Shown: piece by piece, positions 1 to 64,000 of the stretch | How positions within the stretch are numbered: position 1 is the stretch's first letter | How the letters are laid out: each line of letters opens with the position of its first letter | Made by a program: the position numbers and the translations under genes | The notes under the pieces: generated by a model | Told to the model about the DNA's origin: nothing | Database searches by the model: none | What the model saw: only the letters and a program-made list of their open reading frames with translations | DNA from: Camelus dromedarius | Taxonomy: Eukaryota | Direction: 5' to 3' | Assembly: GCF_036321535.1 (NCBI RefSeq) | Contig: NC_087436.1 | Span: 28,832,001-28,896,000 of the forward strand | Length of the DNA stretch: 64,000 bases

Positions 1-685
1 AGGTGCAATACAAATTAGGGAATATGCTGTGTCATCAGAATTATCTCTGTGTGTGAACTGAGGGAGTTGCTGTAATTGTAAGTACATGAGGCTTCTAATC
101 CCTCTTCTATCTTTGTTTCTGTCCCTCGGTTTGACTCTGTGTTTACTTAACTATTCCTCCTTTGAGGCAGTCTGTGTCTTGCTTTCAGCGGTCATCCATC
201 GCATGTGTATGTGCGTGCACATGTGCACACTTAGCATAATGTGGCATCTATTTGGCCATGAGCGGTAATCAATATTATCACAAGAGTCGCCTTCTTTTCT
301 GTTTTGTATAAAGTAAGAATTGTTCCTGACCTCCTATGGTGGAGCCAGGGATGGATTTGAGACTTAGCTACAAGAAGGTATCAGACTTCTGTGGCATAAG
401 CCAGAAGTAAGGGTGTTAGGAGCCAGAACCTACAGAAAAGGCATAAAGGAAAAAAGCAAGAATAAGAAAGAAGACACTCATCAGCATCCAAACAAGGGAA
501 CTAAAGCAAGGAAAAAAATACATATTCTGCCCAGCATCTGCTGCCCAGAGTGCCTGTGATTAGGCAAGAATAATGAGACTTTTAAAGAAAATGTTTGTGC
601 TAAAATACCATTTGACTTTGTAGGACATAATAGCAAAGTAAAATTTACAGCGCTGAACGTGTCTCAGAACTGTGAATATAAATAT

Positions 686-1202
686 TGACCAAGATGGCTT
701 AACATTCCCCTCAGCTTGACTAAACTTTAGACAAGTTTCTTCCTGACTTCAGGCCCCTGACCCGCCTTTTCGTGGAGCATTTAGTTTGGAAAACTTGCAA
801 CTATAAATTCTCTCATGGGTCTTTTAAGATACAAATCTTCTCCCAGGTTCTTGCCTGTTTTATTACCCAGGAACATCTTTCTTCATGAAGGACCCTGAAG
901 TCATCCCTTTAAAACATAATCATCAGGGAAGATAGCTACCCTGTCTCCCAGGCTTTGTGGGAGGGTAGGAGCCGAACCCCTAGACACAGCAAAACCAGTT
1001 TAAAAAATGACCTAATCACATTGACCAACCTTCTCCTTAATGTCCTCCAGTACTTTCTGACTAGCTCATCTCAGTGCTTAAAATGTCTCCCACCCTTCCC
1101 TGCAACAGAGTTGAGTTCAATCTCTCTCCTCTACTGCAATAGTCTTAAACAAAGTTTGGTTTTTTTGGGGGGGGGGGGGCTGGCATGATTTTTTCTTTGA
1201 CA
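686..1202 (+). mobile_element. ERV1-class solo LTR, MER67-like
   Basis: Begins TGACCAAGATGGCTTAACATTCCCCTCAGCTTGACTAAACTTTAGACA and ends TTTTCTTTGACA (TG...CA termini). The body matches my recollection of the MER67-group consensus. No clean TSD seen. Confidence 0.7.
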
Positions 1203-1279
1203 TAGTGAATTAGTTTTATATACCACCATCTCTAAAGGAACAAAATTTGATAGAAAAAAATAGATGCAAAACTCATAAT

Positions 1280-1810
1280 TATAAAACAAATAAATGTAAT
1301 TGTAGTGATATATACAGTGTATCACAGGATCACAGGAAGAGAACACCAGTAATTGATATGAACAAAGAATAAAAGCTTTCCGGAGGTGAAATGGAAGTCA
1401 AGTTTTAAAAGGTGAATATTAGAAACAAATAGATCAGTAGATCTACTCCAGCAGAGAAAAAAGCCTAAGCAAAGACCTATGGGTGTTACATACAGTCAAG
1501 AAAACAGAAGTTCATACTTATTTCAGGTTAATAGGCTAGATTAAAACTGATGCTAAAAGGGTTGCAGGGACATACACAGGTGATGTGGAGAATACATTAG
1601 AAGAGGAAGCACTGGAGACAAGGGAACTAATCAAAAATTCTCAAGGAATAACATAAGCCTGAATTAGAGAAATGCCAGTTTGGATGGAAATTTGTGGATA
1701 GATTCAAATAATACAGTCGAGGTAGAATCAATGCACGGTGTTAATTTAATGAATTTGGTCGGCAACAAGATAGAAGACGGAGACAAGGATATTTCATTCT
1801 CCTTTTCAGG
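1280..1810 (-). mobile_element. L2 LINE fragment (old, degraded)
   Basis: Purine-rich tract resembling the antisense L2 3' region (e.g. AAAGCTTTCCGGAGGTGAAATGGAAG; AGTCGAGGTAGAATCAATG). Confidence 0.5.
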
Positions 1811-2124
1811 CTCTTTTATTACATGACAGGTGAATGGTCATGTTTAAAAAGCTCTGACATAGCCCTCTTTGTTTCCCGTGTGCCCTCTCAACATTTCCAT
1901 GGTCTTAAATATCATTTATATGAATTAAGAAGCATGAAAGCTGAAATAAATGTGAAAAAAAATTGTCACCAAGAACAATTTTTAGATTAATAAGTGTCCA
2001 GATGAAGAATGATAAGCATTAGAATTATGACAGTGGAGTCTAGATTAAATGAGCACATAAATCTAAAAGCTGTTTGAAGAATAAAAATTGATAACATTTG
2101 GTGTTGAAGAAAGACTAAAACAAT

Positions 2125-2550
2125 TACATTTATCAAATATCTACATTTGCCAGGCACATCTTAAGTACATACTATCATAACCAAAATCAGGGTAGTTATT
2201 ATTATGGTGATATTAAAAGCTTGGTAATTTGAGGGCCAATGATTCACACACTTGAATATGAATACCCAGCTGTCCACATACTAGCTGTGAAACTTTGGGT
2301 AAGCCACTTAATCTCTTTCATGCCAAAGGCTTTTTCCTCTACTCTAAATTATATAATTTCCTTTTTCTATATCTCTAGAACTTCCTTTTCTGTTAATATG
2401 AGCCCTGGGCATAAAAAAAAAAAAAGAAGACGTGCACTTAGAAAATTTGACCTGGCAGCTTAAGTAATTTGCCCAAGGTCATTTAGTGAATCAGTGGTAG
2501 ATATAAGGGTAAGAAGCTATAATTCCTACTCCAATTTCCTGCCTGAACCA
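2125..2550. mobile_element. MIR SINE fragments in both orientations
   Basis: MIR core on + at ~2255-2330 (CTAGCTGTGAAACTTTGGGTAAGCCACTTAATCTCT) and on - at ~2460-2530 (AAGTAATTTGCCCAAGGTCA). Confidence 0.6.
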
Positions 2551-3644
2551 TTAGATAGCTCCATCTGTTTTGATTCCATCATTAATATGAAGTCATATTT
2601 CTGTCTCTTAATAGAAATGAACTGATCTACTGGCTAAAAGTGCAGTGTGAAAAAGAATTTCCATAGCTTTAAATGTATTATTATGCCTCACAAGTACAAC
2701 TTTGAAGGTGGTCCTGTTATATATTTAATTAACCTTAAAAAGGCTTTATATACCTGTCTTTAATTATACCTATAATAAAAGAAAAAATGTTCTCATTAAC
2801 GTGAGTATCAAATGAACCTTTTTATGCTAAACATTTAGTTAGGCATTTGATATTTTGCTAATAAGTCATGGCAACATTTTGAAATGATAAAACGTTCATT
2901 AAAGCCTGCTTAAGATAAAAGTAACACACTACATTAATTTGATCCGATTAATGTTAGCACAATGCACAATGATACATTGATAATGACTGGCCACTTTTCT
3001 TATGTGTTAACCAGTATAGTCTTATACAGTAAATGAAACAGATAGCTCCTGTAATGCCACGGTTCATTATTAATTCAACTAATTAAATGTGTGTTACACA
3101 AACCATTAATAACTTGATAATTCACCTCTCTTGGATGTTATCAAATACTTAAAATAAAAGATAAATTTACATGTTTAAATGTTTCCTGTCTGTGATACCT
3201 ATTTTCTATGACTAGGCAAAAAGAATTTTTCTGTTTTGTCTAGTGTGTTGGAATAGGATGTTTCTAAGATATTTGCAAATTTTTAAATATTATATGACAT
3301 TTTTGCATTATTGACATTTGAAACTTCAATCTTATTTATATAAGACTAGTGTCAGACTTTTTTGACAATACTGGTCAAATCTTATCTTTCAGTTTTGTGT
3401 GATGTATTTAGGTCATCAAAACCAATTTGAGTTCTATTTCTCCAAATTGCTTATATGCACTGATAACGTATTCCCACAAATTCCAAATCATTACTTTATC
3501 TGCCAGTAAATGCTATAAAAGTACCACTAGTATATGCATGAAAACTTTCAAAAAACACAAAATATAAGGATTTTCATATTTTCCAACAATGGACTTCAAA
3601 AATAAGCCAATGGAATCTTGTCCAATTTAAAGTTCAACTTATTT

Positions 3645-3800
3645 TAATTCAACAAATATTTACTGAGTTACTTGCACTGTTCCAGTTTTTAGGTTCCAGT
3701 TCCAGGCACTGTTCTAGGTTTTAGGTGTTAATCAAGTAAGAAAACAGTAAAGATCTCATTCTCATCCAACTTAAAAACTTCGGGGTAAAGTAGGCTACAA
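3645..3800 (-). mobile_element. L2 3' end
   Basis: ATTCAACAAATATTTACTGAG...CCAGGCACTGTTCTAGG is the characteristic antisense L2 terminus. Confidence 0.7.
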
Positions 3801-3814
3801 ACAACAAAGATTAT

Positions 3815-3964
3815 AAACCCAAATGTCTTTTCACTGATAGAATGAACAAATAAATTGTCATATGTTATACAATGAAAATTGTACAGCAGTGAAAAGTAAA
3901 ACACTACAGATGGATGAAGCATCATGGGCGAGTTTCCTAAAAATACTATGGAGTGAAAGAAGGT

Positions 3965-4004
<40 letters not shown>

Positions 4005-4075
4005 ACTAGTGCATATAAAATTCAAAACTCACACAAGTTAATTCAAGTATGAGAAGTCAGGGTAGTAATAACTTT
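3815..4075 (+). mobile_element. Old L1 (L1ME-like) 3' UTR fragment
   Basis: AAACCCAAATGTC...GAATGAACAAATAAATTGTCATATG...AGAAGTCAGGGTAGTAATAAC resembles an L1ME 3' UTR. Confidence 0.6.
3967..3999. repeat. (AC)n microsatellite, ~16 units
   Basis: Seen directly. Confidence 0.95.
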
Positions 4076-4324
4076 TAAAAAAAGAAGAAGCCAGATCCTT
4101 TACTAGAAACATTTACTATCAAGAAAAATAAAAGGCCCCAAAATTATGCATTAGCTTGATCATACCAATCCAGAATTCTCTCCTGATCCCCAAAACTTAC
4201 TTTCCCAATCTCAAGGAAAAGAAGATATATTTATGAGAGTGTGGTCTAACTCTACATTAAAAAAAGCTGAGAAAAAAGAAAGAAACATTATTGTAAATAT
4301 TGCACAAAGAACCAAATCATTCAG

Positions 4325-4430
4325 CTCTTGTCCCAGCACCGTACCTTACATGCTTTGAGATTTGGGGTTAATCTATCAGTGACTTTGAGCCTCACTTCTT
4401 CAACTGAAAAATGGAACCAATGCTTCCTGT
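4325..4430 (+). mobile_element. MIR fragment
   Basis: CTTTGAGCCTCACTTCTTCAACTGAAAAATGG resembles the MIR core. Confidence 0.5.
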
Positions 4431-4659
4431 TCTTTTTAGTTTGTGGGTGTAGCTCATATAATTTACTCTCAAGCCAAAAACACAGTTAAATAAAATACTC
4501 TTTTCCTGTAACTTAAATTCTGACTCAAGTCATCATACAACTGTTGGCTGCTAAGTATAAACTTAATATTAGATAATGAATAGTTTTCTTAGTCTTTTAT
4601 AATTTTCTCACTTCCTGCTTCCTTGTCTACCTCCTATGTTACATGGTCTTACCTAAGAT

Positions 4660-5933
4660 TGGTGAAATAAAAATCCACATTTTAAGACAAGACAGAAAAA
4701 AGTTAAACATAAAACTTTTTCATTGCCCTTTGGACTCCTCTCTCTGCTATACCGTGCATTGTGCACCTTCATTAAGTGTTAACCAGACCTCCCCAAAGGC
4801 AGAGATACCTGCTCAACCATAAAGATCAACTTCTCTTCTTCTGACGCCAGCCATGTAGTTTCTCAGAAAACAACATTCCTTTCACAATCCTGTAAGGGGT
4901 CATGATGACCCACCATCTGCCTTGTACATGCAGACATCTTCAGTGAACTTTATATACAATTCCAATATATCACTTCCATTAAAGACAGTGATTGGTGCAG
5001 AATAGACTGGTCAAACTGGGGAGGTACTGGGCTGCACATAATGGAAGTTTTAGCTTAAATACTTATGACCTTATTAATATTTCTAGCTATATTACTTGTA
5101 TTCTGCCTATTTTACAAGATTATTGTTTATTGCATTACCAAATGTGTAACTGAGCCTCAGATAAAATTAATGACAATTAGATGACTTGAAACAATTGATC
5201 AAAAATATGATTCTATAAGATTAATCACTGTAATAGTGTAACTCTAGATGGGGGGAAGAAGCAACAAGAGGGAACCAGTTTCTGGACCATAACAGACTAG
5301 TTAGACAGGTGGTCCAGAGGCCTTCAGTTACTGTTAACAAGACCTAATCCAGTAATAGCACATTGATTGGCCTATCAACAAAATGCTCACCTGACCTGGG
5401 AATGAGAATTCCTGGCACCGCAGGATTAATTGGTCATGAAATGCCTCCCAAACCTTGGTCAAAATTAAGGCCAAAAGGGAAGGAATTGCCCACCATCCAG
5501 TTCTAGAAGAATCGAGTCATTAGCCACTGCAGTCACTGACCTAAAACACACCCTCAGAAGAATTCAAGGTGAGGATCTGGTTGAGGCACTCTGTGCTCTG
5601 GGAAAACTGGCAGAACAGGCCCTCAGATAGTTAGATATTTTCAAAAGAAAATTTTATGAACCCAGTTTCTTGCACCTTCCCCTACTTAAAAAAGCACTAA
5701 AACCATAATTAGATGTCTGCTCGTCTTGACTAGAAGCAATCATATACTGAGCTGTGTGTTCAATTGCAGGCATCCCCTTCACTAACATCACATCTATACT
5801 CGCCTCCCCCTTTACCTCTTCAGAGCAGTTCCCAGAGCTCTCTGAGGGACTGTCTCCTGGTTTATAATCTTCACTCAAATACAATTTTCCATTTCTTTCT
5901 TAGATTCACTATTGATTAAATTTTTTGTTGGCA
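4660..5933 (+). mobile_element. Long (~1.27 kb) ERV1-type solo LTR, probably lineage-specific
   Basis: Approximate TG...CA termini (ends TTTTTTGTTGGCA). The 3' part CCCCTTTACCTCTTCAGAGCAGTTCCCAGAGCTCTCTGAGGGACTGTCTCC is typical of ERV1/MER4-group LTR R-U5 regions. Family not assigned. Confidence 0.6.
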
Positions 5934-8900
5934 GAATATACAAACCTTTGGATATGTGCAGTCATTATCTGTCCAGTGGTCTTACATTTTAAGATGTCTC
6001 TGTTTCCTCCATGAGCTTTCATTCCCAGCATCTGTTCCCTCTGGCATCTAATAAGATACCCATAGCCAGAGCATCACATACACTGTGACTTTATACCAGA
6101 TCCTCTGGCTCTCTCCTGGAACGTTTAGGCTTCTCTGTAAGGTGACTGCATGTTCTGTTTTCCCTGGACTGGATGGTTACTGGTGGATTAATAATCATCC
6201 ACCCTTTTATTCTAAGAATTTTCTCAGTTTGAATAATAAATGTTATCTTCTCATTTGAATATTCTCCCTAATTTGAGCCATAGGGATTGGAAAGTTTTTC
6301 AGGTCCTCTCTGCCTGAATCTTTCCTGACACTGTGTCATCAATCCTGCCTTCACAGGATGTTGCCATAAGAGATGTTTCTACAAGACTCCCCATTTCTCA
6401 GAGTGTCAATGTCAACTGAGACCCAGGGCTCTAGCAACCTTTTATTCAAGCCAAAGCCTATCTGGGGTTTTACTGTTTCTGACTGCCTGAAGAGGGAGTG
6501 TCTGATAGGCACGGCCCAATTTCTCAATTTATGTCAGCCAATAACTAATTGCTTTCCCTTATCTTTCTAGTTTTTGCTTGGTAAGGAAATGGAGAGATTG
6601 GCTTTTGCAAAAAAAAAAAAATTAGTAGCTGAAGCCCTAGGCTTTGATTCCTTTGGGGGTTTGCTTTTGATATGTAAAAAACAGGCTTTCTAAATTCCAA
6701 AACATTTTCTGTCTCAAAAAGATTTGCCCTTGCACATCAAAACTCTGCTTTTCAAGGCTATTCAGATACTTAGAAGTGTGTAATTTGACTCAGTTCTTTG
6801 CACTCTGTTACAGAAATCCCCACATGAGGCAATAGCCCCAGACAACTTAGCCAAAGCAACAGATTAAAAGAACCACATCATCTCCGTTGGTGTGTGTGGA
6901 TCTGTGTATGTGTTCATGTATGTGTGCATTTTTTTCTTTTTCTAACATATCAGATAGAGATCAAGTGAAATATTGTATGTGAAAAGGTCGTCTTCATAAA
7001 ACTGGTCATGAAGTGATCAAACGACAGATCCAGAGCCATCATTATTGATGAAGGGTTATTTAATTTATTAGAAAGGACATGCTGTGGAGCTAGGGAAGAA
7101 CAGGGTAATTATTTTCAGCTCTTAAGCTGAATAAAAACTTGCTCCCAGCCCAAAGGATTAAAAATATTGTTCACACACTCATAACAGCAGAAGGCAGGTT
7201 GTGGATGTAAGAACGCAGCCGGCAGATAAAATTCCATCAATCACAGTAATTCAGAATGTTCAGGTTAGAGACAGAGGCTAAGAGACGCAACTTCACCATT
7301 AAATAGTAAAACAGGAAGCCAGCATTTTGCATACTATATTGGAAGGAAGCAAAACTGCCCGGAGAAGACAATTGAAAAAGATGAGGTGTTTCAAAGACTG
7401 TGCTTTGACCCAGTGTCTAAGCAGAGACTGAGACCCCTGAGGCAGACATTCAGCCTAGAGAGCAAAGCACAAGAACTTTACTTGAATCTTCACAAAAGGA
7501 TCCTATCAACCTTGAAAAAGAAGCATCAAGAACAAATTAAAAAATAAATTATTCAGATAGTTACACCAAAACATTAGGGAGGAAAATTAGAGCATGTCCT
7601 ACTGCATGTCTTTTTTTATTAAAACAATATGTATGTATTTGGCAATGTGTGTTTCTCATTTCAAATAGTGCAGTAATTTCAATAAACTATTTTGCAGTTT
7701 TCATAAAAATTTACAACTTTCAGCTAATATTGTACATAGTTACTTGGGTGAAGGGATTCTGTCTAGCTCTAATAATAAAGATTTTTTTCACCTAACATAG
7801 GCTAAATCCATTAATTAGCAATTGTTACCTAAAGTAAATTTTATCCTTTCTGTGCTATACTCTAATAAATACAAAGTACTAAGTGAATTAAAGAAATAAT
7901 AATACAATAGCATAAAATGATAATCACATTAAAAGATCTCAGCATGGCCCGTTTAACGTAACAAATTTTACTTCGAATCCCCCCTTCACAGAGTCCCTTT
8001 CAGAACTCTCAGATGGCACAAACCTTGTTAGAGCAAAATCCATGAAACGCATGACAGCGGGGCATTCTTCTTCCTTCCATCCAGAGCCCCTGCATCTTGA
8101 GTATCCTTCTGAGATGAAACTCTAACAGACTACCCTTCTTCTTGAACCCTTGACCTCATATCCTTTAAGTGGATAAGGTATTAGTGTATCAATATTTTAT
8201 TGAAATCCTATAATAAGCAACATACGCATTACATTTCTAGGATAAGGAAGGGGACCGTTTTAGTAACAGGAATTAGCACGGTATTGAGTAGGAGGACATT
8301 TGACTCCATGGGTCATTCTTCATAAGTCAAAATTCATTTAGTAATAGTAAAGCAGAAGAATGTGGGTAAGGGATCAATAAATAATGTACTCTCTTCAAGC
8401 TATAGGAGACACAAATAGGATTAAATCAATCACAATGAAGTTTATGTTTATAATATATTCTAATTTATTTTTAAAAAGCAATACCTGAAATGTCAATGGT
8501 GAGTCGGGAGGCAGGGGAGCTCAGGAGGTGATGTGACTTCACTGGGGATGACTTTGCATATCTCTGACTGCAATGGCAGAGATGGTGTTAATTTTAAAAC
8601 TAGGGGCTTTGCAATGGTTCAATAACTCTGTAGGCATCATCCGGGAATACTACCCTCCTTGTCCTTGACAGCAAGTATTATTCAGTTTTCAGGAAAAAGC
8701 TCAAGTCCTAGTTCCTTCAAGACATTTGATTTGTTTTGTCTCTTCTGACCTCTAGTGATCACTTTGTTCTTTAAGCTCCTACATTTCAGGACCACACCAT
8801 TTGCTCTGTGATTTTACATTGTGAATTTTTGGCCTTAATAGCATAATGTAAGTTTGCAGTTTCATCTGCATAACCATAAGAATTTTGAACTCAGTGAATA

Positions 8901-9264
8901 TGTCTTACATTTCCTTTTATTCTACAAAATACCCTAAACAGTGAGGGTTGCACAGAAATTGCATAAAAATATATATAACAGAAATGGTTGGACTGTACTA
9001 AACGAGCAATGTATGACTAGAAGTTAGAAGAATATTGGGTTATAAGGCATGGTTTCTCAGATTTCCCAGGCAATATTTTTGACCTCTCTAGCAGAACAAA
9101 TGTCTCCTTAATTAGGATTAATATACAAAATAGCATTAGATCAACCTTGTCAATAATGTCATTTCTTTGATGACACAGCTCAAACACAGCTCACTGTAAG
9201 AACTCTCCTGAAGTATATTAACTCGGGAAACTTGCAGCGTCGTAAGTAGCATTATGAGGGGCAA

Positions 9265-9640
9265 CCACCCATGGAGCGCCAGGCTGTGTGCTAGGTGTGA
9301 GGCATTCCAAACGGTATCGAAAAAGGGCACCACGCCTTACGCCTTACATGCCTTATGATTCTTGACAGTTTGCTACGGAACAGACATAATAAATACTGGC
9401 TATGAGTGAAATGCATATACGTTAAGTGAAAGAAGTATCAGTGGACCTTTTTCATATTTTTGATCCAAGAACATCTCTATCAGAAAGCAATATTTAAGCC
9501 CTGGATTGAAGAAACAGATGGAGCTAGGAAAAAAAAAAAAGAAAAGAAAAGAAAAAGAAACTGCAAAGATAGGGAAGGATTACGTATGTTTTAGAGTAAA
9601 TAAAAGGTGGACTGAAGCTTAGTGCAAAGGAGGAGGGTAT
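9265..9640 (-). mobile_element. L2 fragment with an embedded A/AAAAG tract
   Basis: GCCAGGCTGTGTGCTAGGTG start is L2-like; A-rich run at 9529-9560. Confidence 0.4.
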
Positions 9641-9659
9641 GAGAGAAGGTTGACATATT

Positions 9660-10350
9660 ATCTATTCCTCATTCATATTGTTCCTTGAAAGATCACATGT
9701 TTCAGGCACACTGCTTGTTATTGGGAAGACAACAGTGACACTTGTCAAGTATTACCTACTAGGTTTTTGTTCGAGTTTATACTCTAGTAGTAGAGACATA
9801 TGTCAACCAAGTGATCGACTGAAGAGTGATCGAGTTGGATTCTTTTCAAAATTGAAGCTGAGTTAACTGCAAAGATAAATAGTATGACTCATTTTAAGTA
9901 TAGGACAAGGAATATGTCTACATTGGTAATTTGCAATGATGCAACAAAGGAACAGTCTTAAATTGGGAGGTCAGTAAACGTTTCCCTGAGAGAAATTCTT
10001 AAACTGAGGTTGAAATTAAAAATGGGAGCTAGTATGAAAATGGGGATTTAAAGGAAAGAGCATGTGGAAGAATGTGGGAGGGAGCATATTTCTAAGAAAT
10101 CAGTATTAGGTCAGTGTAGCTGGGGTACAGGGAACAAGATGGAGAACGCCTCAGGAGCCATATGCAGTATCTTCTAGACCACGTGAAAGATTTATGTATG
10201 TAGAAGATATATGTGTGTGTATATATATATATAGTATATATATGAAATTTATATATACTTTGTCTCTTTGGATTACAAGGAAGCCATTGAAGTATTTTAA
10301 GCAGGAGCAATGACATGATCAAATTTGCATTTTGAAAAGATCATTAGAAC
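9660..10350 (-). mobile_element. L2 LINE 3' region
   Basis: Ends in the recognisable L2 segment GGAAGCCATTGAAGTATTTTAAGCAGGAGCAATGACATGATCAAATTTGCATTTTGAAAAGATCA. Confidence 0.7.
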
Positions 10351-11407
10351 TTTCTATGACAAGCAGATAGGAAAAAATGCTCTGAGGGAATCTGTCCTTT
10401 ACCACTAGATTGGTACAAAAGGTCAAGAGGGAAAAAAATGTGACCAAAATAACATATTTTATATAAAATCGGCCTCAGCTAAAGAAAGATCTGAGGGAGA
10501 TTAGTTTTAGAAGTGAGGTGCGTCTCAGAGAGGAGGCTGTTATTGGCTTCCCCTGTCCTAGGAGTTCAATGAACAAGGGACCAGGGACTGCTTTTAAAAT
10601 TCTGGACTAGAATGGGAACTCAGTCATCTTTAAAAATGGGGTAAGTTTAAGGCAACTGCACAAGGGTACTTGTTTACCACTGCACATAGGAAAAAACAGA
10701 ACATTTCCCAGCATCAGTGAAATTCAAGCAACATTGGCAGCTTAAGAAAATGACTCACTCCCTCTTGACCAGTCCCAGGGGAGAAACAGAAATTCACCTA
10801 GGCTTGGGGGAAAACCAAATAAAAGCAAATATGCATGCTTCTTGAAACAAGATGAGAGAGAAGAGCTGGTCTGAAAGAGCCTGAGATTTCAGTGTCCTGA
10901 GGTCCCAATAAGTGGAGGATGAGATAAGGACTGTCCCCATGTTCCGTCATGAGACGACCAAAAGGGTTAAGAGAAAACTGATGCCTTGAAATAATTTGTG
11001 AATTGGGGTTGCAGCATGTGTGCACCGATGGCTGAAAGCCACAGCAGGATTCCCGATAACCCAGTGCTCCGTGCATGAAATGCAGGATCTTGCTGATGCC
11101 ACGGATGTCTTCTCTGAGGAGACTTTGTCTAGAGAATGACCACAGACCAGACGCTTCCCCTGATGATATGATGTTGGTGCTCCCAGAACGTAACAGCCAT
11201 TCTCTGAGAAAGAATCCTCTGAGCAAGGAAATCCTGAATGGAGTAAAATAAATTTAGAAGTTTCTATTTTTTTTCACAACTGGAAACATGGTTGAAATAT
11301 CTTAAGTCTAGTCTGTAACTGTGTCAGCCTAATGGGATGGATAGCATTTCCATATTAACAAACATTTTCCCAGTGATTTCCTATCACCAGTAACCTCTCA
11401 CCTTTCA

Positions 11408-11886
11408 GGCAGCAGTGAGGACTTTCTTCAAAACTTTATTTATCTCCCCAACTTCCTCACCCAGCTCTGTCCAGAAGGATGACCTCCAGATACCACATGT
11501 ACTGCTTCCCGTGCCCTCTGGTTTCCTGTTGCTCTCCTCAAAGGAGCCTTGTAGGAGAAAGGCAGAGGGAAAAGGTGTGCGAGATCAGAGTATTTTTCCT
11601 GAGCTCTTGATGATGGCATTCCTGAAGAATAATAATTTGGAGTGGATTTATTTTGAGAACTAATTATCTACAGAGCGGAAGGTAGGCAGGAACCCCCCGA
11701 GGTAGTACGGTAACCTTAGCTTAGCTGCAGCTTTGCAGGTAAGCAGTTAGGACACCAAGTGAAAAGCACGGAGGCTGGGTGCACTTCCTGGGAACCGGAA
11801 GGAGAGTGTGGGGGCAGTTTATGACCTTGACAGAAGCAGTGACTTGGGTCACAGCTAGCTCCAGGCAACCCTGCAGGAAAAGAGCT
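11408..11886. mobile_element. LTR33 (ERV-L) solo LTR with an inverted 3' half
   Basis: 11455-11600 matches the recalled LTR33 5' half on + (CCCAGCTCTGTCC...TGCCCTCTGGTTTCCTGTTG...GAGATCAGAGTATTTTTCC). 11610-11886 matches the reverse complement of the LTR33 3' half. Confidence 0.7.
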
Positions 11887-12179
11887 AAGAGGTAAGCAAG
11901 GAAGCAAAGGACGAGATCTACCACAAACCGCCTTCAGAGGAGGGTTGCTAGAGCCTGTAAGCCGAGAATCTTAACTTTTAGGTCTCTAAATTGGAGTTTT
12001 TGAAGCTCTGTGCAGAAACAACAATTTGAGAGAAAACAAAATCTGGCTTAATCTGGCTTTGAATGCCAAAATGACATGTATGCCATAAACAATACATTTG
12101 GGAAGAATGCTTGACAATATGAGATAATTTTCACATTCTAGACTTGATAAAGCATCTACATGCTAGCAATGACAAACAG

Positions 12180-13040
12180 GACTTGACACCATTATGACAG
12201 GTTCTGTGCCTCACGCAGCTCAACGACCATCGCACAGGAATACTGGAGCACCTTTTTCATCTGTGGGATCCATGAGTGTCCGCCACTAACGCTGCCCTTT
12301 GGAACTGGAACTCTGGGAGGAGGGTGGCTGTCGCCATAGGCGTGGCCTGTACCCTCACTGTGTGGGGGAAGGAGAACAGAGGGAGATGCATCTGAAATTG
12401 GCCAGGGAGGGCATGCTGACAGCCTGAGGCCCCCGAGGCCTGACAACAACATAGAGGAACAGTAGAAATATTTCATGCTCCCAAAAAGGTGAGGCAAAGT
12501 AGCCAGAGGAGAAAACTACCAGCCTAAAAGGGGTCTCATAATGATGGTAAGGTCATCGTAGCTTAAGATACTAGAGTGGACCACATGAACAAAAGGCCGG
12601 ATGAAGATGCAATGACCTCAGTGACACATCTCCACCCCCACCTGCACTCCCACCCCAGTGGAGAAATGTTAAACAGCTAAGGGGCAGAAATTATGAAGTC
12701 CAGAAGTCATGATGAGTGATTGTATATAGTAGGAGATATTTGTGCAGGAGAGTTTAAGAAACACCCAAGTCTCAGAATTTAAAATCAATTTGGCGAGTAA
12801 AAGAGAGGGAAGGAAGAAATATAGAATTTGACCAAGTTCCAACTATAATGAATAAGATCATTCAAAGTATTGAATGAGCCTTACCTGAAAATGACTAAAT
12901 TAAAGGCTTCTGCGTTGACACTTACTTTGATTTTTCACCCCCTCCCCTCAAAATACACTGTGGGAAACACACTTATAGGAAAATGAATAAAGCTGTGGTT
13001 TTATACACCTTTGTTTGTGGCTAGTAAAATACTTCACTGG
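12180..13040 (+). mobile_element. Ancient LTR remnant, possibly Gypsy-type (MamGypLTR-like); may extend upstream to ~10450
   Basis: G-rich body ending GAATAAAGCTGTGGTTTTATACACCTTTGTTTGTGGCTAGTAAAATAC, resembling the polyA/U5 end of MamGypLTR-type elements. Weak recall only. Confidence 0.35.
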
Positions 13041-13069
13041 CATTTGGATTTGAAGGCATTCATGGATGG

Positions 13070-13214
13070 ACCGTGGGCTTTGTGGCAGATTGGTTTCCCT
13101 GGAAAACAGACTTTGAGATAAATTTGTGCACAGGGATTTTATTAGGGGTTTGCTTTGTGCTCAGCATCCATGGAAAAGAAGAGGAAGTAGGACTGAACAG
13201 CGGAGGCTAAGCTC
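13070..13214 (-). mobile_element. LTR16-family (ERV-L) LTR, 3' end only
   Basis: GGTTTCCCTGGAAAACAGACTTTGAGATAAATTTGTGCACAGGGATTTTATTAGGGG is antisense to the LTR16 U5/polyA region (AATAAA on -). Confidence 0.7.
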
Positions 13215-15760
13215 TCCCCTTCCTGGCCTCTGACCATTCAAAGAGCCATTCATCACCACCCACGAATCCATACCTTGGGGCACTTCTCTTTCCATATAAT
13301 GTGGATGATGAAATGTACCACCCAAAGCTCTGCCCATTAGGAGAATTCTTCCTTGCCACTGTCTTTGCAGGTTACTTCTAAGTGGGGCTGTAATGTAATC
13401 GACCACCCATTTTCAGCTGACCCATCTGTAAACCAGTCTCAGACATTTTCTTCCACTGCCATTGTTATAAGATATTCCCCATGTAGACATTGGTATCAGC
13501 TAAAGAAGAGGCTCTTGTACACCAGTGGTGGGTGATGTGAGATTCTGGGCCAAGTACTTATGTAGCTGACTTATGCCACCCGAACCTGCTCATGCTTCAT
13601 CCTATATGTTCAAATTCCAGGTTACTAGATAGACTGGTCCTACCCAAGTTTTTGGGCAAATCCTGCTCATAGAAGCCATTTTGACTGCATTATCCCTTTA
13701 GATCTCATTAGTAGTCACTCCCCAGAACTTAGGAGGGTTTTTTTGTTTGTTTTGTTTTTTTGTTTTTTTAAGGTATATAACATTGCACTGTAGATGACAT
13801 AGACTGGCTTCAGAAATCTAGGAGTCTGTTTTAGATTTTTTTATAGGACTTGTAGGAAAATCCACAGGGTCTTTGAATACCTTCTAATACCACAAGGTCT
13901 TCTGGGCAAAATGCTGCTTGTGGTTCAGTATGAACATATTACAGAGTTTTTCCTTCTGTGATCCCCACTGACAGCCTTTTGTCTCACCTAGATAAAGGTC
14001 CAAACAGTATTCCCGGGTGTGGCATATGCTGGCCAGAACCCAAAGAGGCCTACCAGGCATTGTGCTTTCTTCTTTGTGGCTGGAAGTACCAGATACAATA
14101 AAGACCCCTTTATTTTGGAGCAGACATCCTCACATGCCTCAGAATTATTTTAATATGTTGCAGACCTCTGCATTTTCATGGGGTTTATCGCTGTCTTTCT
14201 GTAGCACACATTCCTAGCAAAGACTCCAATATACGTTTCATTTCTAGTTTATCCAGTCTAACAGCATGATGTCATTAGTGAGATGTTCTTTGAGATGTTC
14301 AACAGGTCCAGGTCTGCTCAAAATATATTAAGACAGAGAGCAGGAGAGTTAAGAGTCTTGGAGAAAGACTGTAACTGTATACTGTTGTCTAGTTCAAGTA
14401 AATCTGAGCTGTATCTGAAAATTATACTTTCAACTTATCAGTGGTCACATAATACGTACTCAAAGACATTTTGATCAGTTTTAGCAAAGATTATTTATCT
14501 GGCACAGAAGCTCCATCTAGGGTTACAATTTCATTGATTTTACGATAGTTCACTATAATACTCTAGGATCTACATGGTTTTTGCATACACCATCATCTGT
14601 TTTTTGTATGAATCAAACTGGTACATTAAATGGATATATGATACAGATTATTACCTCTGTGTTCTTTAGGTCTCTAAGTTTGGAACTAATTTTTGTCATT
14701 ATAACCAATGATTTTATTTTGGTTTACCATCTTGGCTGGTGGGAGTGTGGGGAGACAATTTCAGAGCCTTTTGATTGGCCTTCTCCAATACCTTTCAATG
14801 TCTTTTATCTCACAGAACAAGAAACCAACATGCTGTTTATGCCAACAATTCCCAAGTATGTGTTTCCCATTATATAGTCAAAGGCTGTGCAAATAGTCTC
14901 TATTTATTACTTGCCTTATTATGTCACCCTTTAGATAGGAAACCATGGTGACATTAGTATTAGAGGATCAATCTGAAGGAAGACTCTATGGCCAGGAGTC
15001 CTTGAAATGTTTAGGGTGTCTCCTTTCCCCATCATACGAGTATTCAATTGTATGGTTACAAGTCCTTTGGAGGAAGCTTGAAGAAATAATTACCATGGTC
15101 ACTTCCCAGGGTGGTACAGAGTGTTCCTTCCCAGAAACTTGGCCTTTCCTTCAATCAGTGTAATCTGGATCTGAAAACTTTCTCAAGACCAAAAACTGGG
15201 CTAAGGATAGTGACTTATGAAGGAAACTGTCTTCATCTCATCCTTTTTATTTACTTTGAATTATAAATTAAGTGAGGCTTGTGTAGGCTGCTAGTCTATT
15301 TTGACCCTAGAAATGCCATGTTCTACTAATCATCTTAACTCTCTGTCAGTCAGTCCTCCTTGGCATCTGTCTGATCTTGCCACTATCTATGGAAATTGTG
15401 TGCTCCTGTCTTTCAACAGTTAAGTGCTGACACCCAGCCAGTGTGGTTCTGGAATCCGCTTATCCCCATTAGTATCAGTGAGCCCTGTCTTGTAAAGACG
15501 TCCCTTCACTGCCAGCCCAGGCCCAGAAGGAAGCGACATGAGCTTCTAAGTGATTCTCACTAGCAGATTCCTAGTTGGTTTGGTAATTTGTGTATCCTCT
15601 GTGTCCTCCTTGGAACATAGCCCTCTGGTTGGTTTTTCCAGCTGTATAAATATCCATCCTAGCATGACTACATCTTTAAGTCTTTTAATCCTTTTATATC
15701 TGTCTGTCATACAGTCTGTCATTTTTCTCTTACTTGGTGTGAACCTCTGTTTTCCATGTT
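13215..15760 (-). mobile_element. ERV-L internal region (ERV3-16A3-like): decayed gag-RT-RNaseH
   Basis: Minus-strand translation gives ERV-L pol motifs. RNaseH: WFTDGSA (~13415-13435) and KDSGKEEFS*WAELWVVH. RT: QQYTVTVFLQD..NSPALC, a degenerate YIDD as TNDIML (~14262-14279), and VNYRKINEIVT..ASVPD. Gag-like sequence lies near 15.3-15.7 kb. Many stops and frameshifts. Confidence 0.85.
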
Positions 15761-16125
15761 TCTAAGAATCATTCTAGAAATTTGTTTACATCAATCTGTG
15801 AGATAATATAAAATTGTATATTTGGTGCAGAGTCAGAGGGTCAAAAAGTCAAGTAGAAAGTGCATATTCAAATCACTACTAAAAAAACCCACTTTTTTTT
15901 AAAGGTATAAGATTTGAAATTTGACTCATGGACAATAAATTCAAACCTTCCAAAAAAGTTGCTTGCAGAATTAATTGTTGATAGCTGACAGAAATAATCT
16001 TGTCTGCTGACATACGAGAAAGAGGCAGGTATGCGAGTTGGTAAATACAGTTGATGGATAAAGAGACAGCAAATTATGTAACTGATGGAGCCAGTATATC
16101 ACTTCTGAGATAAGCCTTGTCTTTG

Positions 16126-16237
16126 TTTTCTTTCTTCTCTCCTTCCTTCCTCATTCTCCCTTCTTCTTTTTCTTCCCTTTCTTTCTTTCTTTCCTTTCTT
16201 TCTCTTTTTCTATCTTTCCTTCCTTCCTTCTCTCTTT
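16126..16237. repeat. CT-rich low-complexity tract (TTCC/TTTC)
   Basis: Seen directly. Confidence 0.85.
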
Positions 16238-16245
16238 CATCTATT

Positions 16246-16325
16246 TTTTGGTATATATATTTTTATTGAAGTATAGTCAGTTTACAATGTTGTGTCAATT
16301 TCTGGTGTACAGCATAATGCTTCAG
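16246..16325 (-). mobile_element. Very short, 5'-truncated camelid-type L1 3' end with TSD
   Basis: TTTTATTGAAGTATAGTCAGTTTACAATGTTGTGTCAATTTCTGGTGTACAGCATAATGCTTCAG, flanked by the direct repeat TCATCTATT (16237-16245, 16326-16334). Confidence 0.75.
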
Positions 16326-16644
16326 TCATCTATTGTTTTTAACATATAACAGAAAGTCTATGAAGTGCCAGTGAATACTGGTGATGTGGAAGTACAAATC
16401 TTCAGTATTTTGAAGTTCTGAGTCAAGAACTTGAAGGATCCATGCAGTGTTATTGGGCAAGTTTTAACTTAGAAATAGGAAGGTGATTATAAGAAATATG
16501 CAGCCTGCTAAGTGGTAGGTAACAAAAATTTGAATTTTGTATTTCACACAGTAATTTGTAGTGTTGAAATGATAAAGTTCAAGGACATTTTATGGAGTTA
16601 GGAAAAGAGCAGAGTTAATAGGAACTTCAGAGCTATATCTACAA

Positions 16645-16880
16645 TTATAATAATATTAGCTAACATTATATTAGCACTTACTGATAGTCAATTTGCTAAA
16701 ACTTTAAATATATGATTCATTTGACATATATCTTGCCACAAAATGCAGATACTATTAAAAAAAACAAGTTTTATTGAAAAATAGTGGAATCATGGAGGGG
16801 ATTTCTAAGTTGACAAAGGGCATTGTATAATTGGCAGATCAGATTCAAATACAAGCATAACTGACTTAAAAGCAAGGATT
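16645..16880 (-). mobile_element. MIR SINE
   Basis: ATAATATTAGCTAACATTATATTAGCACTTAC...GGCAGATCAGATTCAAATACAAG follows the antisense MIR layout. Confidence 0.55.
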
Positions 16881-18644
16881 CTTAACCAACAGTTCTCCAC
16901 ATACATGCCATGGCATAGTTGCAAAATGCAGGAGTTTCACAAAATCTTTTTTCTGAACAACACAAGGTATATATTATTATACAAATATCTGTCAGATGGA
17001 TTTTTGAACTGAGCAAGTTGTACAATGCTGGATAGAATGAAGTATAATACGCAGTAAGATTTAAAATAAGCGGCAAAACACCAAGTTCATGAAAAAAATC
17101 ATCTACTTATGGAGACTAAAATTTGCTGTATGAATACATCATACATTAAAGTCAGAGAAATAAACACTGAAACGCATGTAGCAAGAATGAATAATATATA
17201 ATAGTGGCTGCACACATACACACACAAGAACATGGTGAGATTTTTGCTACACTGTAGGAATGTTATGTTATAATCATTACTGACCTAACTAGTGATTCCT
17301 TCTAGTATATTGCCAGAAATCATAATATTGAAAATGTACCATGACCTAAAAAGATCTAGAAAACATCCAGATAGTTTTGCCAATATTCTAATTTTCCAAA
17401 TCTGATCCAGAGAATTTTAGGGAAATTATAGGGAAGACAAGAAAAGTTCAAGGAAAAAAGAAATCTACAAAATCACACAAAGTAAGAACAATATTCAATT
17501 CAATACACAAAAATTCTATAGAGTGGTTAATCAATGATTTTTAGGTGAAAAATACTTAAAAGCTACTCACAAATGATATTAAGTTCTCGGTATACTACCT
17601 TAGAGTATAATGACTAAAAATGTAAATCTGAAATCAATAAATATATAAAATTTTAGGGAAATCACTGAGATTTGCAGAGATGAATTTCGTCATGAGAACA
17701 TGGCAAAGGAATCATGTGGTTTGTTTAAGAAACACACACGCACATAAGACAATAGAGAAGCAGGATTCTTGAAATGCCTGAAATATGGACAAAGAAAACC
17801 ATCCACAGATATAATATGGTTGTATGGTGAAAATTATTTAGGTAAAAATGAAAAAGAAGAGATAAATGGAATTGGAAAAGATACCTCTGGATTTAGTTCT
17901 CAGCTCAACTTTTATAACTCAGTAACTAATCGTTTTTGTTGTAGCCAAACATTGCCCTAAGAAGCATGGTCACCTCTTAAAATGAAGAAGTGATTCTGTT
18001 TGTGTTGCTGTTATTGTTGTTAAAAAGATGTAATTCTAACTCTGCTGCCAGTCTGGAACCATAAAAACTTTGAGAGAAAGATAAAATATTTCTACACAAG
18101 TAAAAATATTTGATGATAGGAAGTTAGGCATCATCAAGCATTATCTTACATACTTGTTTACCTTAAAATTTGACTGGCAAAACAAAATAGTCAGTGATAA
18201 GAAATTAGACTCTTTATATCAACTAAATTCACAGATAATTGTAATTTATCTTTTTAAGCAACAAAACATTGACTTTTATTCATTTATCTGCTTTTTTCAC
18301 TTAAATATATTCATATACATCTTTGACATTTTCACTAAACTGTGATTTTATTTAACATTTTTGTGCATTCAGTCTTAAATTGAATATTAACACACTGTTG
18401 ATAAGTATTGTTGAGACTACACGTTGCTTTCTGATTAAGGAGTTATTGCAAGTATAGGTATGGCCTCATTTTTGAAGAACTTCTTAAAAAGTATTTTTGA
18501 AAGATGACTATTTTACATTGAAGAATTTTAAATTATTTTCTAATTATAATCATTTAGGTACTTTTTAAATTTATAATTCAATTATAAAATACATACATAA
18601 ATAATTTTAGGGTGTTTAACTTGATCTTCAGCATGCACCAAAAA

Positions 18645-19085
18645 AAGACTTATTCAACATTCAAGCAATCTACTTGTTTTGTTCCACATATTGTTGTAAG
18701 TCTGTGAAGATATATATTTAGAATCTATATCTATATATATATATAAAATCATAGATACATATATGTTTAGTCCCTTCTTTCATGCAGCTACATTCTAGTG
18801 AGGGAAGGCAGACAATGGACAAGCAAATGAAGACAACATGCAGTGGGTGATAAAACTATGGAAACATAATGAAGGAAGGAAATAGGGAAAGAGAATATGA
18901 GTCACGGGTGACATTTCTATGAGGGCATTTTGAGTAGAGACTTTCAGAAAGAGGGGAAAATCTTGCACACATATTTGGTAAAATATTCTAGGTAGAGGGA
19001 AGGGTAAAAGAAAAGACCTAGATGTAGTCATGTCCTGGGATTTATCTCAGAAAAATATGGAGGCCAGTATAGTGGGAGTGAAATT
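18645..19085 (-). mobile_element. L2 3' region
   Basis: CATGCAGCTACATTCTAGTGAGGGAAGGCAGACAAT is the L2 hallmark segment. Confidence 0.7.
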
Positions 19086-20867
19086 TAAAATTAATAGTAT
19101 AAATGACTCAAATATATATATATGCCACATGAATATTAAATATAAATATAATATATGTTTAACATTCAAGCTTACTTTGGCAAATAGTCATATGGCGAAG
19201 ATGATTAACTAGTAGACTTGAAGGAAGTTATAAAATTATAATACATGAAATTAAAACTCCAGATAGATACTTTCAGCCTTAAAAAAATAAATATGGAGAA
19301 CTATTTTTATGATTCCAAGAATTCAGACCAACAGCAAAAATGGAATTGAGCCACAATGACCAGTATTAAAATGTCCTTCACTTTTGTATCCTTGGTGTGT
19401 CTCACATGGACTGTTCTTCTCCTAGTGGGGATTGGAAATATTTTCTTTTCCTTTGAGATAGAGCAACTCATGACATACGGATTTCAGAAACTATTTCACA
19501 GAGTCATTCAGTTACATTTATTTCAAATACCACTGCCTCACGAGTAATAAATATGCAGCTGCCTGTAGACACAATGAAGTATTTAATCTTCAGCAAAAGG
19601 TTGTTGAGTTGTTAAACATGAAAGCCACAGAACGTATTTCTCTGCTCTGAAGAAAATAAAATTTTATTCTGGATATTTGTATCCAAAAATGAGTAAGGAT
19701 ATTAAGGCTAAATGTGGACATAGGGAGATTAAATGGATTTATTGTATCCTGTGATTTTTTTTAGGTTGACCCTGTGAAAGGTAATTCAATATCTTTCAGA
19801 AAGGAAATTGGTTGGAAGAAATACAGAGCCATGTAACTTTACAAATGCTAATATTCAAATGAATCTTAAGATTAGAGGTTAAAAGTGGGATAAAATACAA
19901 GTAATAAGAATATTAGGTGAACAGATAGTGCTTTTCACTGCATTCCCTTCTGTCCTGCTCAAAAGATAGACCAAGTCAATAAAAGTCTAAAAGAAAAATT
20001 ACCTAAGGTTGAGTTTCATAAGTGAAACACAACATATTTCTTTAAAAGCCTGTATTCAAACCTTATCCTCAAGAGAGTATTACATATTTAAGATTTCTTA
20101 TAGGAATTTTTAAAATTTTTTTTTATTTTTATTGACCTAGAAAAATCACTATAGTGATGATGAACAATTAAGGTAAATTTTCTTCTTTCTTTTTGTTTTG
20201 CTTTGTACTTTTTAAATCTCCAACTCATCTCAGTGACAAAGTCCACCAGAAAAATAAATTATAGGATGCATATTAGAGAATGTCTGCCTGATCAATGACT
20301 AAAGAAAATCTTCTTGAAAGAGAAACTGGCTCTGAGAAATATATTACTATAATTGTTTAACCATCCATTACGAGAAATAAGTCATTACTAGATTCCTTAT
20401 AACCATAAGGAATGTGCTTTGAAGCGCACAATACTGAAATACCAGCAAATAGGCAACATGATGAAACTAAAGGCACAGAGGACTAATGAAAAAGAGTCCT
20501 TCCTAGCTATGTAAGTGAGTTCCATACCATAAAGAAAATACATTATAATTTCTTTAAATTATATTTTGAACATGCTAATATACACATAATATGACAGCTG
20601 AAGGTATTATTAATTCTATTTTATAAAAGCTTGAAATCGTTACAGTAAAATACAATAATAATTATGGTCAAATAAAGCAGTCTTATGATTTATACTTCAA
20701 TGGCTTGGGGAGGGACTAGTAAAGCTAAATGAAGTCTTACAGTGTTGCTTTCTAACAAGAATGAAGCATGATCTGTCACCTGTATACAAGCTGCAACAAT
20801 TTGCACATGTTCTGGACCTTCCTATTAGCAAAAAAATCACCTTAAGATGTTTATTTTCTGTTCTAGA

Positions 20868-21138
20868 TTGTGTTTAGCAAAGCTTTTCTGTAAAGTCTGT
20901 AGGAAGAGTACGTATTTGGGGCTTTTTATAAAGAGTAAATATTGTAAATTTTGCAGGCTCTATGGTCTCTCTCTCAGCCACTCAACGCTGCTAGCACAGT
21001 GAGAAGGCACTTTGAGACAGCACATAAATGAGTAAGGCGTTCAATAAATAAATGAAAAACTGCGCTCAAATTAAAAATATTTACAAAAATAGGCAGCGAG
21101 CCAGATAAAACTTGAAAACCACAGTTGGCCAATTCTTG
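20868..21138 (+). mobile_element. MER58A-like hAT-Charlie non-autonomous DNA transposon
   Basis: Colinear with the recalled MER58A consensus (GCAAAGCTTTTCTGTAAAG...GGTCTCTCTCTCAGCCACTCAAC...TATTTACAAAAATAGGCAGCGAGCCAGAT...CAGTTGGCCAATTCTTG). Flanks TTCTAGA/TTCTGGA resemble a hAT TSD. Confidence 0.75.
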
Positions 21139-21627
21139 TTCTGGACAAATTTATAGAACATTGTCAAAAATTAGCACAGGATACATAAATGGCAACTTCC
21201 AATTGAATTACATATAAAACAACAGGTCAAATAATAAAATCTGTTGCTCTTTTAATACTTGAAATGGTTGACTATCAAAGAATAAGTTTACCATGTATAT
21301 TCTATCTTGCTCTAAATATAACTAAACTTTTAAACAATTAGAGTATCAGTACAATGAGTCTTTTGGAATTAGTAAAATTAGTGAAAAAAAAAAAATACCC
21401 CTTCTAGTATGTCTGGGAAAGCTTCCACTAGACCTATCCTCACAGAGATTACTCTGCACAAAGTCCAAAGGCACCAGAGAGGGTACAAATATAGCAGAGT
21501 AAGGAGAGGATTCAAATATCGAAAGAAGGAAATGGCTCAGACTAGTTTCACTGTTGTTTACCAACTTTAAGCTTCAAGATCTCTGTGGTACAAAAATAGT
21601 GGTTAAAACCATGCTCTAAAGTGCAGT

Positions 21628-21815
21628 ACACTACTGTATATAAAATAGATAAACAACAAGGGGCTTCTGTATAGCACAGGGAATGATATTCAATAGCTTG
21701 TACTAAACTAGAATGGAAAAGAATCTGAAATATATATATATATATATATAAAAACTGAGTCACACTGCTGCATACCTGAAACACTCTAAATCAACTATAC
21801 TTCGTTTTTTTAAAA
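21628..21815 (+). mobile_element. Younger cetartiodactyl-type L1 3' end nested in the old L1
   Basis: TATATAAAATAGATAAACAACAAGG...CTGTATAGCACAGGGAA...AAATCAACTATACTTC, with a perfect 11-bp TSD TAAAGTGCAGT (21617-21627, 21816-21826) and an internal (TA)n. Confidence 0.85.
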
Positions 21816-22185
21816 TAAAGTGCAGTGTCTTCTGCTAGAAAAAGGAGAAGACAGAGTTTGAGGCAATGATAGCAGCTATAATAAAATGAAGGACGAATCT
21901 GAGAAAAGAGAGAATCAGAGTGAAGCAGCCCCAAATTCTGTATGCAAACTCTGCTGGAACTCTGACTTCCTGTGAACTGTGTAAGCTAGAGACAAACTTC
22001 AGCTAGAGGGAAAAGAACCAACCTGGGATTTGTTAGTTGCCTACGGGAGATTTTGTATTTTGAGTATGACCTTTTGACTATGACACTGAGTATGACTAAA
22101 ACATACAAACCAAAAACTCACCAATTTTTCACAAGCATCACTTAACAATGTTTAGGATAGAATCCAATTATTCTATATACAAAGC

Positions 22186-22256
22186 TGTTCTATAAATCAA
22201 TCATTATTTTTATGAAATATGTCATATTTTTCATAAAAATAATGATTTATAGAACA
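22186..22256. repeat. 71-bp near-perfect palindrome
   Basis: TGTTCTATAAATC[AATC]ATTATTTTTATGAAATATG-T-CATATTTTTCATAAAAATAATGATTTATAGAACA. The arms differ only by a 4-nt and a 2-nt indel. Confidence 0.9.
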
Positions 22257-25200
22257 ACTAATCAAAAAATCATTAAGATACAGATGATTTGACTAGTACC
22301 ACTAACCACTTGTTTTGATTTTTATATCTTACTACCAAAACAGCAACAACAAAATAAATCCCAAGGAAATACTGAAGTTAAATGCAGAAATAAATTAAAT
22401 AGAAAACAGACAACCAGTAGAATATTTCAACAGAGAAAATTTCTTTGTCGTAAAGAGTAACAAAATTTATAAACTTCTAAGTTGATTGATCAAGAAAAGC
22501 GATAGTAAGAAGACAAATTAAACCAGTATCAATCATTAAAGAGTGGTTATCAGTACAAGTAGTATAGGCATATATAGAATAAGAGCATTATGAACAATTT
22601 TCTCCTGACAACTTCAATAATTTAGATCAAATGGGCAATTTTCTTGAAAAATGTAACTTACCAGAACTGACAGACAGCAAAGGACAAAATCTGAAATAAC
22701 CCTATGTCAGGTAAATAAATTGAACCCATTTACATAAACTTTCCCCAACAAGAAAACTCCAGGACCAGATGATGTCACTGGTAAATTATTTCAAACATTT
22801 AAGGAAGAAATAATATCAATCTTATGCAAGTTCTTTCACAATATAGAGAAGGAGGGAAATAATTTCAAAATAAAAAAATTAAAATCAAATTATTACTAGA
22901 GACTGATATATCTCCATCAATCTATATGCAAAATTATCTAACACTATTTTAGAAAATCAAATCCAGCAAAATATAAAAGGGTAATGTACTACAGCCAATA
23001 GACTTTGTCACAGGAATGTTAGATCGATTGAACTTTCCAAAATCAATTGATGTTGTTCATTGTATTAACAGAATAACAAAGAAAAAGTACACATTAAAGA
23101 TCAATAAGTGAGAAAAAAGCATTTGATAAAATTTGACACTCCTTCAAAATAAAAACTTGTAGCAATTTAGTAATAAAAGGAAAAGTTCTCTACCTCAAAA
23201 AGGACATTCATGAAATACCTAAGGTTAATATCACATTTAATGCTGAAAATTTTAATTCCTTCTCCGAAGTGGGGAACAAGAAAAAAAATACCCATTCTCA
23301 CTGCTTCTGTCGAGCTCTTGGCCACCAGAAAGTTAGAAATAAAGGCACAAAGATAAGAGAGTAGAAGTAAACCTATTTGCAGAAGGAATGTTGCTTACAT
23401 ATAAAATCATCAGAAATTTACAGTATATTACCAGAACTAATCAGTGAATTCAGTAAGCTATCAAGATTCAAGATTAATAAACAGAAAGCAATTATCTTTT
23501 TTACACTATCAACACTTTTTTTTCCAAATTCTATTGAGTGTCAAGGAACATAAAGAATTTAGAAATAAATTTAACAAAACATGAGCCAAGACCTCTCTAC
23601 ATTTAAGATCTGAATAAATAGTGGGAAAAGTTATTCTCATGGATTCCAAGACTCCATATTGCTAAGATGTCAATTCCTCTCAATTTGATATATAGATTCA
23701 ATACAATGTCAAATCAAAAGCTAATCAAGTTTTTTTTTTGTAGTAATTGACAATCTGATTCTAAAATGTGTATGGAAAAGCAAAGAGCCTGGAATGTTGA
23801 AAGCCATATTGAAAAACAAATCTGGAGTATTTAGACTAGCTTTTTCAAACCTTATTATAAAGCGACAGTAATCAAGAGAATGCAGTTTTGCCATAAAAAT
23901 CAATCCACACATCAATAAAACAAAATGGAGAACCCATAAATAGACCCATGAAAATTTACATAATTTAATTTTCAACTTAGGCTCCAAAGCAAGCTAGATG
24001 AAGCAGATAAGTCTTTTCAACAAATATTGTTGGAATTACTGGATATGTATATAAGCATAATAATAGTAACTCTGATGTCCGCCTTGGATTCTACAAAAAA
24101 AAATCTTAAATTGAGGTGGAACACAGACTTATACATAAAACTTAAAACCGGAAAACTTATGAGTATATTTTCTTGATTTGGAGGGTTTGGTAAATATTTC
24201 CTAGACAAGTTACAGAAATAAATAATTTTTTAAATGATAAATCAGATTTTACTAAAATTAAAAACTTACACTCATTGACTAAAAACATTAAGAAAGTAAA
24301 TAAAGAAGGTTGTACTCACAAACACATATTTTTGACAAAGTATTTTGGTATCTAAGGATCATAGGGTACTAAGACCAACTACAACTCAATAGTAAAAAAG
24401 ACAAACAGCCCAAAAATGAAAATGAGCAAAATCTTTGAACAGACACCTCACAAAAGAAGATATAGAAATGGCCAATAAGCATATGAAAAAGTGTCAACAG
24501 TGTAGTATTGTCAGACATCAGTATAATGCAAATAAAAACCACAATGAGCTACTGCTATACATCCACTGAAAATGACTAAAACAAAACATACATACATCAA
24601 ATATTGACCAATATACAGAACAATCAGAAGTTCCATACCTTCTTGGTAGAATTTCAAAATACTAAACCACTTTGGAAAAAATTTGGCTTGTATTTTACTA
24701 CAATTACACATACACCTACCCTACAACTCATTAATTCTAATCCAAGATATTTATCCCAAAAAATGGAAGTAAATGTCTTAAAAGTTTATATGAGAATGTT
24801 CACAATAGCCCTTTCATAATAGCAAAGAACTGGAAACAGCCAAAATGTCCATTAATAAGAGAATTAATTAACTAAATTATATTCATACAAGGATATATTT
24901 TTATTCATTTAGACAGTTGCCTAATTCTATAGGTTGCTTATTTTGTCAAATAAATATTTGATTTCAAATTTCTAACACAGAGAAATTGAATTAAATAAAA
25001 TCACAGTTTGAGTATTGAAATGGAAAAAGATAAAACAGACTTTTACTTTTCTTTTAACATATTTTCCTTCTCTAAGAGGAGTTCCTCCTGAGGTTTCAGA
25101 AGCTCCATATCGTCTGGTATTTGTAAACAAATGGGAATTAAATGCCAGATCCATGCCACATTATATTAGCTGAAACAAAAGTCAGTTTAATTTTTTTCCA

Positions 25201-26214
25201 ATTGAGTTCAATCTCTGTGACCCTCTGTCCTTCAGTTTTAACAAGGAGAATAGAGTTCATTTAGAACAGAAAAACTTCAGAGAAACTTAAGAACGTCAGA
25301 CAGCACCCTGTATCCATTGAGCCAATATAATAAGTCAGACTGATCTAAACTGATAGCTTTATAATAGCTTGCTTGCTGTATTACAACTAAATAAAAAAAT
25401 CTATGCATAATATATCTTCACAGCTGAGATAGCTAATTTATGTGAAATAGAGTTGTAAGGTGGCTTTCTTAGAGATTGTGAAAAAAATTGTCCAACCAAG
25501 ACTTCAAGTCCCAAGTCCAAAAATGGTAAATAGTGTTTGTCTAATCACAATTAAATAGCAAGAAATAAAACGTATCACATTCAACTGAAAAGCTATGGTG
25601 TCAATTTCATGACTAGTTACACTATGCTTCCTTGGAAGGATTTGATTTTTAAAATGAAAGATATTTAGTAGACTAATATCCTATCTTGTATCATAAAGCT
25701 AGAATATATATATATGTAACATACACATTACCAATGTTAAATAATGTTATTATTTAATTAACTGAGTTTAAGATATGGCTACATTGAAAGCATGAAAAGT
25801 TAAGTTGTGATAAAGGAAGCTGTGGTGGCAAAACATAATAGAGATTCAAAAGTGATGCAACTGTTATGTACAAATCAATTTTCAAAACAAAATCAAGACT
25901 AAGTAACCTCTAAATTATATATTTGGAAATGTTATCAGCAACTCAATACATATATTTATTTCAGCCAAACTTCAACACAAATAATAAAGGGAATTTTCTA
26001 TTTTCTCTTTCTTCAATTAATTAACTGGTAGAAATTTTGAGTAAGAATAGCAAAGACAGGAACATTTCCAATGACTGGCTTTCCCTACAATGTAGTCTTA
26101 TCATGTGTGATCCCACACAATGCCATTCTACCTTAAACATTTGGAAGCTACTCCCATCATGTTTGCAAGATTTCCAATCTTCTTTCCTTGCATTAAAATA
26201 TCTCTTACAGTTTT

Positions 26215-26385
26215 AAAAAACCTCCATATCTTGAGTATTATTAGTAGTATTTCACATTTAAGGATAGAAAGGATCAGAGACCAAACAATTTGCAAAAAGT
26301 CACATGGTTACTGAATGTCAGAGTTAGAACTAAATCCAAATTCCCCAGGCCTGTTAGACAAAAGTCCTTACTTTGAACAGCTACA
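26215..26385 (-). mobile_element. MIR SINE fragment
   Basis: CAATTTGCAAAAAGTCACATGGTTACTGAATGTCAGAGTTAGAACTAAATCC resembles the antisense MIR core. Confidence 0.55.
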
Positions 26386-26639
26386 CCAGTTTGTTTCCAA
26401 ATTTTTTACATTTGTTTACAGAATTAAGGAATTTTAGAAATAGACATTATTTTTGATATGACTCCTACTCTTTGTTTTACATGAATTAATTGAGGGCTAA
26501 TTGGTTAAGTGATTTAGAGCTGTTTAGTGTCTCTTGCACTCTTCCACTGTGTGTTTACCTTGCTTCTTATTTAACATAAATTCCTTGATAGCTACTTTAG
26601 CAACATTTAGAAGTAATAATAACAACAACTGCAGAATGA

Positions 26640-26905
26640 AGAGAAAGCTTGACAAACAAAAAACACAGATTTTAGAAATATATCCAAATACTAAAATAAA
26701 TGTAAATAGATTAGACCTACTTGTTAAAATGCAAAAAGTCACATATCTGAAAACTTGAGTTATAAAGAAAAATTCAGCTATGCATGGTATATGGAAAATA
26801 TGTATTCAGCATAAGAACATAGGACAGTTAAAAATAAATGAGAAGATTCACTTAGCAAAGAATGACTAGAAAGAGCTGGTACAACATAATAGCATTTGAT
26901 CAGCT
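26640..26905 (+). mobile_element. Old L1 fragment (start of ORF2 endonuclease)
   Basis: AATAAATGTAAATAGATTAGAC resembles the LNVNGLN-coding start of ORF2. Confidence 0.5.
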
Positions 26906-28596
26906 AGACTGTTAAATCTTTTTCCTTATATTTACCCTAAAGAAACTACAGAAATCAGAAGGAAATTTATATCTAAATAACTAACAACCACACATACACA
27001 GACACACACTCAACTCAAACACAATACTGGGAATACAGAAGGCTGAGCTGGGCTCTGGAAATTAGATGCAACCTGGGGCAGCCTGAATCCAGACACAGCC
27101 ATCACAAAATGGTTGAAAGAAATTTTGCTCTGACTTCTCCCTGGCACTGCAAAGGGACAATTAGTGCATGTTCCTTTATCCCAGGAATCTGCAGCTATAG
27201 TCCACCTACTGGTATTTATAAAGAAACATCTAGACTGTATAAAAGACTTGGTGGGAGTAAGAAAGTGAACGAAACAAGATCAAGTCAGCTCAACGAATTC
27301 TGAACATCCTCCCTCTGCCCATTTTACATTTCACCCCCATGTTTGATATCAACTGTGTCTTTCTGATACTTCTTCTTTCTATAAATTTAAATTGGAAACA
27401 TGTCCAAAGATTTTTTTAAAAGGATGCAAGTTAATGATATTGGGCCATGTCTATAAAGTATAATTCAATGGGACCATTTTTGAAGATGATAGTTTCGATA
27501 TAGAAAGATGATCAAGTGAAAACAGTATTATTATGGTATGATTCAACTTTTTACAATAGGCATATATGTGTATGTATGCAGAAAAAGTCTAAAAGGCTAT
27601 AAACCAAAATATTACCAGCTGTCATCTCAGAATGATAGAATTACAAGTTATTTAAGCCAGAGGGGAAAAACACGTGAATTCCTTGAAGCGTTGCCTTGTG
27701 GAGTAAAAGCAAACCAGCTTAGTTAACAGTGGTGCTGTGGTATCTGCCTCTCCCTGCACTGATTCACCTCATCCACTTCGCTCAACGTAGTAAGAAAACA
27801 ATAGAGTGCATGTAACACTTTCCAAACATGTATCACTGGATTGAACATAAGCAAACATACACAAAATGAATAGAATCTCTACTTTGTAAAAAAAGACAGT
27901 AAGTTGATAACACATATCACTTAAGCAAAATGGCTGAAATGCAAAAGTCAACTTGAAGTAAGCAAAATACAAATACTCAAACGGACAAGGGAATATGAAA
28001 GATAGACTCAAGTTTTATGGGGTTGAAAAATTTTCAACACTGAAACTTTTCCACAGAATTAGAAAATCAAAATTACATGTGAAGTATACATTTAGACTGG
28101 GAAAATAACACTAATATCACAAAATCTGAAAAATAGCATAATATTTTTATTTACAACCATATTTAGTTTAATTGTCCACCCACTTTCTATAACAGTTTTA
28201 TTTTCTTACACTTTTTGGCTACATGTTCTTTGACAATCTTTTCATATGACAACAATATTACAATATTTTCCCCTTAGAATGTATAGAATGATGATTCAGT
28301 CTTTTTTCTGACATACTTGATTGAAATTAGTTATTTTTTGTAGAGTATGATAGTTTTATTGCCTAGATTTATGCGTTTTTAAGTTAAAAACAATACAGGT
28401 CTTGTGTTATTATCATAAGCAGAATTCAGCATTTGATAGTTTCTAATATACTTGAATGCTCTAAATCTTATTACCTTATGACCAGATTGCTTGTGGACCT
28501 TTTCTGCTATGGTGGGTCTCCCTTCTGGTAACATTCAGGATAGGTGTACCCACCCACGACCTACTCCCCTTTAATATCTTTCATTATTTGAAATTT

Positions 28597-29566
28597 ATGG
28601 TACAGAATTCTAGTTTTTCCCTAATATCCATTTTCACATTCTTTCTCAATAATAGAACCCTCAGTAACTATCCAGAAGGAGGAATCCTTGAGCTAAATGT
28701 GGTCACGTGACCGTACGCTAGCTAGTGAGGTGTAAGCAGAATTGTTGTGTGTGAAATTTGAAATTTAGGGACTGTTCTTAAAGGGATGCACTTTTTTCCT
28801 TCTCCTCTTTCTTTTTAATCCTTCATTTGTGTTACTTTTCACGTAAGAGGTATGAGGACAAAAGGTCAAGGAGCTGTCTTGGATCATGAAGTAGAGGCTA
28901 TCTATGATGGCTTAGGCTGGTCCTCTGCTCACTGTCTCACAGGCTATAACCAAGGCGACAGCTGGTTCTGTGGTTTCCTCTGGTGCTTGAGGACCTCTTC
29001 CAAGCTCATGAGGTGGTTGGCAAATTCTGTTCCTAGCAGTTGCAGCACTGAGGCCCTCGGCCCCTAGAGGCTGCTGCCATTTCCTGCTTTGTGCCTTTCT
29101 CTGTAATATGCCAGTTTGTTCCACTGAGGAGGAGCTGTTTCTGCTGTTTCGAGTCCCTAACTAAGGAAAGGTCTGGGACCTCTTTCAAAGGGCTCACCTA
29201 GTTAAGTCAGGCCCACAAAGGATGTTTCCTTTTCATATCTCAAAATCAACTGGTTAGGAATCTAAATTACATCTGCAAAATCCCTTTACCTTTTCCATAT
29301 TCTACTGGTCAAAATAATGTCACTGTTTCTGCCTACACCAGAGAATTGTATAGGGTGTGTACGCTAGCTGGTAGGATTCTTGGGGGTCATGTCAAAATTC
29401 TGTATACCACACTGACAATTTTGTAAAACCACAAAGTGAATTATTAGAATAGTTCTGGGCTTCTGAAACTTGGCTTTATTCTGCACAAGAAATAAGTTTA
29501 TATCTTACTTACATTGCTGATTTTTGTTTTGAACATTTGCAGTCAAGTCTAATTCTAACAAATACA
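28597..29566 (+). mobile_element. MLT1J-like MaLR LTR interrupted by another MLT1
   Basis: AATATCCATTTTCACATTCTTTCTCAATAATAGAACCC...TGTGGTCACGTGAC...TCTTGGATCATGAAG. Resumes after 29411 and ends TCTAACAAATACA. Confidence 0.7.
28905..29411 (-). mobile_element. MLT1E-like MaLR LTR nested in the MLT1J-like LTR
   Basis: CTCTTCCAAGCTCATG...AAATCAACTGGTTAGGAATCTAAATTACATCTGCAAAATCCCTTTACC...AAATTCTGTATACCACA is antisense MLT1E-type sequence. Confidence 0.7.
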
Positions 29567-31127
29567 GTGATTATTCTCTCACCCTTTGTTACAGAGACTA
29601 GATAATAACACCACACATCTGTTTACCTGTGGCTCTTTATTGTCTCCTGGTACCTTTTAGGCTGTTCATCTTGAGTTCTCCTCCCTGTGACTTTGTTAGC
29701 TGTTTGTTGGATAACCCATCTGAGTTGGATAATTCCTATCTTTTCCTCTCCTGGCTGTGGAACCAAGTGCTAGCTAGGAATCAGCTTTATGAAAATATTT
29801 TATAACTTGTTTTGTCTTGGCTCTAAATCATGGAAAATTTGCATTTGCCATAAGTACTTGGAAAAAAACATTTCCGTTAGATTTCCCCTGTCCCATTCCA
29901 GTTTGTTTTTTCTCACCTTACTTCCCATCAAGTAAAGAATAAGATTATTGGCCACAATATATGTAAGGCATAGGTGTAGTATATTATCTGGGGAGAGAGG
30001 GTTCTGGTTTATCTTTTCTTTCAGTATTTCTAGAATAATACACTGTTTAATTCACAAAAATTAAAATGAAATGAAAACAAAAAATAGGCATTACAGTAGA
30101 TAGGATAAGGCTGAGGACTTCTTAGCCTCCTAGAAGTTTTTTGCATACCTTTCTAAAAGATGGAAGAAGATGGGCCGTCTCCCTGTTTTTCCTTCCTCCA
30201 CTGCCTCTGCTGAGGCCTTCCGATTATACTTTTTTGACTCCCTCAGTTTACTGGGGACCTTAACTGTGAACTCAATTTCCAGATATTTCAGGATCTATCA
30301 TTATGCACGCTTTTTCTCAGAAATTCTCATTCATGAGTTTGAGTTTCTCTGAAAGTCACGGTTCATAAGCAGACATTAGGTTTGACTTTGAAAAGTATAA
30401 ATAAAAATATATGGTTAAGGCAACCACACAAACAGATATATATATGTATATATATATACATACACATCATTCTACTGTTTCCATCAGCTTCCAGAAGTCC
30501 CCAAATTATCATAGTTAGCAATATTCTTAGGAAATTATCTGCCATATCTCTCAATAAACAAATTGTACACGTACACTTTGATGGAAAGAAACAGGAACTA
30601 AGATTTGGGAAGATTTGAATGATGACTCCTAAAAACCCTCCCAGAGTCCTTGAAAGGAAACATGAAACAATACTTTTGGAAAATGATGGTTAATGTAATC
30701 AGAAACACTCAGTTGGTGTTTAAAAACCAAGGGAAGCTGATACTATTCTAAACAGCATTTCATTATTAGTAAGTGTTCCCTAAATTTAATTCTATTCAAA
30801 ATTTTTCTTTATCTTCAGTTAGCTTATATGACTATCAAACTCAAGTCTGTTTCAAATTTTTCTTTTAAGATTTAACTAGTTAAATGTAAATCAAGTTTCA
30901 AAAATAAGGCAAAGTCCAGAAAAGCGTAATAATGTAAAATCTAAAGTATGGGGATTTAATACTGCTTTCAAGATTAAATATACTTAGGAATTCTGTTTTT
31001 TTCCTAATAATGTTAAGGGATCTATAAAATTAAAGATATATAGGCATTTACTTTCTTTTTAACTATTACATATGTATTATCTATGAACCTTTCCAAATAT
31101 GCTAACTCTGATGCATTCATTCACCAA

Positions 31128-31655
31128 GTATATCAATTAGGGTTCCATCAGGAAATCAAGGTCACCATGGATATTAGAAAATCAGTAACTTATTATAGAA
31201 ATTAGTTGTTATACAATTGTTGGAGGAACTGCAGAACTAAAGGACCAGAAAGGACCAGAAAAATGTCACTAAATAGCCCTGATATAGATGAAAAAGTCAG
31301 GGCCGGCAGGAAGCTGCTAGGGTGGAACCACAAAGTGGGCAGGGCAGATGGCTGCGGAAACTGCTGCTACCTCTGTGAGTTGACAGCTAAGCCTCTAGTT
31401 GCTCAGCAAGGCCAGAAATTGATGAGAAGAGCTGGCCATGGAGCAAATTTAGAACAAGCTGAAACTCCACAACCGTCCCTTACTGCTTGAAGTGATGACA
31501 ACTTTCAAAGTACAGTGGTCTTTGTTTCACCTTCTTCTTCCCAACCTCCAACAAAGGACTTGTGGTCATTCCTTATCTGAAGCCACACAAGGAAGAAAAT
31601 TCTGGAAAATGCCATGTATTTCCAGCTTAACTTCATACAATATAGAATTACCCAC
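31128..31655 (-). mobile_element. ERV-L-type solo LTR (LTR41/LTR52-like)
   Basis: Starts ATCAATTAGGGTTCCATCAGGAAA and ends near GGAAGAAAATTCTGGAAAATGC...CAGCTTAAC, typical of antisense ERV-L LTRs. Confidence 0.5.
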
Positions 31656-31734
31656 TAACCCTGTTTCATCTTCTCAGAGTGAAAGCTGCCTTAATTTCAA
31701 CTGCATAATTTGTAAACATTTAGAAATCAACCTA

Positions 31735-31850
31735 ACCCTACTCACTGCACAGATGAGGAAGCAAAGTGCTGAGTAAGTAAGTTAATTCCCCAAGGGCACA
31801 CAGAGAGTCAATGTTTAAATGAGTTCATTATTTTAACTCCCAACCAAAAT
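31735..31850 (-). mobile_element. MIR fragment
   Basis: ACAGATGAGGAAGCAAAGTGCTGAG...AGTTAATTCCCCAAGGGCACACAG. Confidence 0.65.
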
Positions 31851-34742
31851 CCTTCCTTTTCTAATATGTCAATGATGACTTCCTCCACTTAGGAAAGGGA
31901 CTCTAGATTACATTCAGCATACGTAGAAAACTGGTAGAGAAAAAAACAGTAGTAAATAAGGTACTTTGCAGATGTATGGAGCTAAAGTCTGTGTAAAATG
32001 TCCTATCAACTACTCTGTCTTCTAGAAGACAATGCAAAATACCCTCTTTTCTTCTGTCAAGTTTCCATTTATAACAAACTATTACTAGAATTTTCTTTTA
32101 AGTCACTTTAAGGCATCTCATCATTTTATATTATTCTTGGCCATATTGTTCTGTGTGAATTATTAGACTATCTATATTTTGGGTGACCAGCCATGTCTGA
32201 TGGTTTTAAATATGAAGTCATTCTTTTCTCCTGGTATAATGATAAATTTACATTATAATTAACAGTCAAAGAATTCCCTTTTATGCCATATAATGATGCC
32301 TTTCTTCAGCTTTGCTTTTTCAGGCGGTATATAAAAAATCACAGGGGAAATACCTTTATTTTTAATATTCACATTTATGTATTTAATGAACATTACTGAA
32401 TTTTTCAAGTACTTATTGGGAATGGAGGAGAAATATTTGTTCACTCTTATTTTATTTCAGTCTTAGAGAATGCAGCCTTTGGCTGATGTCAGAATGTTAA
32501 TAATTAGCATCTCTATTAGAAGTCAGCTCCTGCTTTTCAAGCAGCATTATGCGAGGAAGCTATGTTTCCCAAGTGAACGAAGAATTATACAGTTTTATTA
32601 AAGAAAAGCCTTTCCTTTGAATACAATTTTAAGAAAATCTTCAAAGGAACAAATTTAAAGCCTCAAATCAGAGCACAGCACTAATTAGTGTGTAACAATG
32701 ATTTAGGCAGAGAGCACCAGGCCTTGTTAATTTTCCAGACCCATTCTGTAGTCTCTTTGCTGTATATTTCTTTTGATGAGTCAATTTCATCTAGGTGCAG
32801 CTTTTTATAGTTTAACTACTGTCATAACACTTCTAAAGTTTTAGAAAATGGTACATACTGATGCTGAAATCTGGCAATTATCTTCTAACTCTGCATTCCG
32901 ACAACTAATTTTATGGCTCCGCTTAAAATGCTTAATTCAATTTCAAGTATTTTGCATTTATAATATTGCTTTAAGTGGCATGTCTCTGAATAAAATACTG
33001 TAACCATCTATTTGTTTATATAACCTTCACATTTAGAAATAAAAAAATGTGCATCAATCATCAATTATAAGTCAAGTTATTTAAGATTCAAGGGTGTCAG
33101 GTACATGAGTTCCCTTGATCACATTTTATCTTGCAGTGTCTTTTAGGAATTAGAAAATTTTAAATATCAGCTTCATAATTTTAAAATGTTATGTACTACA
33201 CGTGTGTTATCAGAATAAACTGTTTTCTTCATTTAGTGAATAGTGAGGTATTGATCTGAGAATGTCACGGGAAATTAGAGAACAGTAACACCAGAATGCC
33301 ATATAACTGTGATTTATGACTGCAGCAATATGAAGTAGGAATTGATTACTATTAAGGTCAATATCAAGATTCATTGACTCAGATATTCATAGTGACTAAG
33401 GCTAAACTGAGAATCAATGTTTACATCAAGAAAACATATATCTTCCTATGGGTAAAAATATGCCAATATATCCTGCCATCCCGTTATCACCATTATGAGA
33501 ATTCAATCTCTGAAGCATGATAGATATTTTGCAATTTAAAAACCATCTGCTATTGCCTCTAACTCTTGGCACCTGCACCATTAATGACAGAATATTAGAT
33601 TATTTCAATCAAAAATTGGTATTTCTATCAAATAAAAATGAATCATAACTACAGTCCACGTTGGAATTTTTGAGGGATCCAAAATACCAATCTAGTACCC
33701 TGAGGAAGACATCATCACAAAAATCACCGCACCAGCGCAAACAGATATACACCCATTCCATAACAGCTTAGGAAATGGGTACAGATGAATGAATATGTTA
33801 CTAAATAAAGTTAGAACATGTGATCTAAGGAGGCAAACATTAAAGACATGACTGACAAGCTAGAAAACAAATATAATGTGTACTGTTGTGAAGAATTGTG
33901 TTAATTTATAGCCCAGCTTACCTAACATGTTCAATTAAAATTTTGAGCAATTCCAGCCCTGTTCACAAATTGCCCCAACTTTTATTCCCACATTTCTTAG
34001 CTTGGTTTTTTTCTCTCTTTTTTTTCCCATTCTATTTGTGATTCTTTTCACTTTAAATTGGATCGATATACGTGTCATTTAGGGACTGGTCATGTGACTT
34101 GCAGATAGAGCATATTATTTGAAACTCTAGCTAGACTTGAATAGTTTATAAAATATTTATTGGGCACTTGTTATTGCAAGGCTTATAAATAAGACACACA
34201 AAACAGAGCACATGATGACATTATTTCCGGCATACTAAAACCAAGAGCAGCAGCAGCTACGAAACAGAAAGAAGAGGGGAATACATAGAACTACTCCCTA
34301 GTAAATGCTTTTTAAACTATGGTGGTAGAATGAACAAGGTCAAACAAAGATGCCTGGGGAACTACCAGAGATAGGCAGCAAGGATAAAACTAATAAGCAT
34401 TCACAGTGTACTGCTTTAAAGAGAAATGTGTAAACAAGTGATCACAATAAAATAATGGTACCTTACAATTTTACTCCTAAATACTGATCAGTATGTTGTC
34501 ACATATAATCTATTTTTAACTTTATATATTTAGAGTCTTCAAAAACCCACTTGAATTACTGAGTTGACAACAAACTTAGTAAGTCTGTTTTTTTTTTTTT
34601 TCTGGTTCATATCAAAATACAAGGCAAGAATAGAAGGAGCCAAAAATATATATATACTAGAATAGCCTCTAATGCCTAATGTAGTATTGAATTATTGAAT
34701 GCCAGATACATCTGCTTCAAGGATAATATGAGTAAAATCTGT

Positions 34743-35190
34743 TGTATTATATCAACAAGATGTGTGTCTACATACAAATGTACATATGTATATACATATA
34801 TATGTGGAGGGGGAGAGAGAAAGATTTATAGATTTGATGGAATTCTAACATGCAATTATGGAGGCTTGGTGGGTCCAAAATCTGATAGGGTAGGCTAGTA
34901 GGTAGTAGACTCAGGGCTCAGGAAAGAGTTCAGTTCAAGTCCAAAGGCAGTTTGCTGGCAGAATTCCTCCTTGCACATGGGAGGCGCTCAGGCTTTTTCT
35001 ATCAAAGCCTTTAACTGATTGGGTGAGGCCCACTTACATTATGGAAGGCAATCTTTTTTGCTAAAAGTCTACTCATTTAAATGTTGATCTCATCCAAAAA
35101 ATACTCTCCAGAGAAACATTCAGAGCAATGTTTGACCAAATATCTGGGCAACATGGCTTAGCCAAGTTAACACATAAATTAACCATAACA
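34743..35190 (-). mobile_element. MLT2D-like ERV-L LTR
   Basis: CCAAAGGCAGTTTGCTGGCAGAATTCC...AACTGATTGGGTGAGGCCCAC...GCCAAGTTAACACATAAATTAACCATAACA matches the recalled antisense MLT2 consensus. Confidence 0.85.
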
Positions 35191-35372
35191 TCTCTACCGT
35201 TGAATTTATGCATTATAGGGCACAATACTCTTCTTAACAGTGCGATATAAGGCACCTAGCTTCCAAAAATAGTCATAATTCTTTCATTACTAAACACTAA
35301 GAGAAATATATGAAATGTGTCAAAGGCAAAGAATGGAAGATAAAAGAAAACACATCAAGAATCTGTGAATAT

Positions 35373-35452
35373 GGGGGGAGGATACAGCTCAGTGGTAGAG
35401 TGTGTGCTTAGTATGCATGAGGTCCTGGGTTCAATCCCCAGTATCTCTGTTA

Positions 35453-35532
<80 letters not shown>

Positions 35533-35591
35533 TAAATAAATAAATATTATTACTACCCCCCAGAGAAAAATTTGTTTTTAATTTAAAGAAA
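35373..35591 (+). mobile_element. Camelid tRNA-Ala-derived SINE (Vic-1 type)
   Basis: Head GGGGGGAGGATACAGCTCAGTGGTAGAGTGTGTGCTTAGTATGCATGAGGTCCTGGGTTCAATCCCCAGTATCTC resembles tRNA-Ala(AGC), with A and B boxes. It has an A-rich body and tail and a 15-bp TSD with 2 mismatches (AAGAATCTGTGAATA 35357-35371 / AAGAATATGTGTATA 35592-35606). Confidence 0.9.
35452..35545. repeat. Compound (TAAA)n(TAAG)n(TAAA)n tetranucleotide microsatellite within the SINE
   Basis: Seen directly. Confidence 0.95.
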
Positions 35592-36209
35592 AAGAATATG
35601 TGTATACAGTGTTCAGTATAGAATTTATACATTTTTAAATTATTGTTTACCATGAAAATTATAGACTACCCTTAGACTATTATCTAAAAGTCATTATATA
35701 TGGAGATATAAATTTTAAAATAGCTATTGAATTCATTGGACAATAGGCTGAAACAAGTTGGTTTATTTTAAAAATGGTAACTGAAATCTAAGAACAAATA
35801 ATAATATAAAAATTAAACATATTTTCTTTTTCTTATTAAATTGTTTTGTATTTCAATTTTTTCATATGGCTAAATTAAAAATTAAATTAACTAGAGTTAG
35901 CTCAATAGTAGGAAATAGAGAATAAAAGCAGATCAGCACCAAAGTAAGTGTGCCTTATGCAGAATCAAAAGAGATACTATAAAATATTTTTATTGTATCT
36001 TATTGAAAAATAAACTAAAAAAGAACTATTAATTTGCATCCTTCATGATTTCACTCTGGTTTAAAAAATGCAGTCTTAAATATAAAATAATATTAAAGCA
36101 TTTAATTAACATAGTTTTAATTCCATAATTAAAAATCCAACATTTTAACATATATATACTCTGGAAGGTGACACACGAGCTCATTGAAAGACCAGATGTC
36201 CTAGATGCA

Positions 36210-36395
36210 ATCACTAATTCAAACATTCTTAAAGTGTGTCTACCAGCGTCAGCTGCACTTCTAGGTACCACAGATAGGAGCTGAGCAAAGCAGATCCAAG
36301 TATCTGCTTTCATCAGGAACATAGACAATTAACAAATAACACACCACTGCTGTGTAATTATAACTGTGGTAAGTAATAGCTAAGGAAGTGCGTGC
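36210..36395 (-). mobile_element. L2 3' end fragment
   Basis: TAATTCAAACATTCTTAAAGTGTGTCTACCAG...GCACTTCTAGGTAC...AGACAATTAACAAATAA. Confidence 0.5.
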
Positions 36396-39300
36396 TTAGT
36401 GGATTAAACTAATTTAGTTAGTGACAGGCAACTCCAAACCTGCGTATGTTCGTCACGTACTCCACAAGAGGACGCAGTTTATGCCCTTCCAGTTTCTGGC
36501 CACGCTTCACTGAGAGGAGAGTTTGTTTTAGGCTTTTCCAAGGGCTAGGAAACTATGGAAGCTGTGCCGTCAGGATAGGCGGTCGACCAGTAAGAATACA
36601 AAGCCATATCGCATTTTAAACATTTTTGATATTTAGGTAGAATCAGAGGCAGTACACTTTTAAGGATTCTGAGAGTAAGAATGTGCTGGGGGAAAGAATC
36701 TGGGAAGGATGTTGCTAGTGAGTTATAAAGCAGTGCTAGTGAGTTTGTTTTTTTTTTCCTCCCTAACGTAATGTACAGAATATGTTTATGGGGTGACTAA
36801 TAGGACACATTTTGTGCTAAACACTCTAATAAACACTGTATTGGTTATGTTTGTGGATCTTGCACCCCAAGTAAAGGCAATGCATTGAAATTACGGAACT
36901 CTGAAGTTCAACTCATTTTCAAGTCAATTCAGTTGCCCTTAGATGTTAATTATTTTTTCCCTAGACATGAAACTACATAAGTAATCTGAATTACATTACA
37001 ATTTATGAGTAGTTAGCATAAGACTCCGTGGAAAGTCACATAAACTCTAGAAAACGTCTTAAATTCCAACAGTACTAATGAATACAATAAAGGACAATTT
37101 TCTAAGCATTTAGAGAGTAAAACAAATAAAACAACATAAAAACAATATACCACAAAAACAACTACTGCTAAGGATAAATGGGTGGATGGATAAGCAGCTA
37201 TGTATAAGTGACTGTTTGGAAATGCTAATCACTTTCATTCCTTAACGACGACAGACCGGTATATCCTTTCCCCCTAAATTTTACCTCCCGGTCCCTAAAA
37301 CAGTTTCTACTGTTTAATCATATCAAACTCTTATCATTTTCCATATTAGTCCCCAAAGTTCTGCTGCCCTGCTTCTCTCCTACCTTAACAGTGAGTGATG
37401 TCCCATTCATGTTGTTTTCTACCCTTAAGAAAGGGAAGAAGACAGAGCAACAAACTAAGCTATGCACTTGAGAAAATCAAGTTCAAGTGATCATGGTATA
37501 GCAGGTTAGAGATGCTAGTGTGAGTTCCTGTTTGGAATTTTTCTGAGCACTGGGTTATTTTTAAATCATTCCCACCCGAACTTTGATATAAAAAGGGCCC
37601 ATAAGTTACTGCAAAAACTACATTTTGCTTCTACAGTGGGCACACAGTATCCTTGTTTTCTGACCAAGGATAGTGGCTCTTAGCATAGGAATTCCAAAAA
37701 CACTTCAAGGGAGTGTTGGTAAGAAAAGAAAAATCACAAAGTAGAAAAGCATTATCATCTCATCCATTGATTTTGCACTCAGTGGAAATTTCTGTAACTT
37801 CTATTTCAGTACCAGGATTCCAAAAGTACAGCATGAGGCAAAGGATAATAATGCTATTTAATTTTGAGTGATTATTGCTAAATAAGACTTATGGTAAAAT
37901 AAATGTTTTTACCCAGGGTGGGAAAAAAAAGAACATTGTGAGTCTGAAATGAGAGAACAAATTAAGAAGAACTGGAAAAAGTGCACTTACAATTACAGTT
38001 CCAAAACTACATTGAACTTCATTAAAATACTTTCGGCAGCTGCATTAGAAGTCTGCAGCTTTGCTAATAAATCTGTTCTCTTTTCAGTTCAGATTGACCA
38101 TATGTGAGACACAGTGACAACTGATGGTGCATTTATACTAAAATATGTCACAAAGATGTGTAGGACAAGGATACATTGATTGAACATACAAATGTAGACG
38201 CTTTCAGCAGGTAACCTCACCTTACTTCTTGGAGAATGCTTGGCATGGCAGAGAAAAATTTCAATATGCTTTGACCATAGAGGCACAGGAATTGCATGCA
38301 GCAAGTGTCCCTCCCACCCAATTGTTAGAGTTGCAAGAATCCTTGGAGAGCAACTCTCTGAAATCCAATACAAATTTAGACTCTACACTGTAGCACAACG
38401 TGTCATTGTAAATTATTTAAAACTTCCAGTGAATTCACTGCAGTGTGCATTCACATCTGTCTTTATAAATAACATGTTTTTTCTTCATGTACTGAATTAT
38501 AAAAGTCATAACCAGTTCATCTTGAACAACCCCATCCTTCTTTCTGGCATATTATTCAGCTACATTATTTTGGAAAGATCAGCTTACCTATCACCCTGAA
38601 ATATTCAGGCCCTGGAGATAATATTAGCAAGAAAACATTCCATTAGCAAATGCTGCCCACTCAGTTGCAGGTATTCTACTTTCAACATGTTAAAACTTGT
38701 TTATATCACAATATAATCTCATCTCCCCTGAAACAATGCTTCTTCTACAGTTTTCCAAGGCATTTATAATGCTGACCTGGAAATGCCTTTCAATGTAATA
38801 ACCAGAGACAATAATTTTATATTTATATCCTGGCCAGGCTTAAAGGGTTTTAGTTAATTAGGTTAGATTATTAGTTTTGTTATAGCCTATGGGGAAAAAA
38901 ACTAAAAAAAATTATATTTATATTGAGCTTTTCTTAACTGGGCCCTAGTTCTGAGAAGTTTAGTTTTCATAGAGAAAATAAGTACTTCAACTCAATGTCT
39001 GATGTGTGAACTTTGAATGTTAGCCAGACACTAAGGAATATAATGAAGCAAGTGACCTTTTCATTCTCCAAAGATAGCTGCATGTGATCCCAGATCTGCA
39101 GGATACATGTTTAGTACACACGGTTATATCTAATCATCTTGCTTACCGTGTCTCGGCATGTGACTGGTTTGAGAAAAGCAGCAACATTTTTTATTTAATT
39201 AACTAATCAATGAAATATTGATCTGTGTTGAAAAGTGATACCACATTGCTAATAAAACAGAAATGAATTCAATAAAATGGAAAATCATACTGATCTCAAT

Positions 39301-40399
39301 TACATGGGTGCCTCACTTCTGTTGCTGCATGTGTATGAATCCCCTGCATGATGTAAATAATGCATATGGCCTGTGCATTTTCAGATTTCATAATTATTTC
39401 TGGAAAATACTCTCTATCACAGCATGAATGATCATATAATTGTTATAGTTGCATACTTTAAGCATCTGAGAACATTTGCTTTTTTTTCTGAAAGCAGAAT
39501 CACTAAGGAGTAACTGGCTGTCATTATTTAAGTGTTTATTTATTAAACTTTTAAACATTTAAAGCATGACATATAACAAAATTTCACCTTTAAAAAACAT
39601 TTTCCCTCAAACTTTTAAACTTATTATCCACCAATTTTAAAACACAGTAACAATGTACACTTAAGATAATAGTAAAATACTATTAAATATAGGCCACATA
39701 TCACTGGTTATGATTAGGTTTGATGGAATGATTGATTCTGATCATTTTTCTAAATTAAAAACTGAAACATGTAATCTAAGATGAATAAATATAATTCAAA
39801 TTTAATTTTCCTGTCACTGAATTACATTTCAAACCTTGCCAATAGTGTAAAATCACAGTTATATAATGAAGCTTCCAGACAGACATTGACTATATTAAAA
39901 ATATATTTTATGTTTAGATCACTTCTTTAGCAATGAGAACCCCAATGTAAGTAGGTAACTCTTACTATTGCTAAGAAATGAAAATTTGTATCACAACACA
40001 GCAAATGATTACTCAAGCTGTTTACTCCTTGAGCTATTACTAGTGACACGTATTCTGTATTTTCTTATGAAAGTGTGCTTATTTGTATGGTATATTGGAA
40101 TAATTTGATAACAATTATGGATTTGTTATAAAGTAAGCTTGTCCTGAAACATTATTATGAAAGTATAATAATAACAGAAGAATCTAGTAGATCCTGTTGT
40201 AGAATACTCTAACCAAAGGAAAACCTCCTGGGTATAATACAAAGTCAAAACATGATATAATAATAAGTATATGTACAGTATAGTCTTGCACACTCCGAGG
40301 ATGAGTCATGTTTCTCTGGTACTGAGAAGTCTGTGTCTGCTTTTGAGTATGATATCCATTTGTGCTTAGAGAAGCAGTAGGTGGCAATTGTGGGGACAT

Positions 40400-40545
40400 T
40401 ATATGTCCTTCTTTCCAAACTGGGGGGGGAATGAGTTATGATACTGGAGAGACATGCTCGAGGTCACAGAACTAATAAGCAGTGAAGCTGGGGTAGAACA
40501 TAGGCCACCAGACACCTGTAAAAAGTCTCCTTCCACCAAAGACGG
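40400..40545 (-). mobile_element. MIR fragment
   Basis: GACATGCTCGAGGTCACAGAACTAATAAGCAGTGAAGCTGGGGTAGAAC. Confidence 0.55.
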
Positions 40546-42949
40546 CTGCCATCACAATATACATACACAGCAAACCGCTAGAGCTGATGAAATGGAATGT
40601 TCATTTACTTAGACATTCACCACTGACAACCACCTTGTGAATCGCCCATGTGAGGAGCTGATTTCTGGTTAAAGCAAACATTTATTGTAGGGAGACACAG
40701 AGCAAAGCTTAAGTTATTACATCTCTAAATGAAGCTCGACAAAACTCAGAATGCCAGTTTGAGAAGCGTCAGTACCTACAGGGCAGCCACGTAAACAGGT
40801 GTACAGACACAACATTCACTTGTTAAACAAAAGGTTAAAAAGATGAAGGATGTGTTTTCCTCTTTGATGAAATGAATACATTAAAAAGGTTTATTACTTG
40901 AATAAAGAAATTGCCAGAAATGGACCCTAAGTGGAAGAAAAAAAGGAAACAGGTGTAGAAATAATCAGATAGACCAAGACATTAACTGTGTGCAGAAATA
41001 TATTCAACTCCTGTACTTCACATCCAGTGTTTCAAAGATCTCTGTTCCCCTTACTTTTGTGCCCTCTTTTGCTGCCTTTAAGAATTATATAACATTCCTT
41101 TCTTACTCTTTGCTTTTCTGTTTTCTCTTGTTACCAAAGATACCTCAGTTTTCCTTTGCATTTTTCCCTAGTCTCTCCTGGTCTTGCATCTTGTGCTCAT
41201 ATACCTCCTTCTGCTACTAAACACCCTCCTTAAACTGTAAAGGAGAGAACGAGAGAGCCTGCGAGAACTGATCCAAGTTATGCCACATACAACTAGGAAA
41301 TTCTAATATCACCATATTCAGACTCATGCTGAAACAAAAAGCATGAGTAATAAATGACGAGACAAGGTGGTTCTATCCCCAACAGGAAAATTCTCAAGTT
41401 AGAAAAATAGTCATAAAACTGAGCAGCCTCATAGACAGTAGATTTATGCTTTATAGCTGTTAAAGCCCCACACTTAACCAGCCAGTGGGGCAGAATCATT
41501 CCCATGGATCATAAATCGCCAGCACTTCTACAGTACTCAGTGTTCACCTTCATGTTACTACTAAGACAAATACATACTACCTTGAAGTCTAAGGAAATTT
41601 GCATCATGTGGTAGAATTATATGAATTGCCAACCCAGTTCTCTGGAGTGCCTGCAGATTGTCATAAAACAACAAAAGCAATACTGTATTATGGAAGTGCT
41701 GCTCACAGCACTACTCTTGATGGTGAGCCAAAGTACTGGAGAGCTTTAGAGTTTAGTTAGAGCTTTAGAGTTAGGTCATAAAAGCACATTTGAGCAAGAT
41801 ACAGCTATTTGAAAAGCTTGTGTTCATTTTTCTACGGACCAAATGAAGCATAAAATCTGTGGAAATAACATCAAACACAATGTTTTCCACCTAGTTCTCA
41901 GCAATTTCTAGTAGCCAGGCCCACAGAAAATCACGAGCACTATAAGAGACAATTGACTTTAGAAAATAAATTACTACCTCATCTTTTATCAAGAGAAAAA
42001 AAAATAGAATTAACCCTTTTATAGATATCAGCAACCAAAAATATGCATGGTAACATACTTAAAGTGAAAAACGTAAGATAAGCCTCATTTGTAGTTTTCT
42101 ATTAACATTTGTTCAAGGATCTGTCTTATGGTAATGAGTTACTACCCGCATGTCCCCATGAGAACCCACTGTACAATTAATAAGGTTCCACAATTTACAA
42201 ATGAAGATACTAACATTTTTGTTCTTAACACATGTAAGTAAATCATTTTACATGGTATGAAATAAATTTTATGGTATGAAATAAATTAAAATTATCAATG
42301 ATTGTTTACAAATACTGCTAGTTAATGGAGAATACATGTTCAACGGAGTTAGAAACATCAAGTTCCTGTTAAAAATACTGAGAAATAGGAAAGAATATTG
42401 ACCCTTAAGAGTTAAAGTGGACATAGATACCTCATAAAATTTTAATATTCAGAAGGAATTAAACAGAAAACAAATATATTGACTATCTCTAAGGTTGAGG
42501 GGAAACTCTCATTTGTCATATATTCTTTATATTTTGGATCATTTGAAAACAGATGATTGATTGATTGACTTGGTTTAGAAAACTTTCTTCCCCATGAAGC
42601 TTCAGAAAATTTCCAAACTTGGATGGTCTCTAAAAAGTGGGAATGAGACGCAGGACAGTATTCACAGTAATCAGAACTGGGCCAGGTATCCCACCCCGCC
42701 GTCATTATCGCAAACTCAGAACAGCCGAAGTGCTGGAAAGCAAAAACAGATGCTGCATTCGAAAAAGTTGCCAGAGTTTAGCTAAGGCTCCTGGTGGAAA
42801 TGTTAGGGTAAGTTAAAACCTTTCTGATCGTAGTATATGTATTGGGTTATAAGAGATTGTGCACTAAAGTGAATCCTGCCTGTAAACACTGCTCACGTAC
42901 ATACTGAGCCCTCACAGCCGGCCAGCCCACTGAGAGGAGCCTGACAAAG

Positions 42950-43715
42950 AAATAGGCATACTCAAAGGAGAGGAAATCCCTTCCAAATAGCTGTATTAGC
43001 CAATCTTCTCATTCATTCACAAATGTAAGCCAATAACCAAGTATTGCCAAACAACTGAAGAAAGAAGAAAACAAAAATGAACCACGGAGAAGACAACGAT
43101 ATTCAGGGAACAAGAAGAGTGAAAGGGAAGAGAATTCGACTCAGTATTTCCAGATTGATTAGAGGAACGATTTGCATCTAAAAACACAAGAAAGTACAGC
43201 TACCAAAAAATGAATACTCAAGTTCATGGTAATTAAAATGTAATGACAGAAAAAGTAATAAAAATGTAACACTGAAGAAACCTTCCAGAACATAAAGCCA
43301 AAAGACAAAGCTATAAAAAGAATGAGAGAAAAGGTAAGAGAAGGCAGTATAAATCCAAAAGGTAAAATTTTGCTCTACTGGGAAGTAAAGAAATAGAAAG
43401 AGAAGGAAATAAAGAATGGAAGAAGTACCCACAGGTGTAATGAAAGAAAAAGCCGCGTGTCGGAAAATAAAAGGATTTTGAAGTGAGGCAGCTTCTAATT
43501 GCCAAGCAGCAAAAAAAAAAAAAAAAGAAAGAAAAGAAAAGAAAAAAAGCAAAGCAGCAAAAAACATATCTAAATAAAATTCTTTTTAGAACAAGCTGGC
43601 CACAGAACTCTGAGAAATAAAAAATAAACAATGGGTACATGATAACACAGGGTATGATGACATTTGTGACAGATGGAAGGAAAATGCTTCTTGTATCAGC
43701 AAAAAAGGCGGAAAA
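42950..43715 (+). mobile_element. Old L1ME/HAL1-like ORF1 remnant
   Basis: Extremely purine-rich + strand with ORF1-like segments (GAAGAAACCTTCCAGAACATAAAGCCAAAAGACAAAG...AATGAGAGAAAAGGTAAGAGAA). This explains the Phe/Leu-rich antisense ORFs. Confidence 0.55.
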
Positions 43716-43719
43716 AGAT

Positions 43720-44400
43720 TTGTTCAACAAATAATATTTGAATGCCTGCTATGAGTTAGGCATCATTCTAAGTGCTAAAGCTATATCTTGCATAAAAGAG
43801 AAACAACAGAATTTACCTGATCAATCTTGGAGCAGGAAGGAGGCTATGTGACTGGAGACCAATTGTAGGTAAAGAGTTTAGTTTCACTTGCTCACAGATG
43901 CCGCGTGTAGCAGTCTTATCCCGGGCCCTTCAGATCAGACTTCCTAGTGCAAAACGGATGCACCGGACGCACCAACACCTCAACTCGGGGACCTTGTGCA
44001 GAAGTGCTATGCACAGCACCTCACTTCAAGGTGGTGGCGACGGCGGGCTGAGAGCAGTGACACTGCGCATGTCAGCACAATCCAGAGCGGGAGCAGCACA
44101 GCTGCATGGGTCTCGCGAGAACTCCGCCTCCTCCCGCGGACAAGATCCCAGTGAAGCAACTCAGGCCGGGGCCAGTCACGGAGAGCAGGTAGGCTGGAGC
44201 TCGAGCTCACACCTCTCCTTTCTCTGATCAGAGAGTAAAACTTCCCTTTGCTTCTGAACAGAAAAAAGAAAAAGGTGAACATTTTCTTCATGATACTTGT
44301 ATTCTAAGTGAAGGAAAATAAATAACTAACAAAAAACTAATTTAAGGTGATAAACGCTATCAAGAAATCTGTGTAAGAGGAGGATAAGGACTGATGAGGG
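43720..44400 (-). mobile_element. L2 3' end split by a GC-rich insertion (L2 at ~43720-43803 and ~44264-44400)
   Basis: TTGTTCAACAAATAATATTTGAATGCCTGCTATGAGTTAGGCATCATTCTAAGTGCT lies on the left. TTCATGATACTTGTATTCTAAGTGAAGG...AACTAACAAA on the right continues the L2 consensus order. Confidence 0.6.
43895..44210. promoter_or_regulatory. Small CpG-rich, promoter-like block
   Basis: About 20 CpGs in ~310 bp (manual count) against a CpG-poor background. Perfect TCTCGCGAGA (BANP/'ZBTB33' motif) at 44111-44120, GC box CTCCGCCTCCTCCC at 44122-44135, NRF1-like TGCGCATG at 44064-44071. Confidence 0.6.
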
Positions 44401-44779
44401 TACACCGTAGGGAGTTTGTAGTTTCAGAACTGGAGAACTTAGGGGAAAAAAATCTGCAGACCTAAGTCTGTTCCACTAGGGAAAAAAGGGAAAATTTGGC
44501 AGGATATTGGATCATTAGGGGTCCCAAGTTTATATCCCACTAATAAATGTGCTTTGTTCTCCATATGTAGCAGAAAGACATAGAAATAATTTCAAGAAAA
44601 ACATGCTTTTAATGGTGGTAGTGAAATTGCTATGTGGCATTGGAAAACCAGAGTCTCTTTATCTATAAAGGAAGATTTGGATTTTCCTATCTCGAAATAT
44701 CATCTATCCAAAAAATTCTGTGATATTGCACCCAAAAGTGCACATAAAATACATTTAAGATATGGTTAGCTATATAGAA

Positions 44780-45115
44780 GCATAGTCATTAAAGCACCAT
44801 TTGCAATTACAGAAAATTTGAAACAGTACACAGTTCCATGAATAGTGGATTGTTTCAAGAATGTTATTTCTTGTTAATAATGTATGTAATCAGTCGTAAA
44901 AAGAATGAGAAGCATATCACAGTATATTATTCACTAAAACAAATATCAAGTTAAAATGTAATATAATGCCATCTTCTACTGGAGATACACAAAACACTGT
45001 TAGTCGTGGTAAAAGAGAAGGTTATATATTGTGTAGGTCTTACATAGCTTCGTAATTTTTCTTTACTATGTGCAATTGTTAGTCTTAAGACTTTCTTTAC
45101 AACTAATTAAAAATA
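44780..45115 (+). mobile_element. Old L1 (L1ME-like) 3' UTR fragment
   Basis: AAGCACCATTTGCAATTACAGAAAATTTGAAACAG...TCCATGAATAGTGGATTG. Confidence 0.45.
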
Positions 45116-47119
45116 AATGAAATTATATGTACAGAAATAAAAGGCATCCAAAACACCTTAAATTTTAAAAACGTTTTCATAAAAATATGAGACTATGATT
45201 TCAATTGTAGGAAATCACAAAAGAGTACTGGATAGCTTATAAATATATAATTAAAAATATACTTTAAGGCATATGAAAATATAAGTAGCATACATACAAA
45301 ACTGTTATTTGTGAAGTTCTTTGAGGAGAACTTTAGAATCAGGGCTGCAGGAAGAAGAAAAACATATGAAAAATAACTAGCCATCCATTCATTTCTGGGT
45401 TTTTTTCATTATTATTTAAAAATAATATATTTATTCTACAAAATAAAAGTAAATGGAGAATATATGTATGTTTATAGCTGTATAAACAACTGGAATAAAT
45501 ATATACATGACTTTTTTTAAGAGAATTCAACTCTGCATTAGAAGTTAAGCAAATTGGAATTTTACTGGTTAATTATAATGTTTGTATTACATCTGTTTAC
45601 AAGGGGGATGTATTGTTTTATAACATTTTAATACAGATACCTATGGGCAGTATAAATATAGTTAGCCATTTACAAGTGTTACGCAGAAATGTTCAGATAC
45701 TAAACTTTGATTAGATAAAAGCAGTATTTATCAGTGATGATTTGGGAAATTTTCACCTATTTGTGAAAGTGAACGTTCTCCCTGCAATGTATAGCACTAT
45801 AGATTATTTAACTGATGAATGCTTAATTTTTTTATTAATCTTAGAACTGGTCTGTTCAGCCTACAATGTCATCTTTAAAATATATGGACAGATGGTGGGA
45901 ATCAATTTAAATGGGTTTTTTTTTAAATGAAACAGACATGCAAAAATATGCAAGATAGAAAAAGGTATTGAGTCCATTAGTTCCCAAAACTAAAGCCACA
46001 TATTGAGAAAGTCAGTCAGCTCCCCAGCAGTGTGGCCTGCTACCCTCTGAACACTAACTGATAGCAAAATACATTTTTGTGACATTTGGATCACTGTATC
46101 TTAGACTCTTTAGAGTATATTAGCCTGCGCTGTAGCTAATAAATCCCTAAACAAAGGCATACTTGTCAGTTTTATCCAAAAAGAGGAGAGAAATAGGATA
46201 TTCCTTAATCTTAGTCCTATATTTGGGTAATTCAGAAATAAAGGGTCATTTTATACAAAGATTTTAACCCTCATCCTTAGGAGCATTGTCCACACCAACT
46301 GATCAGTTCAATTTCTCCTTGTTTCTTTGGTCTCCAAGAAATTCTTTAGAAACTTTTGTCCCAATTTAATGCAATTCAGCAAACATTTAATTCGATCTAA
46401 TTGCTTTTGAAATCCAGAAATCACAACCCTGACATAATAAACTTGAAAAATTAGCTACTGGTCATGCATGGGCTCCAAAAAAATGCATATTTTCTCAGTT
46501 TCTTTAATAATGATATTTTAAAGTAGTACAATGTATTAATCTTTTATACAAAATTCAGTGAATTTTCTTGTTCATTTTCATGACAAATATGACACTGGCC
46601 AAAATAATAAAATTTTATTAATCTAAAGTTGTTCATGATGTAGACATATCCAAAGAAATCATTTTATGGTAGAAATAGAAATCTCTGAATTGGTTGGGTA
46701 ATAGCCATAAAATTTTCCATTTAAAAATATTTAGCTGCTGATTAATGTGCCATGCCATATGCCAAGTTTCATTTTGTATTTTCTAACTTGTATTTCTGAG
46801 CAAAAATTGAATGAGGAAATTGTCTAATTTAAATTTTCACTAGTATTTTTTGCTGTGTAAAATTCAGACCAAATATCTATAGACATGCCCTAGAAAAACT
46901 TGTAAGCTAATTTAGAGTCTTTAATTTAGAGTAATTTGCAAATGCAAGCTAAAATAGAGTCTATGTCATCCAAACCATTAGTGACACCTGATGATCAATC
47001 GACTAAGACTATCCAAGGAGTGGCACATCTTCACACACTTGCCGCCGAGGTGATAGGTGTTAAAAGCTGAGAATATCCTAGGCTTCAGGAAGCCATTTCT
47101 ACATGGTCCACAGGCACAG

Positions 47120-47828
47120 TTGCTTCCAGCCTTGGACCTGTCAGCTACCATTTGTCTCCTACCTGGACTAGTCAACAGCCATCTAACTGATCTCTTCAGT
47201 TTTGCCCCCTTAAAGCTATAACAGCATCTCCACCTACCAGTGGAAACAATTCTTTTAAAGCAGAATGTAATCTTTTTAAAGCATAAAACCAAAATCTTTC
47301 TAAGTCTTCTCATTACGACTCAAATGAAATCCTAACTCTTGTAGGACTGTACAAAAGTTCCCACTTGACAAGACGCAGCCCATCATTTCTGACTTTATCC
47401 CATTCTCTGACACCCTGCCTGCTCTGCCCGGAGTTTCTCGTTCTCTCAAACATGCCAACCTCATTCGTTTTCCAGAGCTTCTCATACTTGCTGATCTAAT
47501 CCACTCTAGATTCCACTCTAGATGCCATTCTAGGATGGCAACCCTCCTCCCATATTTTTTTTAACTCAAATGTCATTCACAATATTGACCATCTTCTATA
47601 ATCTCAGTCACACCCAACCAAACACCATCATTCTCTATCACATTATGATTTTCATCTTCTAATTTAATACTTGTATTACTTGAAATCATCTAATTTTTTT
47701 TTCTGTGTTGATTCCCAGTCTGTTCCCCTATGGAAGAGGTCTCCCTTGTTACCATTGTGTCACTAGTGCATAATTTATTGACTGGAAGAAAGTAGGCACT
47801 TAAATATTTGTGAGCTGGCTGATGAATG
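47120..47828 (+). mobile_element. L2 3' region
   Basis: CTCCTACCTGGACTAGTCAACAGCCATCTAACTGATCTC...AGTAGGCACTTAAATATTTGTGAGCTGGCTGATGAATG (L2 terminus). Confidence 0.75.
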
Positions 47829-49228
47829 TCGTCTCTGATTTCACTATATTTTCATCCGGAACTCCTGTTGGATCAATAAATATTGGAACTGCTGGATATT
47901 TCCACTATTCCTCTTAATTTGTCATTTCTACCTCTTATCTGTTTGTCCTTTAATTCTTTGTCCTAGGAAAATAACTTGACTCTATCTTTCAGCTCATAAA
48001 TTTGACCTTAATTAGAGTCTCTTTTTCTTCTTAACTTAGATATATACATACATACATATATATATATATGGGTAAGAGGATTATATTTTAGCTTTAAAAG
48101 AACAGAGATGATTTTTTTCAGAGTATTCATCTCTGTTTAATAGATAGATGCCATTTCCACTACTTATAGTCATATTTTTTTACATTACTATTAAAATCTT
48201 ACCTGTTTGCTTTATTAGTCCTATTTTTTTGGATACCAGCTTCTGCTGTTGCATTTAGTGTCTCTAAAATATTTGCTGATTCTATTTTTTAGCTCTATTG
48301 GTTTGTTTGAATTTTTATTATAACTATTATTAATTTACTTAAATAAAGTTGTTTTAAATATATCAATAACAGTTTAGAAATGTAAAATTCAGTCATATTT
48401 TGAGGAAGAGCTTTACATTTTTTAGTAGGATATTGTGTAAATAACTTCTCTATCACATGGAGAGAGGAGATATAGAAGAGAGTTGTAACAAATATTCAGC
48501 TTAAAATGGTTTGTAACTGTCCTAATTATGTCAAATATTATTAATCAAATGCTGTCTATATGAAGGCTGTAGAGTTTGATGTTTCAGAAAAAAATTTCAG
48601 CAACACAGATTATCTGATCTATCCATTATGTTTCTGCCCATGAAATTAGCAGATATAAAAGTGAATTTTTTGTTTATGATGTACTCTAGTCCAAGAACAA
48701 TGCACAGCAAAAAAAAAAATTAACTTGTCATGTTCTTCTATTATTTTACTTTACACCTCATTTGTTTCTGTTACATAGCCTTGCACTTCATTATTACTCA
48801 TTGTTACTAACAGGCACATTCGATTTGGTTCCAGTAGAAGTTCTCATCATCTATTAAACTATGAAACTAATGACTATAACATGTAGCAGTTTCAATTACA
48901 TGTATTGATTCTAAAGTGTCTATCTCCTTGTTCCTTAAAAATAATCTAGTTAACTCTCCTTATAATTTATTGATGAGTTAATCAAGTTAATCTTGCGAAA
49001 GGAAATCTCTTAAAGTCTACAGGTGGTATGTTTAATATCGTTCATGTTACTTCGTACTTGACAGGCACATAGCATTTTTCACATTCAAAATACGGTTCAG
49101 CTTTAAATCCTTCTCCTGATATTCAGAGTTCTCTTAACAGTGAGTAATAAAACATTAGCTGAATATCCTATTAAATCTTTTTACTTTTTGTGTGACTATA
49201 TGATAACAGATTAAAGGATATTATCAAT

Positions 49229-49229
49229 T

Positions 49230-49265
<36 letters not shown>
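49229..49265. repeat. Compound (TC)n(AC)n microsatellite
   Basis: Seen directly. Confidence 0.9.
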
Positions 49266-49489
49266 CCCCCAAGCTGTAGGTATGAAGGTGTAGTTTTTGT
49301 TACTTTTCTATTCCGAAATCTATCTCTTCTAACCCTCTGGATATTACAGGAGAAACTCCTGTTCAGTCCTGCTAGATCATAATTTGTTGGTCATACACCT
49401 GAAAAAGCAGTTTGGTTTTACTTAATTTATCTGTCTATCTATCTATCTATTCACCTATTAGGTAAATTTTATAACAAATCAGTCATTAC

Positions 49490-50152
49490 TAAGTGAATTG
49501 ATGGCCTGAAAGCTCATAACCAAATCTGTGGTCCACCTAAAGCAAGTAAGCATCTTCATATCAATCACAGTGAAACTGTGTCCCTGTTTAAATTAGATTT
49601 ACTGGATACTCCCACATCGGAGCATTGTCAGCTGCCAAACTTTGCATCATCTGACCTGTTTAACTTCTTCAACTTCATCTCATGTCATTCTTCCTGTTTA
49701 TCTTAGTGTGTAAGTGCAGTCTCACTGACCTGGCTCTTTTTTATAAGATCTTTCTCTTTTTCTGCCTCCCCTCTCCTGCCACACTCAGAACTTTCATATA
49801 TCCTCTTCCCTGCTAATGCCTCTGGCCAACCATTCCACCAAAGCTTTGTTTTATATTAAATGTTACTTCTTTGAAAATGCCTTTCCTGACTCCATATAAA
49901 ATTAGGTCTGCTATTGAAATGTCTTACAACATCCTAAGTTTTGTTTCATAACAGATAATTCATAACCTTTGTAATTATGCCTTTTTAAAGGTCAGTTGTC
50001 TTTTTTTCTTTCTTTTTTTTTTTTTTTTTTTCATTAAAAAGCTCCTTGCTGTCAGAGGGCATGGACGTTTGATTAAATCATTGACTCTATAGTGCCGCAC
50101 ACAGATCTTAGGTCGTATAGACACAATAATTATTTGATTATAGATGAACAAA
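49490..50152 (+). mobile_element. L2 3' region with an internal T-tract
   Basis: AAATGTTACTTCTTTGAAAATGCCTTTCCTGAC...CACAATAATTATTTGATTATAGATGAACAAA. Confidence 0.6.
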
Positions 50153-50504
50153 TTTTTTCTGAAGTTCTAAATAAGATAAGGATAATATATAAATATAAAT
50201 ACTTTAAGGAGGAATGTCTACAGGAGTTTATAGTTATAGACATATCATATTTTGAATATGTATCATATTTTACAAGACTTTCCATTTACTCTGAGTAAAT
50301 ATTCCGGTAATTCTGATACTGACTCTGTGCCTCTGATGCTTCATACATTTATTTCAGAATTTGAGAAGGATTCCTTTTATGAACAAGGTAATATTGTGCT
50401 TTTTATTGTTGAATCTAAATGCATTTAGGCAGTTGACTCTGAACTGAGCAGAATACAAATTGAAAAAATTGTGTTTCATTGTTTCAAGTTTTCCTTATAT
50501 GGGA

Positions 50505-50610
50505 ACTTTTATTGAGGTAACATTGGTTTATAACATTATGTATCTACTTCTGTATACACCATGGAGTGCTTATCACCAAAACTTTAGTTTCTGTTCGTCA
50601 CTATACAGAG
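50505..50610 (-). mobile_element. Short L1 3' end
   Basis: TTTTATTGAGGTAACATTGGTTTATAACATTATG...TTAGTTTCTGTTCGTCACTATACA. Confidence 0.55.
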
Positions 50611-52604
50611 ATACATTTTTAAACATCATTTTAAATGGTGTCCATTGAATAAACTGGTAAGCAGAAAATGGAAAACTTTTTTTCATAAGAAGTATTTGTT
50701 TTTCCCAACAATTTTGTAATGAGAATAAAAATCCCTGGATTTTTACATGTGTATTAATTATAATCTTGACTGGTCCTTTATTTGCTGATTACAAGTGGGA
50801 TGTAACATTAATTTCTACTATTCATGGAAATTTATTAAAGTTAAAGGTAATGGTGAGACTCTTTGCAGTCAATAGACAATGTCCCCTTATGTCCATTGTT
50901 TTATTGTCTAACTTGGAAAATCCAAATATGTACAGTCCATAGAATTAACCTTGTATTAATATTACCTAAATTGTTTAATAATTAGTAACTAACAATAAGT
51001 CAAATTTATCAAAAACCCCTGATTCCATAGCTGGCCAATAGGTAAGTAATTTAAAATAAATTTCTCCATTCTGGGCATGTAAAAAAATGGGCTGTTCAAA
51101 CACTGTAGTGGAAAAGCAACAGATAGGGAACCTCCAAATCTGTCACATTAACACAGTTACTTGAATAACTGCATCTCAAATTCTGATTAAAAATAGTCAT
51201 TATGCATTCTTAGCACTGCCCATGTCATACTGTATAATCACTGTACGTGATCACTAAGTCTGAGATACTTTATATGTAAAAATAAAATTTAATTTCAAAT
51301 TTAAAAATATAACCCAGATAAGATTTTTAAATTTACATCTACATTCTGAAGAGAATGTAGAAAATATATAGAAGAAATATTAAATCTTCCTGAGAATAAG
51401 TAACTTCTTTGATAACTCCCCACAATGTTTCGGGTTCAGCAGGCATTCCATAAACATAGTTGGTGGTAATCAGTTATTTATTTCTTGACTTCAGTGTGTA
51501 ATGTGTTCATAATTCTTTGCAATGCAGCAGAACTGCAGATCATTTAAAATCTGCTGCTCAGATTAGATTTGTTTTTCAGATCATTTTTGAACCAACCAGT
51601 ATTCTAGTATAAAACTGCAGTTTCAATATTTGTTTAATTGTGTGTGCTAATTAGAGATTACAAATAATTCTTATCCTCAATTTTTAAAAATCTGTGTTCA
51701 GAGTACTAAAGGAACACAAGTGTTTAGATTTTCATGAAATTATTTGGAAATTGTTGCTATATATGCATAAAATGAATATTCAAGGATTATCTTAAGTGTA
51801 TTACATAAAACAATAGAATACGAATTCTTTATCAAGATAGTAAATGTTTTATGTATAATGAAACAGCTGTATAGCAATAAAGTGAACTTTCTTCTTTTAG
51901 TTTTTCAGCATATGTTGAATTTTTTATAAAAATGTAAAGAATTTTGGGGGTAATTTTGTCCAAAAATATGCATAAAATCTCTAAGGAAAAAAGTTATTTA
52001 ATTAGTAGTTGATAAGATTTTTACTTTTATTTTTCTAGGAAATATTCATATTAAAATAAGCAGTTTAGTTTATTATATGAAATGAGTTATCTAATAATTA
52101 TGTATAGTAACACTGTTTTTACACTTGTTTATTTAATTTGCATTTTGGCCACAATTTCTTAGGTATTTGTTTTTAATTACATGTATTTATTCTTACCGAA
52201 TTCTGACAGGTATAAGACACTGGTGAGTCAACTTATTTTCACATTGCATACCTACAAGAAATAATATATAACCCTTAACCAATGGATTATAAGGATTAAA
52301 TAATTAAAAATACTAGTTACACTAATGTATAACAGAATAAGGTTGAGTTCACCATGTTTAAAAAAATGTGGCAGTCCATAGTTTTGTGACAGCACCTTTT
52401 TAATTCAGAGTTAAACACATTGGCTAAAAAATTTTTGTGCTCAAATTTTGCATGAATAACAAGATACTATCAAAATTGAAGTCCCTATAATATTCTGAAT
52501 TATTACTGACTTACACTCTTAGAAAGATCACCCCTACTTAAATGATTCACAGTATTATTTGATATATTTCAATTTTCAGGCATCTTTGAGCCATTTCTCA
52601 TCTT

Positions 52605-53320
52605 GGTCAATCATGTTCACTCAGTCCACCAACTTTTAGTGAGAATTCACTCTGTGCCAGACATTGTCTGTATTCTGGGGAAACAGGAGAATAAAAATAC
52701 TCCCATTGTCAAGGAGAAGACAGAAAATTAGCAGATAAATAAATATATACACATAGAGGGATATCATGTACAGCTTAAAAAACAGTGATGGGGATTGACG
52801 TCTTAGGTAACAGGTCCAGGAAGGCTTTGAGGAGAGATGGTGATTGAGCCAAAAACAGTATGAAGAAGGAAGCAGGCAAAGGGAGCAGGAAGTGTGAGGC
52901 CTGGATGCAGGAGTGTACTTGATGTGTTTGTGAAACATAGAGGGGGCAGGTGTACCCAAAAATCAAAGGAGCAGAAAGGGAAATTGGTAAGAAGGAAAAC
53001 CTAAGATGACCCAGGATTCAGTTTATAGAATTCACAGGACAGAGTAAGAACTTCGAATCCTAATCTAAAAGTGCCGTTAAAGGGTGACATAATTCTGTTT
53101 TCATTTAAAGGGTGAGGTTGGGAAACAGCCAGAATACCAGTTGGTGAGCATTGAGGTGTCTGTCCTGGCAAGAGTTGGTGGTGGCTTTGACTTGGTGTTA
53201 ATGGTGAAGGTAGTGTAACAGTTTTGTCTGAGATATATTTTAAAAGTAGAACAGAACTAGCTGATGGGTTAGGCACAGAGTTGGAGAAAAAAAAAAAAAA
53301 AGAGGCATCAAGAACTTTTT
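52605..53320 (-). mobile_element. L2 3' region
   Basis: CACTCTGTGCCAGACATTG...GGTCCAGGAAGGCTTTGAGGAG...GAGATATATTTTAAAAGTAGAACAGAACTAGCTGATGGGTTAG. Confidence 0.75.
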
Positions 53321-56300
53321 ACAATCTGCTCATTCAAAAATTTATATTAGAAAAATACTCTAGTGTTCCCTTCATGTATAAAAAGCTGTGGAATTTGGGA
53401 AGGTACATGAAAAAAAACCAGTTCATAAATTTACAGAATTTGTGTTTCTCCATCAATTTATTTTCACATTTATAAAATAAATTCTACAGGGTCAGGCCAG
53501 CCAACAGCACATCAATGCCATAGCAGAGTTTGAAATCACTAGTTCCCATTTCCATGATACACAAACAAGCATTTTTCGTTTGTGAAACTTTTTCAGTCTC
53601 CCATGCAAAAAGAAATATAAAAGATGAAACAAGGCTTGAATAATATCATTCGGAATTTCCAGCATATTAAAATGTAAATATTTTTCTTATGTCAACATTT
53701 TCCTTTGAATGCTCACACAGGTTTATTTACTATTATAAACTGACAAAAATCTATGAGAATTCTCAGTTGATCTGGTCAAATCTAATTGCCTCTTGTCACT
53801 AATTCAACTGGCCCTATGCACAATTGGTCTTAATACTGCCAACTTCAATCATGGCAAGAAGAAAAAGAATATATTAAAGTTGCAGAAAAGGTGAGCTATT
53901 TTAATAGTAAAATGTTATCTCAGCCTTTCACTTATTAATACCTCTGCATAGTAGAATGTCTATCATGATTATTTAAAGTGATATTTATTTATTTTCTAGA
54001 TAACCTCTTTCAAAACTTAAAATTATAGCAATGAGAAGGGTGTTGATTAGTTCATGATTATGGAAGGTACATTTTCAACTAAAGGAGCTCTCTAAACCTA
54101 ACAAAGATTCAAATAAACTTGTACCAGGGGACTGACCGAGCAGGCACTCCTACAAACCATTTACTTGATTTACTTTGTCATGAGAATGGAAAGGTAGTCC
54201 TTGCTAAGCTTAATTGAATAACATAGATCAGAATATTATATCCTTGATACATTTATGATTTTTGGAGAGCCAACTGATTTTACATATAACTCCTTTACAT
54301 GAAATATGATACAAGTAGCACTGCAGTGACTGTTTTAGGTCACAAATTTGAAATGTCTTTCTATTATATAATTTCTAAGTCATTTCTCTATGTATCTGTG
54401 TTTGATTGGGTGAAAGTCACATCAGAATGTTTGGCTATAAAACTAAACCTAACTCCACTAGTGTCTTCCAGAGTAGCATCATCAATCTTTTAAAAGGGTG
54501 AATATGACCTTATGATAATGTATCATCCAAAAGACAAGATTTTAAGCCTTACATGGTCTACTTCAGCAAGAAATGACTTATTAACTTGCACTGCTGTTGA
54601 GAGCATTTGTCAGCATTCTTAATTCAAACAGTGACTAGTTCTTCTCAGAGTTAAGAACTGTTGGAAAAATTAGCTATAGATAGTAGTTGACAAAATAAAA
54701 ATAATTTAAGAGTAATGGCTTTTCTTTTACAGAAAGCAACTTTCTCCCATACTTTTCAGTACTGGAAAGCAAATGTATTTTTTAAATTAATTCAATTTTA
54801 GTACCATTAAACTACTTAACAAAAGATCGGAATAATTCTATTTTTTCAGTGTAGAATATTCTGTTGCTCAATTTAGTTATGAAGGAAATGAAATATTATC
54901 AGATTATATATACTGTCAGCATATTATAAGAGAAAGGTCTGTTACTCTCATACATGGAAAAATCAGGAATCTAGCAAATAATACTACTTTCTGTGTAAAA
55001 CTGTTTTCCCACCAGATTGTCTGCCAAGAATTGAAGGTTCATTTTGAGCTCAGATAGAAGCCTCTAGAACCTAATTCATAGAATAAACCACTCTTTGTCT
55101 TGATACTTTACCTTTATTCCACTGAAGCATGTCTGCTACTCTGGTATCCCTCTGATGAGAAAAACACTGATGTTTACATATTAAGATAGTGATGTTCCCA
55201 TATTACTGTTGGTGATATTGTGGGTGTTAGCTTCCATTATGATAAAATGAAAATTCAAGTTAGTCAGTAAAAGCCATAACACCTTTTTAAAAATTGGAAT
55301 ATAAGTTTTTCAGAGGAGTTGGTACCAATGACATATGAGGAATTTCATTTCAGCATATCTAAAATATACCTCCAATACAGTCAAATGTCCTCTTCCTTTT
55401 TCTCCTGTTTGGAGTTGCCCTGTAACAAAATATCCAACTATCAATGGATTTTCAACTGAAAAAACTCAGATGAACGTTTAAAGGGAATAAATGAAACTTT
55501 TTCTTTGGGCACCAAAAGTTTCAAAAGTTTTAAATACTTTTATTGGTATCACTACATAATTGTTTATACTCATAATATCAAAATGTATTTAGGAATGCAA
55601 AAGATTTTATTTTTCTCTTTGATATGTATTTCTTCCATTTTATCAGTATTAAACTTTTTTTCTGTGAAACTGATGATGAAAAAGTATATAAAATTTTCTG
55701 AACATTATCCCTCTTCCAAGTTCCAATGTAGAATGTTGCTGTGAAAATTGTCCTTAGCTTTGATATTTGCTTGATGTACTGAATTACTGCAAGGAAGTTA
55801 ACATTCTGAAATATTACCTCATTGCTTTATTTCTTTAAACATAAAACAGAAGGTAATGTGGTTATTGAAGGATAGACTTTCTTCATTTAAAATCTGAGCA
55901 CAAACTTAATAAAATCAAGTATTCTGATGTATTGACTTTACAGATATTAATTAGTTATCTATATTTATTCACATGATGATAATTCACAGATTATCCCAGA
56001 AAAAAATAACAAAACTAAATATATTGGACCATATAAGTTTGATTAATTTTTATAATATTTCTTTAATTTTGTCTTTTTCTGCCCTCAAAGCATCGTTTTA
56101 ACATTTGATTTGCCAACTACTGTGTATATTTGCATAAACCCATACTTAACATTTATTCTATAGGCTTCTCGACAAAAATCTAAGTTAGCTTATAAGGTCA
56201 GAATGTAAGATTTGTAAATGTTACAACAGTAAACCTGATAGTTTACAAGAATGATATATCAGACATCAAACATTGTGCTCTAGAAAGCAAATGCCTCCTC

Positions 56301-56784
56301 CCTGAAAGTAGTAAAATAAGTCAATGTCTAACTGCTTTGATATTGGGATGTAAACTATTAAAATATTTCTGGTGTATCAAAAATTTATTTTAAGCCTTAT
56401 CTTTCTCTTAAAATTATTCTTAGATTCACACTGATGTTGTCTTTTAGAGAAAATTGTCATTCCATTCCTCTCTATGAGAATATGTGTGTATGCTTTAAGT
56501 AATTTTAAATAAGGCACCTTCTTAAAAGATGACAGTTTGTAATACAATGATAAGAAATGATTTTTTTTCATATAGACACACAGAGCCAAAACAAGGTCAA
56601 ACTTCCTGTATTCTGTGATTTTAAGGTTTAGATTTTTAGCTTTGTTTTAGATATATAGGTCTGAAATTTTATTTTTGATTCATAAATAATATTAGATATT
56701 TTAGCTTATTCTGTATTAATTGATACACTATATTAAAATGTAATGTTGATTAGCAATGTGTTTTGTTGCATTTGTTTTTCTAAT

Positions 56785-58165
56785 TTCTACTTCTGACAAC
56801 GATAGGTTTATATTCTAATCTGAATATAGTACAAAAAGCACCCATCTGATAGTGCTAATAGGTGGATATATTCACACGGTCTTTGATGGGTGTATGTATT
56901 CAGAGGAGGAAAGGGTTACTATGTAAAGGGGATTCCTTTTCTTGTGCCTGTTGGTCTGGGACTGAGCGCAGTTGAAAATGTGAGAGATGAGACAGGGTAA
57001 AGGTAGATAAAATAATAATCTTTCTCGAGGGAACCAGAAAACTTAAGGTAGGAAAACTATGGCTGCTGGAAGGAAGTGTTAAATTTTAGAGAAAAAAAGA
57101 TCCAGGAAGGAGATACCTAAATTTTGTCTAATAAAATTTCTGACTCCTGCACCAGGAATGAACGAACAGATTTAAATTAACTCTGCTAAAGACAAAATAA
57201 CACAACTGCATCCAGAGTTGTAACATAAGAAACAGAGTTTATAGATCAAGTTCTGCTGAGATAATTGCCCACTAAAGGAAAAGAAACAACACACACTGAA
57301 AAAAAATGACAAAATAAAAATCTCCACACTCTGTAATATTCATGATGTCCAGGATAAAACTCCAAATATACTGATGTTAGAAGAACTTTTAAGGTGGAAC
57401 ACATTCTCAAGAGAAAAGAAATCAATCGAGATCAAATTTGACATGATTATGTTGATACTAGCAATCCAGGATTGTAAAGGGATTATTATAACTCTCCTCA
57501 CTGAAGCCAAACAAAATATATTTACAATGATGGGAAAGATAGGAAGTATCAGTAGAGAAAAAGAAATGGTAAAACTAGTCAACTGCAAATTCTAGAAACT
57601 GAAAGTGCAAATTTCAAAATTAAAAAAATTACTGGATATAATCTCTCCATGGAATTGATAGAGAAATTAGTGAATGACATAGAATATAGGTCAGTAGAAA
57701 TCATAAAGTTAAAGAAAAGAAACAGACATAAAATGCTAGATTTAAATTTAACTACATGAATAATTACGTTAAAAACTATAACTAAAAGAAATAAATTGTC
57801 AGAATAGATTAATAATAAAGAAAAACACAAACAAAACAACACCCAAATATATGTTCTACAAGAGATGCACTTTAAATGTAAAGACACAGATAGGCTAAAA
57901 GCAAATGAATGGAGAAAAATAAAACATAGTAATTATAATACAGGTGATATGGTAATATTAATATAAGATAAAATAGAGTCAAAACAGAAAGTATTGCCAG
58001 ATTTAAAAAGGGAAGGGTAGTTCACGATGATAGAAGCTCATTTCATGAGATAAGAGTCATAAGTGTGTATGTTCCTATAACAGAATTTCAAAATACACGA
58101 AGAAAAATTGACAAAATAAAAGAAAGGAATGAATAAATTCTCAATGATATATAGAATTTTTTCAA
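56785..58165 (+). mobile_element. Old L1 (L1MC/L1MD-like): 5' region, ORF1 and ORF2-endonuclease remnants
   Basis: ORF1-like AACAAAATATATTTACAATGATGGGAAAGATAGGAAGTATCAGTAGAGAA and endonuclease-like CCCAAATATATGTTCTACAAGAGATGCACTTTAAATGTAAAGACACAGATAGGCTAAAAG. The same L1 appears to continue at ~59065-59100 and 60620-60750. Confidence 0.75.
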
Positions 58166-58617
58166 TCTTTTTATTAAAAATTTTATTGAGGTATAGTTGG
58201 TATACAATTATATAATTTATAGGTCTGCAATATAGTGTTCACAATTTTTAAGGTTACATACTTTATTTATAGTTACTAGAAAACATTGGCTATATTCACC
58301 ATGTTGTATAATATATCCTTGTAGCTTATTTTGTACATAATATTTAGTACCTCTTAATCCTCTACCCCTAAGTTGTCCCTCCCTACTTTCCTCTACCCAC
58401 TGCTAATCATTAGTTTGTTCTCTGCATCTGTGAATCTGCTTCTTTTTTGTTATATTCACTAATTTGTTGCATTTTTCAGATTCTAAGTATAAGTTATATC
58501 ATACAGTATTTGTCCTTCCCTGTCTGACTTACTTCACTTAGCATAATACCCACCAAGTCCATCTATGTTGCTGCAGATGGCAAAATTTTATTCTTTTTTA
58601 TGGCTGAGTAGTACTCC

Positions 58618-58668
<51 letters not shown>

Positions 58669-59052
58669 ATCTTCTTTATCCACTCATCTGTTGATGAACG
58701 CTTAGGTTGCTTCCATATCTTGGCAATTGTAAATAATGCCACTGTGAACACTGGGGTGCATGTATCTTTTCAAATTAGTGTTTTTGTTTTCTTCAGATAT
58801 ATACTCAGGAGTGGAATTGCTGGGTCATATAGTAGTTCTAGTTTTAGTTTTTTGAGAAATCTCCGTACTGTTTTCCACAGTGGCTGCAAGAATTTACATT
58901 CCCATCAATGGTGTAGGAGGGTTCCCTTTTCTCCACATCGTGTCAAGATTTGTCACTTTTGTTCTTTTTGATGATGGCCATTCTGACAGGTGAGGAGGTA
59001 TCTCACTGCCGTTTTGATTTGCACTTCTCTGACAATTAGTGATGCTTAGCAC
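58166..59052 (-). mobile_element. Younger L1 3' portion (ORF2 C-terminus and 3' UTR), antisense
   Basis: The ORF at 58563-58751 reads [28 protein letters not shown]...[14 protein letters not shown], the canonical L1 ORF2 C-terminus. The T-rich tail is at ~58166-58190. Confidence 0.9.
58620..58666. repeat. (TG)n microsatellite, ~23 units, inside L1
   Basis: Seen directly. Confidence 0.95.
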
Positions 59053-59104
59053 TGAGTCCTGGGACGTAGCTCTATTTCTCAAGGAGATCAACAAATCCAT
59101 TAGT

Positions 59105-60196
59105 GGTAAATTAACTAAATTGGCACTCTTTCATTCTAGAAGATTCAGTATTTTTTTTCTCATAGGGAAAGATAGCTACTCTGGGTATAGCTTTTCCAAT
59201 CTGTCTGCAGAACCTCAGCAAGAACCAACATACGAATGTTTACAAAATGCTTGATCCACAAGTGTGGGGTCCCATATAACATAGCACCCAATAAAGAACC
59301 TTGTTTACAGATAAGGAGGTGTGAAAATAGGCCCATGACCATGGGCTTCACAGAAGCAATTGTTCCCACAGAGGGCTGGAATAGCCTAATGAAGGTACAG
59401 CTGAAGCAACAACATAGAAGCAATGCCCTGAGAGGATGTGTATCATTCTTCAGGATGCAGTATATATGTTAAATCTATATGGAACTATTTCTCCAATAGG
59501 AAGAAGACATGGAATCAAATACTAATCAGTGGAAACAAGAGTGGACCCATTTGCTGTCAGTCAATAACTCAGTTGGATATTTTGCTTCTTGTACCAAAAC
59601 TCTGGGGTTGGAAATTTTAGTCCACAAAGAATACACACTCTTTCTAGAGAATACTACAAGGATTTCATTAACCTGAAAGATACCACTACTGCAGGATAGT
59701 TTGGACTTTCTAGTTTGAGAAAAGAGTCACTATCTTGGAAGGGATAATTGGCCCTGATCAACAGGAGGTTGTGTGAGTTTTGCACAATGGTGACTAGGAG
59801 AGAGATGGAACACAAGTTATCTATATGGGCAGCTCTTGGTTTTGCCTTGCCTGTTTATAATAGTGAATGGACAAGTGCAGCAAGCTGGTCTGAGGAGGCA
59901 GTATGACCACCAAGGGCTCAGATCACTTAGGAACAGGCATCAGAGTCATGCCATCAAGGAATCATGAAGACCGGCCAATGTGATGGATGAACATGAGGGG
60001 AGCTTAGAATACAATGGGAAGAAGTAAATGAAGTACCAGTTGTGCCCCAAGATCAACTGCCATAGGGGTTGTAATTCATCCTACCAACGTCACTCTGCTC
60101 AATTTCTCCTCAGGAAGAGAGACTCACAGGATTCACGCAAGAGCTGCTCCCAGAATCTGCCTGGGTAAGTGCTTCTCTTTGGTGTAAGCTGTAGAC
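59105..60196 (+). mobile_element. ERV-L internal 3' region (integrase and downstream), decayed
   Basis: ORF pieces IGKDSYSGYSF and TKCLIHKCGVPYNIA match the ERV-L integrase core (GIDTYSGYGF...TECLIHRHGIPHSIASD). Frameshifted. Confidence 0.8.
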
Positions 60197-60616
60197 TGTG
60201 GCATCCATGAAAGTGTTCTGCTCAAATCCCGTTCAAGAAAAACTAATGTGGAGAGTGTAACTGACTGGTGGCCTTACCACAGTTGACATTCACTCAAGAA
60301 TCACTCTCAGTTAAAGACAAGACAAGATACCAGTCCTGGCCCATTCCTACCTAATGCAAGATTTCTCTAATTCAGAAACCCATTGTCATGGTCAAAGCTT
60401 TCTCAGAACTGTACTTTGTCAGAAGGTCTTTCCAACCAATCCTTCCTTTTCTTTCTCTTTTCACAGTCATCAGAGCTGCATTATGATCTGGAGGTTTTCA
60501 CAGCTGATTTCTGTTCCCTCCTCATCTTTTGTACTTCATGGATATTCCCACAGGAACTGTTTTGCACAATAAATCTCACCTTGGTCTTTGCTTTTAGGAG
60601 GAATCAAACTGACACA
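60197..60616 (+). mobile_element. LTR16-family 3' LTR (LTR16A/B-like), complete
   Basis: TGTGGCATCCATGAAAGTGTTCTGCTCAAATCCCGTTCAAGAAA...AGGAATCAAACTGACACA, with TG...CA termini, directly after the ERV-L internal sequence. Confidence 0.8.
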
Positions 60617-60619
60617 ACT

Positions 60620-60752
60620 GATACAGTTGATAAGCTTCTGGCCAAACTGTTCAAGAAAATACAAGAAGACACAAATGACAAATATCAAGAATGAAAGTGG
60701 ACATCACTACAGATCTTAAAGACTTCAAGATGATGATAATGGAATATTATGT
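60620..60752 (+). mobile_element. L1 ORF2 fragment
   Basis: Encodes VDKLLAKLFKK... followed by GACATCACTACAGAT (DITTD). Confidence 0.75.
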
Positions 60753-62394
60753 GTGTTTTTTTCAAGAAAGAGGGAAATTTAACAAATTTCAAAAATCTAT
60801 TCTGACTTTTGAGTCATACAGTTCTGCAGTGTTGTGCCATGGGTAGAGTAATAATTCCTGGAACAAATGGACTAGAAAATTGAATTTTAAGTAAAATTAA
60901 CATAATTTTGCTATTTCCACATCAGCAGATTTGCAATGATTTTTTTAAAGTAGGAAGGGTGAAAATACAATATTTCAAAGATAATTTTTGAACAGAAGAG
61001 CTATATCTTGTTAATAACTTTATCTCTTTTAAAATTTATCTCTAATGAAAACAGGAATCACTCAAAATTATGGTTAAGATCTCTGTTAACTCCATGTAAC
61101 TGATGATTTTTCAAATTGTACTTGATTATCTCAAAACTCTCCACTCTGGCACAAGGTATGTGGGAAAAAAACATAATACTGGAGACCCTAATCCAATTGA
61201 GACCACCTTTTCAATTACAATTAGTAATCAGATCTGAGAATAAATTCCTTAGTGATCTTTCTAAAAGTAGGGTAGATAAGTTTGTCCAAGTTTCTATTAA
61301 CTAGACATTTTTTTCCCTTAATATGGAAAAGTCACCTAGACAGGTGATTTAATGAAATAAGATATCTTTTCATGAGTGCTAGCAAAGTGATAACGGGCAG
61401 GAGTATGTCACTATCATCTGTGAAAATGTCCATGTATTTCCTTAGTTAAATAGAGGAAAACTGAGGGAAAAAAATCTTCAGGAAAACAAGGAAAGTAATT
61501 ATTATGGACAGAGACCTGAATATAGAGAAACATTCCTGAAGTATTTATAGAAGTTTAATTCTTGCAATTCTTAGTTCTCCAGATTTCCTACCTGGATTCA
61601 TATTTGTTTAAGAAAGAACAAAATAGTCATTTAAATGTTAGATTAAAAGTGCATATTAGATTCTGTTGCTTTTAAAACATTTCTATTCCTCCTGTACTAG
61701 GTTCTTGCCCCAGGCAAAATCCAATGCCTAATGCAAATATTGAAAAGGAAGAAGGAAAAAAGAAACCTCAAGAGACACACAAAGATATCTTAGGATTTTG
61801 AACAATCAAAAAGGCAAAGGTCATGAGTTTTTTGAAAACTCCTTTGAGGGAAAAATTGATCCATTTCTTTAATGTTCTTCACAACAAGGATTAATTCTTT
61901 TTGAGTACTTTAAATAATATAAGGGAAAACCCATTAAGGAGAGGAGACTCAATTCACTGCCCTGGCCCTCCTGATCCATGTGAGAACTTTCAAAACCAAT
62001 TTTAGACTAGTAATCTTCTCTATCGATTTTGATTTTTATATTATCTTAAATCCAGAGAGAATTTATTTCATTCTAAAAACATAGATTAAAATAACCAAAT
62101 AATTCTCTATCTCATTAGTTGCTACCAAGAAGCTCTCCAAACACTTGCAAAAATTTTTGAGTACAGGTAGGAGACAAAGAGTAAGGGATAAGAAGAATAT
62201 AAATTGAAATTTTATCAATTTGTTATGTTATAATCTATTCTGCTCATCATTCTGAAATATTATCTTTTATCTTTATCTTAAATAATGTATCATATATATA
62301 AAGTCATAAATAATAGTAAAACATTATTCTGTTTGTAACATTAAATGTTATATATAACATTATATTAATATATATATATAAAATATTGACATAC

Positions 62395-62580
62395 CACTTT
62401 ATAGATTGCAAATGTTTTTACCAAATTTAATCTACACAACAACGATGTGAGAGAGGCTTTGTCATTAAATTGCCTTTAATAGTTTGTGCAAAAGCTTCTT
62501 AACTCCTCTGGGCCTTTGTTTCCTTATTATTAAAGGAGGGAAGTATACTAAACGATTTCCAAGCTTCATTCTAGCCAAAA
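62395..62580. mobile_element. MIR/MIR3 fragments
   Basis: TTTAATCTACACAACAACGATGTGAG (-) and CTTAACTCCTCTGGGCCTTTGTTTCCTTA (+). Confidence 0.5.
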
Positions 62581-62689
62581 AAATAATTAATTTTAAATAA
62601 AGATGGCAAGTGCCATAGACTAATAGTCTATCTCCAAAGTAGTTTTCTTTTCTTGTCACACAGCTACAGGTGGTATTATGCACTATGAT

Positions 62690-63670
62690 TTGCTTTAAAC
62701 ATCTTTAAACATGTATATATCACATGCCATAAAAATTTACCAATAAAAAGTGTACGTTCAGTGGCTTTTATTATAGTCACTGTGTTGTGTAACCACGTCA
62801 CAATGTAAGTTGAGAATATTTTATCACCACCCTCCACAAACCCCATGCCTATTAGCCATCCCTTCCCACACTCACACCCAGCCCTAGGCAACCAGTAATC
62901 TTTCTCTTTATATAGATTTGCCTATTCTGGGCATTTTATATACCTGGAATTATATAATACGTGGTCTTCTGTGACTGGCTGCTTTCACTTAGTATGTTTT
63001 CCAGGTCATTCATCTTGTAGCATGTTATGAGTACATCATTCCCTTCTATTGTTAAATAATATCTACTTTTATGGATGTACATTACCTTTGCTTATTCATC
63101 AGTTGATGGACAAATTATTTGTCTCTCTTATGAATAATCCTGCTATGAATATTTGTGAGCAAGTTTTTGAGTTGAACATATATTTTCATTTCTCTTGAAT
63201 ACAGAATTATTGTGCTATATGTTAACTCTACGCCTACTGTTTTTAGGAACTGCCGAACTGTTTTCCATAGAAGGTGCAGTGAGAGTGTTCTGGTCTCTCC
63301 GCTTTCTCACCAATGCTTGCTATTTTCTGTCTTTTTTGTTATTATTATTATAGCTATCTTAGTGGGTATTAAATGGTATCTCATTCTGGTTTTGACTCTT
63401 TCCCAGATGACAAATGATGATATGTTTTCATGTGCTTGTTGATCATTTATGTGTCTTCCTTGGAGAAATGTCTGTACACATCTTTTCCCCACTTATTATT
63501 TGGATTATTTGTCTTTTTATTGTTGAGTCGTACAGTTTATATATTTTAGATACAAATATTTTATTAGATATATAATTTGCAAATATTTCCTCCAACTATG
63601 GGTTGTCTTTGTGGTTTTTTTTTTGATGGTGTTATTTACATCATTTTAAATTCATTGTAGTCCAAATGAT
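62690..63670 (-). mobile_element. L1MB-like 3' region
   Basis: CCCAGCCCTAGGCAACCAGTAATCT...TAGATTTGCCTATTCTGGGCATTTTATATA...CTTGGAGAAATGTCTGTACA. The antisense ORF contains KTRMRYHLIPTKIAII (L1 ORF2). Confidence 0.85.
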
Positions 63671-63679
63671 CTATCTGAC

Positions 63680-64000
63680 TTCCTTCAGTATTTTCTCTTT
63701 GTCTTTGATTTTTCTGCCGTTTGACTATCATATGCATAGGTATAAATTTGGGGGTATTTATCTTGTGATCACTGAGCTTCCTGTATCTGTGGTTTGATTT
63801 CTGTTATTGAATTTGGAAGATTCTCAGCCATTTTACCTCAAGTATCTTGTTTGTTTGTTTGCTTCTTTTTACTCTTTCTGATATTCCCATTAAGCATATG
63901 CTACACGTTTTTGAAATTGTTCAGCACTTTTTGGATACTCGGTTCTCTCTCTCTCTTTTTGTCCCTGCTTTTTAGTTTGGGATGTTTCTGTTGACATAGC
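63680..64000 (-). mobile_element. Old L1 ORF1 remnant, running off the window end
   Basis: CACTGAGCTTCCTGTATCTGTGGTTTGATTTCTG...AATTTGGAAGATTCTCAGCCATT is antisense L1 ORF1 sequence. Confidence 0.7.

What the first reader, a model, noticed from the sequence alone, without database searches (positions are those of the whole stretch)
43794..44273. Promoter-like CpG block inserted into an L2 fossil, with retroposition-like ends (candidate retroposed promoter)
Seen: the only clearly CpG-rich segment of the window sits between two pieces of one antisense L2 that are consecutive in consensus order. It is flanked by AAAAGAGAAA (43794-43803) and AAAAGAAAAA (44264-44273), a 10-bp direct repeat with 1 mismatch at a T|AAAA site. 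The variant polyA signal AGTAAA (44234-44239) lies ~22 nt before the A-tract. Established: L1-mediated retroposition gives A-rich TSDs at TT|AAAA-like sites. Inference: a + strand RNA crossing some gene's CpG-island promoter (e.g. a divergent or antisense transcript) was retroposed here, moving promoter elements that ordinary processed pseudogenes lack. The TSD is low-complexity and the tail very short, so a DNA-level duplication is also possible.
Basis: partly seen in the sequence, partly recalled or inferred. Interest (0 to 1): 0.7.

Follow-up and report, generated by a model that had tools for sequence, protein, structure and literature searches.

The report
Retrocopied retroviral LTR end in L2
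The CpG-rich block is most likely not a copied gene promoter but the promoter-bearing tail of an old endogenous-retrovirus-type repeat, pasted in as an RNA copy by LINE-1, which is a known kind of event.

Summary
In detail: a 460-bp CpG-rich block splits one old repeat whose flanks rejoin. The 10-bp direct repeat is real but weak alone (p 0.03-0.09). The gene-promoter reading fails. In whole-genome contigs, 47 contigs pile up on the block's last 60 bases and some also match short collinear pieces back to 43875, so 43875-44263 belongs to a dispersed repeat family. At least 32 of these contigs run on past 44259 into shared non-A sequence, whereas this copy stops 20-24 nt after AGTAAA and enters the A-tract. 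That is the U3-R-poly(A) anatomy of an L1-retroposed LTR-terminated RNA, as in HERV-W processed pseudogenes and HML-2 rec retrocopies. Family likeness starts at an AG that in other copies follows a pyrimidine tract, so the 71-nt head may be a spliced-on exon. That the family is an LTR is inferred; I could not see its ends or name it. No close source copy appeared, so the event is old. Weak hints (one A-tailed sister contig, raised flank CpG, one RNA contig branch at a minus-strand donor) leave open several such copies or reuse as a promoter.

The parts
43718..43793 (-). Left piece of the interrupted old repeat (L2 3' end, antisense; name recalled)
   Evidence: Aligns to positions 12-69 of the in-window profile alone and continues across the junction when rejoined
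43794..43803 (+). Left copy of the probable target-site duplication, at an AT|AAAA site
   Evidence: Sequence; chance level 0.03-0.09 taken alone
43804..43874 (+). 71-nt head of unknown origin; candidate 5'-truncated upstream exon of the copied RNA
   Evidence: Unlike the sequence that other family copies carry before 43875/43879 (table 7: 4 X12 contigs, 1 X16 contig); no significant match to the block's body or the rest of the window
43875..43876 (+). AG where family likeness begins; candidate splice junction
   Evidence: In family copies this AG ends a YAG that follows a 15-nt pyrimidine run (table 7, tool consensus of 4 contigs, agreement 0.76; read by eye)
43875..44263 (+). Diverged member of a dispersed repeat family, read as U3-R of an ERV-type LTR lacking U5
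   Evidence: 47 X12 contigs at 44231; depth 421 against 11 in flanks; short collinear matches ending at 43897-98, 43960, 44008, 44106 and 44135 in contigs that also match 44194-44259
43895..44205 (.). CpG-rich core with promoter-like motifs: TGCGCATG 44064-44071, palindrome TCTCGCGAGA 44111-44120, GC box 44124-44131 (minus); NRF1 and BANP labels recalled
   Evidence: each motif occurs only here in the window
44194..44263 (+). Best-conserved family segment (R-like), 9-20% different from the 12 listed sister pieces
   Evidence: table 8
44234..44239 (+). Variant poly(A) signal AGTAAA, inside the family-conserved segment
   Evidence: table 3 lists majority differences only at 44231 and 44244
44260..44263 (+). 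End of family likeness or remnant of the poly(A) tail (0-4 nt)
   Evidence: 32 X12 contigs leave the window at 44258, 44259 or 44263 into shared non-A sequence (table 7)
44264..44273 (+). Right copy of the probable target-site duplication
44274..44340 (-). Right piece of the interrupted old repeat
   Evidence: Continues the profile to position 156 when rejoined
43817..44078 (-). Speculative minus-strand first exon ending at a CAG|GTAAAT donor
   Evidence: One RNA contig (X18 record 21) spans exactly this range and overlaps its neighbour by 30 nt; one study, contigs only

Best explanation
An old L1-made retrocopy of the 3' end of an RNA that was polyadenylated in an ERV-type LTR. Step 1 (shown): 43875-44263 is one diverged copy of a dispersed repeat family. 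Step 2 (inferred): the family is an LTR, with a CpG- and promoter-motif-rich U3, a conserved R holding AGTAAA, and a U5 that other copies keep. Step 3 (shown for the end point, inferred for the cause): this copy stops 20-24 nt after the signal, where cleavage and polyadenylation occur. Step 4 (inferred, about even odds): an upstream exon had been spliced onto an acceptor in the element; 71 nt of it survive 5' truncation. Step 5 (inferred): L1 ORF2p nicked an A-rich patch of the L2 fossil, primed on the A-tail and left a 10-bp duplication. The block looks like a promoter because U3 is one, and U3 lies at the 3' end of such RNAs. It most likely has no function now.
For: Multi-copy family and its run-on past the A-tract position (tables 2, 3, 5, 7). 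End point inside the 10-30 nt zone after the hexamer, about 3-5% by chance for a 450-700 nt element (simple ratio). Flanks rejoin as one repeat. Direct repeat at AT|AAAA. Head/body border on a YAG after a pyrimidine run (table 7). Same anatomy as HERV-W processed pseudogenes: U3-R 3' LTR, poly(A), TT/AAAA, 5-15 bp duplication (PMC5016936, passages), and as spliced HML-2 rec retrocopies (PMC4351823, passages). One 78-nt DNA contig aligns through the A-tract with 7 differences in 68, a probable second A-tailed copy (table 8, record 5).
Against: I never saw a whole family member: no TG...CA ends, no 4-6 bp integrase duplication, no internal region, no library name. The upstream matches are only 18-33 nt, and the tool warns that such joints at low likeness often come from repeats or other organisms. 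Most of the body is under 80% alike to any copy shown. The tail is 0-4 nt. The direct repeat is low-complexity (p 0.03-0.09). The acceptor reading rests on 5 contigs, and the head itself holds an unused donor-like AG|GTAAAG at 43868-43874. Only 23 of 121 loose-end rows and 29 of 180 pieces were shown, from 4 of 24 listed runs.
Confidence: 0.68

Rival explanations
1. DNA-level event: a fragment of the same repeat family was patched into a break in the L2 by repair, or an ordinary LTR insertion later lost its ends by deletion. The A-rich repeat is then microhomology or chance.
For: Tail of 0-4 nt; family letters after 44259 share A's with the target; direct repeat weak alone. Repair-mediated duplications of up to 619 bp are known (PMC2671141, abstract).
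Against: The end falls in the poly(A) cleavage zone (3-5% by chance); the L2 resumes with no visible loss; no nearby donor copy in the 64-kb window, whereas that paper's cases are mostly closely linked.
Confidence: 0.13
2. Retroposed by L1, but the family is not an LTR: an old L1 5' UTR with internal splice and poly(A) signals, or the last exon of a multi-copy gene or duplicon family.
For: LTR ends were not seen. L1 5' UTRs are CpG-rich and multi-copy (own knowledge). An earlier AI note reports scattered DNA-level gene duplicons in this genome (e1-7791955, not checked here).
Against: A conserved poly(A) signal followed 20 nt later by a GT/T-rich shared stretch, in the best-conserved part of the family, fits an R/U5 border. 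No Pfam, PDB or protein-database match for the block's frames.
Confidence: 0.13
3. One reading: an RNA crossing one cellular gene's CpG-island promoter was retroposed here.
For: CpG o/e 0.69 with TGCGCATG, TCTCGCGAGA and a GC box. The laying tool drops human-like contigs without notice, so a conserved source could be hidden. A host gene might use an LTR of this family as its promoter.
Against: Dozens of sister copies. No long match at 80% or better among the pieces shown. The locus contig crosses the block unbroken with 0 differences (X12 record 2), so no near-identical paralogue is evident.
Confidence: 0.04

Closest known systems
HERV-W processed pseudogenes (PMC5016936, PMC5537654; passages read)
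   Same: 3' end of U3-R form lacking U5, A-rich end, TT/AAAA-like site, duplication of 5-15 bp; very short 5'-truncated copies were reported there too.
   Different: Non-primate genome; family unnamed and more diverged; tail 0-4 nt; only one or two A-tailed copies seen against at least 32 that run on, whereas 135 of 213 HERV-W elements are processed.
HERV-K(HML-2) rec mRNA retrocopies ERVK-30 and ERVK-31 (PMC4351823; passages read)
   Same: Spliced, 5'-truncated, LTR-terminated RNA inserted by L1 with a 10-bp duplication; those copies were later found transcribed.
   Different: [quoted passage not shown] Here the acceptor's place relative to the LTR start and the origin of the 71-nt head are unknown, and no coding frame has relatives.
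SINE-R region of SVA (PMC3287187; passages read)
   Same: A retrovirus-derived 3' module that supplies the poly(A) signal for L1 mobilisation. That it is a roughly 490-bp env-plus-LTR piece is recalled, not read.
   Different: No VNTR or Alu-like part; no evidence that this copy founded a family of its own.
Repair-mediated duplications (PMC2671141; abstract read)
   Same: Insertions of a few hundred bases found because they interrupt an older repeat.
   Different: Those are mostly copied from nearby DNA; here no donor lies in the window and the end coincides with a poly(A) site.

Membership tests
L1-retroposed (processed) ERV/LTR copy | 3' end truncated at the R/U5 border, downstream of the poly(A) signal | tested here: met
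   Likeness ends at 44259-44263, 20-24 nt after AGTAAA; 32 X12 contigs run on into shared sequence. Calling that sequence U5 is inference.
L1-retroposed (processed) ERV/LTR copy | Poly(A) tail | tested here: inconclusive
   14-nt A-rich run at 44260-44273, of which 10 nt are the duplication and up to 4 nt may be family sequence
L1-retroposed (processed) ERV/LTR copy | Target-site duplication of 5-15 bp at a TT/AAAA-like site | tested here: met
   10 bp with 1 mismatch at AT|AAAA; p 0.03-0.09 alone; flanks rejoin as one repeat
L1-retroposed (processed) ERV/LTR copy | Collinear with a spliced or unspliced viral RNA | tested here: inconclusive
   Head/body border at a YAG acceptor in 5 contigs; source of the head not found
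ERV long terminal repeat family | Dispersed multi-copy repeat with promoter-like 5' part and internal poly(A) signal | tested here: met
   47 contigs at 44231 in one DNA run; 9, 23 and 3 in three RNA-type runs; motifs
ERV long terminal repeat family | TG...CA ends, 4-6 bp integrase duplication, paired copies around an internal region | not testable with these tools
   No genome held; loose ends are cut at 30 letters; collection scans found no mammalian copy
ERV long terminal repeat family | Match to a named Dfam/Repbase family | not testable with these tools
   No repeat library on hand; the camelid library in the supplement of PMC8605555 could not be read
Solo LTR inserted by integrase | Complete U3-R-U5 with a 4-6 bp duplication | tested here: not met
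   The part that sister copies carry after 44263 is absent; the head is foreign; the duplication is 10 bp
Retroposed copy of a cellular gene's CpG-island promoter | A single paralogous non-repeat source locus | tested here: not met
   Dozens of short sister matches and no long one among pieces shown; human-like contigs are filtered, so the test is not complete
CpG island | GC >= 50%, o/e >= 0.6, length >= 200 bp (500 bp in the stricter rule; thresholds recalled) | tested here: met
   Passes the 200-bp rule over about 43843-44313; too short for the 500-bp rule
L2 fossil (flanks) | Both flanks collinear pieces of one element | tested here: met
   the family name is recalled, and the profile came from window copies picked by eye

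The most novel reading that the evidence does not exclude
A camelid LTR family behaves like HERV-W or a nascent SINE-R: spliced RNAs that end in the LTR are repeatedly retroposed by L1, scattering U3 promoter cassettes. This copy stayed unmethylated in the germ line for tens of millions of years and now drives a spliced minus-strand RNA whose first exon ends at the donor at 43817. Hints: a second A-tailed contig; flank CpG o/e 0.36-0.38 (left) and 0.31 (right) against a window median of 0.16; one RNA contig ending exactly at that donor with a 30-nt overlap to its neighbour, about 0.1-0.3% per branch by chance but noticed after the fact.
Probability: 0.12. Interest if true: 0.55.

Novelty: new member of a known kind. 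Interest (0 to 1): 0.24.

Why it matters
As a single old insertion it matters little. It shows how promoter-like DNA can move through RNA without any odd read-through transcript, because U3 sits at the 3' end of LTR-terminated RNA. A review calls HERV-W the sole human ERV group specifically mobilised by L1 and says the determinants are unknown (PMC5537654, passages), and even New World monkey ERV-W shows no such copies (PMC6995185, passages). A non-primate family with many such copies would give an independent case for finding those determinants. My paper searches (listings only) showed no title or abstract start on camelid ERV retrocopies, but they cover open-licence papers only and one search was swamped by unrelated hits.

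Tried and rejected
Whole-genome search: no genome held. Protein-coding origin: the 143-aa open frame over the block has no Pfam match (3 frames), no homologue among 28 candidates of 78-251 aa and no PDB match below E 0.2. Structured RNA: Rfam gave only sub-threshold hits, E 0.087 and 0.75. Family copies in public collections: motif scans found nothing in viral contigs, genome contigs or the first metagenome scan; the second gave 5 loci, none alike to the block, and the 3 of 5 that I read are bacterial coding DNA. Plasmid BLASTN: nothing. No second copy in the window. Motif search in papers: 0. Earlier scan notes: nothing by sequence, near or relatives or first word search. My first idea that 43830-43849 is a polypurine tract plus LTR start: weakened, because family copies differ from the window before 43875. 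Head as an inverted copy of the body (twin priming): p 0.05-0.5 by scoring scheme, not accepted. DNA transposon ends: no terminal inverted repeat listed. Expression: RNA contigs of X16 and X18 cover the flanks about as well as the block, and no joint skips the block or splices within the stretch, so neither transcription nor a polymorphic empty site is shown. X20's only locus contig lies inside the block, but missing cover proves nothing.

Full report
Setting. The window is 34% GC with strong CpG depletion (o/e 0.19) and reads as repeat-rich mammalian non-coding DNA; I read all of it. A tRNA-headed SINE at 35378 resembles the camelid Vic-1 element (recalled), and earlier AI notes on this genome call it camelid. 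No genome is held, so copy number came from public run contigs.

Observation. All stated motifs are at the stated places. The core 43895-44205 has 20 CpG, GC 0.61 and o/e 0.69, the top CpG segment of the window. To test the flanks I aligned 8 other window segments that look like L2 3' ends (picked by eye, name recalled) and built a profile. The rejoined flanks align across the junction at 14.3 bits, each flank alone at 4.8 and 2.1; none of 200 joins in each of four control sets reached 14.3. So the block is an insertion into one older repeat, though the profile cannot place the breakpoints within 20-30 nt. The 10-bp direct repeat has a chance level of 0.03-0.09 by itself; it gains weight only from lying at the edges.

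What the block is. Twenty of 24 listed runs hold the block or part of it, 15 with all sampled words. I laid 4 of the 24 on 42400-45600 at 80% likeness. In the whole-genome DNA run X12 the locus is a single unbroken contig over 43560-45126 with no differences. On top of it, 47 contigs pile up at 44231, raising summed depth from 11 to 421. The RNA-type runs show 9, 23 and 3 such contigs. Ten X12 contigs in the joints table also carry 18-33 nt matches ending at 43897-43898 (5), 43960 (1), 44008 (1), 44106 (1) or 44135 (2), in the same order. By eye, the loose letters before 44203 still match the window at about 20 of 31. So about 43875-44263 is a diverged member of a dispersed family. The 12 listed sister pieces differ by 9-20% (mean 15%) in the best-conserved 35-68 nt and the rest falls under 80%. 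No long match to another place was among the pieces shown (29 of 180, longest kept). At a recalled neutral rate of about 2-2.5 x 10^-9 per site per year this points roughly to 30-60 million years. The tool drops human-like contigs, so absence is not proof.

The 3' end. At 44258, 44259 and 44263, 5 + 17 + 10 X12 contigs leave the window into one shared, GT/T-rich, non-A sequence (agreement 0.61-0.73); the RNA runs show the same (table 7; 23 of 121 rows shown). The window goes instead into the A-tract. The break lies 20-24 nt after AGTAAA, which is inside the conserved segment. A random end would fall in the 10-30 nt zone about 3-5% of the time. This is the form of an R/U5 border: sister copies are DNA-level elements that keep U5, this one was cut at the poly(A) site. 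One 78-nt X12 contig aligns over 44206-44273 with 7 differences, so it too is A-rich after 44259 and is probably a second such copy. Against: the last 4 nt (AGAA) may be family sequence, leaving no tail beyond the duplication.

The 5' end. Family likeness starts at the AG at 43875-43876. In 4 X12 contigs the letters before it are a 15-nt pyrimidine run and CAG, and in 1 X16 contig a T-rich run and TAG; the window has 71 unrelated nt there. A border exactly on an acceptor suggests splicing of an upstream exon into the element. The support is 5 contigs, the head holds an unused donor-like site, and I found no source for it. I give splicing about even odds.

Mechanism. An RNA, viral or a host transcript using an LTR as its last exon, was polyadenylated at the LTR signal. 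L1 ORF2p nicked an A-rich patch in the L2, reverse-transcribed 460 nt and left a 10-bp duplication. Shown: insertion into one repeat, family membership, end point. Inferred: LTR identity, RNA intermediate, L1, splicing. The promoter-like motifs (NRF1 and BANP labels recalled, with a listing tying BANP to a CGCG motif) are then U3 content. Confidence 0.68. Rivals: DNA-level capture or deletion 0.13, a non-LTR family 0.13, a single gene's promoter 0.04.

Comparison. HERV-W processed pseudogenes have a U3-R 3' LTR, a poly(A) tail, a TT/AAAA site and a 5-15 bp duplication (PMC5016936, passages; PMC5537654, passages). Spliced HML-2 rec RNAs were retroposed the same way and are now transcribed (PMC4351823, passages). 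SVA ends in a retrovirus-derived module (PMC3287187, passages). Retrotransposition is known to create CpG islands that influence flanking CpG sites (PMC4509998, abstract and start of introduction), and repeats are known to give host RNAs splice and poly(A) sites (PMC13709765, passages). The block works like these. Membership of an LTR family is met on copy number and layout but untested on ends and name. The camelid repeat library of PMC8605555 (passages) would bear on the name, but its supplement could not be read.

Hints of present use. Flank CpG o/e is 0.36-0.38 on the left and 0.31 on the right against a median of 0.16 and a 95th percentile of 0.33, but other parts of the window reach 0.46-0.52. 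In RNA run X18 one contig spans 43817-44078 and overlaps its neighbour by exactly 30 nt, as contigs do at a graph branch if built from 31-mers (inference). Position 43817 is the last exon base of a minus-strand CAG|GTAAAT donor; such donors occur at 0.00125 per base. Depth bookkeeping leaves room for an unlisted 30-nt piece there, though a further family piece fits as well. A SNP or error would give the same branch, it is one study, and contigs cannot show strand or start. RNA contigs also cover the flanks. I treat this as a lead only.

Verdict. Real insertion; retroposition likely; source is a repeat family, most likely an ERV LTR, not a gene promoter. New member of a known kind; interest 0.24. 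Most novel reading not excluded: a camelid HERV-W-like or SINE-R-like process with this copy reused as a promoter, probability 0.12, interest 0.55.

Noticed in passing
window 43817-44253, minus strand: The A-tract read on the minus strand makes a pyrimidine run and CAG acceptor (AG at 44255-44254), and a CAG|GTAAAT donor lies at 43817/43816, so the insert could be taken up as a 437-nt antisense exon; one RNA contig ends exactly at the donor.
   Followed up: partly
window 43796-44227, plus strand: A stop-free frame of 143 codons spans almost the whole insert, across the head/body border; no Pfam, PDB or database relatives. Probably chance in GC-rich DNA.
   Followed up: yes
window 42300-43793: CpG o/e 0.36-0.38, above the 95th percentile of the window; similar mild rises at about 9000-10250 and 36000-37500 could mark regulatory DNA.
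   Followed up: partly
window 35378-35570: tRNA-headed SINE with an (ATAA)n/(GTAA)n tail, called tRNA-Thr by ARAGORN and Rfam; resembles camelid Vic-1 (recalled).
   Followed up: partly
window 43000-43550 and 57250-58150: A-rich stretches that look like decayed L1 ORF1-region fragments (recalled likeness, untested); the first ends in a long A-tract at 43510-43550.
   Followed up: no
window about 660-1200 and 4560-6800: Segments that look like other ERV LTRs and internal remains (by eye, untested); not alike to the block.
   Followed up: no
window 45344-45380: In run X16 contigs with loose, GC-rich ends match only this short stretch (table 7); origin not examined.
   Followed up: no
L001, L004, L005: Chance motif hits in bacterial metagenome contigs that share one small membrane-protein-like reading frame; unrelated to the finding.
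   Followed up: no
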